A DNA stretch of 64,000 nucleotides, taken from the NCBI GenBank assembly GCA_964016885.1, contig OZ024743.1, positions 287,184,001 to 287,248,000 on the forward strand. Reading direction: 5' to 3'. The notes beneath the pieces were generated by a model that saw nothing but the letters and a program-made list of their open reading frames with translations, was not told where the DNA came from and ran no database searches. The stretch's first letter is position 1, and the number at the start of each line of letters is the position of its first letter. The translations under genes and the position numbers were made by a program. This stretch comes from Eledone cirrhosa. Taxonomy: Eukaryota. Positions 1-64,000 of the stretch are shown here, one piece after another.

Positions 1-186
1 CCTTTCATAGGTTATAGATTCCATACACTGGTGGTTTTTTCCCCTGTATTATTGATAACGCACAGTATATCTCTCTCTGGTGTGTTACCTTTTCAACATA
101 TTGTATTTTAAAGATCCCAGGATCTGTTCTCCTTTGAGCACATTGTTTACAGGGAATAGCGAGGGCCTATGCCTCCGTTAATTTAT

Positions 187-224
<38 letters not shown>

Positions 225-232
<8 letters not shown>

Positions 233-723
233 ATACTTTGGGAGGGTCATGTTGCCAATAAGAAACACACGCACCAGTTGCTTTCACTTCAATTTATTAT
301 ATATTTATAAATTTATAAATTTCTGGTTGGTTGGTTGGTTCCACAACCAGATAGTTGTTTATAGATAGTCATAGTCCTTTCGTCACACACTCTGTGACCT
401 CTTCAGTGACTGGGGATTCCTTTCTTTGTTTCTGTGCCTCTCCTTTCTCTGTCCTACGCCAGAAACAAAATGGCGTAGGACAGAGAAAGGAGAGGCACAG
501 AAACAAAGAAAGGAATCCCCAGTCACTGAAGAGGTCACAGAGTGTGTGACGAAAGGACTATGACTATATATAAACAACTATCTGGTTGTGGAACCAACCA
601 ACCAACCAGAAATTTATAAATTTATAAATTTGTAAATTTATAAATATATAATAAATTGAAGTGAAAGCAACTGGTGCGTGTGTTTCTTATTGGCAACATG
701 ACCCTCCCAAAGTATAACAATAT
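225..723. repeat. ~240-bp-arm fold-back palindrome (PLE pLTR-derived) next to (TA)n, with a hammerhead in each arm
   Basis: 225-461 is the reverse complement of 471-723 apart from small indels; 9-nt loop GAAACAAAA. Confidence 0.9.
521..565 (+). ncRNA. Minimal type I hammerhead ribozyme (mirror copy 367-411, minus strand)
   Basis: AGTCA-CTGAAGA-G-GTCACA(gagtg)TGTGAC-GAAAG-GA-CTA-TGACT: stem I AGTCA/TGACT, stem II, GAAA core, 2-bp stem III, CUA site. Confidence 0.7.
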
Positions 724-775
724 CGGTTTCAACACACGATTTCAGATAAAGAATCTTGCTAAACAAATTCAGAAA

Positions 776-831
<56 letters not shown>

Positions 832-879
832 TTTATTTATTTATATTTCTCTTAAGTCAGTATTGTTTGGTTGGGTGTT

Positions 880-2400
880 GTTATTTCATTCATTTTTTCT
901 GTTTAGCTTTGGCCTTCTAAGTTCTATTTCACTTGCCTCTCTGATTTGCCTATCTGCTGGGTCATTTCTATGTTTAGATATTATTCTAATTTCTATGTTG
1001 TCTATGTTACAGTCGTGTTGTTGTCTGGCGTGTTCGTATAGTACTGAACCGTTTTTTCGTCCTTTTAGTTCCCCCCAGTGTTAGTCTATCCTTTCAACTA
1101 TGCTACGAGTTGTCTCGCCTATGTATGTTGTTGTCATGTTTCTGCAAGTACCCTCTGTACATCTTATGCTATAGACTACGTTTCTAGTTTTACAGTTTAT
1201 CCGGGGGTTTACTTTACATATAATACATTTCCTATTAGTACAGTGGGTTTTCTTAAAAGGGTATGTTTTACTGATCAGGGATTTTATGGTAGTTCCTGGC
1301 TTTCTACTACCTTATTCTTTAAGTGGGTCTTTCTTAGGACCTTTCTACACTGGTTAGCTAATTTGTCTCCAGGGGTAGCGTCCACGAACATGATACTCTG
1401 GTTTCTCTGGTTGTCGTACCATGAGGTGGCTTTCTCTATATTATGTTTAGTCCTATCTAAGCTATTCCATGATTTACTCCTGTATAATGGGCAAATTCCT
1501 TTCATGTCCAGTTCTATGAGGGTCTTATACTTCTCCGTGGCTTCTTCGTATACTCTGATTCTGTCTCTTTGGTTGTAGCCAGAGAACTGCATGCGGTTGA
1601 TGAAGTGTTGGATGTGTCTTTCCATTTCTGTTGGGTCGCACATGCGGGACACGTTCTTCATCACTCGTACCAAGTCTGCGATCAGAATATTAAACTTAGC
1701 ACTACTGGACATTGCTGAGCTTTTGAGTATCAGGTATTTGGAGGCCATGGGTTTAGCGTAGTGTGAGTGGAGAATTTAGGCCCTCTCGTCTATAGTGTTA
1801 ATCCAGAGTTCCGTGTCTAATACAGGTAGTCTACTGTTAGGGTGTTTGGAAGGGTAGTCGATAGTTACGGTTATACTCTGGTGTATGTAATTAGCTATCT
1901 GCTGGATGCTTTCCATTATGCTACATTCTAAATCATACTTGTTAGTACTCTCTTGTGGGGGTGTCCTTGTTACTATATTAATGTCGTCTACGTAACGAGA
2001 GTACATGATGAGGTCTATGGAGCTCTCATCAAGGAGATCTTCGAGTCTCCTTTCCCACCATACCATAAAAAGGTTGGCAACGTCACCAGCTATGCTGACG
2101 CCAATGGCTGCTCCCTCATTTTGGGTGTAGATCTTCTCGTTGAATTTGAATATGTGGCCTTTTAGGGTAGCCCCTATTGCATGCGCGACCATTTTTCTTA
2201 TCTGATAATTGTTTTGGGGGGTCCATATGGCTTTGGTGCCCCCCCCCCCCAATCCACCTTTCCATGGGAGTCTTTTTTGCCATTGAGGTTATGGTGGGGA
2301 GTCTACCTCTTATGGGTCTACTGTGGCAGAAACGGCTAAGGTCATGGCTGTCTAGGTAGTCGGTGTCATAGGCAAGTCTAAGTAGGAGGCCGTATTTGGG
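880..2400 (-). mobile_element. Penelope-like element, RT plus C-terminal GIY-YIG, disrupted
   Basis: ORFs 1776-2252 (QNEGAAIG..ANLFM, SRYVDD) and 1284-1748; minus-strand translation near 1000-1200 gives RNVVYSIRC..TYIGETTRS..R; stops and frameshifts. Confidence 0.85.
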
Positions 2401-3208
2401 AATTTATTTTGTAGCCTTTTAGAGAATTTTGTGCCAAACAAAAGATAATGGTCAAGAAAAACGGGATGGGGAGAATTGTTCTGGTTCAGTGAATATGGCT
2501 GGTGCGCTGGGGTGTCAGAATTCAGACTTTCTATTGAAATAAAGAAAGTAGAGGTATGTATGTTTATTTGTGTGCTTGTGTGTGTGTAGGAAGATGATTC
2601 TATTAGTAGAAATGGGAAAGGGAGTTGTGTGTGTATGGGTGTTATGTGTGTATGTGTGTGGGGGAGTATGGTTAGCATGTTATGATGGAGAGAATATATA
2701 AATTGTGTGTGTGTGTGTCTGTGTGTAGGAAAATGATTCTATTAGTAGAATTGGGGAGGGAGTTGTGTGTGTGTGTCTTTTAAGTAAAAAGAAATTCAAA
2801 CACAAACTGGCGCGAAAGATGATGTGCTTATTCACGTGACTGCATCAACCAACCAAACACTCATATATGAAAAAACAACCTGACCCCCCCCCCCTATGTT
2901 TGAAGGCAAATATAATAAGAATTTTGTAACGCGAACTGGCGCGAAATTTATTATATTATTCACCAACCAACCGAATTACTTCTCTAGTAAACCTAGCATT
3001 TCGAGCCACTTTTTTCCATATAAAATAGAAGTAACATTCAAAGACCAACCAGATGTGAGTAAATCCACAAACCCTCCATCTCAATTCTACTTTTGAAAAG
3101 CAGAGGAACTGCGAAACCCGTAAAGGAACCAAATAAATATATATTTAAAAAAGAAAAGGCTTTAGTTGCATTTTCGATTTCATCTTTTTCCGTATATATA
3201 TATATATA

Positions 3209-3331
3209 TAAGTTGTAATAGAATGAAACGAAATTTCATTTCTCACTCTTAGTACGGCACTTACTTACATTTAAGTAAGTGCCGTACTAAGAGTGAGAAA
3301 TGAAATTTCGTTTCATTCTATTACAACTTAT
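3209..3331. repeat. ~60-bp-arm palindrome beside (TA)n
   Basis: TAAGTTGTAATAG...CACTTACTTA-cat-TTAAGTAAGTG...CTATTACAACTTA. Confidence 0.9.
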
Positions 3332-3450
3332 CGGTTTCGGTACGCCTGGCCGACTGAACTCACTCGATATGCAAATTAGGCTGCTCAGCCGTTAATTTTC
3401 ATAAGGAAAGTATATACTTTCGAACGTTCAACCATCTGGCAGAAGGGTAT

Positions 3451-3493
3451 ACGGTGCTGATGATAGCTAAGAAGCTTGAAACTAGTACATCGT
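3451..3493 (+). ncRNA. Minimal type I hammerhead ribozyme
   Basis: ACGGTG-CTGATGA-TAGC(taagaa)GCTT-GAAAC-TA-GTA-CATCGT; stem I ACGGTG/CATCGT, self-complementary CTAG in stem III, GUA site. Confidence 0.8.
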
Positions 3494-3642
3494 TCCTGTG
3501 TCAGTGTTGAACAAAAAGGTGACGTGGTTGCCTTAACACCGTACGGCATAAATCAGGCTGTCCGTTTGTTTACAAACGGACAAAGCGGGCGTTATAATAA
3601 ACGTCCGCTAAACTGATACGTACATATATATATGTGTACCTG

Positions 3643-3747
<105 letters not shown>

Positions 3748-3821
3748 GTTATTCCGGGTTGAATCGGAGGTAACCACAGTAAGTAAGGTACTCAATACAT
3801 AGCAGAGTATAACAGTTTTAA

Positions 3822-3870
3822 GATTCCTGATGATTTCTAATGAATGAAACAGTTCTAGTCCTGTAGAATC
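3822..3870 (+). ncRNA. Type I hammerhead ribozyme in a solo pLTR (3746-3886) between (TA)n tracts
   Basis: GATTC-CTGATGA-TTTC(taat)GAAT-GAAACAG(ttctagtc)CTGTA-GAATC; 4-bp stem III, GUA site; same family at 37879-38072. Confidence 0.85.
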
Positions 3871-3883
3871 TCATCTATATTAA

Positions 3884-3946
<63 letters not shown>

Positions 3947-3986
3947 TGCTACTGTACGTCTGTATACATATATGTATGTATGTTAC

Positions 3987-4028
<42 letters not shown>

Positions 4029-4032
<4 letters not shown>

Positions 4033-4233
4033 GTAGAACACTGGAAGGTAATATCCGTAGTGGTAGAGCACTCAGTCCATGGGACGAGTTAGGTAGAAGT
4101 GGTTGCACAGCAGTTAGTTCACCATACCGAGAACAATTGTTTCACCTTAGCAGATCCTCAGCTCGAGCTGAGGATCCGCTAAGGTGAAACAATTGTTCTC
4201 GGTATGGTGAACTAACTGTTGTGTAACTACTTT
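4029..4233. repeat. Fold-back PLE pLTR with hammerheads on both strands, apex CTCGAG 4162-4167
   Basis: Left part is the reverse complement of pLTR 41677-41813; CTGAGGA-TCC(gctaa)GGT-GAAAC-AATT-GTT-CTCG. Confidence 0.85.
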
Positions 4234-4432
4234 TATATATATATATATACAAAATGTTAAAACGATCAAATTTTAGTTTAGAACATTTATTTGCTCACAA
4301 TTGTATCTCGGCTGTGTAAAACACTTGAAATTTTGCATTGAGCCTTTTGTCATACCGGTAACCGGGTAGTACTTAGTACTACCCTACATATTTGTAGTTG
4401 TATCAAACATATATAAATATAAATATTCTTAT

Positions 4433-4524
<92 letters not shown>

Positions 4525-5712
4525 AGCACTCGACAAATATTTGGAGTAGATATACGATATTAATAAATGGGTTGGCACTAGGAAGTGTATCTGGCTGTAA
4601 AAGCCTCAAAAAGGACCTCGTGGTGACCATCAAGTTTTTGATGGGACTCACAGAATTAACCTGTATATTCGGTTTCAACCTTTTGTCTCTCATTTTATTT
4701 ACCTAAAACGAAAGATCCATATTAGAGGAATGGCAGAATCACAAGAGCGACATTTGTTCCACACGCTTTCTTGAGCATTAATTTTCATTGCTGTTATGCA
4801 GCACTGGACAGCAAACTTATCTTGTAATCGAAGATCACCTTCCGACGAGTTACGAAGTACCATGTCGACTGTTCATACACCCGCCAGTTTTGATATCACT
4901 TCCAACCCTGTATATGAAGATTAAGATCAAGAGAGGTGGCAATACACAACCATAGCAGAGTCCGATAACAACATTGAATGATTTCGACTTCGCACCATTT
5001 TTCTAAACATAAATACTAGAGCATTCATGTAGGGACTTCAAGGCAACAAAAAGCTGTCCATTGACCCATACTCCTGCGGAACCTTACACAAGTCCCGTGG
5101 AATACGGCCTTACGCTTTTACGAGGTCTACGAAACAAGATACACTTCTTGGCAATACTCCCACAATTTCTCGAAGACCTACTGTACTGAGAATATTGGTC
5201 GGCTGTGCTACGTTTGGGGCAAAAACTACACTGTACATCAGCTAACTTTAACTTGTAGCAAGAGTTGCCTCCCTTGTCATGACAATCTCATCACCGCTCT
5301 CTAGACAGGAAGTAGCTGGAGTTGCTTCCCTTTGGGATTGACAGACTCCCTGTTGGTCACTTCCGGTCACCTCCAATAAAAGGAACAGGTCACCACGATA
5401 TCTCTCTCTTGCCTCCTGATTTCCGAAGTGGTAACACCTGCGACCTTAGCTTGAGATGATTCATTTTTGATAATCCTTCGCTACCAAGAACAATGCAACT
5501 TGTAGCCTAAGAGCCTAAGATGTTAATACCAGCTAGAAAAGATCTCTTCTTTTCTCTACCAACTTCAGCCTGGAGTTGTGACCATCGGGTAATGAATCCT
5601 TAATATTTAATACCTTTGACTTCTATGAAGTAAAAACATTATTACAACACACACCGGTATTTACTGTCTTTTATAATAATTTTATATGTACACCGATACT
5701 AATCTCCCAAAG

Positions 5713-5733
5713 TGGTGACCCCCGACGTGATTT
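5713..5733 (+). promoter_or_regulatory. Primer-binding site for tRNA-Trp
   Basis: TGGTGACCCCCGACGTGATTT complements the tRNA-Trp 3' end (AAATCACGTCGGGGTCACCA) with one extra C. Confidence 0.9.
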
Positions 5734-6198
5734 AAAAAAAAAAAAAAGAATGGGAAATGGTATACGGTGTATATAGTAAAAAAAAAGAAAGACAGAAGAA
5801 AAAGAGAAAAATATAACAATTTAATACAAAACGAACACCTACAATTATTGACACACACACAAACAGCAATTGTATAAATGTTTTTACCTTATTTTTTTTC
5901 TCTCCTTTTCTGCCCTTCTCTTCTCTGGCTAAAAATTTTTGAGGATGACAAGATGGAGTCTCTCTTCTCCATCAATAGTGTTTTTGGCACGAAATAGTCC
6001 GCCATGTTGGATTTTTTTTTTTTAGGTTCCTTGCCCTTACCTTAGTATAACAGCATTCACTTAATCGCCTGTTTACATATTGTCCCAGATGCATAATTTT
6101 CCGGTCCAGTGGTTTGACAGAGAAATAAGCGATTTTGTTTTCCTTTTCTGTTACGTTAGAGACATTTTTCCAAACGGTAGATTGCCTACGGTATATCA

Positions 6199-6972
6199 AT
6201 GGCTTCCCACTCTGTTCTGCCAACGTACACGGGCGACGTGAGGCTATGGTTCGCCCAGTTAGAAGCATTCTTCAGGGCGAACAGAGTTGACGAGGAACTA
6301 CAACATTCTGTGGTCCCTAGCGCAATTCCGCCGGCAATTCTCCCAGCGGTTAAGGACCTCGTGTTAGAGACAACCACAGACTAGTCGTACACGTCTCTGA
6401 AGGCTGAAATACTCAACCGGACAGAACAGTCTTCAGAAAAAAGATTTAGGGCTCTGGTCCATCTGGAGCATATAGGGGATGGCACCCCATCGAATCTCCT
6501 TAGGCGAATGAAGGACCTAACGGAGGGGTCTGCAGCGGAAACTGTCCTGCTGAAGCAGTTGTTCTTCTCGCGCTTGCCGACCAACGTACAGGCAATTTTG
6601 GCCCCCATGAGGGATACAAGCACGGTGGATCAGCTTGCCGCATCTGCGGACAAAGTTTTCGAGGTGACGAATGCCGCTGTTCACCACCCAGCTCGGGCCA
6701 CACACGGCCATGCGATCTACGCGGCAGCGCCAACAGACAGCTCGACCATTATAGCGATGCAAAGGTCCATTCAGGAGCTCACCATAGAGCTCCACAAGAT
6801 GAAGGCCTTATGTGGTGGCTGTTCGCGCCCCCGCAGTCGCGGGAGATCGCAAAATTTTAGACGCCGTTCTAAGTCACCAGCTTCATCTTTATGCTGGTAC
6901 CACGAGCGATTTGCTGAGAACGCGAGTCACTGCGTGCAACCTTGCTCCTTTCATAAGGCGGGAAACGCCTAA
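6199..6972 (+). pseudogene. gag: Gypsy gag with premature TAG at 6382-6384
   Basis: WFAQLEAFF..., LFFSRLP..VQAIL, LA..ADK, CWYHERFAENASHCVQPC motifs in one frame. Confidence 0.85.
6960..6966 (+). promoter_or_regulatory. Likely -1 ribosomal frameshift heptamer G GGA AAC joining gag and pol
   Basis: X XXY YYZ in gag frame just before the stop; -1 frame runs into LMGTAD..FLVDTGAS protease. Confidence 0.75.
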
Positions 6973-9900
6973 GAGGTCCGCTGATGGGGACAGCTGACCT
7001 CAACATAAAGTCACCAAACCGCCATTTCTTCATTAAGGACCTAATGTCCGGAAGAGGTTTCCTCGTGGATACAGGAGCCTCCTGTAGTATTTGGCCGGTC
7101 CATTGCCTGAAAGATACCCCCATAGAGTCATCTGTTACGCTGCAGGCAGTTAACCACTCGTCTATAAAGACGTACGGGAAAATCTCGCTCCCTCTTAAAT
7201 TCCTAAATCTTCGAAGGGATTTTAAGTGGTTTAGCGAGAGTACTGGGTTGTATGAATGTAACAAGGAATACATTGTTTGTGTGTATAATATTTAATTAAC
7301 AATGGTAGATAGTATAGTTGACATGTCAAAGTAATAGATGATAGAATGAAACAAAGTTAGTCGTTACCGTTTTGATTGCCAGGCAAACGCGGCTGGCAGA
7401 GGACGCCTGGCTAAAGCCAGGGCGCCGGAAGGGCAATGAGAGAATGAGAACTTAGAGTTGTTAGTTTTATAGGGTTCTGACCGGAAGTTGCAGAAAGGGT
7501 TCTACTTCCCGTCTGGATGTTAATCCAAACATGGTCGATGTTGAGAATGCGTTGACCTGGAAGGGTCAAGAGGCCAGCGACCAAAGAAATAAGCATTCTG
7601 AATAAATGCGCAGTTTTCAACGGCAAATTTACGTAGTAAATTTTTAAACCGGCAAATAGGAGAATATAGCTTAAGGCTGAAGAATCCTTGGCGAGAAACG
7701 TTATCTCTGGCGTGCGGCTATCTCTGTGAGTCGAGAATTTGTGCTGCCTACACGTGCCAATACAAGGTTGAAAAAATAATATTTCTAACGCGCGAGAAAA
7801 TGATGGTGCAAGTGTGAAAGTGACAATGATTAAAAAGAAAGGCTTCACTCAGCATAATTATTGGTGTGAACTTTGGAAAAAAAAAACTTGAACGATGAAG
7901 AAAACGATGAACAAAAAGGCAATGGTTCATCGAAAATAAATGTTCCTGTTGAAATGTTTTTTAAAGAATATCAAATTTCTTTTTTGTTTTTTTTTTGTTT
8001 TGAAAGAGTTCGTTGTAAGAAACGAGAAACATATATATATATTGGTGAAATGCGACAGTTAGTTGATGCGTGAGAGAAAAAGTCTGTCTGTGCGAATTCC
8101 ACATGTGCGTGTGTGCGTGTCCTTGAGTATTTTCATAGTTTGTCGATAAATTTGCTGTGTATTCGTAATGTTACTCACACAAAACCAGATGTGCTATTTT
8201 TTTCTTTTTTGGGGGTGACCACTTATAGCGATGAACGGCTGCGTGTTCGTATCACGTCAGGGTTACCAATATTGCGAAGAACTGGGTTGCATGAATGTAA
8301 CAAAACGAGACATGGTTTGTGTGTATAATATTTAATTAACAATGGTAGATAGTATAGTTGACATGTCAAAGTAATAGATGATAGAATGAAACAAAGTTAG
8401 TCGTTACCGTTTTGATTGCCAGGCAAACGCGGCTGGCAGAGGACGCCTGGCTAAAGCCAGGGCGCCGGAAGGGCAATGAGAGAATGAGAACTTAGAGTTG
8501 TTAGTTTTATAGGGTTCTGACCGGAAGTTGCAGAAAGGGTTCTACTTCTCGTCTGGATGTTAATCCAAACAAGGGAGACAACCGCTACAGTGGATTTTTA
8601 CGGTTGCCGATTTGCCATATCCCATCTTAGGAGCGGATTTCCTCCACAACTTCTCCTTAACTGTGGACGTCCGTGGCCAACGCCTGGTGGATAACATCAC
8701 CGGCTTTTCAATTCATGGCCAGGAAGCCAATGCTCCAATAGTCAGCCCCATGTTCTTTGTCGCTGCCGCTGGAGACGCCTACCATGCGTTGCTGGGTTCT
8801 TTCCCGGAGCTCACGGATGGAAATTTTCGAGTCACTGACCCAACACACTCGACCGAACATTTCGTTTCCACCACCGGTGCTCCAGTGTTTTCGCGTCCAC
8901 GCCGCTTACCGACGGAAAAATTAAAGGCAGCACGGTCCGAGTTCGACCATATGCTGCAGCTGGGCATTATTCGCCCATCTACGAGTCCTTGGGCTTCACC
9001 GTTACACATGGTGCCCAAGACTTCCGGCGACTGGAGACCTACTGGGGATTATAGGAGGTTAAATGCCATGACCGTCCCGGATAGGTATCCCATTCCCCAT
9101 CTCCACGATTTTGCATCTTCACTGCAGGGGTGTAAGATTTTTTCTAAGTTAGATTTAGTGCGAGCCTACCACCAAATTCCGGTCAGGAAGGAGGATATTC
9201 CGAAAACGGCGATTACAACCCCTTTCGGATCCTTCGAATTTTTGACCATGCCTTTCGGACTCAGGAACGCCGCTAGCACTTTTCAGCGGTTCATAGACGA
9301 GGTCACGCGTGGTCTGGACTTCGTTTATGCTTACATAGACGATATTCTCGTCGCTAGTTCCTCTCCGGAAGAGCATATGCGCCACATGCTTCTCTTATTT
9401 CGGCGACTTCAGGATTACCGGCGTTCGCGTGAATCCTGCAAAGTGTGTTTTCGGTTCCACTTCCCTACATTTTTTAGGCCACCTCATCGACGCCGAAGGT
9501 ATTAGGCCGCTCCCTCAGCGAGTTCAAGCCATACAGGAGTTACCTCCGCCTACTACACTTCACCAGTTGCGTCACTTCTTAGGCCTAATCAATTTCTATA
9601 GGCGTTTCATTCCTCATTGTGCTAATTGGCTATCTTCCCTTACTGACATTTTAAAAAATCGTCGTAAGAAGAATGAAGACATTTCCTTGACACAAGGACA
9701 GCTTCAGGACTTCCAGTCTGCCAAGACAGCACTCGCTAGTTCTTCTTTGCTAGTCCACCCGGTACCAGAGGCCAAGCTTTCGCTTTGTGTTGATGCATCT
9801 GATACCGCTGTGGGAGCAGTTTTACAGCAGTCTTACGCTGAAAACCAACAACCTTTGGCATTTTTCTCGAGGAAGTTGAAACCAGCAGAAACGCGTTATA

Positions 9901-11476
9901 GCACGTTTGGGCGGGAATTATTAGCCATATATCTGTCGGTGAAACATTTCTCTCATATTCTTGAGGGGAGAAATTTTACGGTTTTTACCGACCACAAACC
10001 GTTGACCTTCGCTTTGAGGGCCAAAGCCGACAGATATTCGCCCAGAGAGACAAGGCACCTGGACTACGTTTCACAATTTACAAACGATATCCAGCACATT
10101 GCCGGCTCGCACAACATAGTGGCAGACGCATTGTTACGTTTGCCAATTAGCTCCATCTCGTCATCCCAGGATATCGACTTAGGTCGTTTAGCTGCAGACC
10201 AACCTGCACTCCAATCGTTGGACACTCTTTCTACTGAATTTGCGACTTGCATTTTCAAATATCTGCCCTTGTCCACCACCGACAGGCAGATTCTATGTGA
10301 TGTATCTACTGATGCACCACGACCACTTGTTCCTGAGACTCACCGTCGAATTGTGTTCCTGGCTTTGCACAACATTTCTCATCCAGGATCTGCTGCCACA
10401 GTTAAACTCATAACAGCCAGATTCTTCTGGCCAAATATGAGGCGCGACATTGCTGCTTGGTGCCGTTCCTGTATCGCTTGCCAGAAATCGAAGATCCATA
10501 GACACATCCGGACTCCACTTGGTACTTTCAGTACTCCAGATGCTCGGTTTCAACACATCCACATTGACATCGTTGGACCTTGGCCATTCAGCAGTGGATA
10601 TTCTTACATATTGACGTGTGTCGATCGTTTTTCGCGATGGCCTGAAGCCATCCCTTTACAAGACATGACTGCTGAGACTGTAGCACGTGCCCTGGTATCA
10701 GGGTGGATTACCCGCTTTGGGGTACCAACTACACTCACCACAGACCGTGGTAGACAATTCGAGTCCCATCTCTTCTCTGAGCTCACAAAAATAATTGGAG
10801 CTCAACGGATTCGGACCACAGCCTATCATCCTGCTTCAAATGGAATGGTGGAACGATTCCACCGCCAATTAAAGGCCGCTCTTCGCGCCTATCCAGACTC
10901 TCAACGTTGGAGCGAGTACCTTCCTATTGTGTTATTAGGAATTCGGTCATCAATAAAGGAGGACCTTGGGTTCTCCCCGGCCGAATTAATTTACGGTGTT
11001 CCTCTAGCGTTGCCTGGGCAAATGCTTGCCCTTGTTGATCTTGCTTTCCAAGATCCGCTTTCCTACGTATCCCGTCTGCGTTCTTATTTTCAGGACCTGC
11101 CGCCGATGGATACGAGGAAGCAAACTGTAAAACCTGCGGTCCCGAGGGATATTGCCTCGTGGACCCATGTGTTCGTAAGGAACGATGTGTGAGACCACCC
11201 CTCACACAACCATACTCTGGACCCTACCGTGTGTTAGCACGCACTGACAAACATTTCACTGTAGACGTTAAGGGGTCCAGAGAGACAATTTCGGTGGATA
11301 GACTGAAAAGGGCACACAATGACGCTTATACACCCGAGTCACAAATACCCCAATCTTTCTCTCTTGTGCATACACCTGCTCCTTCTGCCCCACCTTCACC
11401 TACATACAAGACTACGACCCGTTCCGGTCGGAGAGTCCACTGGCCCAAAAAGTTCTGCCAAACTATTTTTATGTGA
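6966..11476 (+). pseudogene. pol: Gypsy pol (protease, RT, RNase H, integrase); insertion at 7230-8589, frameshifts near 9420 and 11190
   Basis: FLVDTGA; DYRRLN, MPFGL, YIDD; DAS..GAVL, TDHKPL; H..HPG/C..C, HIDIVGP, TDRGRQF, VERFH; DFKW/IFTVAD rejoins across the insert. Confidence 0.92.
7230..8589 (-). mobile_element. Non-autonomous, non-coding LTR element (TRIM-like) nested in the Gypsy protease
   Basis: GTGG TSD; ends TTTAGCG...CGCTACA; ~300-bp direct repeats 7230-7531 and ~8270-8589; tRNA-Trp PBS on minus strand; no credible ORF. Confidence 0.9.
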
Positions 11477-12919
11477 ACTGGCCATTGGAGCCTTATATAT
11501 ATATATTTTTTTTGCTGTTCTTGTTATTTATTGATTTATTGTATTGCAATGTACCTCTCATTACCATTTCACTGGATGTATATATATGTTTTTCGTTTCC
11601 TTTACAACGAACATTTTAAGCTATATTCTTCTATTTGCCGGTTTATAAATTTACCACGTAAATTTGCCGTTGAAAACCGCGCATTTATTAAGAATGCTTA
11701 TTTCTCTGGTCGCTGGCCTCTTGACCCTTCCAGGTCAACGCATTCATAACATCAACAACAACAACACAGCTTCATCAACAACTAAAACCAGCAGAACAAG
11801 CCAGACAATTTATTTCTGCAGTACTCTGCCTGTGAGAAATTCCCTTCGGAAGTTGGAAATTTCATGTTATACCACAGACCAGAAACCACCTGCATTCATT
11901 CTCTGGAACACATTCTTTACTGCTGTCATGTGATTGCACACATGTGAACTGTATTTTAGATATTTGAACTTTTGACCTCTTCTCTTACTTTTATTACATT
12001 GTACCATAATTTTCATGCCTCTTACATGCTCGCCATCTTACTCCATGCATGCTTCTTTCGATTTTTATGTTTTAAAAATCTGGCGGGAGTTAATGTAGCA
12101 AGAGTTGCCTCCCTTGTCATGACAATCTCATCACCGCTCTCTAGACAGGAAGTAGCTGGAGTTGCTTCCCTTTGGGATTGACAGACTCCCTGTTGGTCAC
12201 TTCCGGTCACCTCCTATAAAAGGAACAGGTCACCACGATATCTCTCTCTTGCCTCCTGATTTCCGAAGTGGTAACACCTGCGACCTTAGCTTGAGATGAT
12301 TCATTTTTGATAATCCTTCGCTACCAAGAACAATGCAACTTGCAGCCTGAGAGCCTAAGATGTTAATACCAGCTAGAAAAGATCTCTTCTTTTCTCTACC
12401 AACTTCAGCCTGGAGTTGTGACCATCGGGTAACGAATCCTTAATATTTAATACCTTTGACTTCTATGAAGTAAAAACATTATTACAACACACACCGGTAT
12501 TTACTGTCTTTTGTAATAATTTTATATGTACACCGATACTAATCTCCCAAAAACTCATCCCGACATCTCTTAGCATAGGCTCTACCGGAGAAGTTTAAAC
12601 AAGGAAATGCCTCTGTAAATAGAGAAAATTCGATTGTCTTCCTTTTTGAAAATTGAGATTATCACCCCCGATTGCCAATTCACTCAGCATACACTAGTCA
12701 GCCAGAGCAGACCTTCTCTATTTAAGGCTTCTAACATTTCGGGCCGAATTTCATCCTTGACCTCAGCCACTGAGAGATTAGCCTTCAACCCTAGATGCAA
12801 CTCAAGTTCATCATGTTGTTGAAACCGGATTTAGAAGATTAGCAAAGTATTCTCTCCACCGCACAGATGCACCTCTTTCCAAAGAGAACCCCAGATGAGT
12901 CCTAATAGCAGGCGTGCAG

Positions 12920-13385
12920 CTGGATTTCCTATCCCGAAGTTTAGATATTTTGGGGTCGATTTCATGAGTGCTGGAAAGCAGGCGACTGAATTAAATGCAA
13001 GAATTGCTGGAGCTGGTGCATGATGCGCCAGCTTGAGCACAAGTTCATCAAAAAGGAACTAGATGTAAAAGCTAAACGCACTGTCTTTAATTGAGTGTTC
13101 GTGCCTACTCCTACTTATGATCATAAATATTGGGTAATGATCGAAAGAATACGATTGTGAATACAAGCGGCCGAAATGGGGTTCCTCCGAAAAATCTTTG
13201 GAGTAGGGTGCATAGCTTGGAGGTCGTAGTGTTGCTCCATGTAGAGCCGCTACTTCTCCGACACTAAGGACATGTGGTTTAAATGCTTGAGCAAATAATG
13301 GCTGGACAGATTTTACGGGCAAAGCGAACTCACAGGAGACCCAGAGATAGACAACGAACATGATGGTTCGATAACATCCAAGACC
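12920..13385 (+). mobile_element. Decayed RTE LINE C-terminal fragment
   Basis: KFRYFG..ELNARIAGAG..KELDVKAK..IQAAEMGFLRKI-type remnants. Confidence 0.55.
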
Positions 13386-13824
13386 ACCCCGAGAAAGAAA
13401 GAGAAAATAATAAACAAATGTAGAGAAATGTTATGGCCTAAAAGTATCAAGAAGAAGAAAAAAAGAGAGCTATGAGTTCAAATTAGGTTGCCAGGGTCGA
13501 TATAATAAAGTTCAAATCTAATACATAGCTTTCATTATGTAAAATCTCCCCATTTTGCCTCATTTCTCCCCTTTTTTTTCATGGTACTCCACATTTGGGC
13601 TTTTAGAGGTTGGCAGGTTTGATAATTAGAAATCTTCACTATCAGAAAGAAGTGCTGCGCCTATAACTATACACTTTCCCATATTGGGAATAATGATGTC
13701 GTTGCTGTTCAGTTTCAACTTAAATTCTGTAGATGCTTATTATAATTCATTAAATGGTAATCTGGCCGATAGTGTGTGTTGTTAAAAATAAACTAACGAT
13801 AATAGGGAATGTAAAAAAATGATT

Positions 13825-14220
13825 TAGCTTTCTTGAATGAACGAAACGAAAAAGTTTCGTTTTAACGTGGATATTTCTAAATTAACAAAATGTGTTTTTT
13901 TAATATTTAAGATGGAGATGTTTATACATATACATGAAACATTACGAATAAGTATATTTTGTTTGCACACATGAAAATATCATGTGTGCAAATGCAAACA
14001 AGGTATTTTTTCAACCACACACGCAATTTTTAATTTATTTATTTATACGTTTGCATCTGTGATGAAATTTTCATATTGCAAACAAAATATACATAATGCT
14101 TCATGCATATGTAACACCAAGCACCCGTACTAAGAAAACAACAAAAAAACTCATTTTCTTAACTTAAGAGTATCCACTCTAAAACGAAACATTCGTTTCG
14201 GTTATTCAGAGAAAAGCTAT
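13825..14220. mobile_element. Old fold-back/MITE upstream of PSMD12
   Basis: TAGCTTTCTTGAATGAACGAAACGAA..GTTTCGTTTTAACGTGGATA mirrored by TATCCACTCTAAAACGAAAC..TTCGTTTCGGTTATTCAGAGAAAAGCTA; inner parts also mirror. Confidence 0.6.
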
Positions 14221-14593
14221 ATTTTTTAGTAAATAAACGCAAACTTATACGTCGAAAAAGTATTGAAGAAATAAAATAAACAAAACATGCCAGAGATTCG
14301 TTTAAAGACATCTAAAATATTGCTAAATAAAAAAACACACTGAATATCAATTCAGGGAGCTTATGAGAAGAATAGTCAATCACCGCTACCCAATTGATAC
14401 TAGTCCTGATGGTGTGGGAGAAAGCGGCTCGTGTTCACAGCGGACTGAATGAAGAGAGAATTGAGTGAGGTACAAAAACCGGTCTGTAGTGAATAAGAGG
14501 TCGAACAAGGGAGGTAAACTTCCGTCAACGCTTCACTTCTTCCTCTTCCTTCTGATTTTCATTACTTCATTACTGTACCGCAGAAAAGCAAAA

Positions 14594-14692
14594 ATGGTTT
14601 CTGATTTTAGCGATGGTCGTGTACAGAAGATGGAGGTGGATTACTCAAGTAACGTCGATGAAGAGATACCAAAATGTCAAAAATTGGCGAAG
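14594..14692 (+). CDS. PSMD12: 26S proteasome non-ATPase regulatory subunit 12 (Rpn5), first coding exon
   Basis: MVSDFSDGRVQKMEVDYSSNVDEEIPKCQKLAK resembles the PSMD12 N-terminus (DGRIVKMEVDYSATVD..LPECAKLAK); AAAATGG start; AAG|GTAAAA donor. Confidence 0.92.
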
Positions 14693-16207
14693 GTAAAAAA
14701 GGAAGGAATTATATAATTACAATTGTTGTTGAAACTAATTATCCCATCACCATTTCTTCCACTGTAAAACTGAGAACATAGTTTGTTAAGAGTTATCTTC
14801 CTGTGTAAAATGCTTTGTCATACTTATTCTTCAAACATCAGTACATTCTCTCTCTTTCTATATATATAGAAAGAGATATATATATAAAGAATACAATTAA
14901 CAGACTAAAAGTAAAGTGATTTAATTTATTGCCCACTAAAACGTTACATTGTTATTTTATATATATATATATATATTTATGTAATAAACAACATAAGGCA
15001 ATTATTCCATTTACACATATATATATATATATTCAGCTGCTTTCCAATCTAAAGCTTGTTTTTTCCCCATCCCTAGTCGATTTTTTAACTTGTTTTTCTC
15101 TTTAAACTAATCTGAAATTATTAGACAGTGGTAGAAGCTTAGTTTGTGTAGTAAAACTTCTGGCGAGTCGAATATAGTCTGATATTCGATTTTCACACCT
15201 GGTTGGGATGTCGACAGGAGAGCTCGAAATTAGAATGAAAATATTTTGTGGCATTCAGCGTATTTATTTCGCATGCCCCCTCTTATATATAAACACACAC
15301 ACACACACATATATATGTATATAGTAATAATAATAAATTTGAAGACTAAAATCAAAAGAGGGGCTCGATAAGGATAAATATATATCAAATATATAAGAAC
15401 CGTAGAGCAAATTTCAGAAGATCCCGCTAAGGGTGAAAGCAGCGATTCTTTGCTTAAACTTTAATCTGTTATTTTAATATATATATATAAACACACACAT
15501 ACATACATACACATATACATATATAAAACGAAGGAAGTGTGGTAAGGAACCAGGTGGACCATAACAAATATGTTTGATTTTTGTGCTTCTCAATAGACTG
15601 TTCAGAGCCATAATAATTCATGTATAAAAGATATATGAGAGAGAAAGGACCATATATCCGTGAGATAACACAATATATTGTATATATACAGAGCACATAT
15701 TTCAAAGAAAAATGTGCTCTAAATGGAATTAAAAAAGCTGCCTATAGCGCTATTTCGAGTTGTGTAAACCATAACTTAAAATCGATCTATGTAATCGATT
15801 ATCGATCACAAACTAAATTTTGGTATTCACTCTTAATTTATATATATATATAATCTCATATATATCATATATATATATATCAGATCATAACTTAGTAGAA
15901 CTAATGGCATATGCCCTGAGAGAGTCAGCAGACACTCAACCATTAAGAGAAGCACTGGGAACTGATCCAGCCGAAACTTTCACAAGGCTAACTGGGAAAA
16001 GACCAAGAAAACAAAAAAAAAACAAGAAGGAATCCTATCTGAAACATGCACTACTTGAAATGGAAACTGCACTCAAACTTTCCCATGAAAAGGAGAGGGC
16101 AGAGAGAGAAATAAGGGCCATAGAAAATATTAAAACAAACCCTAAGGCATATATATGATATATATATATTTATCATATATATATATCTCGGGAATTTTAC
16201 CCGCCTT

Positions 16208-16245
<38 letters not shown>

Positions 16246-16384
16246 TATATATATATATATATATCATATATATATATATATCATGTATATATATATATCA
16301 TGTATATATATCATGTATATATATATATATATCATATATATATCATATATATATATATATATATCATATATATAATATATATAT

Positions 16385-16386
<2 letters not shown>

Positions 16387-16415
<29 letters not shown>

Positions 16416-18283
16416 GGTTTAGCGTCCGTGTTCCACGCTTGCATGGGTTTGGACGGGGGTTTTCCCACTTGAGGCAAGAGTGGTTGTCTTGCTCGCATAG
16501 GACTGTCTGGCGGGTTTTCTACAGTTGGATGCCCTTCCTTACACCAACCACATTTACAGTGTGGGGCTGGGAGGTTTTTACCGTGTTGCCTACACGGCCA
16601 CATTACAGCGTGGACTGTCTGGCGGGTTTTCTACAGCTGGATGCCCTTCCTAACACCAACCACATTTACAGTGTGGGGCTGGGAGGTTTTTACCGTGTTG
16701 CCTACACGGCCACATTTACAGCGTGGACTGTGTTTTTTTGTCGTGACACCTACACGACCTCATTTGTTTCGGCCTGGATGTTGTGGGACCAACATAACTT
16801 TACATTGAAAGGGGCGGTGTGGATGGGGTGGAGGTGGTGGGACGGGGGTGTGTGTTTTGATAGAGATGCCTACTGACTGTAGTAGGTTTTTACTAACAGA
16901 GGAGTTCAAGACCGGCTGCCCATGGGAACTCCTATACGCAGATGATCTAACGCTCATAGCTGAATCAATGGCCGAGCTAGAGAAGAAATTCCAAACATGG
17001 AAGCACGGCCTAGAATCAAAAGGACTTAAAATTAACCTGGCTAAGACTAAAGTTCTAGGTTGTAAGAAAGAAAATAAGGCGGCGGTCCCTTCCGAGAAGT
17101 GGCCATGCTCAGTGTGTAGGAAAGGCGTAGGTAGAAACTCCATTTTATGTCCCAAATGCAAAGTATGGGTGCATAAAAGATGTAGTGGGATCACAGGTTT
17201 GCTAACTAAGAACATAGATTTTACATGTGGCCGGTACTCTGGTGCAATAAGTAGCAGCAAGTGCCCACAAAATACTAGCTCTTTCAATTGCGCAGAGGGT
17301 TCTATAGAAATAGTGGACAGCTTCCGTTACCTGGGCGATAAAATCAGCAGTGGGGGAGGGTGCTCCGAAAGTACAGTAGCTAGAGTCAGAACTGGTTGGA
17401 AAAAGTTCAGAGAGCTTATACCACTATTAGCTGCTAAAGGGTTCTCCCTAAAAATGAAAGGCAGGTTGTATGATGCCTGCATACGAACAACAATGTTGCA
17501 TGGCAGTGAGACCTGGGCATTGTGTGCAGAGGATATACGCAGACTAGAGAGGAACGAAGCTTGCATGCTCCGCTGGATGTGTAACAGTAATATACGTGAA
17601 CGGCAAAGCATAAACGAACTAAGGAAAAAATTAGAAATAAGAGGGATCAGATGTTGTTTACTCGAGAGAAGGCTACGTTGGTATGGACACGTGATGCGCA
17701 TGAAAGTCGATAGCTGTATAACAAAGTGCAGGGCAATAAAGATAGACGTTAGCCACGGAATAGGCAGACCTAGAAAAACCTGGGACGAGCTGATAAACTC
17801 CAACCTCACACACTTACACCTCTCCAAGACAATGTCACTGGACCGAGACCTTTGGCGGTACTCAGTAACAGAGAAGACCCGCCTTACCTAAATACATAGT
17901 AAAACCTACTACAGCCAGTAGGCATCTCTAACAAAATACACCCCGTCCCACCACCCCCACCTCATTCCACACCACCCCCGTTCTATGTAAAGTTATGTTG
18001 GTGCCGCGCCATCCAGGCCGAAACGAATGAGATCGTGTAGGTGTCACGACAAAAAAACACACAGTCCACGCTGTAATGTGGCCGTGTAGGCAACACGGGT
18101 AAAAACCTCCCAGACCCACACTGTAAAATGTGGTTGGTGTTAGGAAGGCCATCCAACTGTAGAAAACCTGCCAGACAGTCCTATGCGAGCAAGACTATCA
18201 CTCCTTGCCTCAAGTGGGAATACCCCCGTCCAAACCCATGCAAGCGTGGAACACGGACGTTAAACGTTGATGATGATGATGAT
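16387..18283 (+). mobile_element. 5'-truncated RTE LINE (16895-18283) preceded by an inverted copy of its own 3' UTR (16387-16894)
   Basis: LLYADD, FRYLG, LRWYGHV, GRPRKTW; (GAT)n tail; 16387-16894 is the reverse complement of 17897-18283 plus an internal duplication. Confidence 0.9.
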
Positions 18284-18624
18284 ATATATATATCATATAT
18301 ATATATATCATATATATTCATATATATATATATCATATATATATATATATATATATCATATATATATATATATATTTCATATATATATATATCATCCATC
18401 ATCATCATCACCGTTTTACGTCCGTTCTTCCACGCTAGCAATGGGTTAGACGGGTTGTCCTGTTGTGGGCAGTGTCTGGTCGGCTGACCATGCCTTGCTC
18501 ATACAGGAACTGATCTGGCTTGATTTCTACAGCTGGATGCCCTTCCTAACACCAACCTCATTTACAGTGAGTGCTGGGTGCTTTTTCGTGGCGCCTACAC
18601 GTCCACTTTACAGTGTGGGCTGGG

Positions 18625-18824
18625 NNNNNNNNNNNNNNNNNNNNNNNNNNNNNNNNNNNNNNNNNNNNNNNNNNNNNNNNNNNNNNNNNNNNNNNNNNNN
18701 NNNNNNNNNNNNNNNNNNNNNNNNNNNNNNNNNNNNNNNNNNNNNNNNNNNNNNNNNNNNNNNNNNNNNNNNNNNNNNNNNNNNNNNNNNNNNNNNNNNN
18801 NNNNNNNNNNNNNNNNNNNNNNNN
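18625..18824. other. Assembly gap (200 N) followed by ~2 kb of degenerate (TA)n
   Basis: N run; (TA)n/(TATG)n to ~20860. Confidence 0.99.
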
Positions 18825-18851
18825 ATATATATATATATATATTATATATAT

Positions 18852-18885
<34 letters not shown>

Positions 18886-18907
18886 ATATATATATATATT
18901 ATATATA

Positions 18908-18941
<34 letters not shown>

Positions 18942-18960
18942 ATATAATATATATATATTA

Positions 18961-19561
<601 letters not shown>

Positions 19562-19662
19562 TATTATATATATAATATATATATATATATATCTATATAT
19601 ATAATATATATATATTATATATATATATATATACTATATATATACTATATACTATATACCTA

Positions 19663-19810
<148 letters not shown>

Positions 19811-19811
19811 T

Positions 19812-19943
<132 letters not shown>

Positions 19944-19972
19944 GTATATATATATATATATATATAATATTA

Positions 19973-20046
<74 letters not shown>

Positions 20047-20048
20047 TA

Positions 20049-20084
<36 letters not shown>

Positions 20085-20121
20085 TATATATGTATAATAT
20101 ATATATATATATGTGTGTATA

Positions 20122-20156
<35 letters not shown>

Positions 20157-20159
20157 GTG

Positions 20160-20195
<36 letters not shown>

Positions 20196-20197
20196 TA

Positions 20198-20307
<110 letters not shown>

Positions 20308-20370
20308 ATATATATATAATATATATATAGATATATATATATATGTGTATATATATATATATATATATTA

Positions 20371-20442
<72 letters not shown>

Positions 20443-20452
20443 TATATATATA

Positions 20453-20483
<31 letters not shown>

Positions 20484-20507
20484 TGTGTATATATATATAT
20501 ATATATA

Positions 20508-20538
<31 letters not shown>

Positions 20539-20539
20539 G

Positions 20540-20586
<47 letters not shown>

Positions 20587-20593
20587 GTATATA

Positions 20594-20635
<42 letters not shown>

Positions 20636-20724
20636 ATATATATGTATATATATATATAATATATATATGAATATATTATATATATATATATATGTATATA
20701 TATATACTATATATATATGTATAT

Positions 20725-20830
<106 letters not shown>

Positions 20831-20859
20831 TGTATATATATATGTATGTATTATATATG

Positions 20860-22268
20860 TAACAGAGGAGTTCAAGACAGGCTGCCCATGGGAACTCCTA
20901 TACGCAGACGACCTGACACTCATAGCGGAATCAATGGCCGAGCTAGAGAAGAAATTCCAAACATGGAAGCACGGCCTAGAGTCAAAAGGACTTAAAATTA
21001 ACCTGGCTAATGACCAAAGTTCTAGTTTGTAGGAAAGAAAACTAGGCGGCGGTCCCTTCTGGGAAATGGTCGTGCTCGGTGTGTAGGAAAGGCGTAGGTA
21101 GAAACTCCATTTTATGTTCCTAAATGCAAAGTATGGGTGCATAAAAGATGTAGTGGGATCACAGGTAAGCTAACTAAAGAACATAGATTTTACATGTGGC
21201 CGGTGTTCTGGTGCAATAAGTAGCAGCAAGTGCCCACAAAATACTAGCTCTTTCAATTGCGCAGAGGGTTCTATAGAAATAGTGGACAGCTTCCGTTACC
21301 TGGGCGATAAAATCAGCAGTGGGGGAGGGTGCTCTGAAAGTACTGTAGCTAGAGTCAGAACTGGTTGGAAAAAGTTCAGAGAGCTTATACCACTATTAGC
21401 TGCTAAAGGGTTCTCCCTAAAAATGAAAGGCAGGTTGTACGATGCCTGCATACGAACAGCAATGCTGCATGGCAGTGAGACCTGGCATTGTGTGCAGAGG
21501 ATATACGCAGACTAGAGAGGAACGAAGCTTGCATGCTCCGCTGGATGTGTAACAGTAATATACGTGAACGGCAAAGCATAAACGAACTAAGGAAAAAAAT
21601 TAGAGATAAGAGGGATCAGATGTTGTTTACTCGAGAGAAGGCTACGTTGGTATGGACACGTGATGCGCATTAAGATGACAGCTGTATAAAAAAGTGCAGG
21701 GCAATAAAGATAGACGGTAGCCACGGAATAGGCAGACCTAGAAAAACCTGGGACGAGCTGATAAACTCCGACATCACACACTTACACCTCTCCAAGACAA
21801 TGTCACTGGACCGAGACCTTTGGCGGTACTCAGTAACAGAGAAGACCCGCCTTACCTAAATATATAGTAAAACCTACTCAGCAGTAGGCATCTCTAACAA
21901 AATACACCCCGTCCCACCACCACCACACCCCACCCACCCCCATCCACACACACCCCGTTCTATGTAAAGTTATGTTGGTGCCCGCGCCATCCAGGCCGAG
22001 AACAAATGAGATCGTGTAGGTGTCACGACAAAAAAAACACACAGGTCCACGCTGTAATGTGGACCGTGTAGGCAACACGGTACAAACCTCCCAGTCCCAC
22101 ACTGTAAATGTGGTTGGTGTTAGGAAGGGCATCCAACTGTAGAAAACCTGCCAGACAGTCCTATGCGAGCAAGACAATCACTCTTGCCTCAAGTGGGACT
22201 ACCCCCGTCCAAACCCATGCAAGCGTGGAACACGGACGTTAAACGTTGATGATGATGATGATGATGAT
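20860..22268 (+). mobile_element. Second, indel-rich copy of the RTE fragment with the same 5' breakpoint
   Basis: Starts TAACAGAGGAGTTCAAG as at 16894; near-identical with many 1-bp indels. Confidence 0.9.
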
Positions 22269-22392
22269 ATATATGTGTATATATATATATATATATATAC
22301 ACACACATACATACAAACAGAAAAAAGAGGTAAATATGGAAGGAGAGGGGTAGGGGAGGATGGAGAAAAGTGTTGCTTATTATCCTTTAGAA

Positions 22393-22691
22393 CAGGGGTT
22401 CTCAACCTGGTCCATGTGGACCACAGGAAAATTCAGGTGGTCCACAGAACATTTTCAATAGCAAATTCTTTTTTGATCCATGCATTTGACTTAAAGTGCT
22501 GTTCTTATTCTTCGCATAAGTACAACTTCAGCTGTTTATTTGCGTAGATTTTTAGGCACTCGACATGATAATAGCATTTTCTAATTCATTGAAAAAAAAA
22601 AACATCTACTGATGCTTATAAGTAGCAGTTCTATTACAAAAGATTTAACAGTTTAGGTGGTCAACAGCGAAAAAAGGGTTGAGAACCCCTG
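22393..22691. mobile_element. hAT (Charlie-type) MITE
   Basis: TIR CAGGGGTTCTCAACC/GGTTGAGAACCCCTG; 8-bp TSD CTTTAGAA. Confidence 0.9.
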
Positions 22692-23027
22692 CTTTAGAAC
22701 ACATGTAATCAACATGTAGCCTCTAAGCAGTCTTGTTCAATTGTTTCACTCTCCACTTGCTTACTAGACAGCTCTACATGGTTTGTATGAACCACCAAAT
22801 TACAGAGCATGGAAGGTCCTTTACTGTTTGATGAATGCTAGAGTAGAGTGATGAATACTAGCTAAGTAGTTCCACAGTTGTCTTACTAGAAAGATTACAT
22901 CAGTATTACTTCTTCCTGGCACAAAGCCGAACAGCATTTCATCTAGACTAATTCTGTTTCTTCTCAGTTACAAATCTTTCTGTAACTTTCATAACCTGGT
23001 TCATTAATTTGATGTCTTTCTCTAGAG

Positions 23028-23090
23028 CAGTGGTTCCCAAAGTGGGTTCCGCAAAAGAGCTCCGCGTTTGAAAGAAATTGGGAAACCCTA
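23028..23090. mobile_element. 63-bp hAT MITE
   Basis: CAGTGGTTCCCAA...TTGGGAAACCCTA; 8-bp TSD CTCTAGAG. Confidence 0.75.
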
Positions 23091-23564
23091 CTCTAGAGCA
23101 TCACTTTTGCCTCCTGCAGCTGTTGATAATATTGTTATGCCAGTCCCCCGTGTATCATCATGATCATATTCCTCCATTGTGATAAAGTGAAAGTCTTGGA
23201 GGAAAGAGATATTGCATGTGGTTTCCCATGCCCTTTTTACAGCACAGTGCAGTTGATTCCGAGAGAGATAGGAGTGAGAATAGACTTCAGTACTTGACTG
23301 GTATTGTATTGCATCCTCGAAAAAGAAAAGGGTTGATAATTGTGTGTGTGTGTATATATATATAACACCAGGAAGGCCATCCAGCTATAAAATACTGTCT
23401 TAAAATGTTTTATCCAACCGATACAGGAATGGCAAAACGGATGTTAAAACAACGAAACTTATACAAAATGGCTGATTAAACACACACGTGCTTTCCACCC
23501 GCAAACATTTTTTTTAAATTTCTTCTTTTTCTTACTCTAGTCTATCTTTCTATCCCTCATTCTA

Positions 23565-23600
23565 TATTCTGATGAATGACTAACGTCCGAAACGTTAATA
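23565..23600 (+). ncRNA. Minimal hammerhead (family also at 48035-48069 and, degenerate, 38546-38581)
   Basis: TATT-CTGATGA-ATGAC(taac)GTCC-GAAAC-GTT-AATA; palindromic AACGTT. Confidence 0.7.
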
Positions 23601-23647
23601 CTATCTTACTATATCAAGTTTTAAACTCCCGTATTGTGTATAATATA

Positions 23648-23797
23648 TAATTGTTTCTACTTTTGGCACAAGGCCAGCAATTATCCCAGTCTATTACTAG
23701 TACTTTATTTTATCAACCCCGTAAGAATGAAAGGCAAGGGCCGTAACTCTATGCGTCAGAGCATGGCGTCCGACCCTCTACCAATACTGCCAATCCA
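23648..23797 (-). mobile_element. tRNA-derived Nin-domain SINE (other copies ~24945-25188 +, 27570-27720 +, 28822-28995 -, 31702-31887 -, 33620-33730 +, 54231-54416 -)
   Basis: Family consensus TGGCAGTATCGG A-box, GAGTTCAAATCC B-box, GCCTTTCATCCTTACGGGGTCGATAAAATAAAGTACCAG core, (ATT)n tail. Confidence 0.8.
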
Positions 23798-24575
23798 GGT
23801 CTGACAAGTGGATAAACCCCAACCCCGTTTATAAGCCGAAGCAGCTAATGAACACATGTTTAAATGGCGTGGTTTTAAAATTCTCATGAGTATAAAATAT
23901 ATTTATGAAGTTTTAATGTTGTTGTTTAAAATGTGTAAAGTGTCGTTCACAACTCCATTACATAATGCTTTTTGACTATTTCATATGCTTTATAGTTTCA
24001 ACAAGTTTCTCGAATTTTTGTTTACTTCTGGCCACTCACATGCTGGGAGTAGTTAATAGCAATGAGATTGAACAAGGGAACTTTGTATAGAGATTCATAG
24101 AGTAGAAGATGGTGGCGACAGAAAGTGAGAAGAGAGAGCAAGAGCAATAAAATACAAGTCAGAAAAAAAATTTCAATCTAACGTAATATTGAAAGAAAAA
24201 GTATTAAGTCAGAGAAAAACAGTCGGCACACGTGTATGTGTATGGGTCACACAGTGTCTTAAACCACCTCATGCTAGCATGGAAAAGTGATGACACATAT
24301 ATATATGATACACACATATATGATGCACACATACATAGAAAACATGCATACTCCTCTCTTTCCAATAATTTGGCACCAGGTTAAACCCAATCGAGCAGAC
24401 AGATGATCAAAAGTATTCTACTCATGACTATCCCATCTTTTAGGGGCATGTTTTCCTTTGAGGAAGGTTTTGCTGATATTTCTAGCAGGTTGATGGACCA
24501 CTCAGGGTCTCCCTAGTTCAGTGGAAGAAGGCTTGCCAGGCATCATTTTGAGTCAGAGAAATGCATGTTATACAG

Positions 24576-24854
24576 CAGGGGTGTGCAACAGGCGGCCCGC
24601 CAGACAAGTCAGAATGGCCCGCGATGACCGTTTTTAATTTTTACTTCGTAGGCTTATTTAGAAATTTTTCTGTTAGTTGACCTATACTATAGGGCTTCAC
24701 TGATAGGGTTATGTGTGTTATAATTTCCTAGTTCCATGTTATGGAAAGAAGTTGTGGTGAATCTTTGGAATAGTGCTTGATAAATATTAATGGCCCTAAT
24801 AGTTGTTCCAATGTTCAAAAGTGGCCCGCCAATGGAAGATGTTGCACACCCCTC
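24576..24854. mobile_element. hAT-type MITE
   Basis: TIR CAGGGGTGTGCAAC/GTTGCACACCCCT; subterminal GGCCCGC motifs. Confidence 0.75.
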
Positions 24855-25525
24855 TTTTATATATATATAGATACATGTATAATGGTTTTCAAATCCCACC
24901 AATGCCAACATAGTCTTTATTGACAAAATAAAGTACCAGTCTAGGGTGGTGGATTACCGGAGTTATTAGAGCATCGGATGAAATACCGTAGAGGGTCGGA
25001 CGCCATGCTTTGTAGCATAGTGTTATGGCCTTTTATGATCTGAGTTCAAATCCCGCCGAGGTTAACTTTGCCTTTCATCCTTACGGGGGTCGATAAGATA
25101 AAGTACCAGTCATGCAGCTGAGGTCGATTTAATCGACTTTACCCTCCCCAAAAATTGCTGGCCTTGTGTCTATATAAGAAACCATTATTTGTGGCCACCT
25201 TGAGGAGTAGACAATCTGTCACCTGGGTTAACACAAACACCAGGCACTGCAGGGTATTTAGTTAAATCCGTTCTGAGGATCCTCCCTCCCTCTACAAGTT
25301 TTAAAAGGTCACGGGAACAGCCCTTCCCTTCCTAGCTAAACAGTTAAAAAAAAAAAAGAAAATATATTTTTAATGTCAAATTTATTGAACACTTCTAATC
25401 TCAAACTGAAAAATTCTAGACAATTCTCTATTTTAAACTAAATGGAGAGAGACAGAAATAGGGGACATCCTTTGTTTGAAAAACATAAAATTGTTCTATC
25501 AATCATAATATTCAGTGTGTGTATA

Positions 25526-25980
25526 TCATCATCATCATCATCAACGTTTAACGTCCGTGTTCCACGCTTGCATGGGTTTGGACGGGGGTAGTCCCACTTG
25601 AGGCAAGAGTGATTGTCTTGCTCGCATAGGACTGTCTGGCAGGTTTTCTACAGTTGGATGCCCTTCCTAACACCAACCACATTTACAGTGTGGGTCTGGG
25701 AGGTTTTTACCGTGTTGCCTACACGGCCACATTACAGCGTGGACTGTGTGTTTTTTTGTCGTGACACCTACACGATCTCATTTGTTTCGGCCTCGATGGC
25801 GCGGCACCAACATAACTTTACATAGAACGGGGTGGTGTGGATGGGGTGGGGGTGGTGGTGGTGGGACGGGGTGTATTTTGTTAGAGATGCCTACTGGCTG
25901 GAGTAGGTTTTACTATATATTTAGGTAAGGCGAGTCTTCTCTGTTACTGAGTACCGCCAAAGGTCTCGGTCCAGTGACAT
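25526..25980 (-). mobile_element. 3' end of the same RTE family, heavily 5'-truncated
   Basis: Reverse complement of ~17832-18283 including the (GAT)n tail. Confidence 0.9.
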
Positions 25981-28900
25981 ATATATATATATATGTGTGT
26001 GTGGTGGAAGGGGTATGTATTCTGGAGTTGTATTATTTGAGACCATATGTTGAAACAGAATTACATCATGGAAGAAGTCATTTTAGCCGAATAAATAAAT
26101 AAATAAAATGCAACGAGTTGCGATGCAACTATGTTAGTGACACAGTGCAAGTAGTGCAACTAACTTTTTGACACCAGGAAATAAATGAAATAAATAAACG
26201 AATTACCTGTACAGGCAATATTTATTAGAATGTTGAAGTGTGCATACATTTTTATATATAAAGTTGAAAAGGAGAAAAGCTTCATACAGATGAAAGGTAA
26301 TAGTTAAAAAGTAAAAGTAAAAAAGCGCAGTATATTTAAAGATTATTTTTTTACTTTAATCCAACAGAATGAATAATTTAATTAAATTTTGTCAAATATT
26401 ACCATTTTCTATTGGTATCAATCTTATCGGATATTAAATATATATATATATATATATACACATACACCATGCATACCTTCATAAAAGGAAATATCAAACA
26501 CGTACTTTAATTCAAGCGTGTGTCAAAACTATATAGGATATATTTCGGTAACAAATTATATACACCGTATATGATGCGCCTCTATCTTTCATACATTTAT
26601 AATGTACCTTATATTTCAACTTGTCGCATATTGATTGTTCAAGTGGAAATACATAACACCCACACACAAACACAGGTAAATTGACATGAATTGTTATATA
26701 CATTTATAGTGTTTGTTTAAATATCAAATGTGTGTGAAAATGTTAATATATAATTAACTAGTGTTTCAATTAAAAAACAAACAAAAGCAACACACACATA
26801 CACACACAAAAAAAAAACGAAAGTGGATAGTCGCCTGCTTATGGAAGGTTATTGGTGAAATAAGGACGAAGGTTAGAATAATTAAAACTATTACGAGAGC
26901 GAGAGACGTCAGCAGGATTATAAACAGGCTGTTAGAAAGTAGTAATGATTTCCAACAAAGAAAGACATAAGGCGACAAACTATAGAGGGTGGGTACAGTC
27001 AATTAAATCAATACAATCATCATCATTGCCAAAACCGGTAGAGCGTTGAACGAAATGATTAGCGGTTATTTATTAACGCCCGTTTACATTCTGAGTTCAA
27101 ATTCTGCCGGAGTCAAAGGCCAAACTTTTTGTCCATTCTTCTAAGAGTGCTTCAAAATCATACTGACTGATGACCCTGTGATCAACAGGCGAAACTCTAG
27201 AGTAACAAGACTCACTATTTAGCCATAATAAAATGATTAAAACTCTATTTCGCTATTGAGTACTCTTTTCTCTCAGCCGCCAACCACATACGTATATATA
27301 TAATTACTTAGTGTTACTCTGAGTTATCTCATTAATATAATCAATATATAATAATCTCTATTTTGGTATTGCTCACTTTTTGTAAACCTTTTAATCAAGT
27401 ATTCAACATAATCGACTATAACCAAAAACTGTGGTCTAGTTGTTCATTTTAGAAACCAAGTCTATAAAATAAAATACCAGATAACTACTGAGGTAAATTT
27501 AATCCACTTCCCCCACCCAAATGACTTGCCTTGTGCCTATATTAAAAACCATTCTTACTATTATTAGAGGGGTGGTGGATTGGCAGAATTATTAAGGCAT
27601 CGGATCAAGTGCTTTGTGGCATCTAATTACAACCTTTGACATTCTGACTTCAAATCCCGCTGAGGTCAACTTTGCTTTTGATCCATCAAAGGTCGATAAA
27701 ATAAGTACCAGTCAAATGCTAGGGTTAGACACTGCCTTCTCCACCCTTTTAACAATAAAAAAAAAAGACGCTAGAAATTGCCGCGAAACAAGAAGGACAC
27801 TATCTTATGACATGTGCAATGTCATAGTTACAGTGGTGTAGTCACACCTACACCATTGTTAAATGAAATATAGTACATCCAGGTTCTCTCCACAAACAAT
27901 TCATCCGTCACACACTTTCTATAAATTTATCAATAGATTTATAATGAATTCCTCAAATTTCTAGGCGATGGTAATAAGAAAAATAGAAAGTTATGATGTT
28001 CCTGTATTTGTGACATAATTCTATAACTGGGTGAACCGGTTTAACACCACTACTCCGCCTTCAAAGGCCTTTAATAGAGCCCATTTTGTAGCAAAGATTC
28101 GGGTTAAATCTTGAGTTTGAGGGTATCTTACTTCGGTCCCGGAGGTTTTGAAAAGTTTCAAGGACAAAACAGGGGAAAAAAATTCTTCTGACTTAGATAC
28201 AAAAATAAAGTCAACCATGTGCGTTGATTATGGTAAGGGGTATTGATCCTATTGAATCGATGATATTTTGTTTTAAGGAATTCAAATAGATGAAACTGAG
28301 TTAGTCCTGGTAGAGAACAGAGAGGCATTGAATAAACTAAGGAAAGCACCTGGAATAGAATAGACCTCCGTCGGTTTCCAGGATGTATTCCATCTGTACG
28401 ATCAATGGGACAGCTTGCGCATGAAATTAACGTGTAAAAGTGGCTAGGCATTTAACAGACACGTGTATCCCTAATTTTTAGGGAGATTCAGCATAACGGG
28501 CTTCCAAATAGTTTCCATCCACCTAATTTCACTGACAAGGCATTGTGGGTCAACCCGAAACTATAGTAAATGATATTTGCCCAAGGTGCCAAGAAATATG
28601 ATGGAACTCGAGATCTTATGAACTTGTTAATCATTCGGCCATGGAAGTGACTCGTCTTCGAAATTACTCACAACTTAGAATAGACATAAAAAGAAAAGTG
28701 TTACTTCTACACTCTTCCGTTCACACTAAAAAGGAAAACCCTATGCGATTACTCAACCCACTAGAAATAATAACCATAACTAAACAAAATCACACCATAA
28801 CTTAAAAAGAGATACAATGGATAATTGTTTCTAATTTTGGCACAAGGCCAGCAATTACCTCAGTGCATTACTGGTGCTTTATTTTATCGACCCCGTAAGG

Positions 28901-29375
28901 ATGAAAGGCAAAGTTAACCTCAGCTGGATTTGAACTCAGACCGTAACTCTATGCTGCAAAGAATGGCGTCCGACCCTTTACCGATACTGCCAATATAGTC
29001 AAAGTACTATGAAATTTTGACGAACCAACGAGGAAACCTATATGCAGTCACTTAAATTGCTAAAAATAACAGCCAAATCTTTCAAATCACACCTTACTGT
29101 CTTTTTTAAAAAAAGGAACACATTGGATAACGTAGTCTTAGATATACTATGACTGAAAAGCAAACAGACAAATAAAAAAAGAGGGTGGGTATAGACAGAA
29201 TGACCTTCATCATTAGGCTGACTGAGATGAGGCTAAATAATATGGAATTTTGACAACAGATTTCCTAGCAAGAATGAGGAAGTAGAATTTTTTTTTAAAT
29301 ATTAGAATTCGGCGAACTTCATCGTGCCCACACAAACTATTAAAAATAGCACTCGAATCTACCTCAAATCGCACA

Positions 29376-29447
<72 letters not shown>

Positions 29448-30337
29448 CACGTTTGCATATTTCTAATTGTTTAGCTCCAGGTGAAACCCCATACATGCAG
29501 ACCTATGGTTAAAGGTATTCCAGTCATAACCACACCGTCTTCTTACGGTTATGGATGACTACATCACTGTTTCCCTTTTCCTAAATAATATTGTGTAAGG
29601 TGGGATTTGAGGGATATTTTGCTGCTATTTTTAGCAGCTCGAGCGATCATGCAGAGGAGGCATCCTAGTTCATTGGAATTCTTTTGATCATAAATATATT
29701 CAACAAGGGTTAAACTACAATAAGTATCAGTCTCTAATTCGGTAAAATGAAGAAAGCGAAGTTCTATGACAGGAAAATAAATCTCCCTTAAAATCCTTAA
29801 TATCTCCTTTGGTGGACAATATAGAGCAATCCTCTTAAGTTCACTTTTCTATGTTGGCATGTGTTGGACGGGTCAAAATTAACTTCTCTGCACGGCACAC
29901 AAACTGATCTTATTTCATAGATTTCAAAAAGTATTGAAACCTGCTTGTAATATTCTTTATACATCTACGAATGCACATGTGTTGTATCCGAGCGTCACTG
30001 GGTGTTTCGAGTCATACAACATATCTCCATCAATGTGAGCCAACTGAGATACATGAAGCCTCAGCATGTGTCCAGGTGGCACACATTTTACTGATCCCCA
30101 CCGCTCACTCTATAGCCATCTAGATGTCCTCCCTACTGCTTTTGACAGCTCTTGTGCTTACTCCCGTAATGCTCAGGGTTCCACAAACTTTAATAAGGAA
30201 ACTATTTGCGAACCCTCGACTGCCAGAAAAAGAACGAGTGATGACAGCAGTAGTAACTAGGGTGGTGAACAGACATGCGTGAGTATAAGTCCTAAGATTA
30301 GATATTTTCTGTTTCAAGTTTTGACCCAGCTTAATCA

Positions 30338-30600
30338 GTAGCATAGCGGAAGGGTTAAGAAGTTCGATTCACAATCACGAAGCCCCAAGTTCGATCGCAA
30401 AACTCGTGAGTGAAATTGGATAGGCGGACAGTGTTTAGGTCGTGAAATGGACTGTACCTGAATCTCGTTGTGAATTACGTTAACGGTTCATGTTTCGGTG
30501 AATTACAGTTACACGTTATTTAAGTAGTAAGCCGTTCCATTGAATAAACAGCTGGAATACACATGGCTGAAACCGACGGAGGTCCATTTATCTTTATAGT
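30338..30600 (+). mobile_element. Decayed tRNA-derived SINE
   Basis: AGCATAGCGGAAGGGTTAAGAAGTTCGATTCACAATCACG..AGTTCGATC tRNA-like head; body resembles the reverse complement of 28380-28440. Confidence 0.45.
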
Positions 30601-33600
30601 TAGCGTTGATCAAGAAAAACGCCTTTAGACACGATGGAAAGAAACTGTTTTCTTCTGGCTCATAGAATACACTAATAACATAAGGTCACTTCTTTTTTTC
30701 AGGAAAGTTAAATAGTCGATTGGATCATTTCTCAGTGTATTACTGGTACTTGTAATATCGATCTTGGAACGATGAAAAACAAGGTCAACTACAATGAGAA
30801 ATTTGATAGTGTGTCTACTCAACAGGGGTTTGTGGACAGATTGTGAGCCGCCGCATCAAAACAAAACCATCGTTTACATTACACAAAATTTATACAAGAT
30901 AAATTCGAGATGACTGAGTCTTTCTGAAGTGTTACTCTCTCGGGTGAGGGGGCGTTAAACAGTATCTGTTGTTTGGCAATGCTCTTACAATGACACTGTA
31001 CACATGAGAGGGCTACACACCCACAAATTGCACAAATCAGTTTATATGGAAATATTAAAATAAGTTGCGACCTTGAGGCATAAATTAATAAATCCACCTG
31101 AAATATGAAACTACACTAGTTTCTCAAAATGTGTTTTAAAAAAGCTACCGCTTTAATTATAAAATTATCATTTTTTAAATGAATAAACTCTCTCTCTAAA
31201 ATAAATTGTTTTATTTAATGTTTTATTCAGGTGGTGGAAATTGTCCATTCGTAAAGCAGGGGTATAGGTTCCGCGACAAAATAAGTTGTATTAATATATA
31301 ACACAGTAAAAATAATACAGCATCTCAATATTTCCTCTATCGCTATTCCATGAAAAATGATAACAAATATCAATAACTTTCCAGAAACAATGATAGATCT
31401 TCACACACGCACACATACATATAGTGTCTGCGGTACGGAGAACAGGAAGACCACAAATCAGAGATACATGGTATGATGCAGAGTGGGTATATTAGTGAAG
31501 ACCGTCGGGCCTCTACCTTACTAACGCACACACACTATATATATATATTTATTTATATTTGAAAAGGGAAGTAAGGTTCTATACAAAACTGGTTATAGAG
31601 AAAAGGTGAAATTGGAAATAGCACGGAAAATATATTTAAGGGTCTGTTTTTCTTTTTATCCCCACCCCCACCTTTGATTCGTCAAAGTGACATTATTGAA
31701 ATAATTGTTTCTACTTTTTGGCACAAGGCCAGCAATTACTCAGTACATTACTGGTACTTTATTTTATCGACCTCGTAAGGATGAAAGGCAAAGTTAACCT
31801 CGGCGGGATTTGAACTCAGATTATAAAGGGACATAACTATGCTAGAAAGCATGGCGTCTGACCCTCTACCGATACTGCCAATTCACTACTGAGAGGGACA
31901 ATTCTTTTTAAAAAGAGTTTTATAATGTATATAAAGTATAACTGGTTTCGATCTATTAGTAAAATTCATCTCATCAAATGTTGAGTATTAGAATTAATAA
32001 GAATTAAAAACTAAAAATTAAAGATTTAAAATTAAGTGTTGAGGAAAGTTTTTCCATCTTCCTATATATTATAAATGATATTGGTGAGAGACTAGAAATC
32101 TTAGGGGCAGGCCATCACATTTGTTGTTAGGACCCAGATGCAACATGATGAATTAGAACCATAATTATAAGTATTCAACCTATGACCGTCCCATAAATAT
32201 ATTAAGAATTACATTATCTAATAAATACTTCCTCTTTTATTCTTAAGATGATCTGAGTGATTTTAGCTGCTACATCTAGCAATTGAGTAAAGGTTCCATG
32301 ACCGGTTCGTATCGACCCTTGTTTGTGTATTGAGTACTCAATCTCGCGTTCTTTAATGCTAAATGGTTACATATACGAGGGAGAAATTGATTCTTTGGGG
32401 TGTCCTCGAAACAAAAGTTATCAAGTATGCACCCCCACCACCATTGATGGCCTAGTGCTAATGTGAGAACGCATTATGATTACTTTTATTACTATTGTTA
32501 ATATAATTTCTTTAGCTAAACTGATCTGCAAAACATTTCCGTCATAAACCACATGGGCATTAAACATGTGTGGGACACTACTATTCCGTATCCAGAATAT
32601 TTTGAAAAGCAGATACAACTAAGTGTAATAGATAGATAAAATAGATAATTATATTTACACAATTTATATAATGAATATTATTTACAAAAGAAATAAATGA
32701 TTAGAAATTGATCAGAGAAAATGAAAGAAAAAGAAACGGGGGGAATAAATATACACGATACATCAAGGAATGAGTGTTTACTCCTAAAAGTTTGAGGCAA
32801 GCCAAGACACTCGAAGATTTGTCGAGGGTGATAGTACGGCTAAGGCGCTGGAATAACCAAACACCCTCACAAACATCATCAGATACTTAAGTATGGCAAG
32901 CCATCAACAATGACAAGAACCTCATTGCCAGAGGCCTAATTCCTCCAGATACCATAGGCTGAAAAAATACTTCACCAATAATACATATTTCAGAATACTA
33001 TTGTTTGACTACAGGTGCAGTGAGCCCCACCTTCGCTGCAACATCCAGGATATGAGAGGGAGCGAAAGAGTCGCTGACTGTAGTGTCTCATATGAAGCAT
33101 CGCAACGGGTAAGATTATAGGGCCTTTTCACATTGACTCTGGACAATCCAACTGACTGCTGGCTCAATTCGATATGATGAGCGAAGCGACCTCATTGAGT
33201 CAACATGACAATCCATGAAGACCCATGGAATCAAGGGGCTTGCCACATGGAGATGTGAGGCTAATTCTGACCGAGTAAGCCATCGGTGTTGGGCACAGGC
33301 AAAGCATCGACCCAGTCACGAAAATAAGCGACACCTTGAAGTGTAGTATTGTAATTTTCAGAATGCATTTTTATACGTTTTTAGATGTGTGTGTGTGTGT
33401 ATATATATATTCAGGTTTGTAAAAAAAAAAAATCGTCTTTTCTGTATGATATAGATTAACTATGATGACTGCCAATAAAATCAAATTATATGCAGGCATA
33501 CCGGTTGAACGACCCTCAAAATGTGTATAGATAAATGTGTGAATATCTCTATTCACACACATACATATAAGTATTTGGCACTTGAATACATATATACAGC

Positions 33601-35386
33601 TATTATTATAAACAAAGTTCAAACCCCGCCGAGGTTAACTTTGCCTTTCATCCTTACAGAGTCGATAAAATAAAGTACCAGTAATACACTGAGTATTTGC
33701 TGGCCTTGTGCCAAAAGTAGAAACAATTATTATAAACAAAGTAATTTATTGCTTTAACACATGTATACGCATATTCTTACGTACACAAGTATTTATTACA
33801 TAAACGCTAGTGTGCATTCCTTATACATACTAAGGTGTACATTATATGTATAAACAGATATACTAGATTACTTGTATATGTGGGTGTGTACATGTACACA
33901 TACGAACATACACGCACACAGAACATTGAAGACCGTTTATTAAAGTGCTAGAATGGAATGTAATTAAAACGACCCCCCCCACACACACACACACAGTGAA
34001 AAAAACATGCATTCGTACTCAATAATTACATCCTGTTGTTGACAGGAAGAGCGAAAGTAGGGATGAATCGCAGAGTTGAGAGAGAGGATGTATCCTGGCC
34101 AGTTAATGAAGACCTCAATAATGTTATGATTCATTTGGCATAATACTGAACATTATTATGATTTAAGGAGACACAAGAAATGCCCCTAAAATGGACACTA
34201 ATGAAGAACAAAACCACAAATAATCACAGACGATACACTGCCGGTAGCAGTTGGTTTTGAGGCCAGAGTTAATTTAACAGTATTACAAATATAACTTTTG
34301 GAGATAATTGATAATAAATGATGAATTCTTAACGAATTACACGTTATGTAAAATCAGTAAATAAAATTGACCTACGAATTTGTGGTTCTGTGTATAGTCT
34401 ATAGATACATACATACAAACATACATATATGTACACACACATATTACACATAAATATATTACATAGTTATTTACAACCTTCACTATATACAAGAGTAAAA
34501 GAAAAAATAACGGATTTATTTCGTTAACTAAATAATTTTACAATTAAACTAATGTTTTGAAAAATGAAGAAACATCGGGAATCTCTTTAGGATTAAAAGA
34601 ATAAAGTATACGTTAAATAAATCATATATCATGTGTATGACTTATATTTACGCCTGTACATCGGTTTTCACTCTCACCCTGTTAAATAATTGACAACTGT
34701 AGGTTGGAATTAAAAGTAAGACGACGATATATATTATATAGAAATGACTTCTACTGGACTAGAACTGTTTCATTTGTATGAAATCAACTGGAGAGATGTC
34801 TATACTCTACTAACGTATTTAGTCCCTTTTTTAAACTGTGGTCACCTCCCAATACATATCAGCAATCCATCCATTATATAATATACAAATATATATATCA
34901 GCTTCATATATAGTTTAAATTAAATTCTAAAAACATGATCGAAGAAGCAGATACCTGTAGAAGTAATTATAGTAAGTTATCTCTCTCTCTTATATACACA
35001 CATATATATACACACACATATGTGTGTATATAAATTGATTGAAATCTACAAACTGAGTCGTGTGTGTACCATATCTATAAAGGTTATGGTACGAGTTTGT
35101 ATTTTATAAATGAATTGACCATTCGGTTTGATGTGTATGTAGATATATATTCATTCCGAAAGAGAGAAATTTAATTGTTTTTAAAGGAAGGTTATACACA
35201 CTATATATATCTTTCGTTTTAATTCTATATTTTATGTGAAATATTTATGTAATTAAGTGTGTGTGCATTATGAGTTGACTGTCCGGTTGTTTAATTATAG
35301 AAATTATTTCCGTGTGTGTGTGTATATAATTTCGAAAAAGACATTTATTTAACAGCAAATGTTTTTAACAGGTTACATACACATGC

Positions 35387-35425
<39 letters not shown>

Positions 35426-35939
35426 CGTGGTGTGTAAGATTCGGTGACATTTATATACCCTTTTTTTTAAAAACTCACATACGTTCAGGTATATACACCC
35501 CAACTTCTCAAGAAATACCTAACTCAATAATAAAATAAAATGTTCAAAATCAAGCAATAATAGATTCGAAGTTTAAAAAATTAAGAAAAATAAAGAATGA
35601 ACCACCGAATCGGTTAATTTAGATCTCAATGGAAGGAATAAAAATAAAGAAAACAGTCCAAAGAAAAGATAAATACATTGAAAAACGACACGGAACCTTT
35701 TAAGAAACAAACTGGCCTGCCTTAAGGATTATTAAGATAAACAAATTTAAAGGTTTTTTTAGTTGACGACGAGGGTTTTAAACAAGGATCGTATTTAAAT
35801 TAAAATAAAAAATATGACTACAGCCATAATATTTACAAAATTGTTATAAATATATAAATACATGTATACACATATCTATCTCTATACACCTCTTTCTCTT
35901 CACTTATCTCTATATATGTATATATATCTATATAGATAC

Positions 35940-35982
35940 CTTGTTTGTTGTCTGTTCTACTTAACTTGTCTGGATCGGCCAT
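35940..35982 (-). CDS. Candidate first coding exon of an unidentified gene (MADPDKLSRTDNKQ, phase 1)
   Basis: CAAAATGG start context, 43 nt open, AAG|GTATCT donor, non-TE surroundings; no homology recognised. Confidence 0.3.
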
Positions 35983-36049
35983 TTTGCAAGTTCTTTCTCT
36001 CACCCACCTCTTACTCCTCCTCTTTCCTTCCCCCCTCAGTGTTTAGTTT

Positions 36050-36750
36050 TTGTTGTTGTTGTTGTGGTGAGGGTGGACGTAGTAGAAGATGGTGGTGGAG
36101 GTGTTAACCGTGTCAATTGTACTGGTAGTGGGGGGCATTGTGGTGGTGGTAATAGTGTGTAGTATTGTGTTAGGGGTGATGACGGTGGTGGTGAGTACTG
36201 TAGTGATGGGTGTAGTGATAGGGAGGTGGTGGCAACAGTCGGTAGTGTGTAGTGATAGACGTGGTGATGGCGATGGCGATAATGAGCAGTGTTGTGATGA
36301 GAGTGATGGTGATGGTAGTGATTGTAGTGAGTAGTGTAGTGATTAGAGTAGGGTGGTGTTAGTACTGTGTAATCATAGGGGTGGGGGATGATGATGGTAG
36401 TAGTGAGCAGTGTTATGATACGGATGGTGGTGATGGTGGTCGTCGTAGTGGGTAGAATAGTGATAAAATCATGACGGTGGTGAATAGAGTGTAGTGATAA
36501 ACGTGGTGATGGTGATAGGGGTGATGATGGTGATGGTGTTGAAAGTAGTAGTTGTTGTGGCGATAGTGTGTAGTGTGTAATAATGGAGGTGGTGGTGATG
36601 GTAGTGATAGTAGTGAGTAGAATGTAGTAATCGGGGTGGTGGTGGCGGCGTTAATTATGGCGGTAGTATTTATGATAATGCTTGTGGTGCTGATGGTGTT
36701 ATTTGCGAAGGCTGGAGGCGAGGAGTAATGGTAGTACTAGTTATTATTGG
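36050..36750. repeat. Degenerate (GGT/GAT/AGT)n low-complexity tract
   Basis: GGTGGT/GATGGT/GTAGTG reiterations. Confidence 0.85.
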
Positions 36751-36971
36751 TTGTAACTACTGTATAGATTAGGAAGGCAGGGATGAGGGGAAAAAAATAG
36801 GAAGATAAAAAGCAGAATTAGAAAGCGAAATAGAGATAGAAACGCGTATCAAAATTTCTCTTTCGTTTCTTTCTCTCTATCTCTAGTTTCTCTATAGCTA
36901 TCTATCGGAATCTCCCCCCTCTCTAGTTCTCTCTCTCTATCTATCTATCTATCTATCTATATATCTATATA

Positions 36972-37021
<50 letters not shown>

Positions 37022-37111
37022 ATTTGTATATATATACATAAATATAAACACCTCCCTTTTTTACTTTTACTTCGTCTAGCCGATGATTTGAGGCCATGCT
37101 GGGACACTGCC

Positions 37112-37180
<69 letters not shown>

Positions 37181-37186
37181 GAATTC

Positions 37187-37241
<55 letters not shown>

Positions 37242-37787
37242 GAGAGAGAGAGAGAGGGGGAGAGAGAGAGGAAGTGTGGGACAGAGAGAGTAGAGAAGAG
37301 CACAATTTTTTTACACACATCTATATCTATCTGAGTGTTAGGGGAAGATAGAAAGAAATGAGAAAATTAAGAAAAAAGAAAGAGAAGTCGTTTGAGATCA
37401 AGAGCAAAAAGAACAAGGAGAGATAGATTGTGGCAGAAAGAAAGAGAGAAAGAGAGACGAAGAGATCAATGAAGATAGAGTACGTGTATGCGTGTATTAG
37501 ATAATCCCTTTTCTCTGTCACACACACCCTCTTTCCTTCTATATATAGAGAGCAACAGAACATGAAAGCAGGAGAGAGATTACGACACAAATCACCACAC
37601 CAACATATGCGTTTCCTATCTATATTTCCATGCCTCTCGAAATGTATCAATATATCAATTTCACTTTCACTACACACATACACGGGTAAACACGAATACA
37701 CACACACACACACACGCGCGAGCACATGCACACACACACAACACTCAAACTCTCAGCACCCTTCCTAATTATATCTATCTACCTCTC

Positions 37788-37878
<91 letters not shown>

Positions 37879-37880
<2 letters not shown>

Positions 37881-38072
37881 GTTATTCCGGGTTGAATCGG
37901 AGGTAACCACAGTAAGTAAGGTACTCAATACATAGCAGAGTATAACAGTTTTAATATAGATGAGATTCTACAGGACTAGAACTGTTTCATTCATTAGAAA
38001 TCATCAGGAATCTGATGATTTCTAATGAATGAAACAGTTCTAGTCCTGTAGAATCTCATCTATATTAAAACT
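37879..38072. repeat. pLTR with fold-back; complete hammerhead on minus strand (37964-38012) and partial copy on plus
   Basis: GTTTTAATATAG...TCATCAG-gaat-CTGATGA...CTATATTAAAAC; same family as 3746-3886. Confidence 0.88.
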
Positions 38073-38089
38073 ATATATATATATATATA

Positions 38090-38289
38090 GGAAAAAGTAT
38101 GACCCCGACGGCAGAGCTCAAGCCGTTTCGACGGCTATTTCTGAACTCCAGAGTCCAGAAATAGCCGTCGAAACGGCTTGAGCTCTGCCGTCGGGGCCAT
38201 ACTTTTTTTTAATTTCCCACTCTACTACCCTAAGTATTGAGTACTCTGGTGCGTTATGGTTCATTTGGTTCCTTACCACAAGTCCTTTG

Positions 38290-38292
<3 letters not shown>
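38090..38292. repeat. Hairpin-capped PLE-type terminal repeat in (TA)n (related copy 57130-57332)
   Basis: ~55-60-bp inverted arms containing GCCGTCGAAACGGCTTGAGCTC, then a shared CCCACTCTACT..TAAGTATTGAGTACT..CCTTACCACA tail. Confidence 0.8.
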
Positions 38293-38349
<57 letters not shown>

Positions 38350-38698
38350 GAGAGAGATATAGATATATAGATATAAATATATATAGATATATGTATACAG
38401 AGAGAGAGAGAAACAGAATTACAACAAACACACAAACACACATGTGTAGGTGTATGTGTTTTTCTGAAAAATAATTTCTCCCGTTATCTTTCATTACACT
38501 CGTCTATATTCCCATTTCTCTTTCTCTCTTCTCTCTCCTATTCTATCTTCCGATGAAGAGGTAACGTCTAAAACGTTAAGATTCTTTTCTTACTACATCA
38601 AGAATTCAACCAATAATCAACGTCATTGTACTGCAGTTTTTCGTTGTTGCCCCCCCTCTCTCTCTCTCTCTCTTTCTCTCTCTCCACACACGCACATA

Positions 38699-38746
<48 letters not shown>

Positions 38747-38852
38747 TATATATATATATAACTATATATATAACTATTAAGCTCTGTTACCTACATAGAG
38801 CACTCTTTTTTCCTGGACTTTTCCGACGGAATTACTTCATTTATACATATAT

Positions 38853-38961
<109 letters not shown>

Positions 38962-39012
38962 TGTATATATATATAAATATATACACATATATATATATAT
39001 ATATGTGTGTAT

Positions 39013-39093
<81 letters not shown>

Positions 39094-39861
39094 GTTTTCT
39101 TCTCTTTGCAAAATTTGAATTTTAGCCATGTTATATTGAGATGTAAGTAAATGTAAAATGTAAAATATAAATAAGGATTGCTCTGGTATAATATACTAAA
39201 ATATTTGTGTAACTTCCACAAACTTCTGTCGTGACATCCCCGAGTCCAGTGACCAAAAAATTGTTGTATTTTGATGTTTCAGAATACAAAAATTAATTAA
39301 AAACTAATTAATATAATATGTATCATAATCTATAAAGCTCAGTGTGTGGTGATGCTCCTTTCTTATAGAAATCTACTATATAGAATTTCTTCAATTGAAA
39401 TTTACAATTCAGTATTCGAAATAGTTTCGATTGCGTCTTGGCACATCTCATTTTTTCAATTTCACCCACAATTACGCAAAAAATAGATAAAACTCAATAT
39501 TTTACGATTTTTCTCTGTCATTTAAACTGCTAAACTCTTTCCACTACCATTCAAAATCTATACAACTTCATACTTTCTGCTACTTTCTCTTTCCAAGCTT
39601 GATGGTAATACTGTCCGTTTTACTCTCTGATATCATCTGCATACCTCTATCTACAACCCACACATTTTGCTACTTTCTCTTTTATACTTCAAATTATTAC
39701 ATTTCATACGAAACGATAATTATTCGAAAGCAACAGATACATTTATTCAACAACAAGCGATAAATCTTTTTTAAAACCTCTTTTCCAAACGCATACAAAC
39801 ACACACTCACTTCAACAACAACAACAACAATCTGCCTTTTATAGATAATGATAAACAATTA

Positions 39862-40599
39862 TATCCTCTATGAGGTCACTAAACCTGCTAGAAACAGCAG
39901 CTAACTCTCCCCCATACCACACCACTCCCTACTGTCTTAAATTTAGAAAACACATATCCTCTATGAGGTTACTAAACCTGCTAGAAACAGCAGCTAACTC
40001 TCCCCCATATCACACCCATCCCTACTGTCTTAAATTTAGAAAACATATCTTCTATGAGGTCACTAAACCTGCTAGAAACAGCAGCTAACTCTCCTCCATA
40101 TCACACCACTCCCTACTGTCTTAAATTTAGAAAACACATATCCTCTATGAGGTTACTAAACCTGCTAGAAACAACAGCTAACTCTCCCCCATATCACACC
40201 CATCCCTACTGTCTTAAATTTAGAAAACATATCTTCTATGAGGTCACTAAACCTGCTAGAAACAGCAGCTAACTCTCCTCCATATCACACCACTCCCTAC
40301 TGTCTTAAATTTAGAAAACACATATCCTCTATGAGGTTACTAAACCTGCTAGAAACAACAGCTAACTCTCCCCCATATCACACCCATCCCTACTGTCTTA
40401 AATTTAGAAAACATATCTTCTATGAGATCACTAAACCTGCTAGAAACAGCAGCTAACTCTCCTCCATATCACACCACTCCCCACTGTCTTAAATTTAGAA
40501 AGCACATATCCTCTATGAGGTCACTAAACCTGCTAGAAACAACAGCTAACTCTCCCTCATATCACAACCCTCCCTACTGTCTTAAATTTAGAAAACACA
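39862..40599. repeat. Minisatellite of eight ~92-bp monomers arranged as a 184-bp dimer
   Basis: Identical ORF starts every 184 bp; alternating CACCACTCCC/CACCCATCCC and GTCACT/GTTACT variants. Confidence 0.95.
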
Positions 40600-40857
40600 C
40601 AGACAACCATGCAGAACAACTCCATCGCAGCTCTGTTGTTCGGCTGGCATCGTCTACGCGCGTGTTGCGCAAGTACTGTGAAACAATAAATTTCAACACT
40701 TTTTTGCACAGAGATAATATCCATAGACGAAACTACAATTGTCACTGCTGGCGCAGCTCATGCTTCCAGGTCTGCAATTCATTCACCCAGTGCCTGGCAG
40801 ACAAAAAAGTGCTGCCATAAAATGGGTGGTGCAACCTAACTTTGGTAACTTATATAT

Positions 40858-41809
40858 ATATAATCTGGTTCTCTCCTCCCTTCTCACTCAACGTTAAAAC
40901 CAATGTAGGAAAACAATTTCTAGCCCTCTTAGATAGACACTTCCCCATAGGTCATAAATACCGCTCCATCTTTAACCGACACAAAGTTAAACTAGGATAC
41001 TCCTGCGCTAAGAACATGAAGACCCACATCACCACCATCCCTAGGAGCAACACCCCACCAAGGGTGCTCTTGTCGTAAGCCTGAAGCTTGCCCCCTTCAA
41101 CAGCAATGCAACACACCAGCTGTAATCTATGAAGCTGTGGTCACTTCCAACCGACCAAACGAACCACAGGAGGTCAAATCCTATGTGGGCATGGCGGAGG
41201 GCCGATTCAAGGAACGTTTCCTGAACCACCAGTCTACCTTCAGATACCCGGACAGCGTTCATCCACGAAACTCGCGAGCCACGTATGGTCCCTCAAGGAC
41301 TCAAGTATAGACTACTCCATTCAATGGAAAGTCATCACTAAGTCCAAGCCATACGCAAGGGGAAGTCCGACGTGTGGCTTATGTATTAACGAACGAATAA
41401 CTATTCTAAAGAGATTACGCAATAGTGATTGCCTAAACACGAGAAGTGAATTTTTCACACGTTGTCCACACGTCGCCAAACACCTATTACATAACTACAA
41501 GGCTCCGAACTGATTCTTTGTAATTTTATTTTCAACCTAAAAAGTTTTCGGACTTTCGCAGTTATCTCCCTTACACCTCTCGCACGCAGTCTAATATTGC
41601 CTGTGTGAAGTGACCGGGTTTCTGCGCATGCGCGTTCGTACAGTTGCCCTTCCTGTTCCTATAACCATGCCGATTCCGAGCTGAAGATCCGCTAAGGTGA
41701 AACAATTGTTCTCGGTATGGTGAACTAACTGTTGTGTAACCACTTCTACCTAACTCGTCTCTTGGACTGAGTGCTCTACCACTACGGATATTACCTTCCA
41801 GTGTTCCAC

Positions 41810-41813
<4 letters not shown>
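40858..41813 (+). mobile_element. 5'-truncated PLE: GIY-YIG end plus pLTR with hammerhead 41676-41715
   Basis: [22 protein letters not shown]; VIYEAVV..YVGMAEG.FKER; C..C..E..LNTRSE..CPH; CCGAG-CTGAAGA-TCC(gctaa)GGT-GAAAC-AATT-GTT-CTCGG. Confidence 0.88.
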
Positions 41814-41851
<38 letters not shown>

Positions 41852-42045
41852 AAAATGATTAAAAAATGGATTTGAAGAGCGCACCTGGTATATATATATA
41901 TATAAAGGATCTTTATAATATGAACACAAATTGATGTTAGCAAAGCCTATTTTCTCCGTTTTGGATTATCAAAATATTTGTCATTAGGTTAAATTGTTTT
42001 TTGTTAAAACACAAGCATGCTGGTTCTCGACCACATTGTGTGTGT

Positions 42046-42809
<764 letters not shown>

Positions 42810-42904
42810 GTGTGTGTGTGTGTTTGTTAAGTATTAGAAAAGGTAAAGAAAAGAAGAGTGTTCTATGTATTGTACAGAGCTATTTAATTACATAATAATT
42901 GTTT

Positions 42905-42968
42905 TGTCTGACGAACGAACTAGATGTTTCTGCAAGAATCATCTAGTTTCTCGAAACCTTTGGTAATG
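42905..42968 (+). ncRNA. Hammerhead-like motif with long stem II (related degenerate copy 45885-45948)
   Basis: CTGACGA..AACTAGATG(..)CATCTAGTT..GAAACC-TTT-GGTA; stem I weak. Confidence 0.5.
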
Positions 42969-42994
42969 AAATAATTATATTGTGTTGTTTATTA

Positions 42995-43124
<130 letters not shown>

Positions 43125-43324
43125 GTGGGTTCAATCGGGGGTAATCACGGTAAATAAGGTACTCAATACATAGTAGAGTATTTACAATATTTAATATAAA
43201 AATAGCTTCTACAGGACTAGAACTGTTTTATTCGAAGGTAGAACTATATTATCAATTCTCAAAATAGAGTAGAGAAATAGACTTATAGAATGTAAATGCC
43301 AGCTTCATAAAGAAAGGAATATTT

Positions 43325-43845
43325 AAGGCAGGCCCATTCACTCGGACCATGTTCGTCACTCTCCCCACCTTTAAACAAACTGGTTGGAAGGCAGCACTTC
43401 CCTCTCCACCTAGATTTTCTTCTTAAAGTTAATCAGGGCTTTACTGAAGAGAAAAGTGATTATCTTCAACCCTTCAAACGCTTCCACCACACGACCCCTT
43501 TCGTCATAGCCACCAAACAGATAAAAACTGTCTGTCCTTCTTTTCTACAGGAAGACGGCGGTGCGATCTTCCCAATGGACTCAGTTGAAAGTTGGATCCG
43601 TCCACCGCGTGACAGCAGATATTCGACATAAACCCAGAAGTCAGCAATACTCGGACACTCGTGAATGCACGCAGGTCGGTTTCGTTGCTTCGTGCACATC
43701 TCAGTCAAACTCGGCTGATGGCACTTCCATGTTTCTAGAGTTTATCTCGAACTGACAAGCTCCTCGATAGCACTGCCAGGTCATGGACCGAATGTCATCT
43801 GGAAAAGAGTGGCTACTTGATTCACAAAAACATCATCTCCCCCCC
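43325..43845 (-). mobile_element. Decayed L1/Tx1-like LINE fragment related to 57900-58380
   Basis: Shared GGCCCATTCAC, GGCAGCACTTC, TTCGACATAA, GCACTTCC and poly-C blocks. Confidence 0.65.
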
Positions 43846-43879
43846 CCCCCCCCCGCCACTAACCCTCTATAAAATGCCT

Positions 43880-45355
43880 ATGTGCAATTTCCATCAATGG
43901 TACTGCCCGATTGGCTGATGGCTGTGAGCGCTTGAGGACATTCCAAAAGCGAGGAGTTGAATGTACTTGTTGACACTGTCCGTATTTTCAGCAATGATAT
44001 GTGTATGGAATTGGATGTTAATAAGTATGAAGTCCTAATGATGAGGAGAGGCAAATTGAAAAGAAGCAAAAGAACCTAGGTACCAACGAGTGAGATGATA
44101 AAGGAGATCGACATCAAAGAGGGATATAGGTATTTGGGTGTTTGGAAGGCTGGTAACATTAATGGACAATAAAATGAAGGAGATAAGATCTGAATACACA
44201 GAGAGAGTAGGGAACATGCTAAAATCACAGCTGAATAATAGAAAAGTCATAAGTTCAGTAAATTCTCGAGCTGTGTCTATTATTAGGTACAGTGCGGGAA
44301 TTCTTAAATTGAATGTAAACGAGCAAAAAGAACTGGATAGAAAGACAAGGAAATTAACGATCACGTACAGTATGTTTCATAAGAAGCGTGACGGTGATAG
44401 ACTGTACTTAAGGAGATCTGAATGTGGAAGATGTCTAATCAGCGTGGCGGACTATGTTTAGACGGAGAAGAGCTGTCTATAGAAATGTGTGCCTGAGAGT
44501 AACGAGCTAATGCTTAAGACTGCATTGAAGGAGAAGACAATAGACTAAGGGATGTCCAACAAAGAAGAAGAACAACCTGAATGAAAAGGCCCTTCGTTGC
44601 ATCTCTTTAAAGAGAACATAATTCAGAGATCCGCAGACATGGAACTGGTTAAAGAAAAGGGACATTAAGAAAGTTACAGAGGTAATGCTACTGGCTTTAC
44701 AGGAGCAAGCCCTTAGAAAGAAATGGATGAAACACCATTTTGACCAAGGAAGTCGCTAGCCCGCTTTATAGGATCTGTAGCGAGAAAGAGAAACTGTGGC
44801 TCACATCATATCCGTGTGTAAACACCTCGCATAGGCTCGTTATAAATGATAGAGGCATGATATCATAGAAAGAGTGATTCACTGACATTTATGCAAACTG
44901 AACAAATTATCTCATTCTGAGAAATGGTATGAGCATAAGTCAGAGTCGGTGATAGAAAACGACCGGGTGAAGGTGCTGTGGGATTTCAGGATTCAAACGG
45001 ACAAATAGTTAGAATACAATAAGCCTGACCTGGTGGTTTTTGACAAGGAAAAAAAAGAACTTGTTTGATTATAGATGTAGCTTGTCTCTTTGACACAAAC
45101 ATGCAAGAAAGGGTGAAGGAGAAAATTAACTGATACCATAAGAGCACTAGGTACTACCTCGAAGAGGTTCCAAAGCTGGTTAAAGAACATTAGCCCAGCC
45201 CCATTTTTTTAACACTCCAGAAGGCATGCCTACTGGGAACAGCAAGGACCCTCCGATATCTTAGGCTGTAGGTAGTGGCTTGATGTTCATTAGGGAAAAT
45301 TTTCCGGTTAAATAACAACAATGACTGAGATATCAAATTCATAATAGTAATAATT
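43880..45355 (+). mobile_element. Decayed R4/Dong-like non-LTR element (RT C-terminus, CCHC, restriction-like endonuclease)
   Basis: GYRYLG, VNSRAVSIIRYSAG, ELDRKTRK, DRLYL.R..GR.L, ET..HI.SVC, RHD, KWYEH, LWDF.IQTD, KPDLV; TAA-rich tail. Confidence 0.75.
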
Positions 45356-45449
45356 ATTATACACACACACACACATATATATATGTATGTATATATATAT
45401 ATATATATGTATGTATATATATATATATGTATGTATATATATATATGTT

Positions 45450-45524
<75 letters not shown>

Positions 45525-45601
45525 GCATGTATATATGTATGTATGTATATATGTATGTCTGTATATATGTATGTATATATGTATGTCTGTATATATGTAT
45601 G

Positions 45602-45670
<69 letters not shown>

Positions 45671-45994
45671 AAATAAAACAAGGACGAGTGGTTACTCCTT
45701 CATTACGTTTATTGGTTGGTGACGTACGTTTCGCTATTAATCACCTCATGGTTCGATATGTATCAATCTAGCCCAACTCTGTAATCAACTGCTGGTCGGA
45801 CCTCTTTGGTGGTAATGGCGCCAAAGAGGTCCGAGAAGCAGTTAATTTAAAATCTCATTTCTTATTTTCTATCCATAACATCTCTGTTTGATGACGGATC
45901 CAGACGTATATTACTATTGTCTGTGATCCAGAAACCTTTGGTAATGGAGTAGTTATATTTTGTGTTGTTCACTTTCTAATTAAATATATATATA

Positions 45995-48152
<2,158 letters not shown>

Positions 48153-48153
48153 T

Positions 48154-48367
<214 letters not shown>

Positions 48368-48515
48368 GATAAATCTACCAAGAGTTTACGGTAGTGTCCA
48401 ATCCGTATGAAGAACTCAATGTAATACATATATATCCCAGAAACGATCGTTAAATAATGAACTTTTTTTGTTTAATATAAGGAACTGTTTCATTGTTTTA
48501 TTCATTATTTTTTTA

Positions 48516-48563
<48 letters not shown>

Positions 48564-48664
48564 AAAAAATGGGGAGAAGAATACTGCATGGTTGCACATG
48601 GATAACATGTTATAAAATGAGTCCCTCATCAGTGATTTACCAACGGTCATAGGTATTTCATTGC

Positions 48665-48723
<59 letters not shown>

Positions 48724-48728
48724 ATATA

Positions 48729-48759
<31 letters not shown>

Positions 48760-48866
48760 TTATATGTATGTATGTATGTATGTATATATGTATGTTTGTA
48801 TATATGTATATATATATATATATATATGTATGTTTGGATATATGTATATATATATATATGCATGTT

Positions 48867-48931
<65 letters not shown>

Positions 48932-48943
48932 TTATATGTATGT

Positions 48944-49547
48944 CAGGTCACCACTTGGTGCTACTGGTAACATGTATCCCAGTACAACCTGTCTCATGGT
49001 CGGGTCGTTGGCGACTAAACTGGCAACCCCACCAAGGTTTCTTGGTGAGGAGGGTGACTTTGGACATCCTGCAGGACTAAAAACAAAACCTGTCAAAGGG
49101 CAAAGGAGCTCTTAAGAGTCAATGGCCATCCAAAATCAGTGGGAGAGATGACCCCTTAGCCTTTGTCAAGGCAGAATTCTAGGAGAAGGAAAACTCTGAT
49201 ATAACACCTGCAACCCTGATGGTATCCAATGATGTTGACTTGTTCTTCTTTTTGGTAAATATCATCTTGGTTAAGAGAGTGGGACTGGCTTTGTGCATTG
49301 CCTTTGCTCACTATAAAAGCTTCACGGCACAGGCATTGCTTTGTATCTGGAGATCTCTCTGCACTTGTCGTCACATGGTACCAAAGGCAAAGCACTATGT
49401 GTCAATAATTGTCACAAGTGTAGTGTTTGTACCAGAGTTTTCAAGTCGCTGGCTGGACTAAAAAGTCACTCGTTCAGCGCATCGGTAGGGGTTCTCCTAC
49501 ATGGATATAAAGTAGTGGCCGTACTCGAAAACGAGTTGGCAGCCACC
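48944..49547 (+). mobile_element. Short non-autonomous RTE-like element (5' UTR-like part joined to 3' zinc-finger end)
   Basis: 16-bp flanking duplication ATGTTTATATGTATGT; [19 protein letters not shown] near the 3' end; no RT. Confidence 0.55.
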
Positions 49548-49639
49548 ATGTTTATATGTATGTATGTATATATGTATGTTTGTATATATATATATATATA
49601 TATGTATGTTTGGATATATGTATATATATATATATGCAT

Positions 49640-49711
<72 letters not shown>

Positions 49712-49724
49712 TTGTGTGTATGTA

Positions 49725-49789
<65 letters not shown>

Positions 49790-49899
49790 ATCTATATATG
49801 TGTATATATGTATATATATATATGTATGTATATATATGTATATATGTGTGTATATATATATATGTATATATGTATATATATGTATATATATATATATAA

Positions 49900-49949
<50 letters not shown>

Positions 49950-50399
49950 ATGTATATATGTGTATATATGTATATATGTGTATATATGTATATATATATG
50001 TGTATATATGTATATATATATGTGTATATATGTATATATATATGTGTATATATGTATATATATATGTGTGTATATAATGTATATATATATATATGTATAT
50101 ATATGTATATATATATATATGTGTATATATATATGTATATATATGTATATATATATATATGTATATATATGTATATGTATTTATGTATATATATATATAT
50201 GCATATATATATATGTGTATATATGTATATATATATGTATATATATATATGTGTATATATATATGTATATATATGTATATATATATGTATATATATATAT
50301 GTATTTATGTATATATATATATATATGCATATATATATATGTGTATATATTTATATATATATGTGTATATATGTATATATATGTGTATATATGTATATA

Positions 50400-50487
<88 letters not shown>

Positions 50488-50547
50488 TATATATGCATAT
50501 ATATATACATATATATATGTATATCATGTATATATATGTTTATATAT

Positions 50548-50592
<45 letters not shown>

Positions 50593-50599
50593 TATATAT

Positions 50600-51440
50600 A
50601 AAACCACAACACACGAAAATCTCACAAACATAAATAGTCAGACCAAAAAAGTAATAAAAGACTTTAAAATTGAAGATAGGACGGAACCGTGTAATCGGAC
50701 ACCGAGAATCTCATTGAAAGACCACAAACCAGTCTTCCAGACTAAACATCCCATTAGATCAATAGCACCATCCAATCCGATCGCGGGGGACTTATCAAAT
50801 CTATTATAGACAAAATTTGATATGAACTTAGAAGTAAAATGCACTGAAGAGGTCCTAGGCTGGTTCTTCTACAGATCTAACCTCACGAGAAAGAAAGTTG
50901 GCCTTATTTTCATAGAATTTGAAGACAGACTCTGGGAAAGACATGACCGACCTGACAGTTTTGATATAACTATGGGGTCCAGTGACTCCGCACAAATCAC
51001 TGACGTGGTAGGACTTTACCTCTTACGCAGGTTTGCAGATGAGATCCTTAGTATAAGAATCAAACTATATGGAGACGACGCCCTGTTTACAGTTCACCGA
51101 CTTAACAATAGCCAATTAGAACGACTTTACAAACGACTTAGCTGTTAATTTTTTAATGTTGGACTGACAATAGAATAGAACCCAAAACAAGGACCGTAAA
51201 TTTCCTAGATGGAACGTTAAAATTGGACAACGGTTTGTACCACCCATACCACAAACTCAACGAAAATCTACAACAGGTGAATAGACACTCTAACCACCCA
51301 AAGGCCATTATTAACTCTATAGTTAAAAGTATCTCTAACAGGGTGTCTACCTTGTCGGCAAACGAAGATATCTTCAACTAGCATGCCGAGTATTAATTAC
51401 AACTCAGCACTGGCAAGGAGTATGAAGATAGGCTACAATA
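50600..51440 (+). mobile_element. Decayed PLE RT fragment
   Basis: [11 protein letters not shown]; FDITMGS.DSA.I.D.VGLYLL; LYGDD; VNFLD..L; SNHP..II..I. Confidence 0.7.
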
Positions 51441-52029
51441 TAACGACAATACTGACAAAGCGGCACAACTCAAATGCCAAAGGCCTTTCACCGCATGTAC
51501 ACATAGCAACGTGCCTGGCAGGGTAACTGCTTCCCCAGACTTAGCCGGGAAGCCAGGCCCTCCTACCATACTCGTAGTAATCGCATGACAGCTAGTCACT
51601 CTACAAGTTTACCTAAGACACAGACCTATAAAATAATAGATTGTAGAATACCCAATGACGGAGAACCGAAAAATAGTGAACGTGACCAACCACACACTGA
51701 ATAAAACCACAGAACTGAGCCTGACAACACTAGCAGAAATAGAGTAAATTCTAATAGCCACACCAGGACCAGGAGTCGAGTAGTGACGTGGTACAACGCG
51801 CTGTATTCGAAACACTGTATAGTTAGCCCTCAAACTGGGAAAAGGTGTTGCACATGACGATAGAGCATGTTAGCAGATGTCAGCAGCTGTGAGCCCAAAA
51901 CAATTGAGATCTGTAGATGAAATGATGTCCGCAATTCAGTCGATGGCAGGGGTGACGTCTAAACTAAAAGGGTATCTGGTGGGGGTCAACTTAGATATCT
52001 GCAAATTTTATGTTTATGGCAATTTATTG

Positions 52030-53470
<1,441 letters not shown>

Positions 53471-53504
53471 ATATATCAACTCGTATGTCACTTCTCTACA
53501 TTCT

Positions 53505-53622
<118 letters not shown>

Positions 53623-55214
53623 GATAATGATAATTGCAAAGACGACGGGCTGCGAAAGAACAAACATCGTATCAGTCCTGTTCCTTATCTATAGTCAACA
53701 TTAAAATGAAAATGTTACATGACAACCTTATTACTTAAAATTCTGTCTGATGAAGTCGTATTGGTGCATGTGTGATGACTGCATTTCGTAATCATGAATA
53801 GCACAGATATAGGTATAATGGCGGACTCTGAATAAAATTTGTTATTAATTTCTACAGGCTAATGTAATTCTCATTAACGTATGTATACTGTGTCATGGAC
53901 TACCATATTGCATTTAGAAGGATACACATGATATTGAGTGCTTGAATCTAATTGCATGATCGTTTACTGATAGAAGTGTTGCATAGACAGCCTGGTTGGT
54001 CAACATCTGATACAAAAGTATATATATATACACATTAAGTGCTAACAGCTAAGTCACGCTGTTCTGTAGGGTTTATTAGTTCATGAAATTATTGGTTGCG
54101 GATGTAATATCGTGTGTTCGTATTATAACTAAAATTAGTTCTGATCATGTATATACAACGCTCTTTTATCTTGTTGACATCATCGCTATATGTATCAGCA
54201 CACGCATACACAAACACATATATATATATTAATTGTTTCTACTTTAGGCACAAGTCCAGCAATTACCCAGTACATTACTGGTACTTTATTTTATCGACCC
54301 CGTAAGGATGAAAGGCAAAGTTAACCTCGGCGGGATTTGAACTCAGACTGTAAAGGGACGTAACTATGCTAGAAAGCATGGCGTCCAACCCTCTACCGAT
54401 ACTGCCAATTCACCACCCTATATATATATATTAATGTATGTATGTAACACATTCTGACAGACGGGGGCTTGTGAATTTCCCCACTCCCACGTGTGCAGTC
54501 ATTTCTGGCGCCACACCTGAATAGTGGAGTTTCCATCCTCTACCCAAATCTACAGCATCAGAGCCACGGAACTTTGTTGAGGAAACCCCGACTATATCTA
54601 GCCTCTCCACTAGTTCCTGCTCCTTACCCGCAAGGGTTGTGATATTCCAGGTTCAAATTGTCATGGTTTGCTCCCTTCCGGACCCTCTTTGGGGTCTCGG
54701 GATATGCAAACTTTGTGCGTTCGTCCCACGCCTCCCAGGACAGGTCACAGGCCTATCGCTAGTTTTTGCAGCTTGCAATGGAGACTGCAATATATTTTTC
54801 GAACAGGCCCTTCTACCTAAGACCTGAACGCGTCCCTTGTCAACTCGCGCGAAGGACGGTGCGGTATGGTTCATTTTTAGTTTCCTCATCATATTGCTGT
54901 TTCAGTTTCAGTGGTCTTATTCGCACCAGTCACCAATCTGGTACTTTGTCAAACCCGCGAAGACTAGGCTTTTTTAGAGCCGGTCTTTACTCACCTCGTC
55001 GTAGCTACATCACTGAGTTGTGAGTGTTTTCTTGGGAGTTACAGGTGTTACCCATTGCTTCATCTCCCCTAGTAGTTTACCGTTGTTGGTCCGGCAGTTG
55101 CCTGCTTATATCACAACTAGCCATCATATCTGGTGGTTGTATCGCTATCCATCACCTACAACCCGTTCTCTAGCAGAACAGCTCTGTGTGTGCCGGGTGG
55201 CCTGAATCGCTGTA

Positions 55215-55537
55215 AAGGCACCTAAGTAATGGCAATCAGGAGTGATAATCCTGATTTTCAAAGTGGGAGACAAAAGAGATTGTTCCAATTAAATATTCAA
55301 ACTGCGAGAGATCTTCAAGAAATCGTTGGAGTATTGTCAAGAGGTATATTCTTGCTTGTCGACCTTGTAAAGGAATATGATATTTCAAGGTTCCTTTATT
55401 TTAAGTATACAAATGTGTTTTATAAGTGACTGATAATTGTCAGGCTCCGGACAAGAATTTTTGGTATCAATGGGTTATTGACACCTGTCAAATCAATTAG
55501 TTGTGAGAGTGGTGGAATTTGCAACAACAACCGCGAC

Positions 55538-55588
<51 letters not shown>

Positions 55589-56070
55589 TATAAAAAAAGA
55601 GAAAATGTTCGCCCTACATGGCTGAATACAATAAATGTAATCTGAGTTTTTCGAATATTAATAATAACATTCGATTCGTTTGCAATTACGCAAACAAGCC
55701 TCATTTTTATAGCCATGTCAGTAGAATGAACCCTTCATTCTTGCTCTTGTGTGGGCATGTAAACAGAACTGCAGACACTAATGTTTCTGGGTATCACCCT
55801 TCATCAGTACAGCTGACCGTTCACCTGTCAACTGTCAGAGCTAGTGAAAATATATGCTATTTTCTAAAACATACAGTGACTGATCGGCCTGATTTGCATA
55901 TTGGCAGACTGGCTGATCAGTCATATCTGCTAATATGCATATTAGCAGATCTGACTCCATTCAATGGAGTAATCCGGAAAGTTCCGACCAAATCTAGGCA
56001 TACAGAAATGGGAATTTGTCTTGTGTGCTGTGTGTGCATCGATGAACCAATAAATATCTTGCGTAGATGA
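55215..56070 (+). mobile_element. Decayed RTE LINE fragments
   Basis: WQSGVIILIFKVGD, WEYCQEVY.CFVDLVK.YD, FNGVIRK remnants, similar to 4720-5253. Confidence 0.5.
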
Positions 56071-56362
56071 CGTAATAGATCTAATGTTTTTAATCACTGT
56101 CCCCACGCTTCAAAAGTAATTATTACGTAACTACAAGGACCAAGACTAATTTTATCCAGAATTAACTCAATTGTCTCCCTTTCATCAGTCTAACTTGAGT
56201 TATCCCCTTGTCGACGGGCATGCGCAAGACGAGTCAGCTAAACTTCCGTTTTTCAGGACAACCTCATTCTAGTTGAGAATCAATTGGCTGAAACGCGCAT
56301 CCTCCAGTATGGTTTGCTAATTTGTTGTGAAATTAATTTTATATATATATATATATATATTT

Positions 56363-57075
56363 GTAGCTCTAATTCATATGAATTATCGAGCACTTGCCAC
56401 ACAACTCGGAAGTGTTTTTCGTTAATTCCTGAGCTGAAATTCGATTCTCGCTAATTTTTACTTGTATTAATCTCCAGAGTCCAGCTATTGGTCAGTTAAT
56501 TTTATCGATTTTTTTGGTTTATTCTATTGACTGTTGAATAGCTTTGTTATATTTAACCACTCTGTCGAGAGCTTTATTCGATTTGTGATATTTTGCATTT
56601 TCGCAATATTATACACAACTGAATTCATTCGCCTAATATAAGTGTTGCCTCCCTTACTGAACTCCACGTGGGGTCAGTAACAGACACATTTATGTAGACT
56701 ATCGAACTGAATCCCGTTGACAACGCGTCCTCCTAGTTCGGTCATTCTACCAGAAGCCTAACATCCTTTATGTAAGCGGACAGTAAATTACTTATGGAGC
56801 CGCAGAAACCCAAATACTGGATTTTACCATCTCTCCAGGGGTCCGGGTAAATTTTCAACCATATATATTTTTATATATTTTTATATTTTTATATCTGCTT
56901 GTCCCGAATTAGACGGTCGTTTTTTCGCTGTGCGGATGATTAGTTTAACCACCATCTCAGCGCCTTTAACGTAAGTTGTAGCTCTAATTCATATGAATTA
57001 TCGAGCGCTTGCCACACAACTCGGAAGTGTTTTTCGTTAATTCCTGAGCTGAAATTCGATTCTCGCTAATTTTTA

Positions 57076-57078
<3 letters not shown>
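56363..57078. mobile_element. Non-coding ~615-bp unit with ~100-bp terminal direct repeat, flanked by (TA)n
   Basis: GTAGCTCTAATTCATATG...CGCTAATTTTTACTT at 56363-56463 and 56978-57078 (one mismatch). Confidence 0.75.
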
Positions 57079-57131
<53 letters not shown>

Positions 57132-57552
57132 AACGAGTAGGACCCCGACGGCTGAGCTTAAGCCGTTTCGACGGCTAATTCTCGACTAAAAAAGACCAGA
57201 ATTAGCCGTCGAAACGGCTTGAGCTCAGCCGTCGGGGTCCTACTCGTTCCTATTACCCACTCTACTATGCTAAGTATTGAGTACTTTGGTGCGTTATGGT
57301 CCATCTGATTCCTTACCACATTTCCTTCGTTATATATATATATATATACCCCCCCCCATATATATATATATATATATACATATATACACACATATACATG
57401 CATACATATATAAATACACACACACATACACCCACAGACACATATATATATAACAAATTAAGATGACAGATAAAAGTTCATAAATAATGTAATTCTTTAC
57501 AATTGTTTCGATACAAATCTCAATAAACTACATAGATAGGATAGATAAAATG

Positions 57553-57605
<53 letters not shown>

Positions 57606-57613
57606 ATAATAAT

Positions 57614-59775
57614 AATAATGATTTCATTTATTAGCCACAAGGGCCGACATGTAGGGGACAATACAAAGACAGGGACAGTGGAGGTTTACAATAAGGTCAA
57701 GTAAAAGTGCACAATGGCAAGACTAATTTAACAATGAAGATATAAAATATAAAATAAAATATGCATAAATATAACAAATTAAATTCCCCGATAGGGGGTA
57801 GACGACCCTGGGGTGACTCAGGTACTCTACCAATCCTGAACCACCCTGCGCTTTTAGGGCACCCAGGGAGAGCACCCCTCTCCTCAAGTTAGCTAGCCTA
57901 TAGGCGCATGGTCAGAGTAGGCCCATTCACACGAGCCATTCTCGCCACATTCATCCACCTTTCAGCAAATGTACTGGGGGGCAGCACTTCTCTCTCCACC
58001 CTCACCTTCCTTTCCAGGTGAAACTTGTAGAAGTTGATGGGGGATTGGCCGAAGAGAAATGTGTCTGTCTTCAGTCCTTTTAATCTGGTCGACCATATAA
58101 CCTCTTTCACAACAGCCACCGGACAGAGGAAAATTTCCTGCTCTTCCTGACCTAAGGAAGGCGGCGGTTCGATCTTCACTATGGACTCGTTCCACACGCG
58201 ACAGTAGCTGTTCGACATAAAGCCACAAGTCAGTAATGCACGGACATTGGACAAGTGTGTGCAGAACGGTTTCGTCGTTCTGTGCGCATCTTGGAAAGGT
58301 CCGTCTGACAGCACTTCCGAGCCTGTAGAGTTTATCCCGAACCGGCAGTGCCCCCCCCCCCCCCTCCGTAGCACTACCAAGCGAGGGATTTCTGGAAATT
58401 TTCCATCGTCCCCGACTCGAAAGTCCTCCGGTACAGACTGGTCAGTTCGACTTCGTCGAGGCCCAAAGCTTCTCCGAGTGCGTCATCGCACTTGCCCACC
58501 ACTAATCCTCTATAGAACTCGAGAGTGCAAGTTCCACTGATCGCATTGCCCGCTTGGTAGAGGGCAGTAGGTGCCTGGCAACATTCCAGGTGCCAATCAC
58601 CCAGTCTCGGTCTCTTCTTGACCCAGGACTGCAGCTCAGTCAAAGAAACGAGCTGCGGAAACGCCCATCTGATAAACGGCGACCACACCTGTTTACCATT
58701 TAGGCAGAATATCTGGAGATGTCGCAGCCTCGACGGATGTCTGCGCATCATTAGCCGCAGCATGCCCAGCCCTCCGCGTAGAGGGTGCTGGCAGCAGATG
58801 GACCGCCTCACCAACGGAACTTGTCCCCTCCACAAGAATTTGAAGAGGAGCCGTTCCAACTTGACGAGGCGCGGACGGGGGCAAGGCACGACGGGCAGGC
58901 GGTAGTAGATGACGGACGCGATGTACGCATTCGCCATCTCCGCGCGACCTTTCAGTGATAGCTTCCTCCCAGCCCATTTTTGGGTGAGACTGGCTACTCT
59001 GTTCGTTACCTCGTCCCAATTCTTTTCCACCTGGAGGTCTGGACTGAACCAAACCCCGAGCAACTTAACCGGTCCGTCCGTCCAGCGCCCCACGATGCTG
59101 TTGGACGGCATAGGCTTGCCTCTCCAGGTTCCTAGCTGCAAGCCCACCGACTTTTCTGGGTTAAGTTTGGCTCTTATCAACCTTTCATATTCCTTCAATA
59201 AGGTGCCGACCACCTCGATTTCTGAGGTGTCCGACACCATCACGGTGACGTCGTCCGCATAAGCCGACACAGCCTTTCCACGTCCAGGTTCGAGCGGGAT
59301 GCCCTGCAACAGCTCCAGCTTCTGCAGTAAAGGCTCGAGAGTCAATACGTACAGAAGGGAAGAGAGAGGGCACCCTTGACGGACCGATCGGGAGAGCCGA
59401 AATGGTTCCGAGAGGTGGCCATTAACCTTGACCACCGAGCGTGTGCCGCTGTGCATTGCAGCGATCCAGCTTCTGAAGACAGGGCCGAAGCCAGCCGCTT
59501 TGAGGACAAACTCCAGATACCGATGGTCAACCCTATCGAATGCTTTCGATTGATCTAAATTGATCAATGCCCCACCGAAGCCAGGTTTACACCTTACCCT
59601 CTCTATGATGTATCGCATGAGGTGGAGATTGTCGTGTATTGACCTGGATGGGATTGCGCAAGTTTGCGCTTCCCCAACCAAATCCTCGACGACAAGCGTC
59701 AATCTCTTTGCTAACACCTTGGCCAAAATCTTAAAGTCTGTGTTGAGCAGAGTTATGGGCCTGAAGTTGTCTAAT
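57614..59775 (-). mobile_element. 5'-truncated L1/Tx1-like LINE (RT, C-terminal region, 3' UTR, (ATT)n tail)
   Basis: NFRPITLLNTDFKILAKVLA.RL, LDQSKAFDRVDH, SVRQGCPLS, AYADD, LSLKGR, GGLG; frameshift at poly-C 58350. Confidence 0.9.
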
Positions 59776-59824
59776 GTATCCCTAATAATAATAATAATAA
59801 TGTATCCCTAATAATAATAATAAT

Positions 59825-60878
59825 AATTGTTTCTACTTTAGGCACAAGGCCAGCAATTACCCAGTGCATTACTGGTACTTTATTTTATCGACCTCGTAAG
59901 GATGAAAGGCAAAGTTAACCTCGACGGGATTTGAACTCAGACCGTAAAGGGACGTAACTATGCTGGAAAGCATGGCGTCCCACCCTCTACCAATACTGCC
60001 AATTCACCGAATAATAATTGTTTCTACATTTGGCACAAGGCCTGCAAATACCCAGTGTATTACTGGTACTTTATTTTATCGACTCCGTAAGGTTGAAAGG
60101 CAAAGTTAACCTCGGCGGGATTTGAACTCAGAATGGGAAGGGCCGTAACTCTATGCCTCAAAGCATGGCGTCCGACCCTCTACCGATACTGCCAATCCAC
60201 CAATAATGAAGATAATAATTGTTTCTACTTTTGGCACAAGGCTAGCAATTACCCAGTGCATTACTGGTACTTTATTTTATCGACCCCCGTAAGGATGAAA
60301 GGCAAAGTTAACCTCGGTGGGAGTTAAACTCAGTCCGTAAAGGGACGTAATTCTATGCCTCAAAGCATGGCCTCCGACCCTCTACCGATACTGCCAATCC
60401 ACTAATAATTGTTTCTACTTTTGGCACAAGGCCAGCAATACCCAGTGCATTACTGGTACTTTATTTTATCGACCCCCGTAAGGATGAAAGGCAAAGTTAA
60501 CCTCTGCGGGATTTGAACTCAGATCATAAAGGGACGTAACTCTATGCTTCAAAGCATGGTGTCCGACTCTCTACCGATACTGCCAATCCACTAATAATGC
60601 TTTCTTATTTAGGCACAAGGCCAACAATTTTGGGGAGGGAAAGTTGATTAAATCGACCACAGTACGTGACTGGTACTTTATTTTATCGACCCCATAAGGA
60701 TGAAAGCAAAGTTAACATCGGAGGGATTTGAACTCAGAACGTAAAGGGCCATAACTGTATGCTGCAAAGTATGGTGTCTGACGCTCTACCGACACTGCCA
60801 AACCAATAATCACAATAATAATAATTGTTTCTTATTTTGGCACAAGGCCAGCAATTATCCCAGTGCATTACTGGTACT
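59825..60878 (-). repeat. Head-to-tail array of Nin-domain SINEs (five full copies plus a sixth split by a LINE)
   Basis: Units start ~59825, 60016, 60217, 60407, 60596, 60823, separated by short (TAA)n; copies differ from one another. Confidence 0.92.
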
Positions 60879-62131
60879 CAGCCGAAAGGAAGTAGTCACG
60901 GTTCTAGGACAGCATTCTTCACCATATGAGATGTCATCTGGTGTACCACAGGGATCTGTTCTTGGTCCTCTTTTGTTTGTGGCATATATTAATGACATAG
61001 ATGCCAACTTACAGAATGCCACGGTACTAAAATATGCAGATGACATCAAGCTGTACCTTGAAATCAAAAGGACTGATCCTGAAATTTACAACTCTTTCCT
61101 ACAATCAGACCTGGACACAATGCAGCAATGGATCACAGACTGGCAACTGAAGCTGGCTGTGGACAAGTGTACCACCATGCATTTTGGAAGGAAAAATCCA
61201 GCATCCACATACTCCCTCCACAACACTGACATCAAAAAGTCCTCTTGTGAACGTGACCTGGGCATTACTGTCAGCAATGATTTGCGTTGGACAAAGCATG
61301 TCTCTAAGATTGTCAAGAAGGCCGAGGGTGTCTTAGCATCACTCAGCAAGACCTTTGTTAGCCGCTCTCCAGCCATCTATTTAAAACTGTATACAGCTAT
61401 GGTGCGACCACACTTGGAATTCGCATCATCAGTCTGGAACCCCTATCTTGCTCGGAACATTGACCTCCTGGAAACTGTTCAGAGACGTGCAACCAAGCGC
61501 ATTCCCTCCATCAGACACCTACCATACTCTGAACGCCTTGCTTCCCTGGGCATGGATTCATTGAAGCTCTGACGTCTGGCAATGGACTTGGTGGATACCC
61601 ACAAAGTTTTTAACCATCTCGCCAACTGCAACCCTGAGTGCCTCTTTGATCTCCATGTGTCTAACACACGTGGACATGCCTACAAGATAAGAAAACAGCA
61701 CAGCTCCCATGACTTTCGCAGACATTTTTTCACGCTCAGAGTTGCTGAAGCATGGAACAAACTGCCTGCGTCAATTGTTAGCTGCCGAGACACTGCATCC
61801 TTTCAGACACTCATGCTTCCCGAAATACGCCAAAACTACACCTGATGTACCCCTTCCATACACATGCACACATGTGTGTATCATGACTCGTGCACTGTTC
61901 ATTTTACTAATGTTTGTGCATTGCCCTATGTACTGTACATGCACTTTTTTGATGAGTTGTGGTGCACCTGGGCACTGTACACAATATTTCATTATTGTTA
62001 TTGTTATTATATCATGACTCATACACTGTTTATTTTCCTGACATTTGTACATTATTCTATGTACTATACATGCACCTTTGATGAGTTGTAGTGCACCTGA
62101 GCACTGTACACAATAATTTCATTATTATTAT
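60879..62131 (+). mobile_element. 5'-truncated CR1-group LINE inserted inside a SINE
   Basis: SGVPQGSVLGPLLF, KYADD, ERDLG, VRPHLEF..VWNP, VQRRATK, TRGH, WNKLP; duplicated 3' UTR block; SINE resumes at 62132 TACTTTATTTTATCGACC. Confidence 0.9.
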
Positions 62132-62656
62132 TACTTTATTTTATCGACCTCGTAAGAATGAAAGGAAAAGCTAACCCAGAACTCAGAACTTATTATTAAT
62201 AATAATAATACAAGCATAAGGAAGAATTCTTATATTTTACACCAAGCATGTATTTAAAGAGGTGTATGTATTCCATCAGAAGATCAATGAATGAGTCCGT
62301 GGAGGCTAGTACAGGGAGTAGAATATGTTGTCATGTTAACGATTACATCCCTCCTGAAATTAATTAGGAGAACGCTATCCAATATTTCAAAATTCGTCAA
62401 GAAGAGACAGAACAAAATCAGAAAAAATCTGAAAAAATTATACAAAGGGAAGTAACTTACATTAAAAGTTTTATATATAGACACCCATGTATATAGATAG
62501 ATACATTTATATTAACAGGCATATATTAACAGGCACGTACAAAGGCATACATAATACACACACACACACATACACATAAAATAATATCAACATTATAAAG
62601 ACACTGATAGATATACACCTACTGATAAGTATACATAACCATATGTTTATATAAAT

Positions 62657-62753
<97 letters not shown>

Positions 62754-63049
62754 CAAATATATGCATAGTCATTCATAGATCTACACAGACATACACACAT
62801 ATATGTAAATATATATATATATATACTGTATATATATATGTAAGTATACCCATACAAATAAATGCATATATAAACAACCTCTATAGATATATTTACATGT
62901 ACATAGATACATACACATACATATACAGGTATACACATATCTACTGAAACATTGGTATAAGCTTGAAGCCATTGATGTAGTCATATACATATATGAGTAA
63001 ACATTCAATGATAGACAGAGTTATAATCGACAAATACATAAAAGTTTAA

Positions 63050-63267
63050 CCCTTTAGCATTTAAACTGACTGTATCCGGCCAGAATTTTCTCACCTCTTT
63101 CTGTTCAAACTGGCCATAACTGGCCACTCATAGTGATGTTAAGGTATTGTTCTCAAAATAAATAATATCAAAATCTCATAAAATCTCATAAAATCGATAT
63201 TATATGAGATAAAGCCTTTACCATGAAAATTCAAGGGTATATATAGAGTAATGTAAATGCTAAAGGG
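63050..63267. mobile_element. piggyBac-type MITE
   Basis: TTAA|CCCTTTAGCATTTA...TAAATGCTAAAGGG|TTAA. Confidence 0.8.
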
Positions 63268-63499
63268 TTAAGAGATTGATTTATAAGTACTGATATAGTC
63301 TAGAAATAACAAAAGGGTGTATAAATGAATATGAAGGATAATGTAGTATTAAGAAACTACAAAGATAGCAGAGCAGCCAAAATAAATTCTTAACATAGAT
63401 GATACTAATCAAACAAACAAGTAAAACATTAAGTTAAAAGGATCAATAAAACAAAATAAATTAGATTGGGGCATATCTTCTATTTAGAAAAAAAGAGTA

Positions 63500-63770
63500 T
63501 GCTAAGCAATATGGACATGCTATTATCAGTTAAATTTTATGATTTAAGAGTTTACATAGGGATATAGTGTTCTCATAAGCTTCTGAAATACAAAGGGTAC
63601 AATACATTTCGCCTTCAACATAAGCCTTTGTGGAATCAATTATAGACCATTGTAGATAAGAGGTTTTAGATTTATTTAAAGTATATATATATCGCCGAAA
63701 AGAAGTAAGTGACATAGTCACTACTTTAAAACTGATAGCGTAAGGTCTTCAAAATGTTTTTAATTAAACA
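63500..63770 (-). mobile_element. Decayed PLE GIY-YIG end
   Basis: QWSII..TKAY....CTLCISE...LLN, like 41300-41440. Confidence 0.55.
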
Positions 63771-63793
63771 TACGGTATATTGCTAAATATACT

Positions 63794-63826
<33 letters not shown>

Positions 63827-64000
63827 CATTCATTTATTATGGTTCAGTTAAGTAGTGTCATTACTCTAGAGTTTCACCTACACACTCACAGGATCATCAG
63901 ATTGTTTTCTCTTATCTGACAACTACATCCTAAAGCAATAACTCTTTACTAGAGTGAGTTACAACGTCCAAAACATGATTAGGTTGCAAACCCATATTCT

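Follow-up and report, generated by a model that had tools for sequence, protein, structure and literature searches.

How Penelope-like elements (PLEs) are copied and what purpose their hammerhead ribozymes serve are both considered open questions (Craig et al. 2021, PMC8557442; Frangieh et al. 2024, PMC11167929). Self-priming was proposed in 2013 for the palindromic junctions of PLEs, and the rotifer pLTR was described in the same work as having a TATA box and an initiator (Inr) (Arkhipova et al. 2013, PMC3846280). The Hydra clade of PLEs has been defined by a CxCX5C motif, the absence of CCHH, CxxC and CxH motifs around E and N, and a DKT motif (Craig et al. 2021, PMC8557442), and the G10.1-C11.1 pair is called highly conserved in the dimer-type minimal hammerheads of PLEs (PMC4209133). 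With a purified Anolis PLE, both strands were cleaved and extended in vitro, reverse transcription began at two internal start sites whose spacing equals the genomic tail, and hammerhead cleavage was unnecessary (Frangieh et al. 2024, PMC11167929). Transcription from the LTR promoter of a plant retrozyme passes through the hammerhead, and the ribozyme removes the 5' part of the transcript by cleavage (PMC12029980).

The locus compared with these systems lies in a 64,000-nucleotide stretch of Eledone cirrhosa DNA (the window) and is a fold-back, a 207-base palindrome at 4029-4235. Its inner part is an inverted repeat with zero spacer, in which two arms of 71 nt each (4094-4164 and 4165-4235) are 93% complementary, and the left arm extends to 4029 for a total of 136 nt. 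The preliminary description had given the same start but placed the end at 4233, two bases short of where the right arm stops. It had also put the symmetry axis CTC/GAG at 4164/4165, directly before CTGAGGA, and this is borne out by the inverted-repeat coordinates and the sequence: the centre reads CAGCTC/GAGCTG, and GAG (4165-4167) on the plus strand is followed at once by CTGAGGA (4168-4174), with the minus strand identical in this. The axis thus sits 3 nt before the CTGAGGA of a minimal type I hammerhead motif identified by hand. The fold-back has (TA)n on both flanks (Table 1). Adding 37513 to a window position in the short arm gives the equivalent position in a related copy at 41676-41813; read in the sense direction, both arms open at the equivalent of G41678, and their ends correspond to 41813 in the long arm and 41748 in the short arm. 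This copy had been taken for the unfolded parent, but it is a relative only, with 7 differences to the long arm over 136 positions, including core position N7 of the hammerhead (A vs G). Its coordinates serve below as those of the parent sequence.

The two arms differ from each other at 5 of 71 positions, all C/T transitions, and there have been no indels since they were formed. A 30-mer taken from the element is found 3 times in the window but in none of 100 shuffles, and the short-end junction 24-mer GTTGTGTAACCACTTCTATATATA has 1,890 exact matches in the genome as opposed to 0 for its reversed control, which excludes a chance origin of the fold-back. It is a head-to-head stub insertion of a PLE into (TA)n, a kind of insertion that is already known. 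The junction is blunt, with no native palindrome across 41677/41678. The sequence of this symmetric, spacer-less copy does not discriminate between twin priming and snap-back, and a genome search with the fold-back's own tail returned no candidates and is uninformative. The tail (window 4021-4072, parent 41770-41813) contains two direct copies of AGTG(C/T)TC(T/C)ACCAC that are 30 nt apart, and the word ACCACT, which is found ahead of both the short and the long end and ahead of an internal point, may be a start-site signal.

Table 1. Features of the fold-back and of the related PLE copy, in window coordinates.
Feature	Position	Strand	Remarks
(TA)n target microsatellite, left flank	3990..4028	no strand	
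Long arm: antisense copy of parent 41678-41813, ends at long RT start site beside (TA)n	4029..4164	-	7/136 differences to the 41678-41813 copy
65-nt "tail" of long arm = parent 41749-41813 = first 65 nt of next unit	4029..4093	-	
Short arm: sense copy of parent 41678-41748, ends at short RT start site (unit end, ..CTTCTA) beside (TA)n	4165..4235	+	
(TA)n, right flank	4236..4250	no strand	
Hammerhead-like motif, short arm: helix I (TC)GAG/CUCGG, CUGAGGA, helix II UCC-GCUAA-GGU, GAAA, helix III C-AAUU-G, U16.1 U17	4163..4202	+	predicted cut after 4197
Hammerhead-like motif, long arm; helix II has U for C10.3 and hence a U.G pair	4127..4166	-	
Hammerhead-like motif, related copy: CCGAG CUGAAGA UCCGCUAAGGU GAAA CAAUUG UU/CUCGG	41676..41715	+	predicted cut 41710/41711
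Hot zone: 5' ends of arms and simple copies	41660..41680	+	21 nt abutting the 5' edge of the ribozyme core
Related PLE copy, 5'-truncated, frameshifted: RT end, GIY-YIG-type EN remnants, 3' UTR, hammerhead, tail	40863..41813	+	
Tail; 5' start of unit in full-length copies; unit junction 41748/41749	41749..41813	+	

The related copy had been described as a pLTR on a PLE open reading frame, and this is right in substance, as seen from the ORF remnants, from relatives with RVT_1 and from the unit structure. Pfam matched no family to the window's own ORF pieces. A 324-aa, YHDD-containing ORF of a 1.5-kb copy (L061) has 14 relatives of 614-803 aa (E 7.6e-74 to 4.9e-48); among the four of these that were scanned, P0005 has RVT_1 above the cut-off (E 2e-7), and P0002 (E 0.0057) and P0012 (E 0.00025) have GIY-YIG matches that are both below the curated cut-off. 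Inspection of the translations by eye found the endonuclease motif VIYEAV..YVG..R..NH, CSCHKPEAC (CxCX5C), CGLC..E..N..CPH (CxxC and CxH around E and N) and SDKT (DKT), and no Cys between VIY and YVG in the GIY-YIG core, i.e. CCHH is absent. Judged by these matches and motifs, the family is a PLE with an RT and a putative C-terminal EN that has Hydra-clade features. The unit, about 2.57 kb long, starts at parent 41749 and finishes at 41748. Full-length copies (L179, L181) have the order (TA)n-41749...41748-(TA)n, so the tail 41749-41813 is the start of the next unit, and L178 has a partial copy upstream that runs from 41517 and represents the pLTR. Insertions have two alternative 3' ends, either 41748 (short) or 41813 (long), the latter 65 nt further on and inside the next unit.

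Several further features of this family were observed. A tandem array of about five 184-nt units (window 39861-40820) lies directly upstream of the truncated PLE copy, and other 1.5-kb copies of the family are without it at that place. A 74-nt gap in copy L017 was considered as a lost intron and rejected because its ends are not GT..AG. Eleven long-ended copies have a common 5' end inside the RT coding region, at parent-equivalent 40314 (L061 at L061:6829, L002, L003, L014, L015, L021, L023, L030, L066 and L067, with L012 matching from query position 3). In L061 this end adjoins (TA)n, and short-ended long copies continue past 40314. The copies with this end possibly form a truncated sub-lineage whose borders stay fixed as it spreads.

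The hammerhead was identified by hand and with a purpose-made descriptor that did not demand helix II pairing. The descriptor recognised it in the 41676 copy and, within the fold-back, on either strand, and in the rest of the window it found seven more instances, which represent five other hammerhead-like sequence types. In the 41676-41715 copy, CCGAG (41676-80) pairs with CUCGG (41711-15) as helix I, and the remainder consists of the core CUGAAGA, helix II UCC-GCUAA-GGU, GAAA, helix III C-AAUU-G, and U16.1 and U17. In the fold-back, helix I has 3 native pairs, to which the other arm contributes a C-G and a U.G pair. The core (C3 U4 G5 A6 N7 G8 A9, G12 A13 A14, A15.1-U16.1, H17) is complete in both arms and in the 41676-41715 copy, and helix I and the short helix III with its palindromic loop (C-G, A-U, loop AAUU) are both present. 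However, the G10.1-C11.1 closing pair of helix II is lacking and there is a U.U instead, followed by two C-G pairs. As a predicted fold, the motif fits the dimer-type minimal type I hammerhead of PLE repeats except for this U.U at 10.1/11.1. Rfam gave no hammerhead family at gathering score, nor at E<=10 in 3950-4350 and 41400-41900; its microRNA-like hairpin matches to the palindrome were rejected as an artefact of any long hairpin. The MFE fold of 41671-41720 (50 nt) was not better than shuffles (z = 0.65), so that thermodynamics alone does not support the fold. Three sequence-unrelated motifs in the window have U.U at 10.1/11.1 (3451-3493, 3821-3871 and 41676-41715) and a motif at 55768-55813 (minus strand) has A.A there, and helix II pairing was found in all four. 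A pair other than G-C at 10.1/11.1 may be a clade-typical variant.

A copy sample starting at 41676 could fake a pile-up and was replaced by two others, one anchored on the tail (39 non-self copies) and one anchored on the short end (the first 100 of the 1,890 short-end junctions, all on contig C1; L085 was dropped as a duplicate of L084, leaving n=99); the BLAST end points are accurate to about 3 nt. In the short-end-anchored sample, which is not biased towards any apex position, the 5' ends of 31 of the 99 short arms fall within 41660-41680, compared with 6.2 expected from the hazard just downstream (P ~1e-14), and the ending hazard per nt is 0.018 in this zone compared to 0.004 downstream and 0.002 upstream. 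Twenty of these 31 short arms belong to fold-backs and 11 are simple non-inverted copies flanked by (TA)n or unique DNA. The long-arm 5' ends in the tail-anchored sample lie at 41684-41747 (11), 41660-41683 (11), 41186-41655 (11) and 40863 or further (6). Long arms start 65 nt further away, yet they end in the same zone (11/39), which argues that the effect is set by position and not by distance. No short arm (n=99) and a single long arm (L099, n=43) ended at the predicted cut site (41709-41713), which is a weak trace of self-cleavage. About half of the arms read through the zone.

Partners of the short-end junctions follow a rule. Fifty-four of the 99 have an adjacent inverted partner, and these partners end at 41808-41813 in 43 cases, at 41748 in 1 and elsewhere or in a complex manner in 10. 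Fold-backs consist of a short-ended and a long-ended arm, and only one of the two carries the 65-nt tail. The 43 short-long pairs comprise 16 with symmetry to within 5 nt, 15 in which the long arm extends further 5' and 12 in which the short arm does. The two arms are independent of each other. A separate master for the short copies was rejected as the sole cause, as the A/G haplotype (16/25 in short copies vs 16/45) is also present in long copies. Depth summed over three runs (contigs of one sample, DNA-like) rises about 8-fold from bin 41660-41677 to bin 41678-41695, which is a weak hint, since contig depth cannot rank the parts of a stretch. The locus pairs L084/L085 and L200/L201 (C1, about 35.17-35.19 Mb and 36.09-36.10 Mb) share their mapped structure and are inverted relative to each other at a distance of about 0.9 Mb, which suggests either a large inverted duplication or a duplicate in the assembly.

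A second hammerhead family, unrelated in sequence, has two fold-backs in the window (3748-3886 and 37880-38080, the latter on the minus strand) and 3,755 exact matches to its short-end junction in the genome. The first 30 of these exact-match junctions on contig C1 were sampled, and L201 was dropped as a duplicate of L200 (n=29). Relative to C3, with the helix I 5' strand at -6 to -1, short arms start at -8 to -4 in 9 cases, inside the motif in 2, at -9 to -149 in 3 and at -150 or beyond in 15. In the two window fold-backs the inner ends lie at helix I or C3, and one arm carries a tail of 66-69 nt; in the sample, 12 of 12 partners have a 66-nt tail. The preliminary description had tied the position of the apex to the hammerhead, and this holds in the short arms (31/99 vs 6.2 expected) and long arms (11/39) of the first family (family A) as well as in the second (9/29); a uniform spread of apices along the pLTR, which had been named as the outcome that would speak against the tie, was not seen in the samples, though about two thirds of the apices lie elsewhere. 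The apex is genuinely tied to the ribozyme, and in more than one family. The window also has a counter-example to an apex at helix I: another hammerhead family forms a near-perfect palindrome at 230-715 with arms of about 240 nt and motifs at 367-411 (minus strand) and 521-565 (plus strand), whose helix II is canonical, with a bulged G and G10.1-C11.1. Its apex at about 466 is roughly 55 nt 5' of helix I, and its outer ends look alike.

The model to which we incline, at somewhat better than even chances, is that the window fold-back was made from two separate target-primed cDNAs, each of which extended as far as the 5' edge of the hammerhead, since the template RNA probably starts at this point. 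Both cut target strands would prime reverse transcription, one at each start site (41748 and 41813). The pLTR promoter would start the RNA just 5' of helix I, and both cDNAs would run off its end. Their 3' ends would then be joined by a template jump or by repair, which in the window case would leave a blunt palindrome with zero spacer. The ribozyme would thus mark the boundary through its position in the transcript and not through blocking RT. The short and long ends, the independent arms, the common zone and the in vitro behaviour of the Anolis PLE make two cDNAs the most economical model. A promoter at the ribozyme edge is favoured by the TATA/Inr geometry of the second family, by the TATA box and Inr of the rotifer pLTR and by the LTR promoter of the plant retrozyme. 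In longer copies of the second family, TATAAATA precedes helix I by 22-25 nt (30-33 nt when counted from its first T), and we take the CCAGATT at the boundary to fit the Inr consensus. Family A is without a TATA box at the right distance, and an Inr-like CCATT(A/C)C is present. The perfect palindrome GCGCATGCGC (window 41624-41633) lies about 45 nt ahead of 41673, the most frequent 5' end, and is presumably a promoter motif of the NRF1 type. The pLTR copies L215, L220 and L224 begin at 41626-41630, at GCGCATGCGC.

Some of the data count against this model, and so does family A's lack of a suitably placed TATA box. The zone is 21 nt wide and not a single site, and about half of the arms continue through it. 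In addition, full-length-type copies seldom start in the zone: of some 17 whose sequence extends to the upstream hammerhead, only 3 do so and at least 6 continue past 41565, so the zone is not the sole RNA start. The peaks at 41660 (TATAAC) and 41673 (ATTAC) beside (TA)n could be due to TA microhomology. A broader proposal, offered tentatively and with the odds somewhat against it, is that the hammerhead is transcribed first, from a promoter that fires at the 5' edge of helix I, and that thousands of stubs, fold-backs and simple copies alike, would be a fossil map of the transcription start and of two-strand target-primed copying. The minority of junctions that coincide exactly with the cleavage site and are joined by means of helix I identity would then record occasional reverse transcription of self-cleaved RNA and priming of the second strand by helix I.

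The preliminary description had proposed a different mechanism, in which RT stops at the folded hammerhead and the nascent cDNA snaps back to prime the second strand, so that the ribozyme sets the start of second-strand synthesis. The perfect zero-spacer palindrome of the window copy fits this, as do the many in-zone apices that look like hairpins with loops of 3-8 nt (e.g. CAGCTCG-TAAT-CGAGCTG) and the hot zone that abuts the ribozyme in two families, and self-priming has already been proposed for palindromic PLE junctions (PMC3846280). However, RT travels 3' to 5' and meets the 3' side of the fold first, whereas the ends lie beyond its 5' side, where the entire ribozyme has already been copied, and there is no excess of ends at 41716-41728, the place of first contact with the fold (hazard 0.005 per nt), nor at the predicted cut. 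A stall at the fold therefore explains the ends poorly. The simple copies without a fold-back that share the zone (11/31 in-zone ends) also speak against the proposal. A copy-back strand should reach 41813 and the flank, but it ends at 41748, the fixed 3' end of simple and full-length copies. Finally, in snap-back the second arm cannot exceed the first, but 12 of the 43 short-long pairs have short-arm sequence that is absent from the long arm, with the tail on the long arm alone, which contradicts the proposal for these fold-backs; the window copy itself is symmetric. Taken together, the stall with self-priming is unlikely.

Another explanation is that there is no defined RNA end or stall, and that cDNAs and (TA)n join wherever the sequence is TA-rich or self-complementary, which is common near the hammerhead. 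Simple copies often begin at TATAAC (41660) or ATTAC (41673), immediately after (TA)n, as this would predict. There is also a second apex cluster on the AACAATTGTT palindrome of helix III (L098, L156, L158, L159 and L162), but with 4/100 short arms at 41701-41710 and 6 of 44 long arms this cluster is far weaker than the hot zone. Some junctions exploit the identity between the antisense of the helix I 3' strand and the helix I 5' strand. L099 is such a joint and has 10 exact sites in the genome, and the contigs of the sample used for the depth comparison contain further joints of this type. In the second family, 2 of 11 long arms, independent of each other, end exactly at position 1.1 and are joined via 6 nt of helix I identity (L183 and L200; 57 exact sites). 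Against microhomology as the general cause, the window junction is blunt at a place without a native palindrome, and the second family keeps its boundary at AGATTC without a TA motif, including in simple copies joined to (GT)n or unique DNA (L192, L195). On this evidence, microhomology is an improbable source of the pile-up.

Trimming of the RNA is a further alternative to a transcript that starts at the ribozyme. In this case, 5' to 3' decay of longer transcripts would be halted by a compact or protein-bound hammerhead RNP, with no promoter at that place. Such decay would account for a ribozyme-tied boundary in two families and for the scatter of a few nt upstream of helix I, and the Anolis hammerhead requires the element's protein, which would put an RNP at this place (PMC11167929). 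The TATA box at -30 in the second family, however, makes a transcription start the simpler explanation there, and trimming is in our view quite improbable.

The exact apex of the window copy, GATCCTCAGCTCGAGCTGAGGATC, is found at 15 sites genome-wide (<=1 mismatch), and the flanks differ among the five loci inspected. At one of them, L176, this apex is found in a divergent subfamily whose own variants are present in both arms, and together with the differing flanks this indicates that the apex was formed repeatedly. That the fold-back is a small mobile unit of 200 bp, with a ribozyme on each strand, which spread by descent with inherited apices has in its favour the exact apex common to the 15 sites and the flanking (TA)n, which would let a read-through RNA re-insert with the same borders, but it is hardly credible given that the flanks differ, that both arms of L176 carry another subfamily's variants, that the apex microstructure varies among most in-zone fold-backs and that 15 sites are few out of roughly 1,000 fold-backs.

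The element itself is ordinary, as the inverted pLTR with a tail, the targeting of (TA)n and the presence of hammerheads in the repeats are already known. A pile-up of inner ends at the 5' edge of the ribozyme and their absence at the cut site were not found in the literature searched. The numbers presented in this study bear on both PLE questions, the mode of copying and the purpose of the hammerhead: each fold-back has a short and a long end, the arms are independent, ends pile up before the ribozyme with none at the cut site in short arms, and the second family behaves alike. The combination of one short and one long end, arm independence, the pile-up at the edge and the second family argues for two-strand priming on uncleaved RNA, with the RNA starting at the ribozyme.

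The described EN+ PLE insertions (PMC3846280, PMC8557442) share with these families the head-to-head inverted copy at the 5' side, the junction palindrome and the one-sided extension, as well as strong 5' truncation, a microsatellite target and a terminal-repeat hammerhead. They differ in that their tails are reported as 30-40 nt, compared to 65-66 nt here, and in that the window copy amounts to a mere stub (136 + 71 nt) that lacks an ORF. The passages of these two papers that were consulted do not link the junction position to the hammerhead, unlike what is reported here. The Hydra clade (Craig et al. 2021, PMC8557442) likewise has a unit of <3 kb with a single ORF, the CxCX5C linker, no CCHH, CxxC/CxH around E and N, DKT, (TA)n targets and a hammerhead, whereas the family A hammerhead has U.U and not G-C at 10.1/11.1. 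The dimer-type minimal PLE hammerheads (PMC4209133) have the same complete core, 5-bp helix I, 2-bp helix III with a palindromic loop and location in a terminal repeat, but family A has U.U for G10.1-C11.1, only 2 G-C pairs in helix II and no Rfam match. The plant retrozyme NbRZ1 (PMC12029980) resembles the proposed arrangement in having a repeat promoter that transcribes through the hammerhead and a ribozyme near the 5' end of the RNA. It is an unrelated, non-autonomous element of the plant LTR type, and its transcription start was mapped experimentally. The Anolis Poseidon element PAc (Frangieh et al. 2024, PMC11167929) has two RT start sites spaced as the tail and AT-rich targets, as family A does, and the cleavage and extension of both strands and insertion without hammerhead cleavage would likewise be shared. 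PAc belongs to another clade and another host, and the ends of the cDNAs and the joining of inverted copies lie outside the scope of that in vitro work. In human L1, two cDNAs from both target strands are reportedly joined to give an inversion, a process called twin priming that is said to have been described by Ostertag and Kazazian in 2001. There the second primer anneals internally and an upstream segment is inverted, whereas here dedicated 3' start sites would give a true fold-back.

Follow-up and report, generated by a model that had tools for sequence, protein, structure and literature searches.

How do two LTR retrotransposons, one lying antisense inside the other, come to share a short non-coding sequence, and does that sequence do anything for either of them? 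The question is posed by a 64,000-nt stretch of the Eledone cirrhosa genome (contig OZ024743.1, positions 287,184,001 to 287,248,000; hereafter the window), in which positions 7534-7674 on the minus strand and 11616-11756 on the plus strand form a gapless, inverted alignment of 141 nt with 132 identities (93.6%; E 2e-56). The first copy of this block belongs to a non-autonomous element, here termed the parasite, and carries the widespread "type 1" state; the second belongs to a Gypsy element, termed the host, and carries a "type 2" state. They differ at nine sites (block positions 15, 31, 40, 63, 75, 91, 131, 132, and 139). A first-pass annotation had put the identity of the pair at about 90% and had both copies in the sense orientation of their elements, and our comparison bears it out on either point. 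The helices that it named (CGGTTT/AAACCG, GCATT/AATGC, and TTGACC/GGTCAA) are all found in the sequence, and only one of the nine differences, the G-C to G·U change that it had noted in the parasite, at position 63, sits in any of them. It had recognized no known RNA family; likewise, an Rfam scan of 5200-12600 gave three matches at E≤10, none near its gathering score (the best overlap, at 16.3 bits, compares with a threshold of 90), and an ARAGORN tRNA scan gave 0 genes. Its picture of an isolated shared block between dissimilar flanks did not survive, as the flanks differ through deletions in both elements. The inverted arrangement within one transcript, from which it had derived dsRNA, is real but is the product of one antisense insertion: the pair could form dsRNA only at this broken locus, and dsRNA was rejected as the function of the block, being a by-product of that single event.

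The host element and its non-coding insert

The host spans 5254-12551 on the plus strand, with LTRs at 5254-5711 and 12094-12551 that are 98.9% identical and a 4-bp target duplication, AACT. Its tRNA-Trp-type primer-binding site (PBS; 5713-5731) fits the CsRn1-clade PBS as given in PMC2582038. The gag frame (6202-6972, from the list of open reading frames) is broken near 6385 and had no match in Pfam; a CX2HX9CX3C (CHCC) motif, translated by eye, lies at its C terminus. Pol is present as reverse transcriptase, RNase H, and integrase pieces in more than one frame (8564-11192; PF00078, PF17919, PF17917, PF17921, and PF00665), and the window's copy is broken in both gag and pol. A tRNA-Trp PBS, a CHCC gag motif, and a 4-bp target duplication are described as marks of the CsRn1 clade (PMC2582038); judged by these sequence marks, the host is a CsRn1-type Gypsy, and its PR-RT-RH-IN order adds to its likeness to the CsRn1/Kabuki clade as characterized in the accessible portions of PMC2582038 and PMC6238403. 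Named protein matches are flatworm pols (54-58%). Downstream of pol, the start of captured parasite sequence (11565-11615) is followed by a deletion of ~370 nt up to block position 1, then by the block, the other part of the captured cassette to have been kept, here called module 2 (11748-12003), the polypurine tract (PPT) region (12079-12093), and the 3' LTR. The latter is a mosaic: its first ~150 nt are like parasite clade Y (72-92%), and its last ~150 nt are like the block-less sister family A2 (62-88%). The sequences flanking the host (5117-5179 and 12634-12677) match 55230-55371 at ~81%, which points to insertion into an older repeat. Elsewhere in the window, 297-635 is an inverted repeat of 165 nt, with arms 98% complementary and 9 nt between them.

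The parasite lies at 7230-8589 on the minus strand, antisense in the protease region of the host and bounded by a 4-bp duplication, GTGG. It is an internally deleted copy of a family of ~2 kb, whose full copies measure ~1.9-2.2 kb and have two LTRs, a PBS, and a PPT but no coding domain. The 5' LTR (8270-8589) is followed by a tRNA-Trp-type PBS (8251-8268) and by a leader segment (8008-8052) that matches host positions 11565-11612 at 85% identity and marks the inferred capture junction at a shared CATTTCA. The truncated 3' LTR (7230-7533) is fused to the block by a deletion seen in this copy alone. It removed ~550-600 nt directly after the block (a gap of 547 nt relative to one other copy and of 594 nt relative to another) and took with it the PPT and the beginning of the 3' LTR. 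All 29 of the other copies examined continue beyond the block and match the host untranslated region (UTR) there at 75-90%; full copies of the family share most of the 3' UTR of the host. The family has inserted antisense into the protease region of a host-family element at least once more, independently and ~110 nt from the site used in the window (L068/L288; G000:C1 near 32.26 Mb), and several other copies adjoin pol sequence of related elements.

Distribution and probable capture of the block

Three exact patterns matched the 3.0-Gb animal assembly 815, 820, and 783 times, with 0 control matches each, and exact-pattern counting thus puts the genomic total at no fewer than 815 copies. The 815 matches begin with 30 that were classified, 26 of them as non-autonomous and 4 as autonomous. 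The pattern placed outside the block recovered 30 loci, all with the block; 12 further matches, picked because they were absent from the block-pattern lists, comprised five with the block, five truncated or rearranged copies, and two members of a sister parasite family, U. Among autonomous elements the distribution is narrow. Sister copies of families A2 and A3, with pol 79-91% identical, have short UTRs and the block in 0 of 20 cases; it was likewise absent from 30 loci of family B, from C-type loci, from 40 autonomous leaders (best model match E 0.19), and from 20 further autonomous bodies. The best 80 of 321 metagenome relatives also have short UTRs without it, four pattern matches in viral contigs included none that scored with the model, and prokaryote contigs gave 0 matches. 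Thus, a general CsRn1 or Gypsy 3' UTR feature was rejected, every other autonomous family tested being without the block; in contrast to its CsRn1/Kabuki relatives here and among those best 80 of 321 metagenome sequences, with their short block-less 3' UTRs, clade A1, to which the host belongs, is the only one with the captured cassette. Family B was also seen as a tandem array, with integrase matches every ~5.3 kb over at least 12 units (L092 and L096-L103; G000:C3 346.97-347.04 Mb).

In a tree computed from 43 integrase rows, none of them a named reference element (one further row was omitted for a short match), the 11 block-carrying autonomous rows fell in one clade (97/90), with a copy retaining the full-length cassette as the basal member, whereas the other 32 rows are block-less families or copies, including three of A2 (L449-451). 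The UTR is far longer in some autonomous copies, where parasite sequence is preserved both before and after the block; the lineage of the window's host has deleted ~370 nt before it, ~105 nt after it, and ~120 nt further down. The similarity of the host to its sister family ends near CATTTCA, which is also present in the parasite leader. Taken together, these sequence relationships suggest that a helper likely captured the 3' half of a parasite and then trimmed the captured DNA, and that the block in the helper is most likely a recent capture from the parasite. Mechanistically, the capture would have gone through a template switch, guided by a brief microhomology, from an A2-type gag-pol RNA to the parasite's 3' half; a single such switch would explain the restriction to one clade, the CATTTCA junction, and the mosaic LTR.

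The parasite appears to have dealt with more than one helper. Clade X, which looks older (median LTR-LTR identity 97.4%, n=23), has a PPT and U3 that are 87-90% identical to those of a different autonomous family, E (L395, L397, and L400 versus L159, over the PPT-proximal region and the LTR start), even though the integrase of family E is just 66-70% identical to that of A1. Family E is a likely helper or donor for clade X, and the parasite core has been fitted with the 3' ends of different helpers.

Once captured, the block was mostly kept. Of 40 copies chosen by their integrase alone, 34 retain it whole, and the six that do not are three A2 copies, one with an A2-type UTR, one cut before the block, and one with a partial block. 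The 5' deletion of the main lineage ends at block position 1, and an independent one, found in 19 copies, ends at position 3; as the predicted long hairpin described below starts at position 2, both amplified 5' deletions stop at its foot. These endpoints are suggestive, with the caveat that the block is itself defined by these breakpoints and that module 2 is also always kept. Module 2 (11748-12003; +246 to +600 relative to L135) is common to A1, to all block-carrying parasites, and to the block-less family U; being more widespread than the block, it may be the more essential cis-element, and no consistent folding signal was found in it.

Predicted fold, conservation, and candidate roles

On the sense strand the block is predicted to form a long hairpin of 84 nt (block positions 2-85; 11617-11700 in the host), with helix pair probabilities of 0.39-0.97 in four lineages. 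At its apex, an 8-bp stem encloses a 3-nt loop that varies (11647-11665; pair probability 0.94-0.96, with 0 broken cells in 42 distinct rows). Further downstream, TTGACC/GGTCAA would form a hairpin with a 6-nt loop (block 106-123; 11721-11738; 0.93-0.98) that is broken in some sub-lineages. These two smaller hairpins are robust in four lineages (0.93-0.98), while the long 2-85 stem competes with the GCATT/AATGC pairing. The alternative GAATGC/GCATTC pairing proposed in the first-pass annotation has a probability of ≤0.01 in context, although it would survive as G·U after the A127G change that is fixed in clade X. The minimum free energy of the whole block corresponds to a z of -3.06 in the host copy and -1.93 in the parasite copy, longer stretches give -0.67 to -1.96, and in five copies the sense-strand windows that cover the block rank with the lowest of the whole cassette. 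Two-sided covariation, the check that the same annotation had called for, was found at 0 of 29 pairs (RNAalifold), in an alignment that is 96% identical and hence of low power, and the covariation score (0.029) did not exceed that of shuffled alignments (0.032).

Changes between lineages are mostly in loops, G·U-compatible, or such that a mismatch is closed in register (25:63, 14:76, 34:48, 38:44, 15:75, and 31:51), with pair gains at 15:75 and 31:51. Among 29 shared variants, 7 disrupt pairing, at positions 59, 82, 107, 118, 119, 5, and 81, against 11 expected (p 0.052), whereas the 80 singleton variants behave as neutral (32 pair breaks against 31.5 expected). With two robust hairpins predicted, two-sided covariation lacking, and the sparing of pairs borderline, the block has modest support as a structured cis-acting RNA.

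The main competitor is a neutral passenger that entered with the parasite's PPT and U3 and was kept similar by template switching between helper and parasite, its hairpins being incidental; we consider this somewhat unlikely. The lack of covariation speaks for it, the tendency of shared variants, unlike singletons, to spare pairs speaks against it, and comparisons of the block with its flanks cut both ways. When 135 unique copies were grouped into clades (123 assigned), fixed changes between X and N1 numbered 2/139 in the block and 64/585 in the flanks (Fisher p ~1e-4), and those between Y and N1 0/139 and 33/554 (Fisher p ~1e-3), the two tests not being independent of each other. On the N branch both flanks changed by 6-11% and the block did not, which counts against neutrality. 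By contrast, X versus Y (block 2/139, flanks 13/611) and A1 versus Y (block 7/138, module 2 17/212) are the two clade comparisons, out of four, in which conservation of the block does not exceed that of its neighbors. Conservation above the neighboring UTR, also asked of the block at the outset, is therefore seen on one branch and not in the other two comparisons, so that the signal is owed mainly to the N branch. Even there, the N1 majority passed the 60% cut narrowly (32/52): the other 20 of the 52 copies differ at nine block sites and carry a type-2 block that has derived states in common with A1, which indicates exchange with the helper. Type-2 states are also common to A1 and the parasite subgroup V, again as expected of exchange. 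Such homogenization has a precedent in partner pararetroviruses of plants, in which a helper and a dependent element keep a non-coding region alike by region-specific recombination rather than selection, as reported in PMC5491270; compared with that description, our elements are of another class, and the common stretch has been trimmed to a core predicted to be structured. Finally, the ending of two independent amplified deletions within 3 nt of the hairpin base speaks against a passenger.

Packaging signals usually lie between the PBS and gag, and a hint of the block's role comes from a family that has leader sequence in its place. The sister parasite U (~10 copies; L315, L316, and L328-L338) consists of its own LTR body, pieces of A3 leader, and module 2; it lacks the block, and in the corresponding slot it holds a 116-nt piece that is 94-100% identical to the leader of family A3, where the matching piece lies ~140 nt past the PBS, upstream of gag. 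The flanks of the block also align weakly and collinearly with the A3 leader, the block appearing as an extra segment (z up to 3.6), in comparisons of which just 3 of 48 had 0/200 shuffles scoring as well; none of the 135 block copies pointed to a donor family in which the block precedes gag. Given that the slot is leader-derived, and given the way in which the block was retained and its predicted fold, we favor the block as a candidate packaging or dimerization aid acting on the sense RNA, with a probability of about 0.4. Under this model, block RNA would fold into the 84-nt hairpin and one small hairpin, thereby aiding dimerization or packaging. The working analogy is the dimerization/packaging signal of VL30 (PMC516450), where a short sequence within a non-autonomous LTR element promotes dimerization and packaging by the proteins of another element; the two are likened by description alone and not by sequence, and the activity of the block is putative. 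All other autonomous families tested, and family U, have replicated without the block, which is accordingly not required. The earlier proposal of an undescribed, possibly structured cis-acting RNA is still the best reading, with no Rfam match against it; its support is modest, and the proposal does not extend to Gypsy elements in general.

The place of the block in the host admits another cis-acting role. RNA transport elements of the MTE/RTE kind lie between pol and the 3' LTR, where the block was kept after capture, and its travel with the 3' ends of different helpers would fit a role facing the host cell rather than one specific to a Gag. By analogy, the fold might recruit a cellular factor for the nuclear exit or survival of a long unspliced non-coding RNA. 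Against this, the block lacks AAGACA, which we take to be the motif of MTE-type transport elements, and has no Rfam match; block-less helpers export their RNA without it, and in family U the slot is filled by a piece of leader. The MTE of MusD does provide a precedent for a structured cis-RNA with a transport function in an LTR retrotransposon, as reported in the accessible part of PMC5767303, but it differs from the block, in which neither a motif match nor a pseudoknot or kissing pair was identified. We regard an export or stability element as quite unlikely.

The same palindromes could also act as DNA. TTGACC/GGTCAA read in this way amounts to everted RGGTCA half-sites (TGACCC-N4-AGGTCA is found in the sequence), which, with an AT-rich palindrome, might serve dimeric transcription factors and boost LTR transcription; palindromic sites would equally yield invariant "stems," and words that we take to be YY1-like and E-box-like occur upstream in long copies. 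On the other hand, the half-sites are altered in amplified sub-lineages, and several shared changes pair just as sense-strand G·U, although the difference is weak (7 breaks on the sense strand, 8 on the antisense strand, and 11 under strict pairing). An enhancer, suggested by these sequence words, thus seems improbable. The presumed YY1-like words (AAGATGG/AAAATGG) recur in the leaders of several families (L313, L344, and L310), as well as upstream of the block (L137:1790-1910).

A small protein or a self-cleaving ribozyme is the most far-fetched of the readings. A hydrophobic frame of ~75 codons, with an ATG just upstream of the block and overlapping it, is open in clades X and Y (-27 to about +200 relative to L135). 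Its ATG is lost in N1/N2, a stop interrupts it in V and most A1 copies, and changes between clades, read by hand, are mostly non-synonymous; coding in any of six frames was rejected. As to the ribozyme that the first-pass annotation had listed as an option, the host block has no hammerhead core (no CTGANGA), and there is no Rfam ribozyme match, leaving it without support.

Relation to known elements and significance

The history of capture is much better supported than any function of the block. A search of the literature, with Repbase and Dfam outside its reach, found no description of the block element, and the LTR families described here may already be catalogued in those databases. The parasite resembles TRIM/LARD-like elements in having two LTRs, a PBS, and a PPT, in being non-coding, and in swapping modules between families, as these are presented in the accessible text of a preprint (bioRxiv 10.64898/2026.03.01.708851) and of a study of bivalve TRIMs (PMC6934838). 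It departs from them in its size, the family being ~2 kb and the TRIM limit 1000 bp as given there, and in that its conserved core rides with the 3' ends of different helpers and that transfer runs from parasite to helper. Cassandra, Helenus, and Ajax are likewise non-autonomous LTR elements with an RNA-like module, but this module is derived from tRNA or 5S RNA and resides in the LTR, according to PMC10886601, whereas the block is internal and negative with ARAGORN and Rfam. What is new is the specific element and the trimming after transfer from parasite to helper; that non-autonomous LTR elements exchange modules was known before.

How non-autonomous LTR elements enter the particles of their helpers is poorly known beyond vertebrates and yeast. 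Here, natural deletions delimit a 141-nt candidate, block-less sister families are ready controls, and the question can be tested with short RNAs. A helper taking a cis-acting module from its parasite, the likely direction in this case, turns the customary derivation around. Should the block be neutral, the locus would still be a clear but ordinary record of modular recombination among LTR families. A bolder and rather unlikely reading would make the block a packaging or export signal that was born in the parasite and is independent of the helper; if true, such a signal would have carried a non-coding LTR family, by way of several distinct Gypsy helpers, to hundreds of copies before one helper lineage took it over and trimmed 1.1 kb of captured RNA down to the block and one other piece, in an arms race whose transfer ran from parasite to host element.
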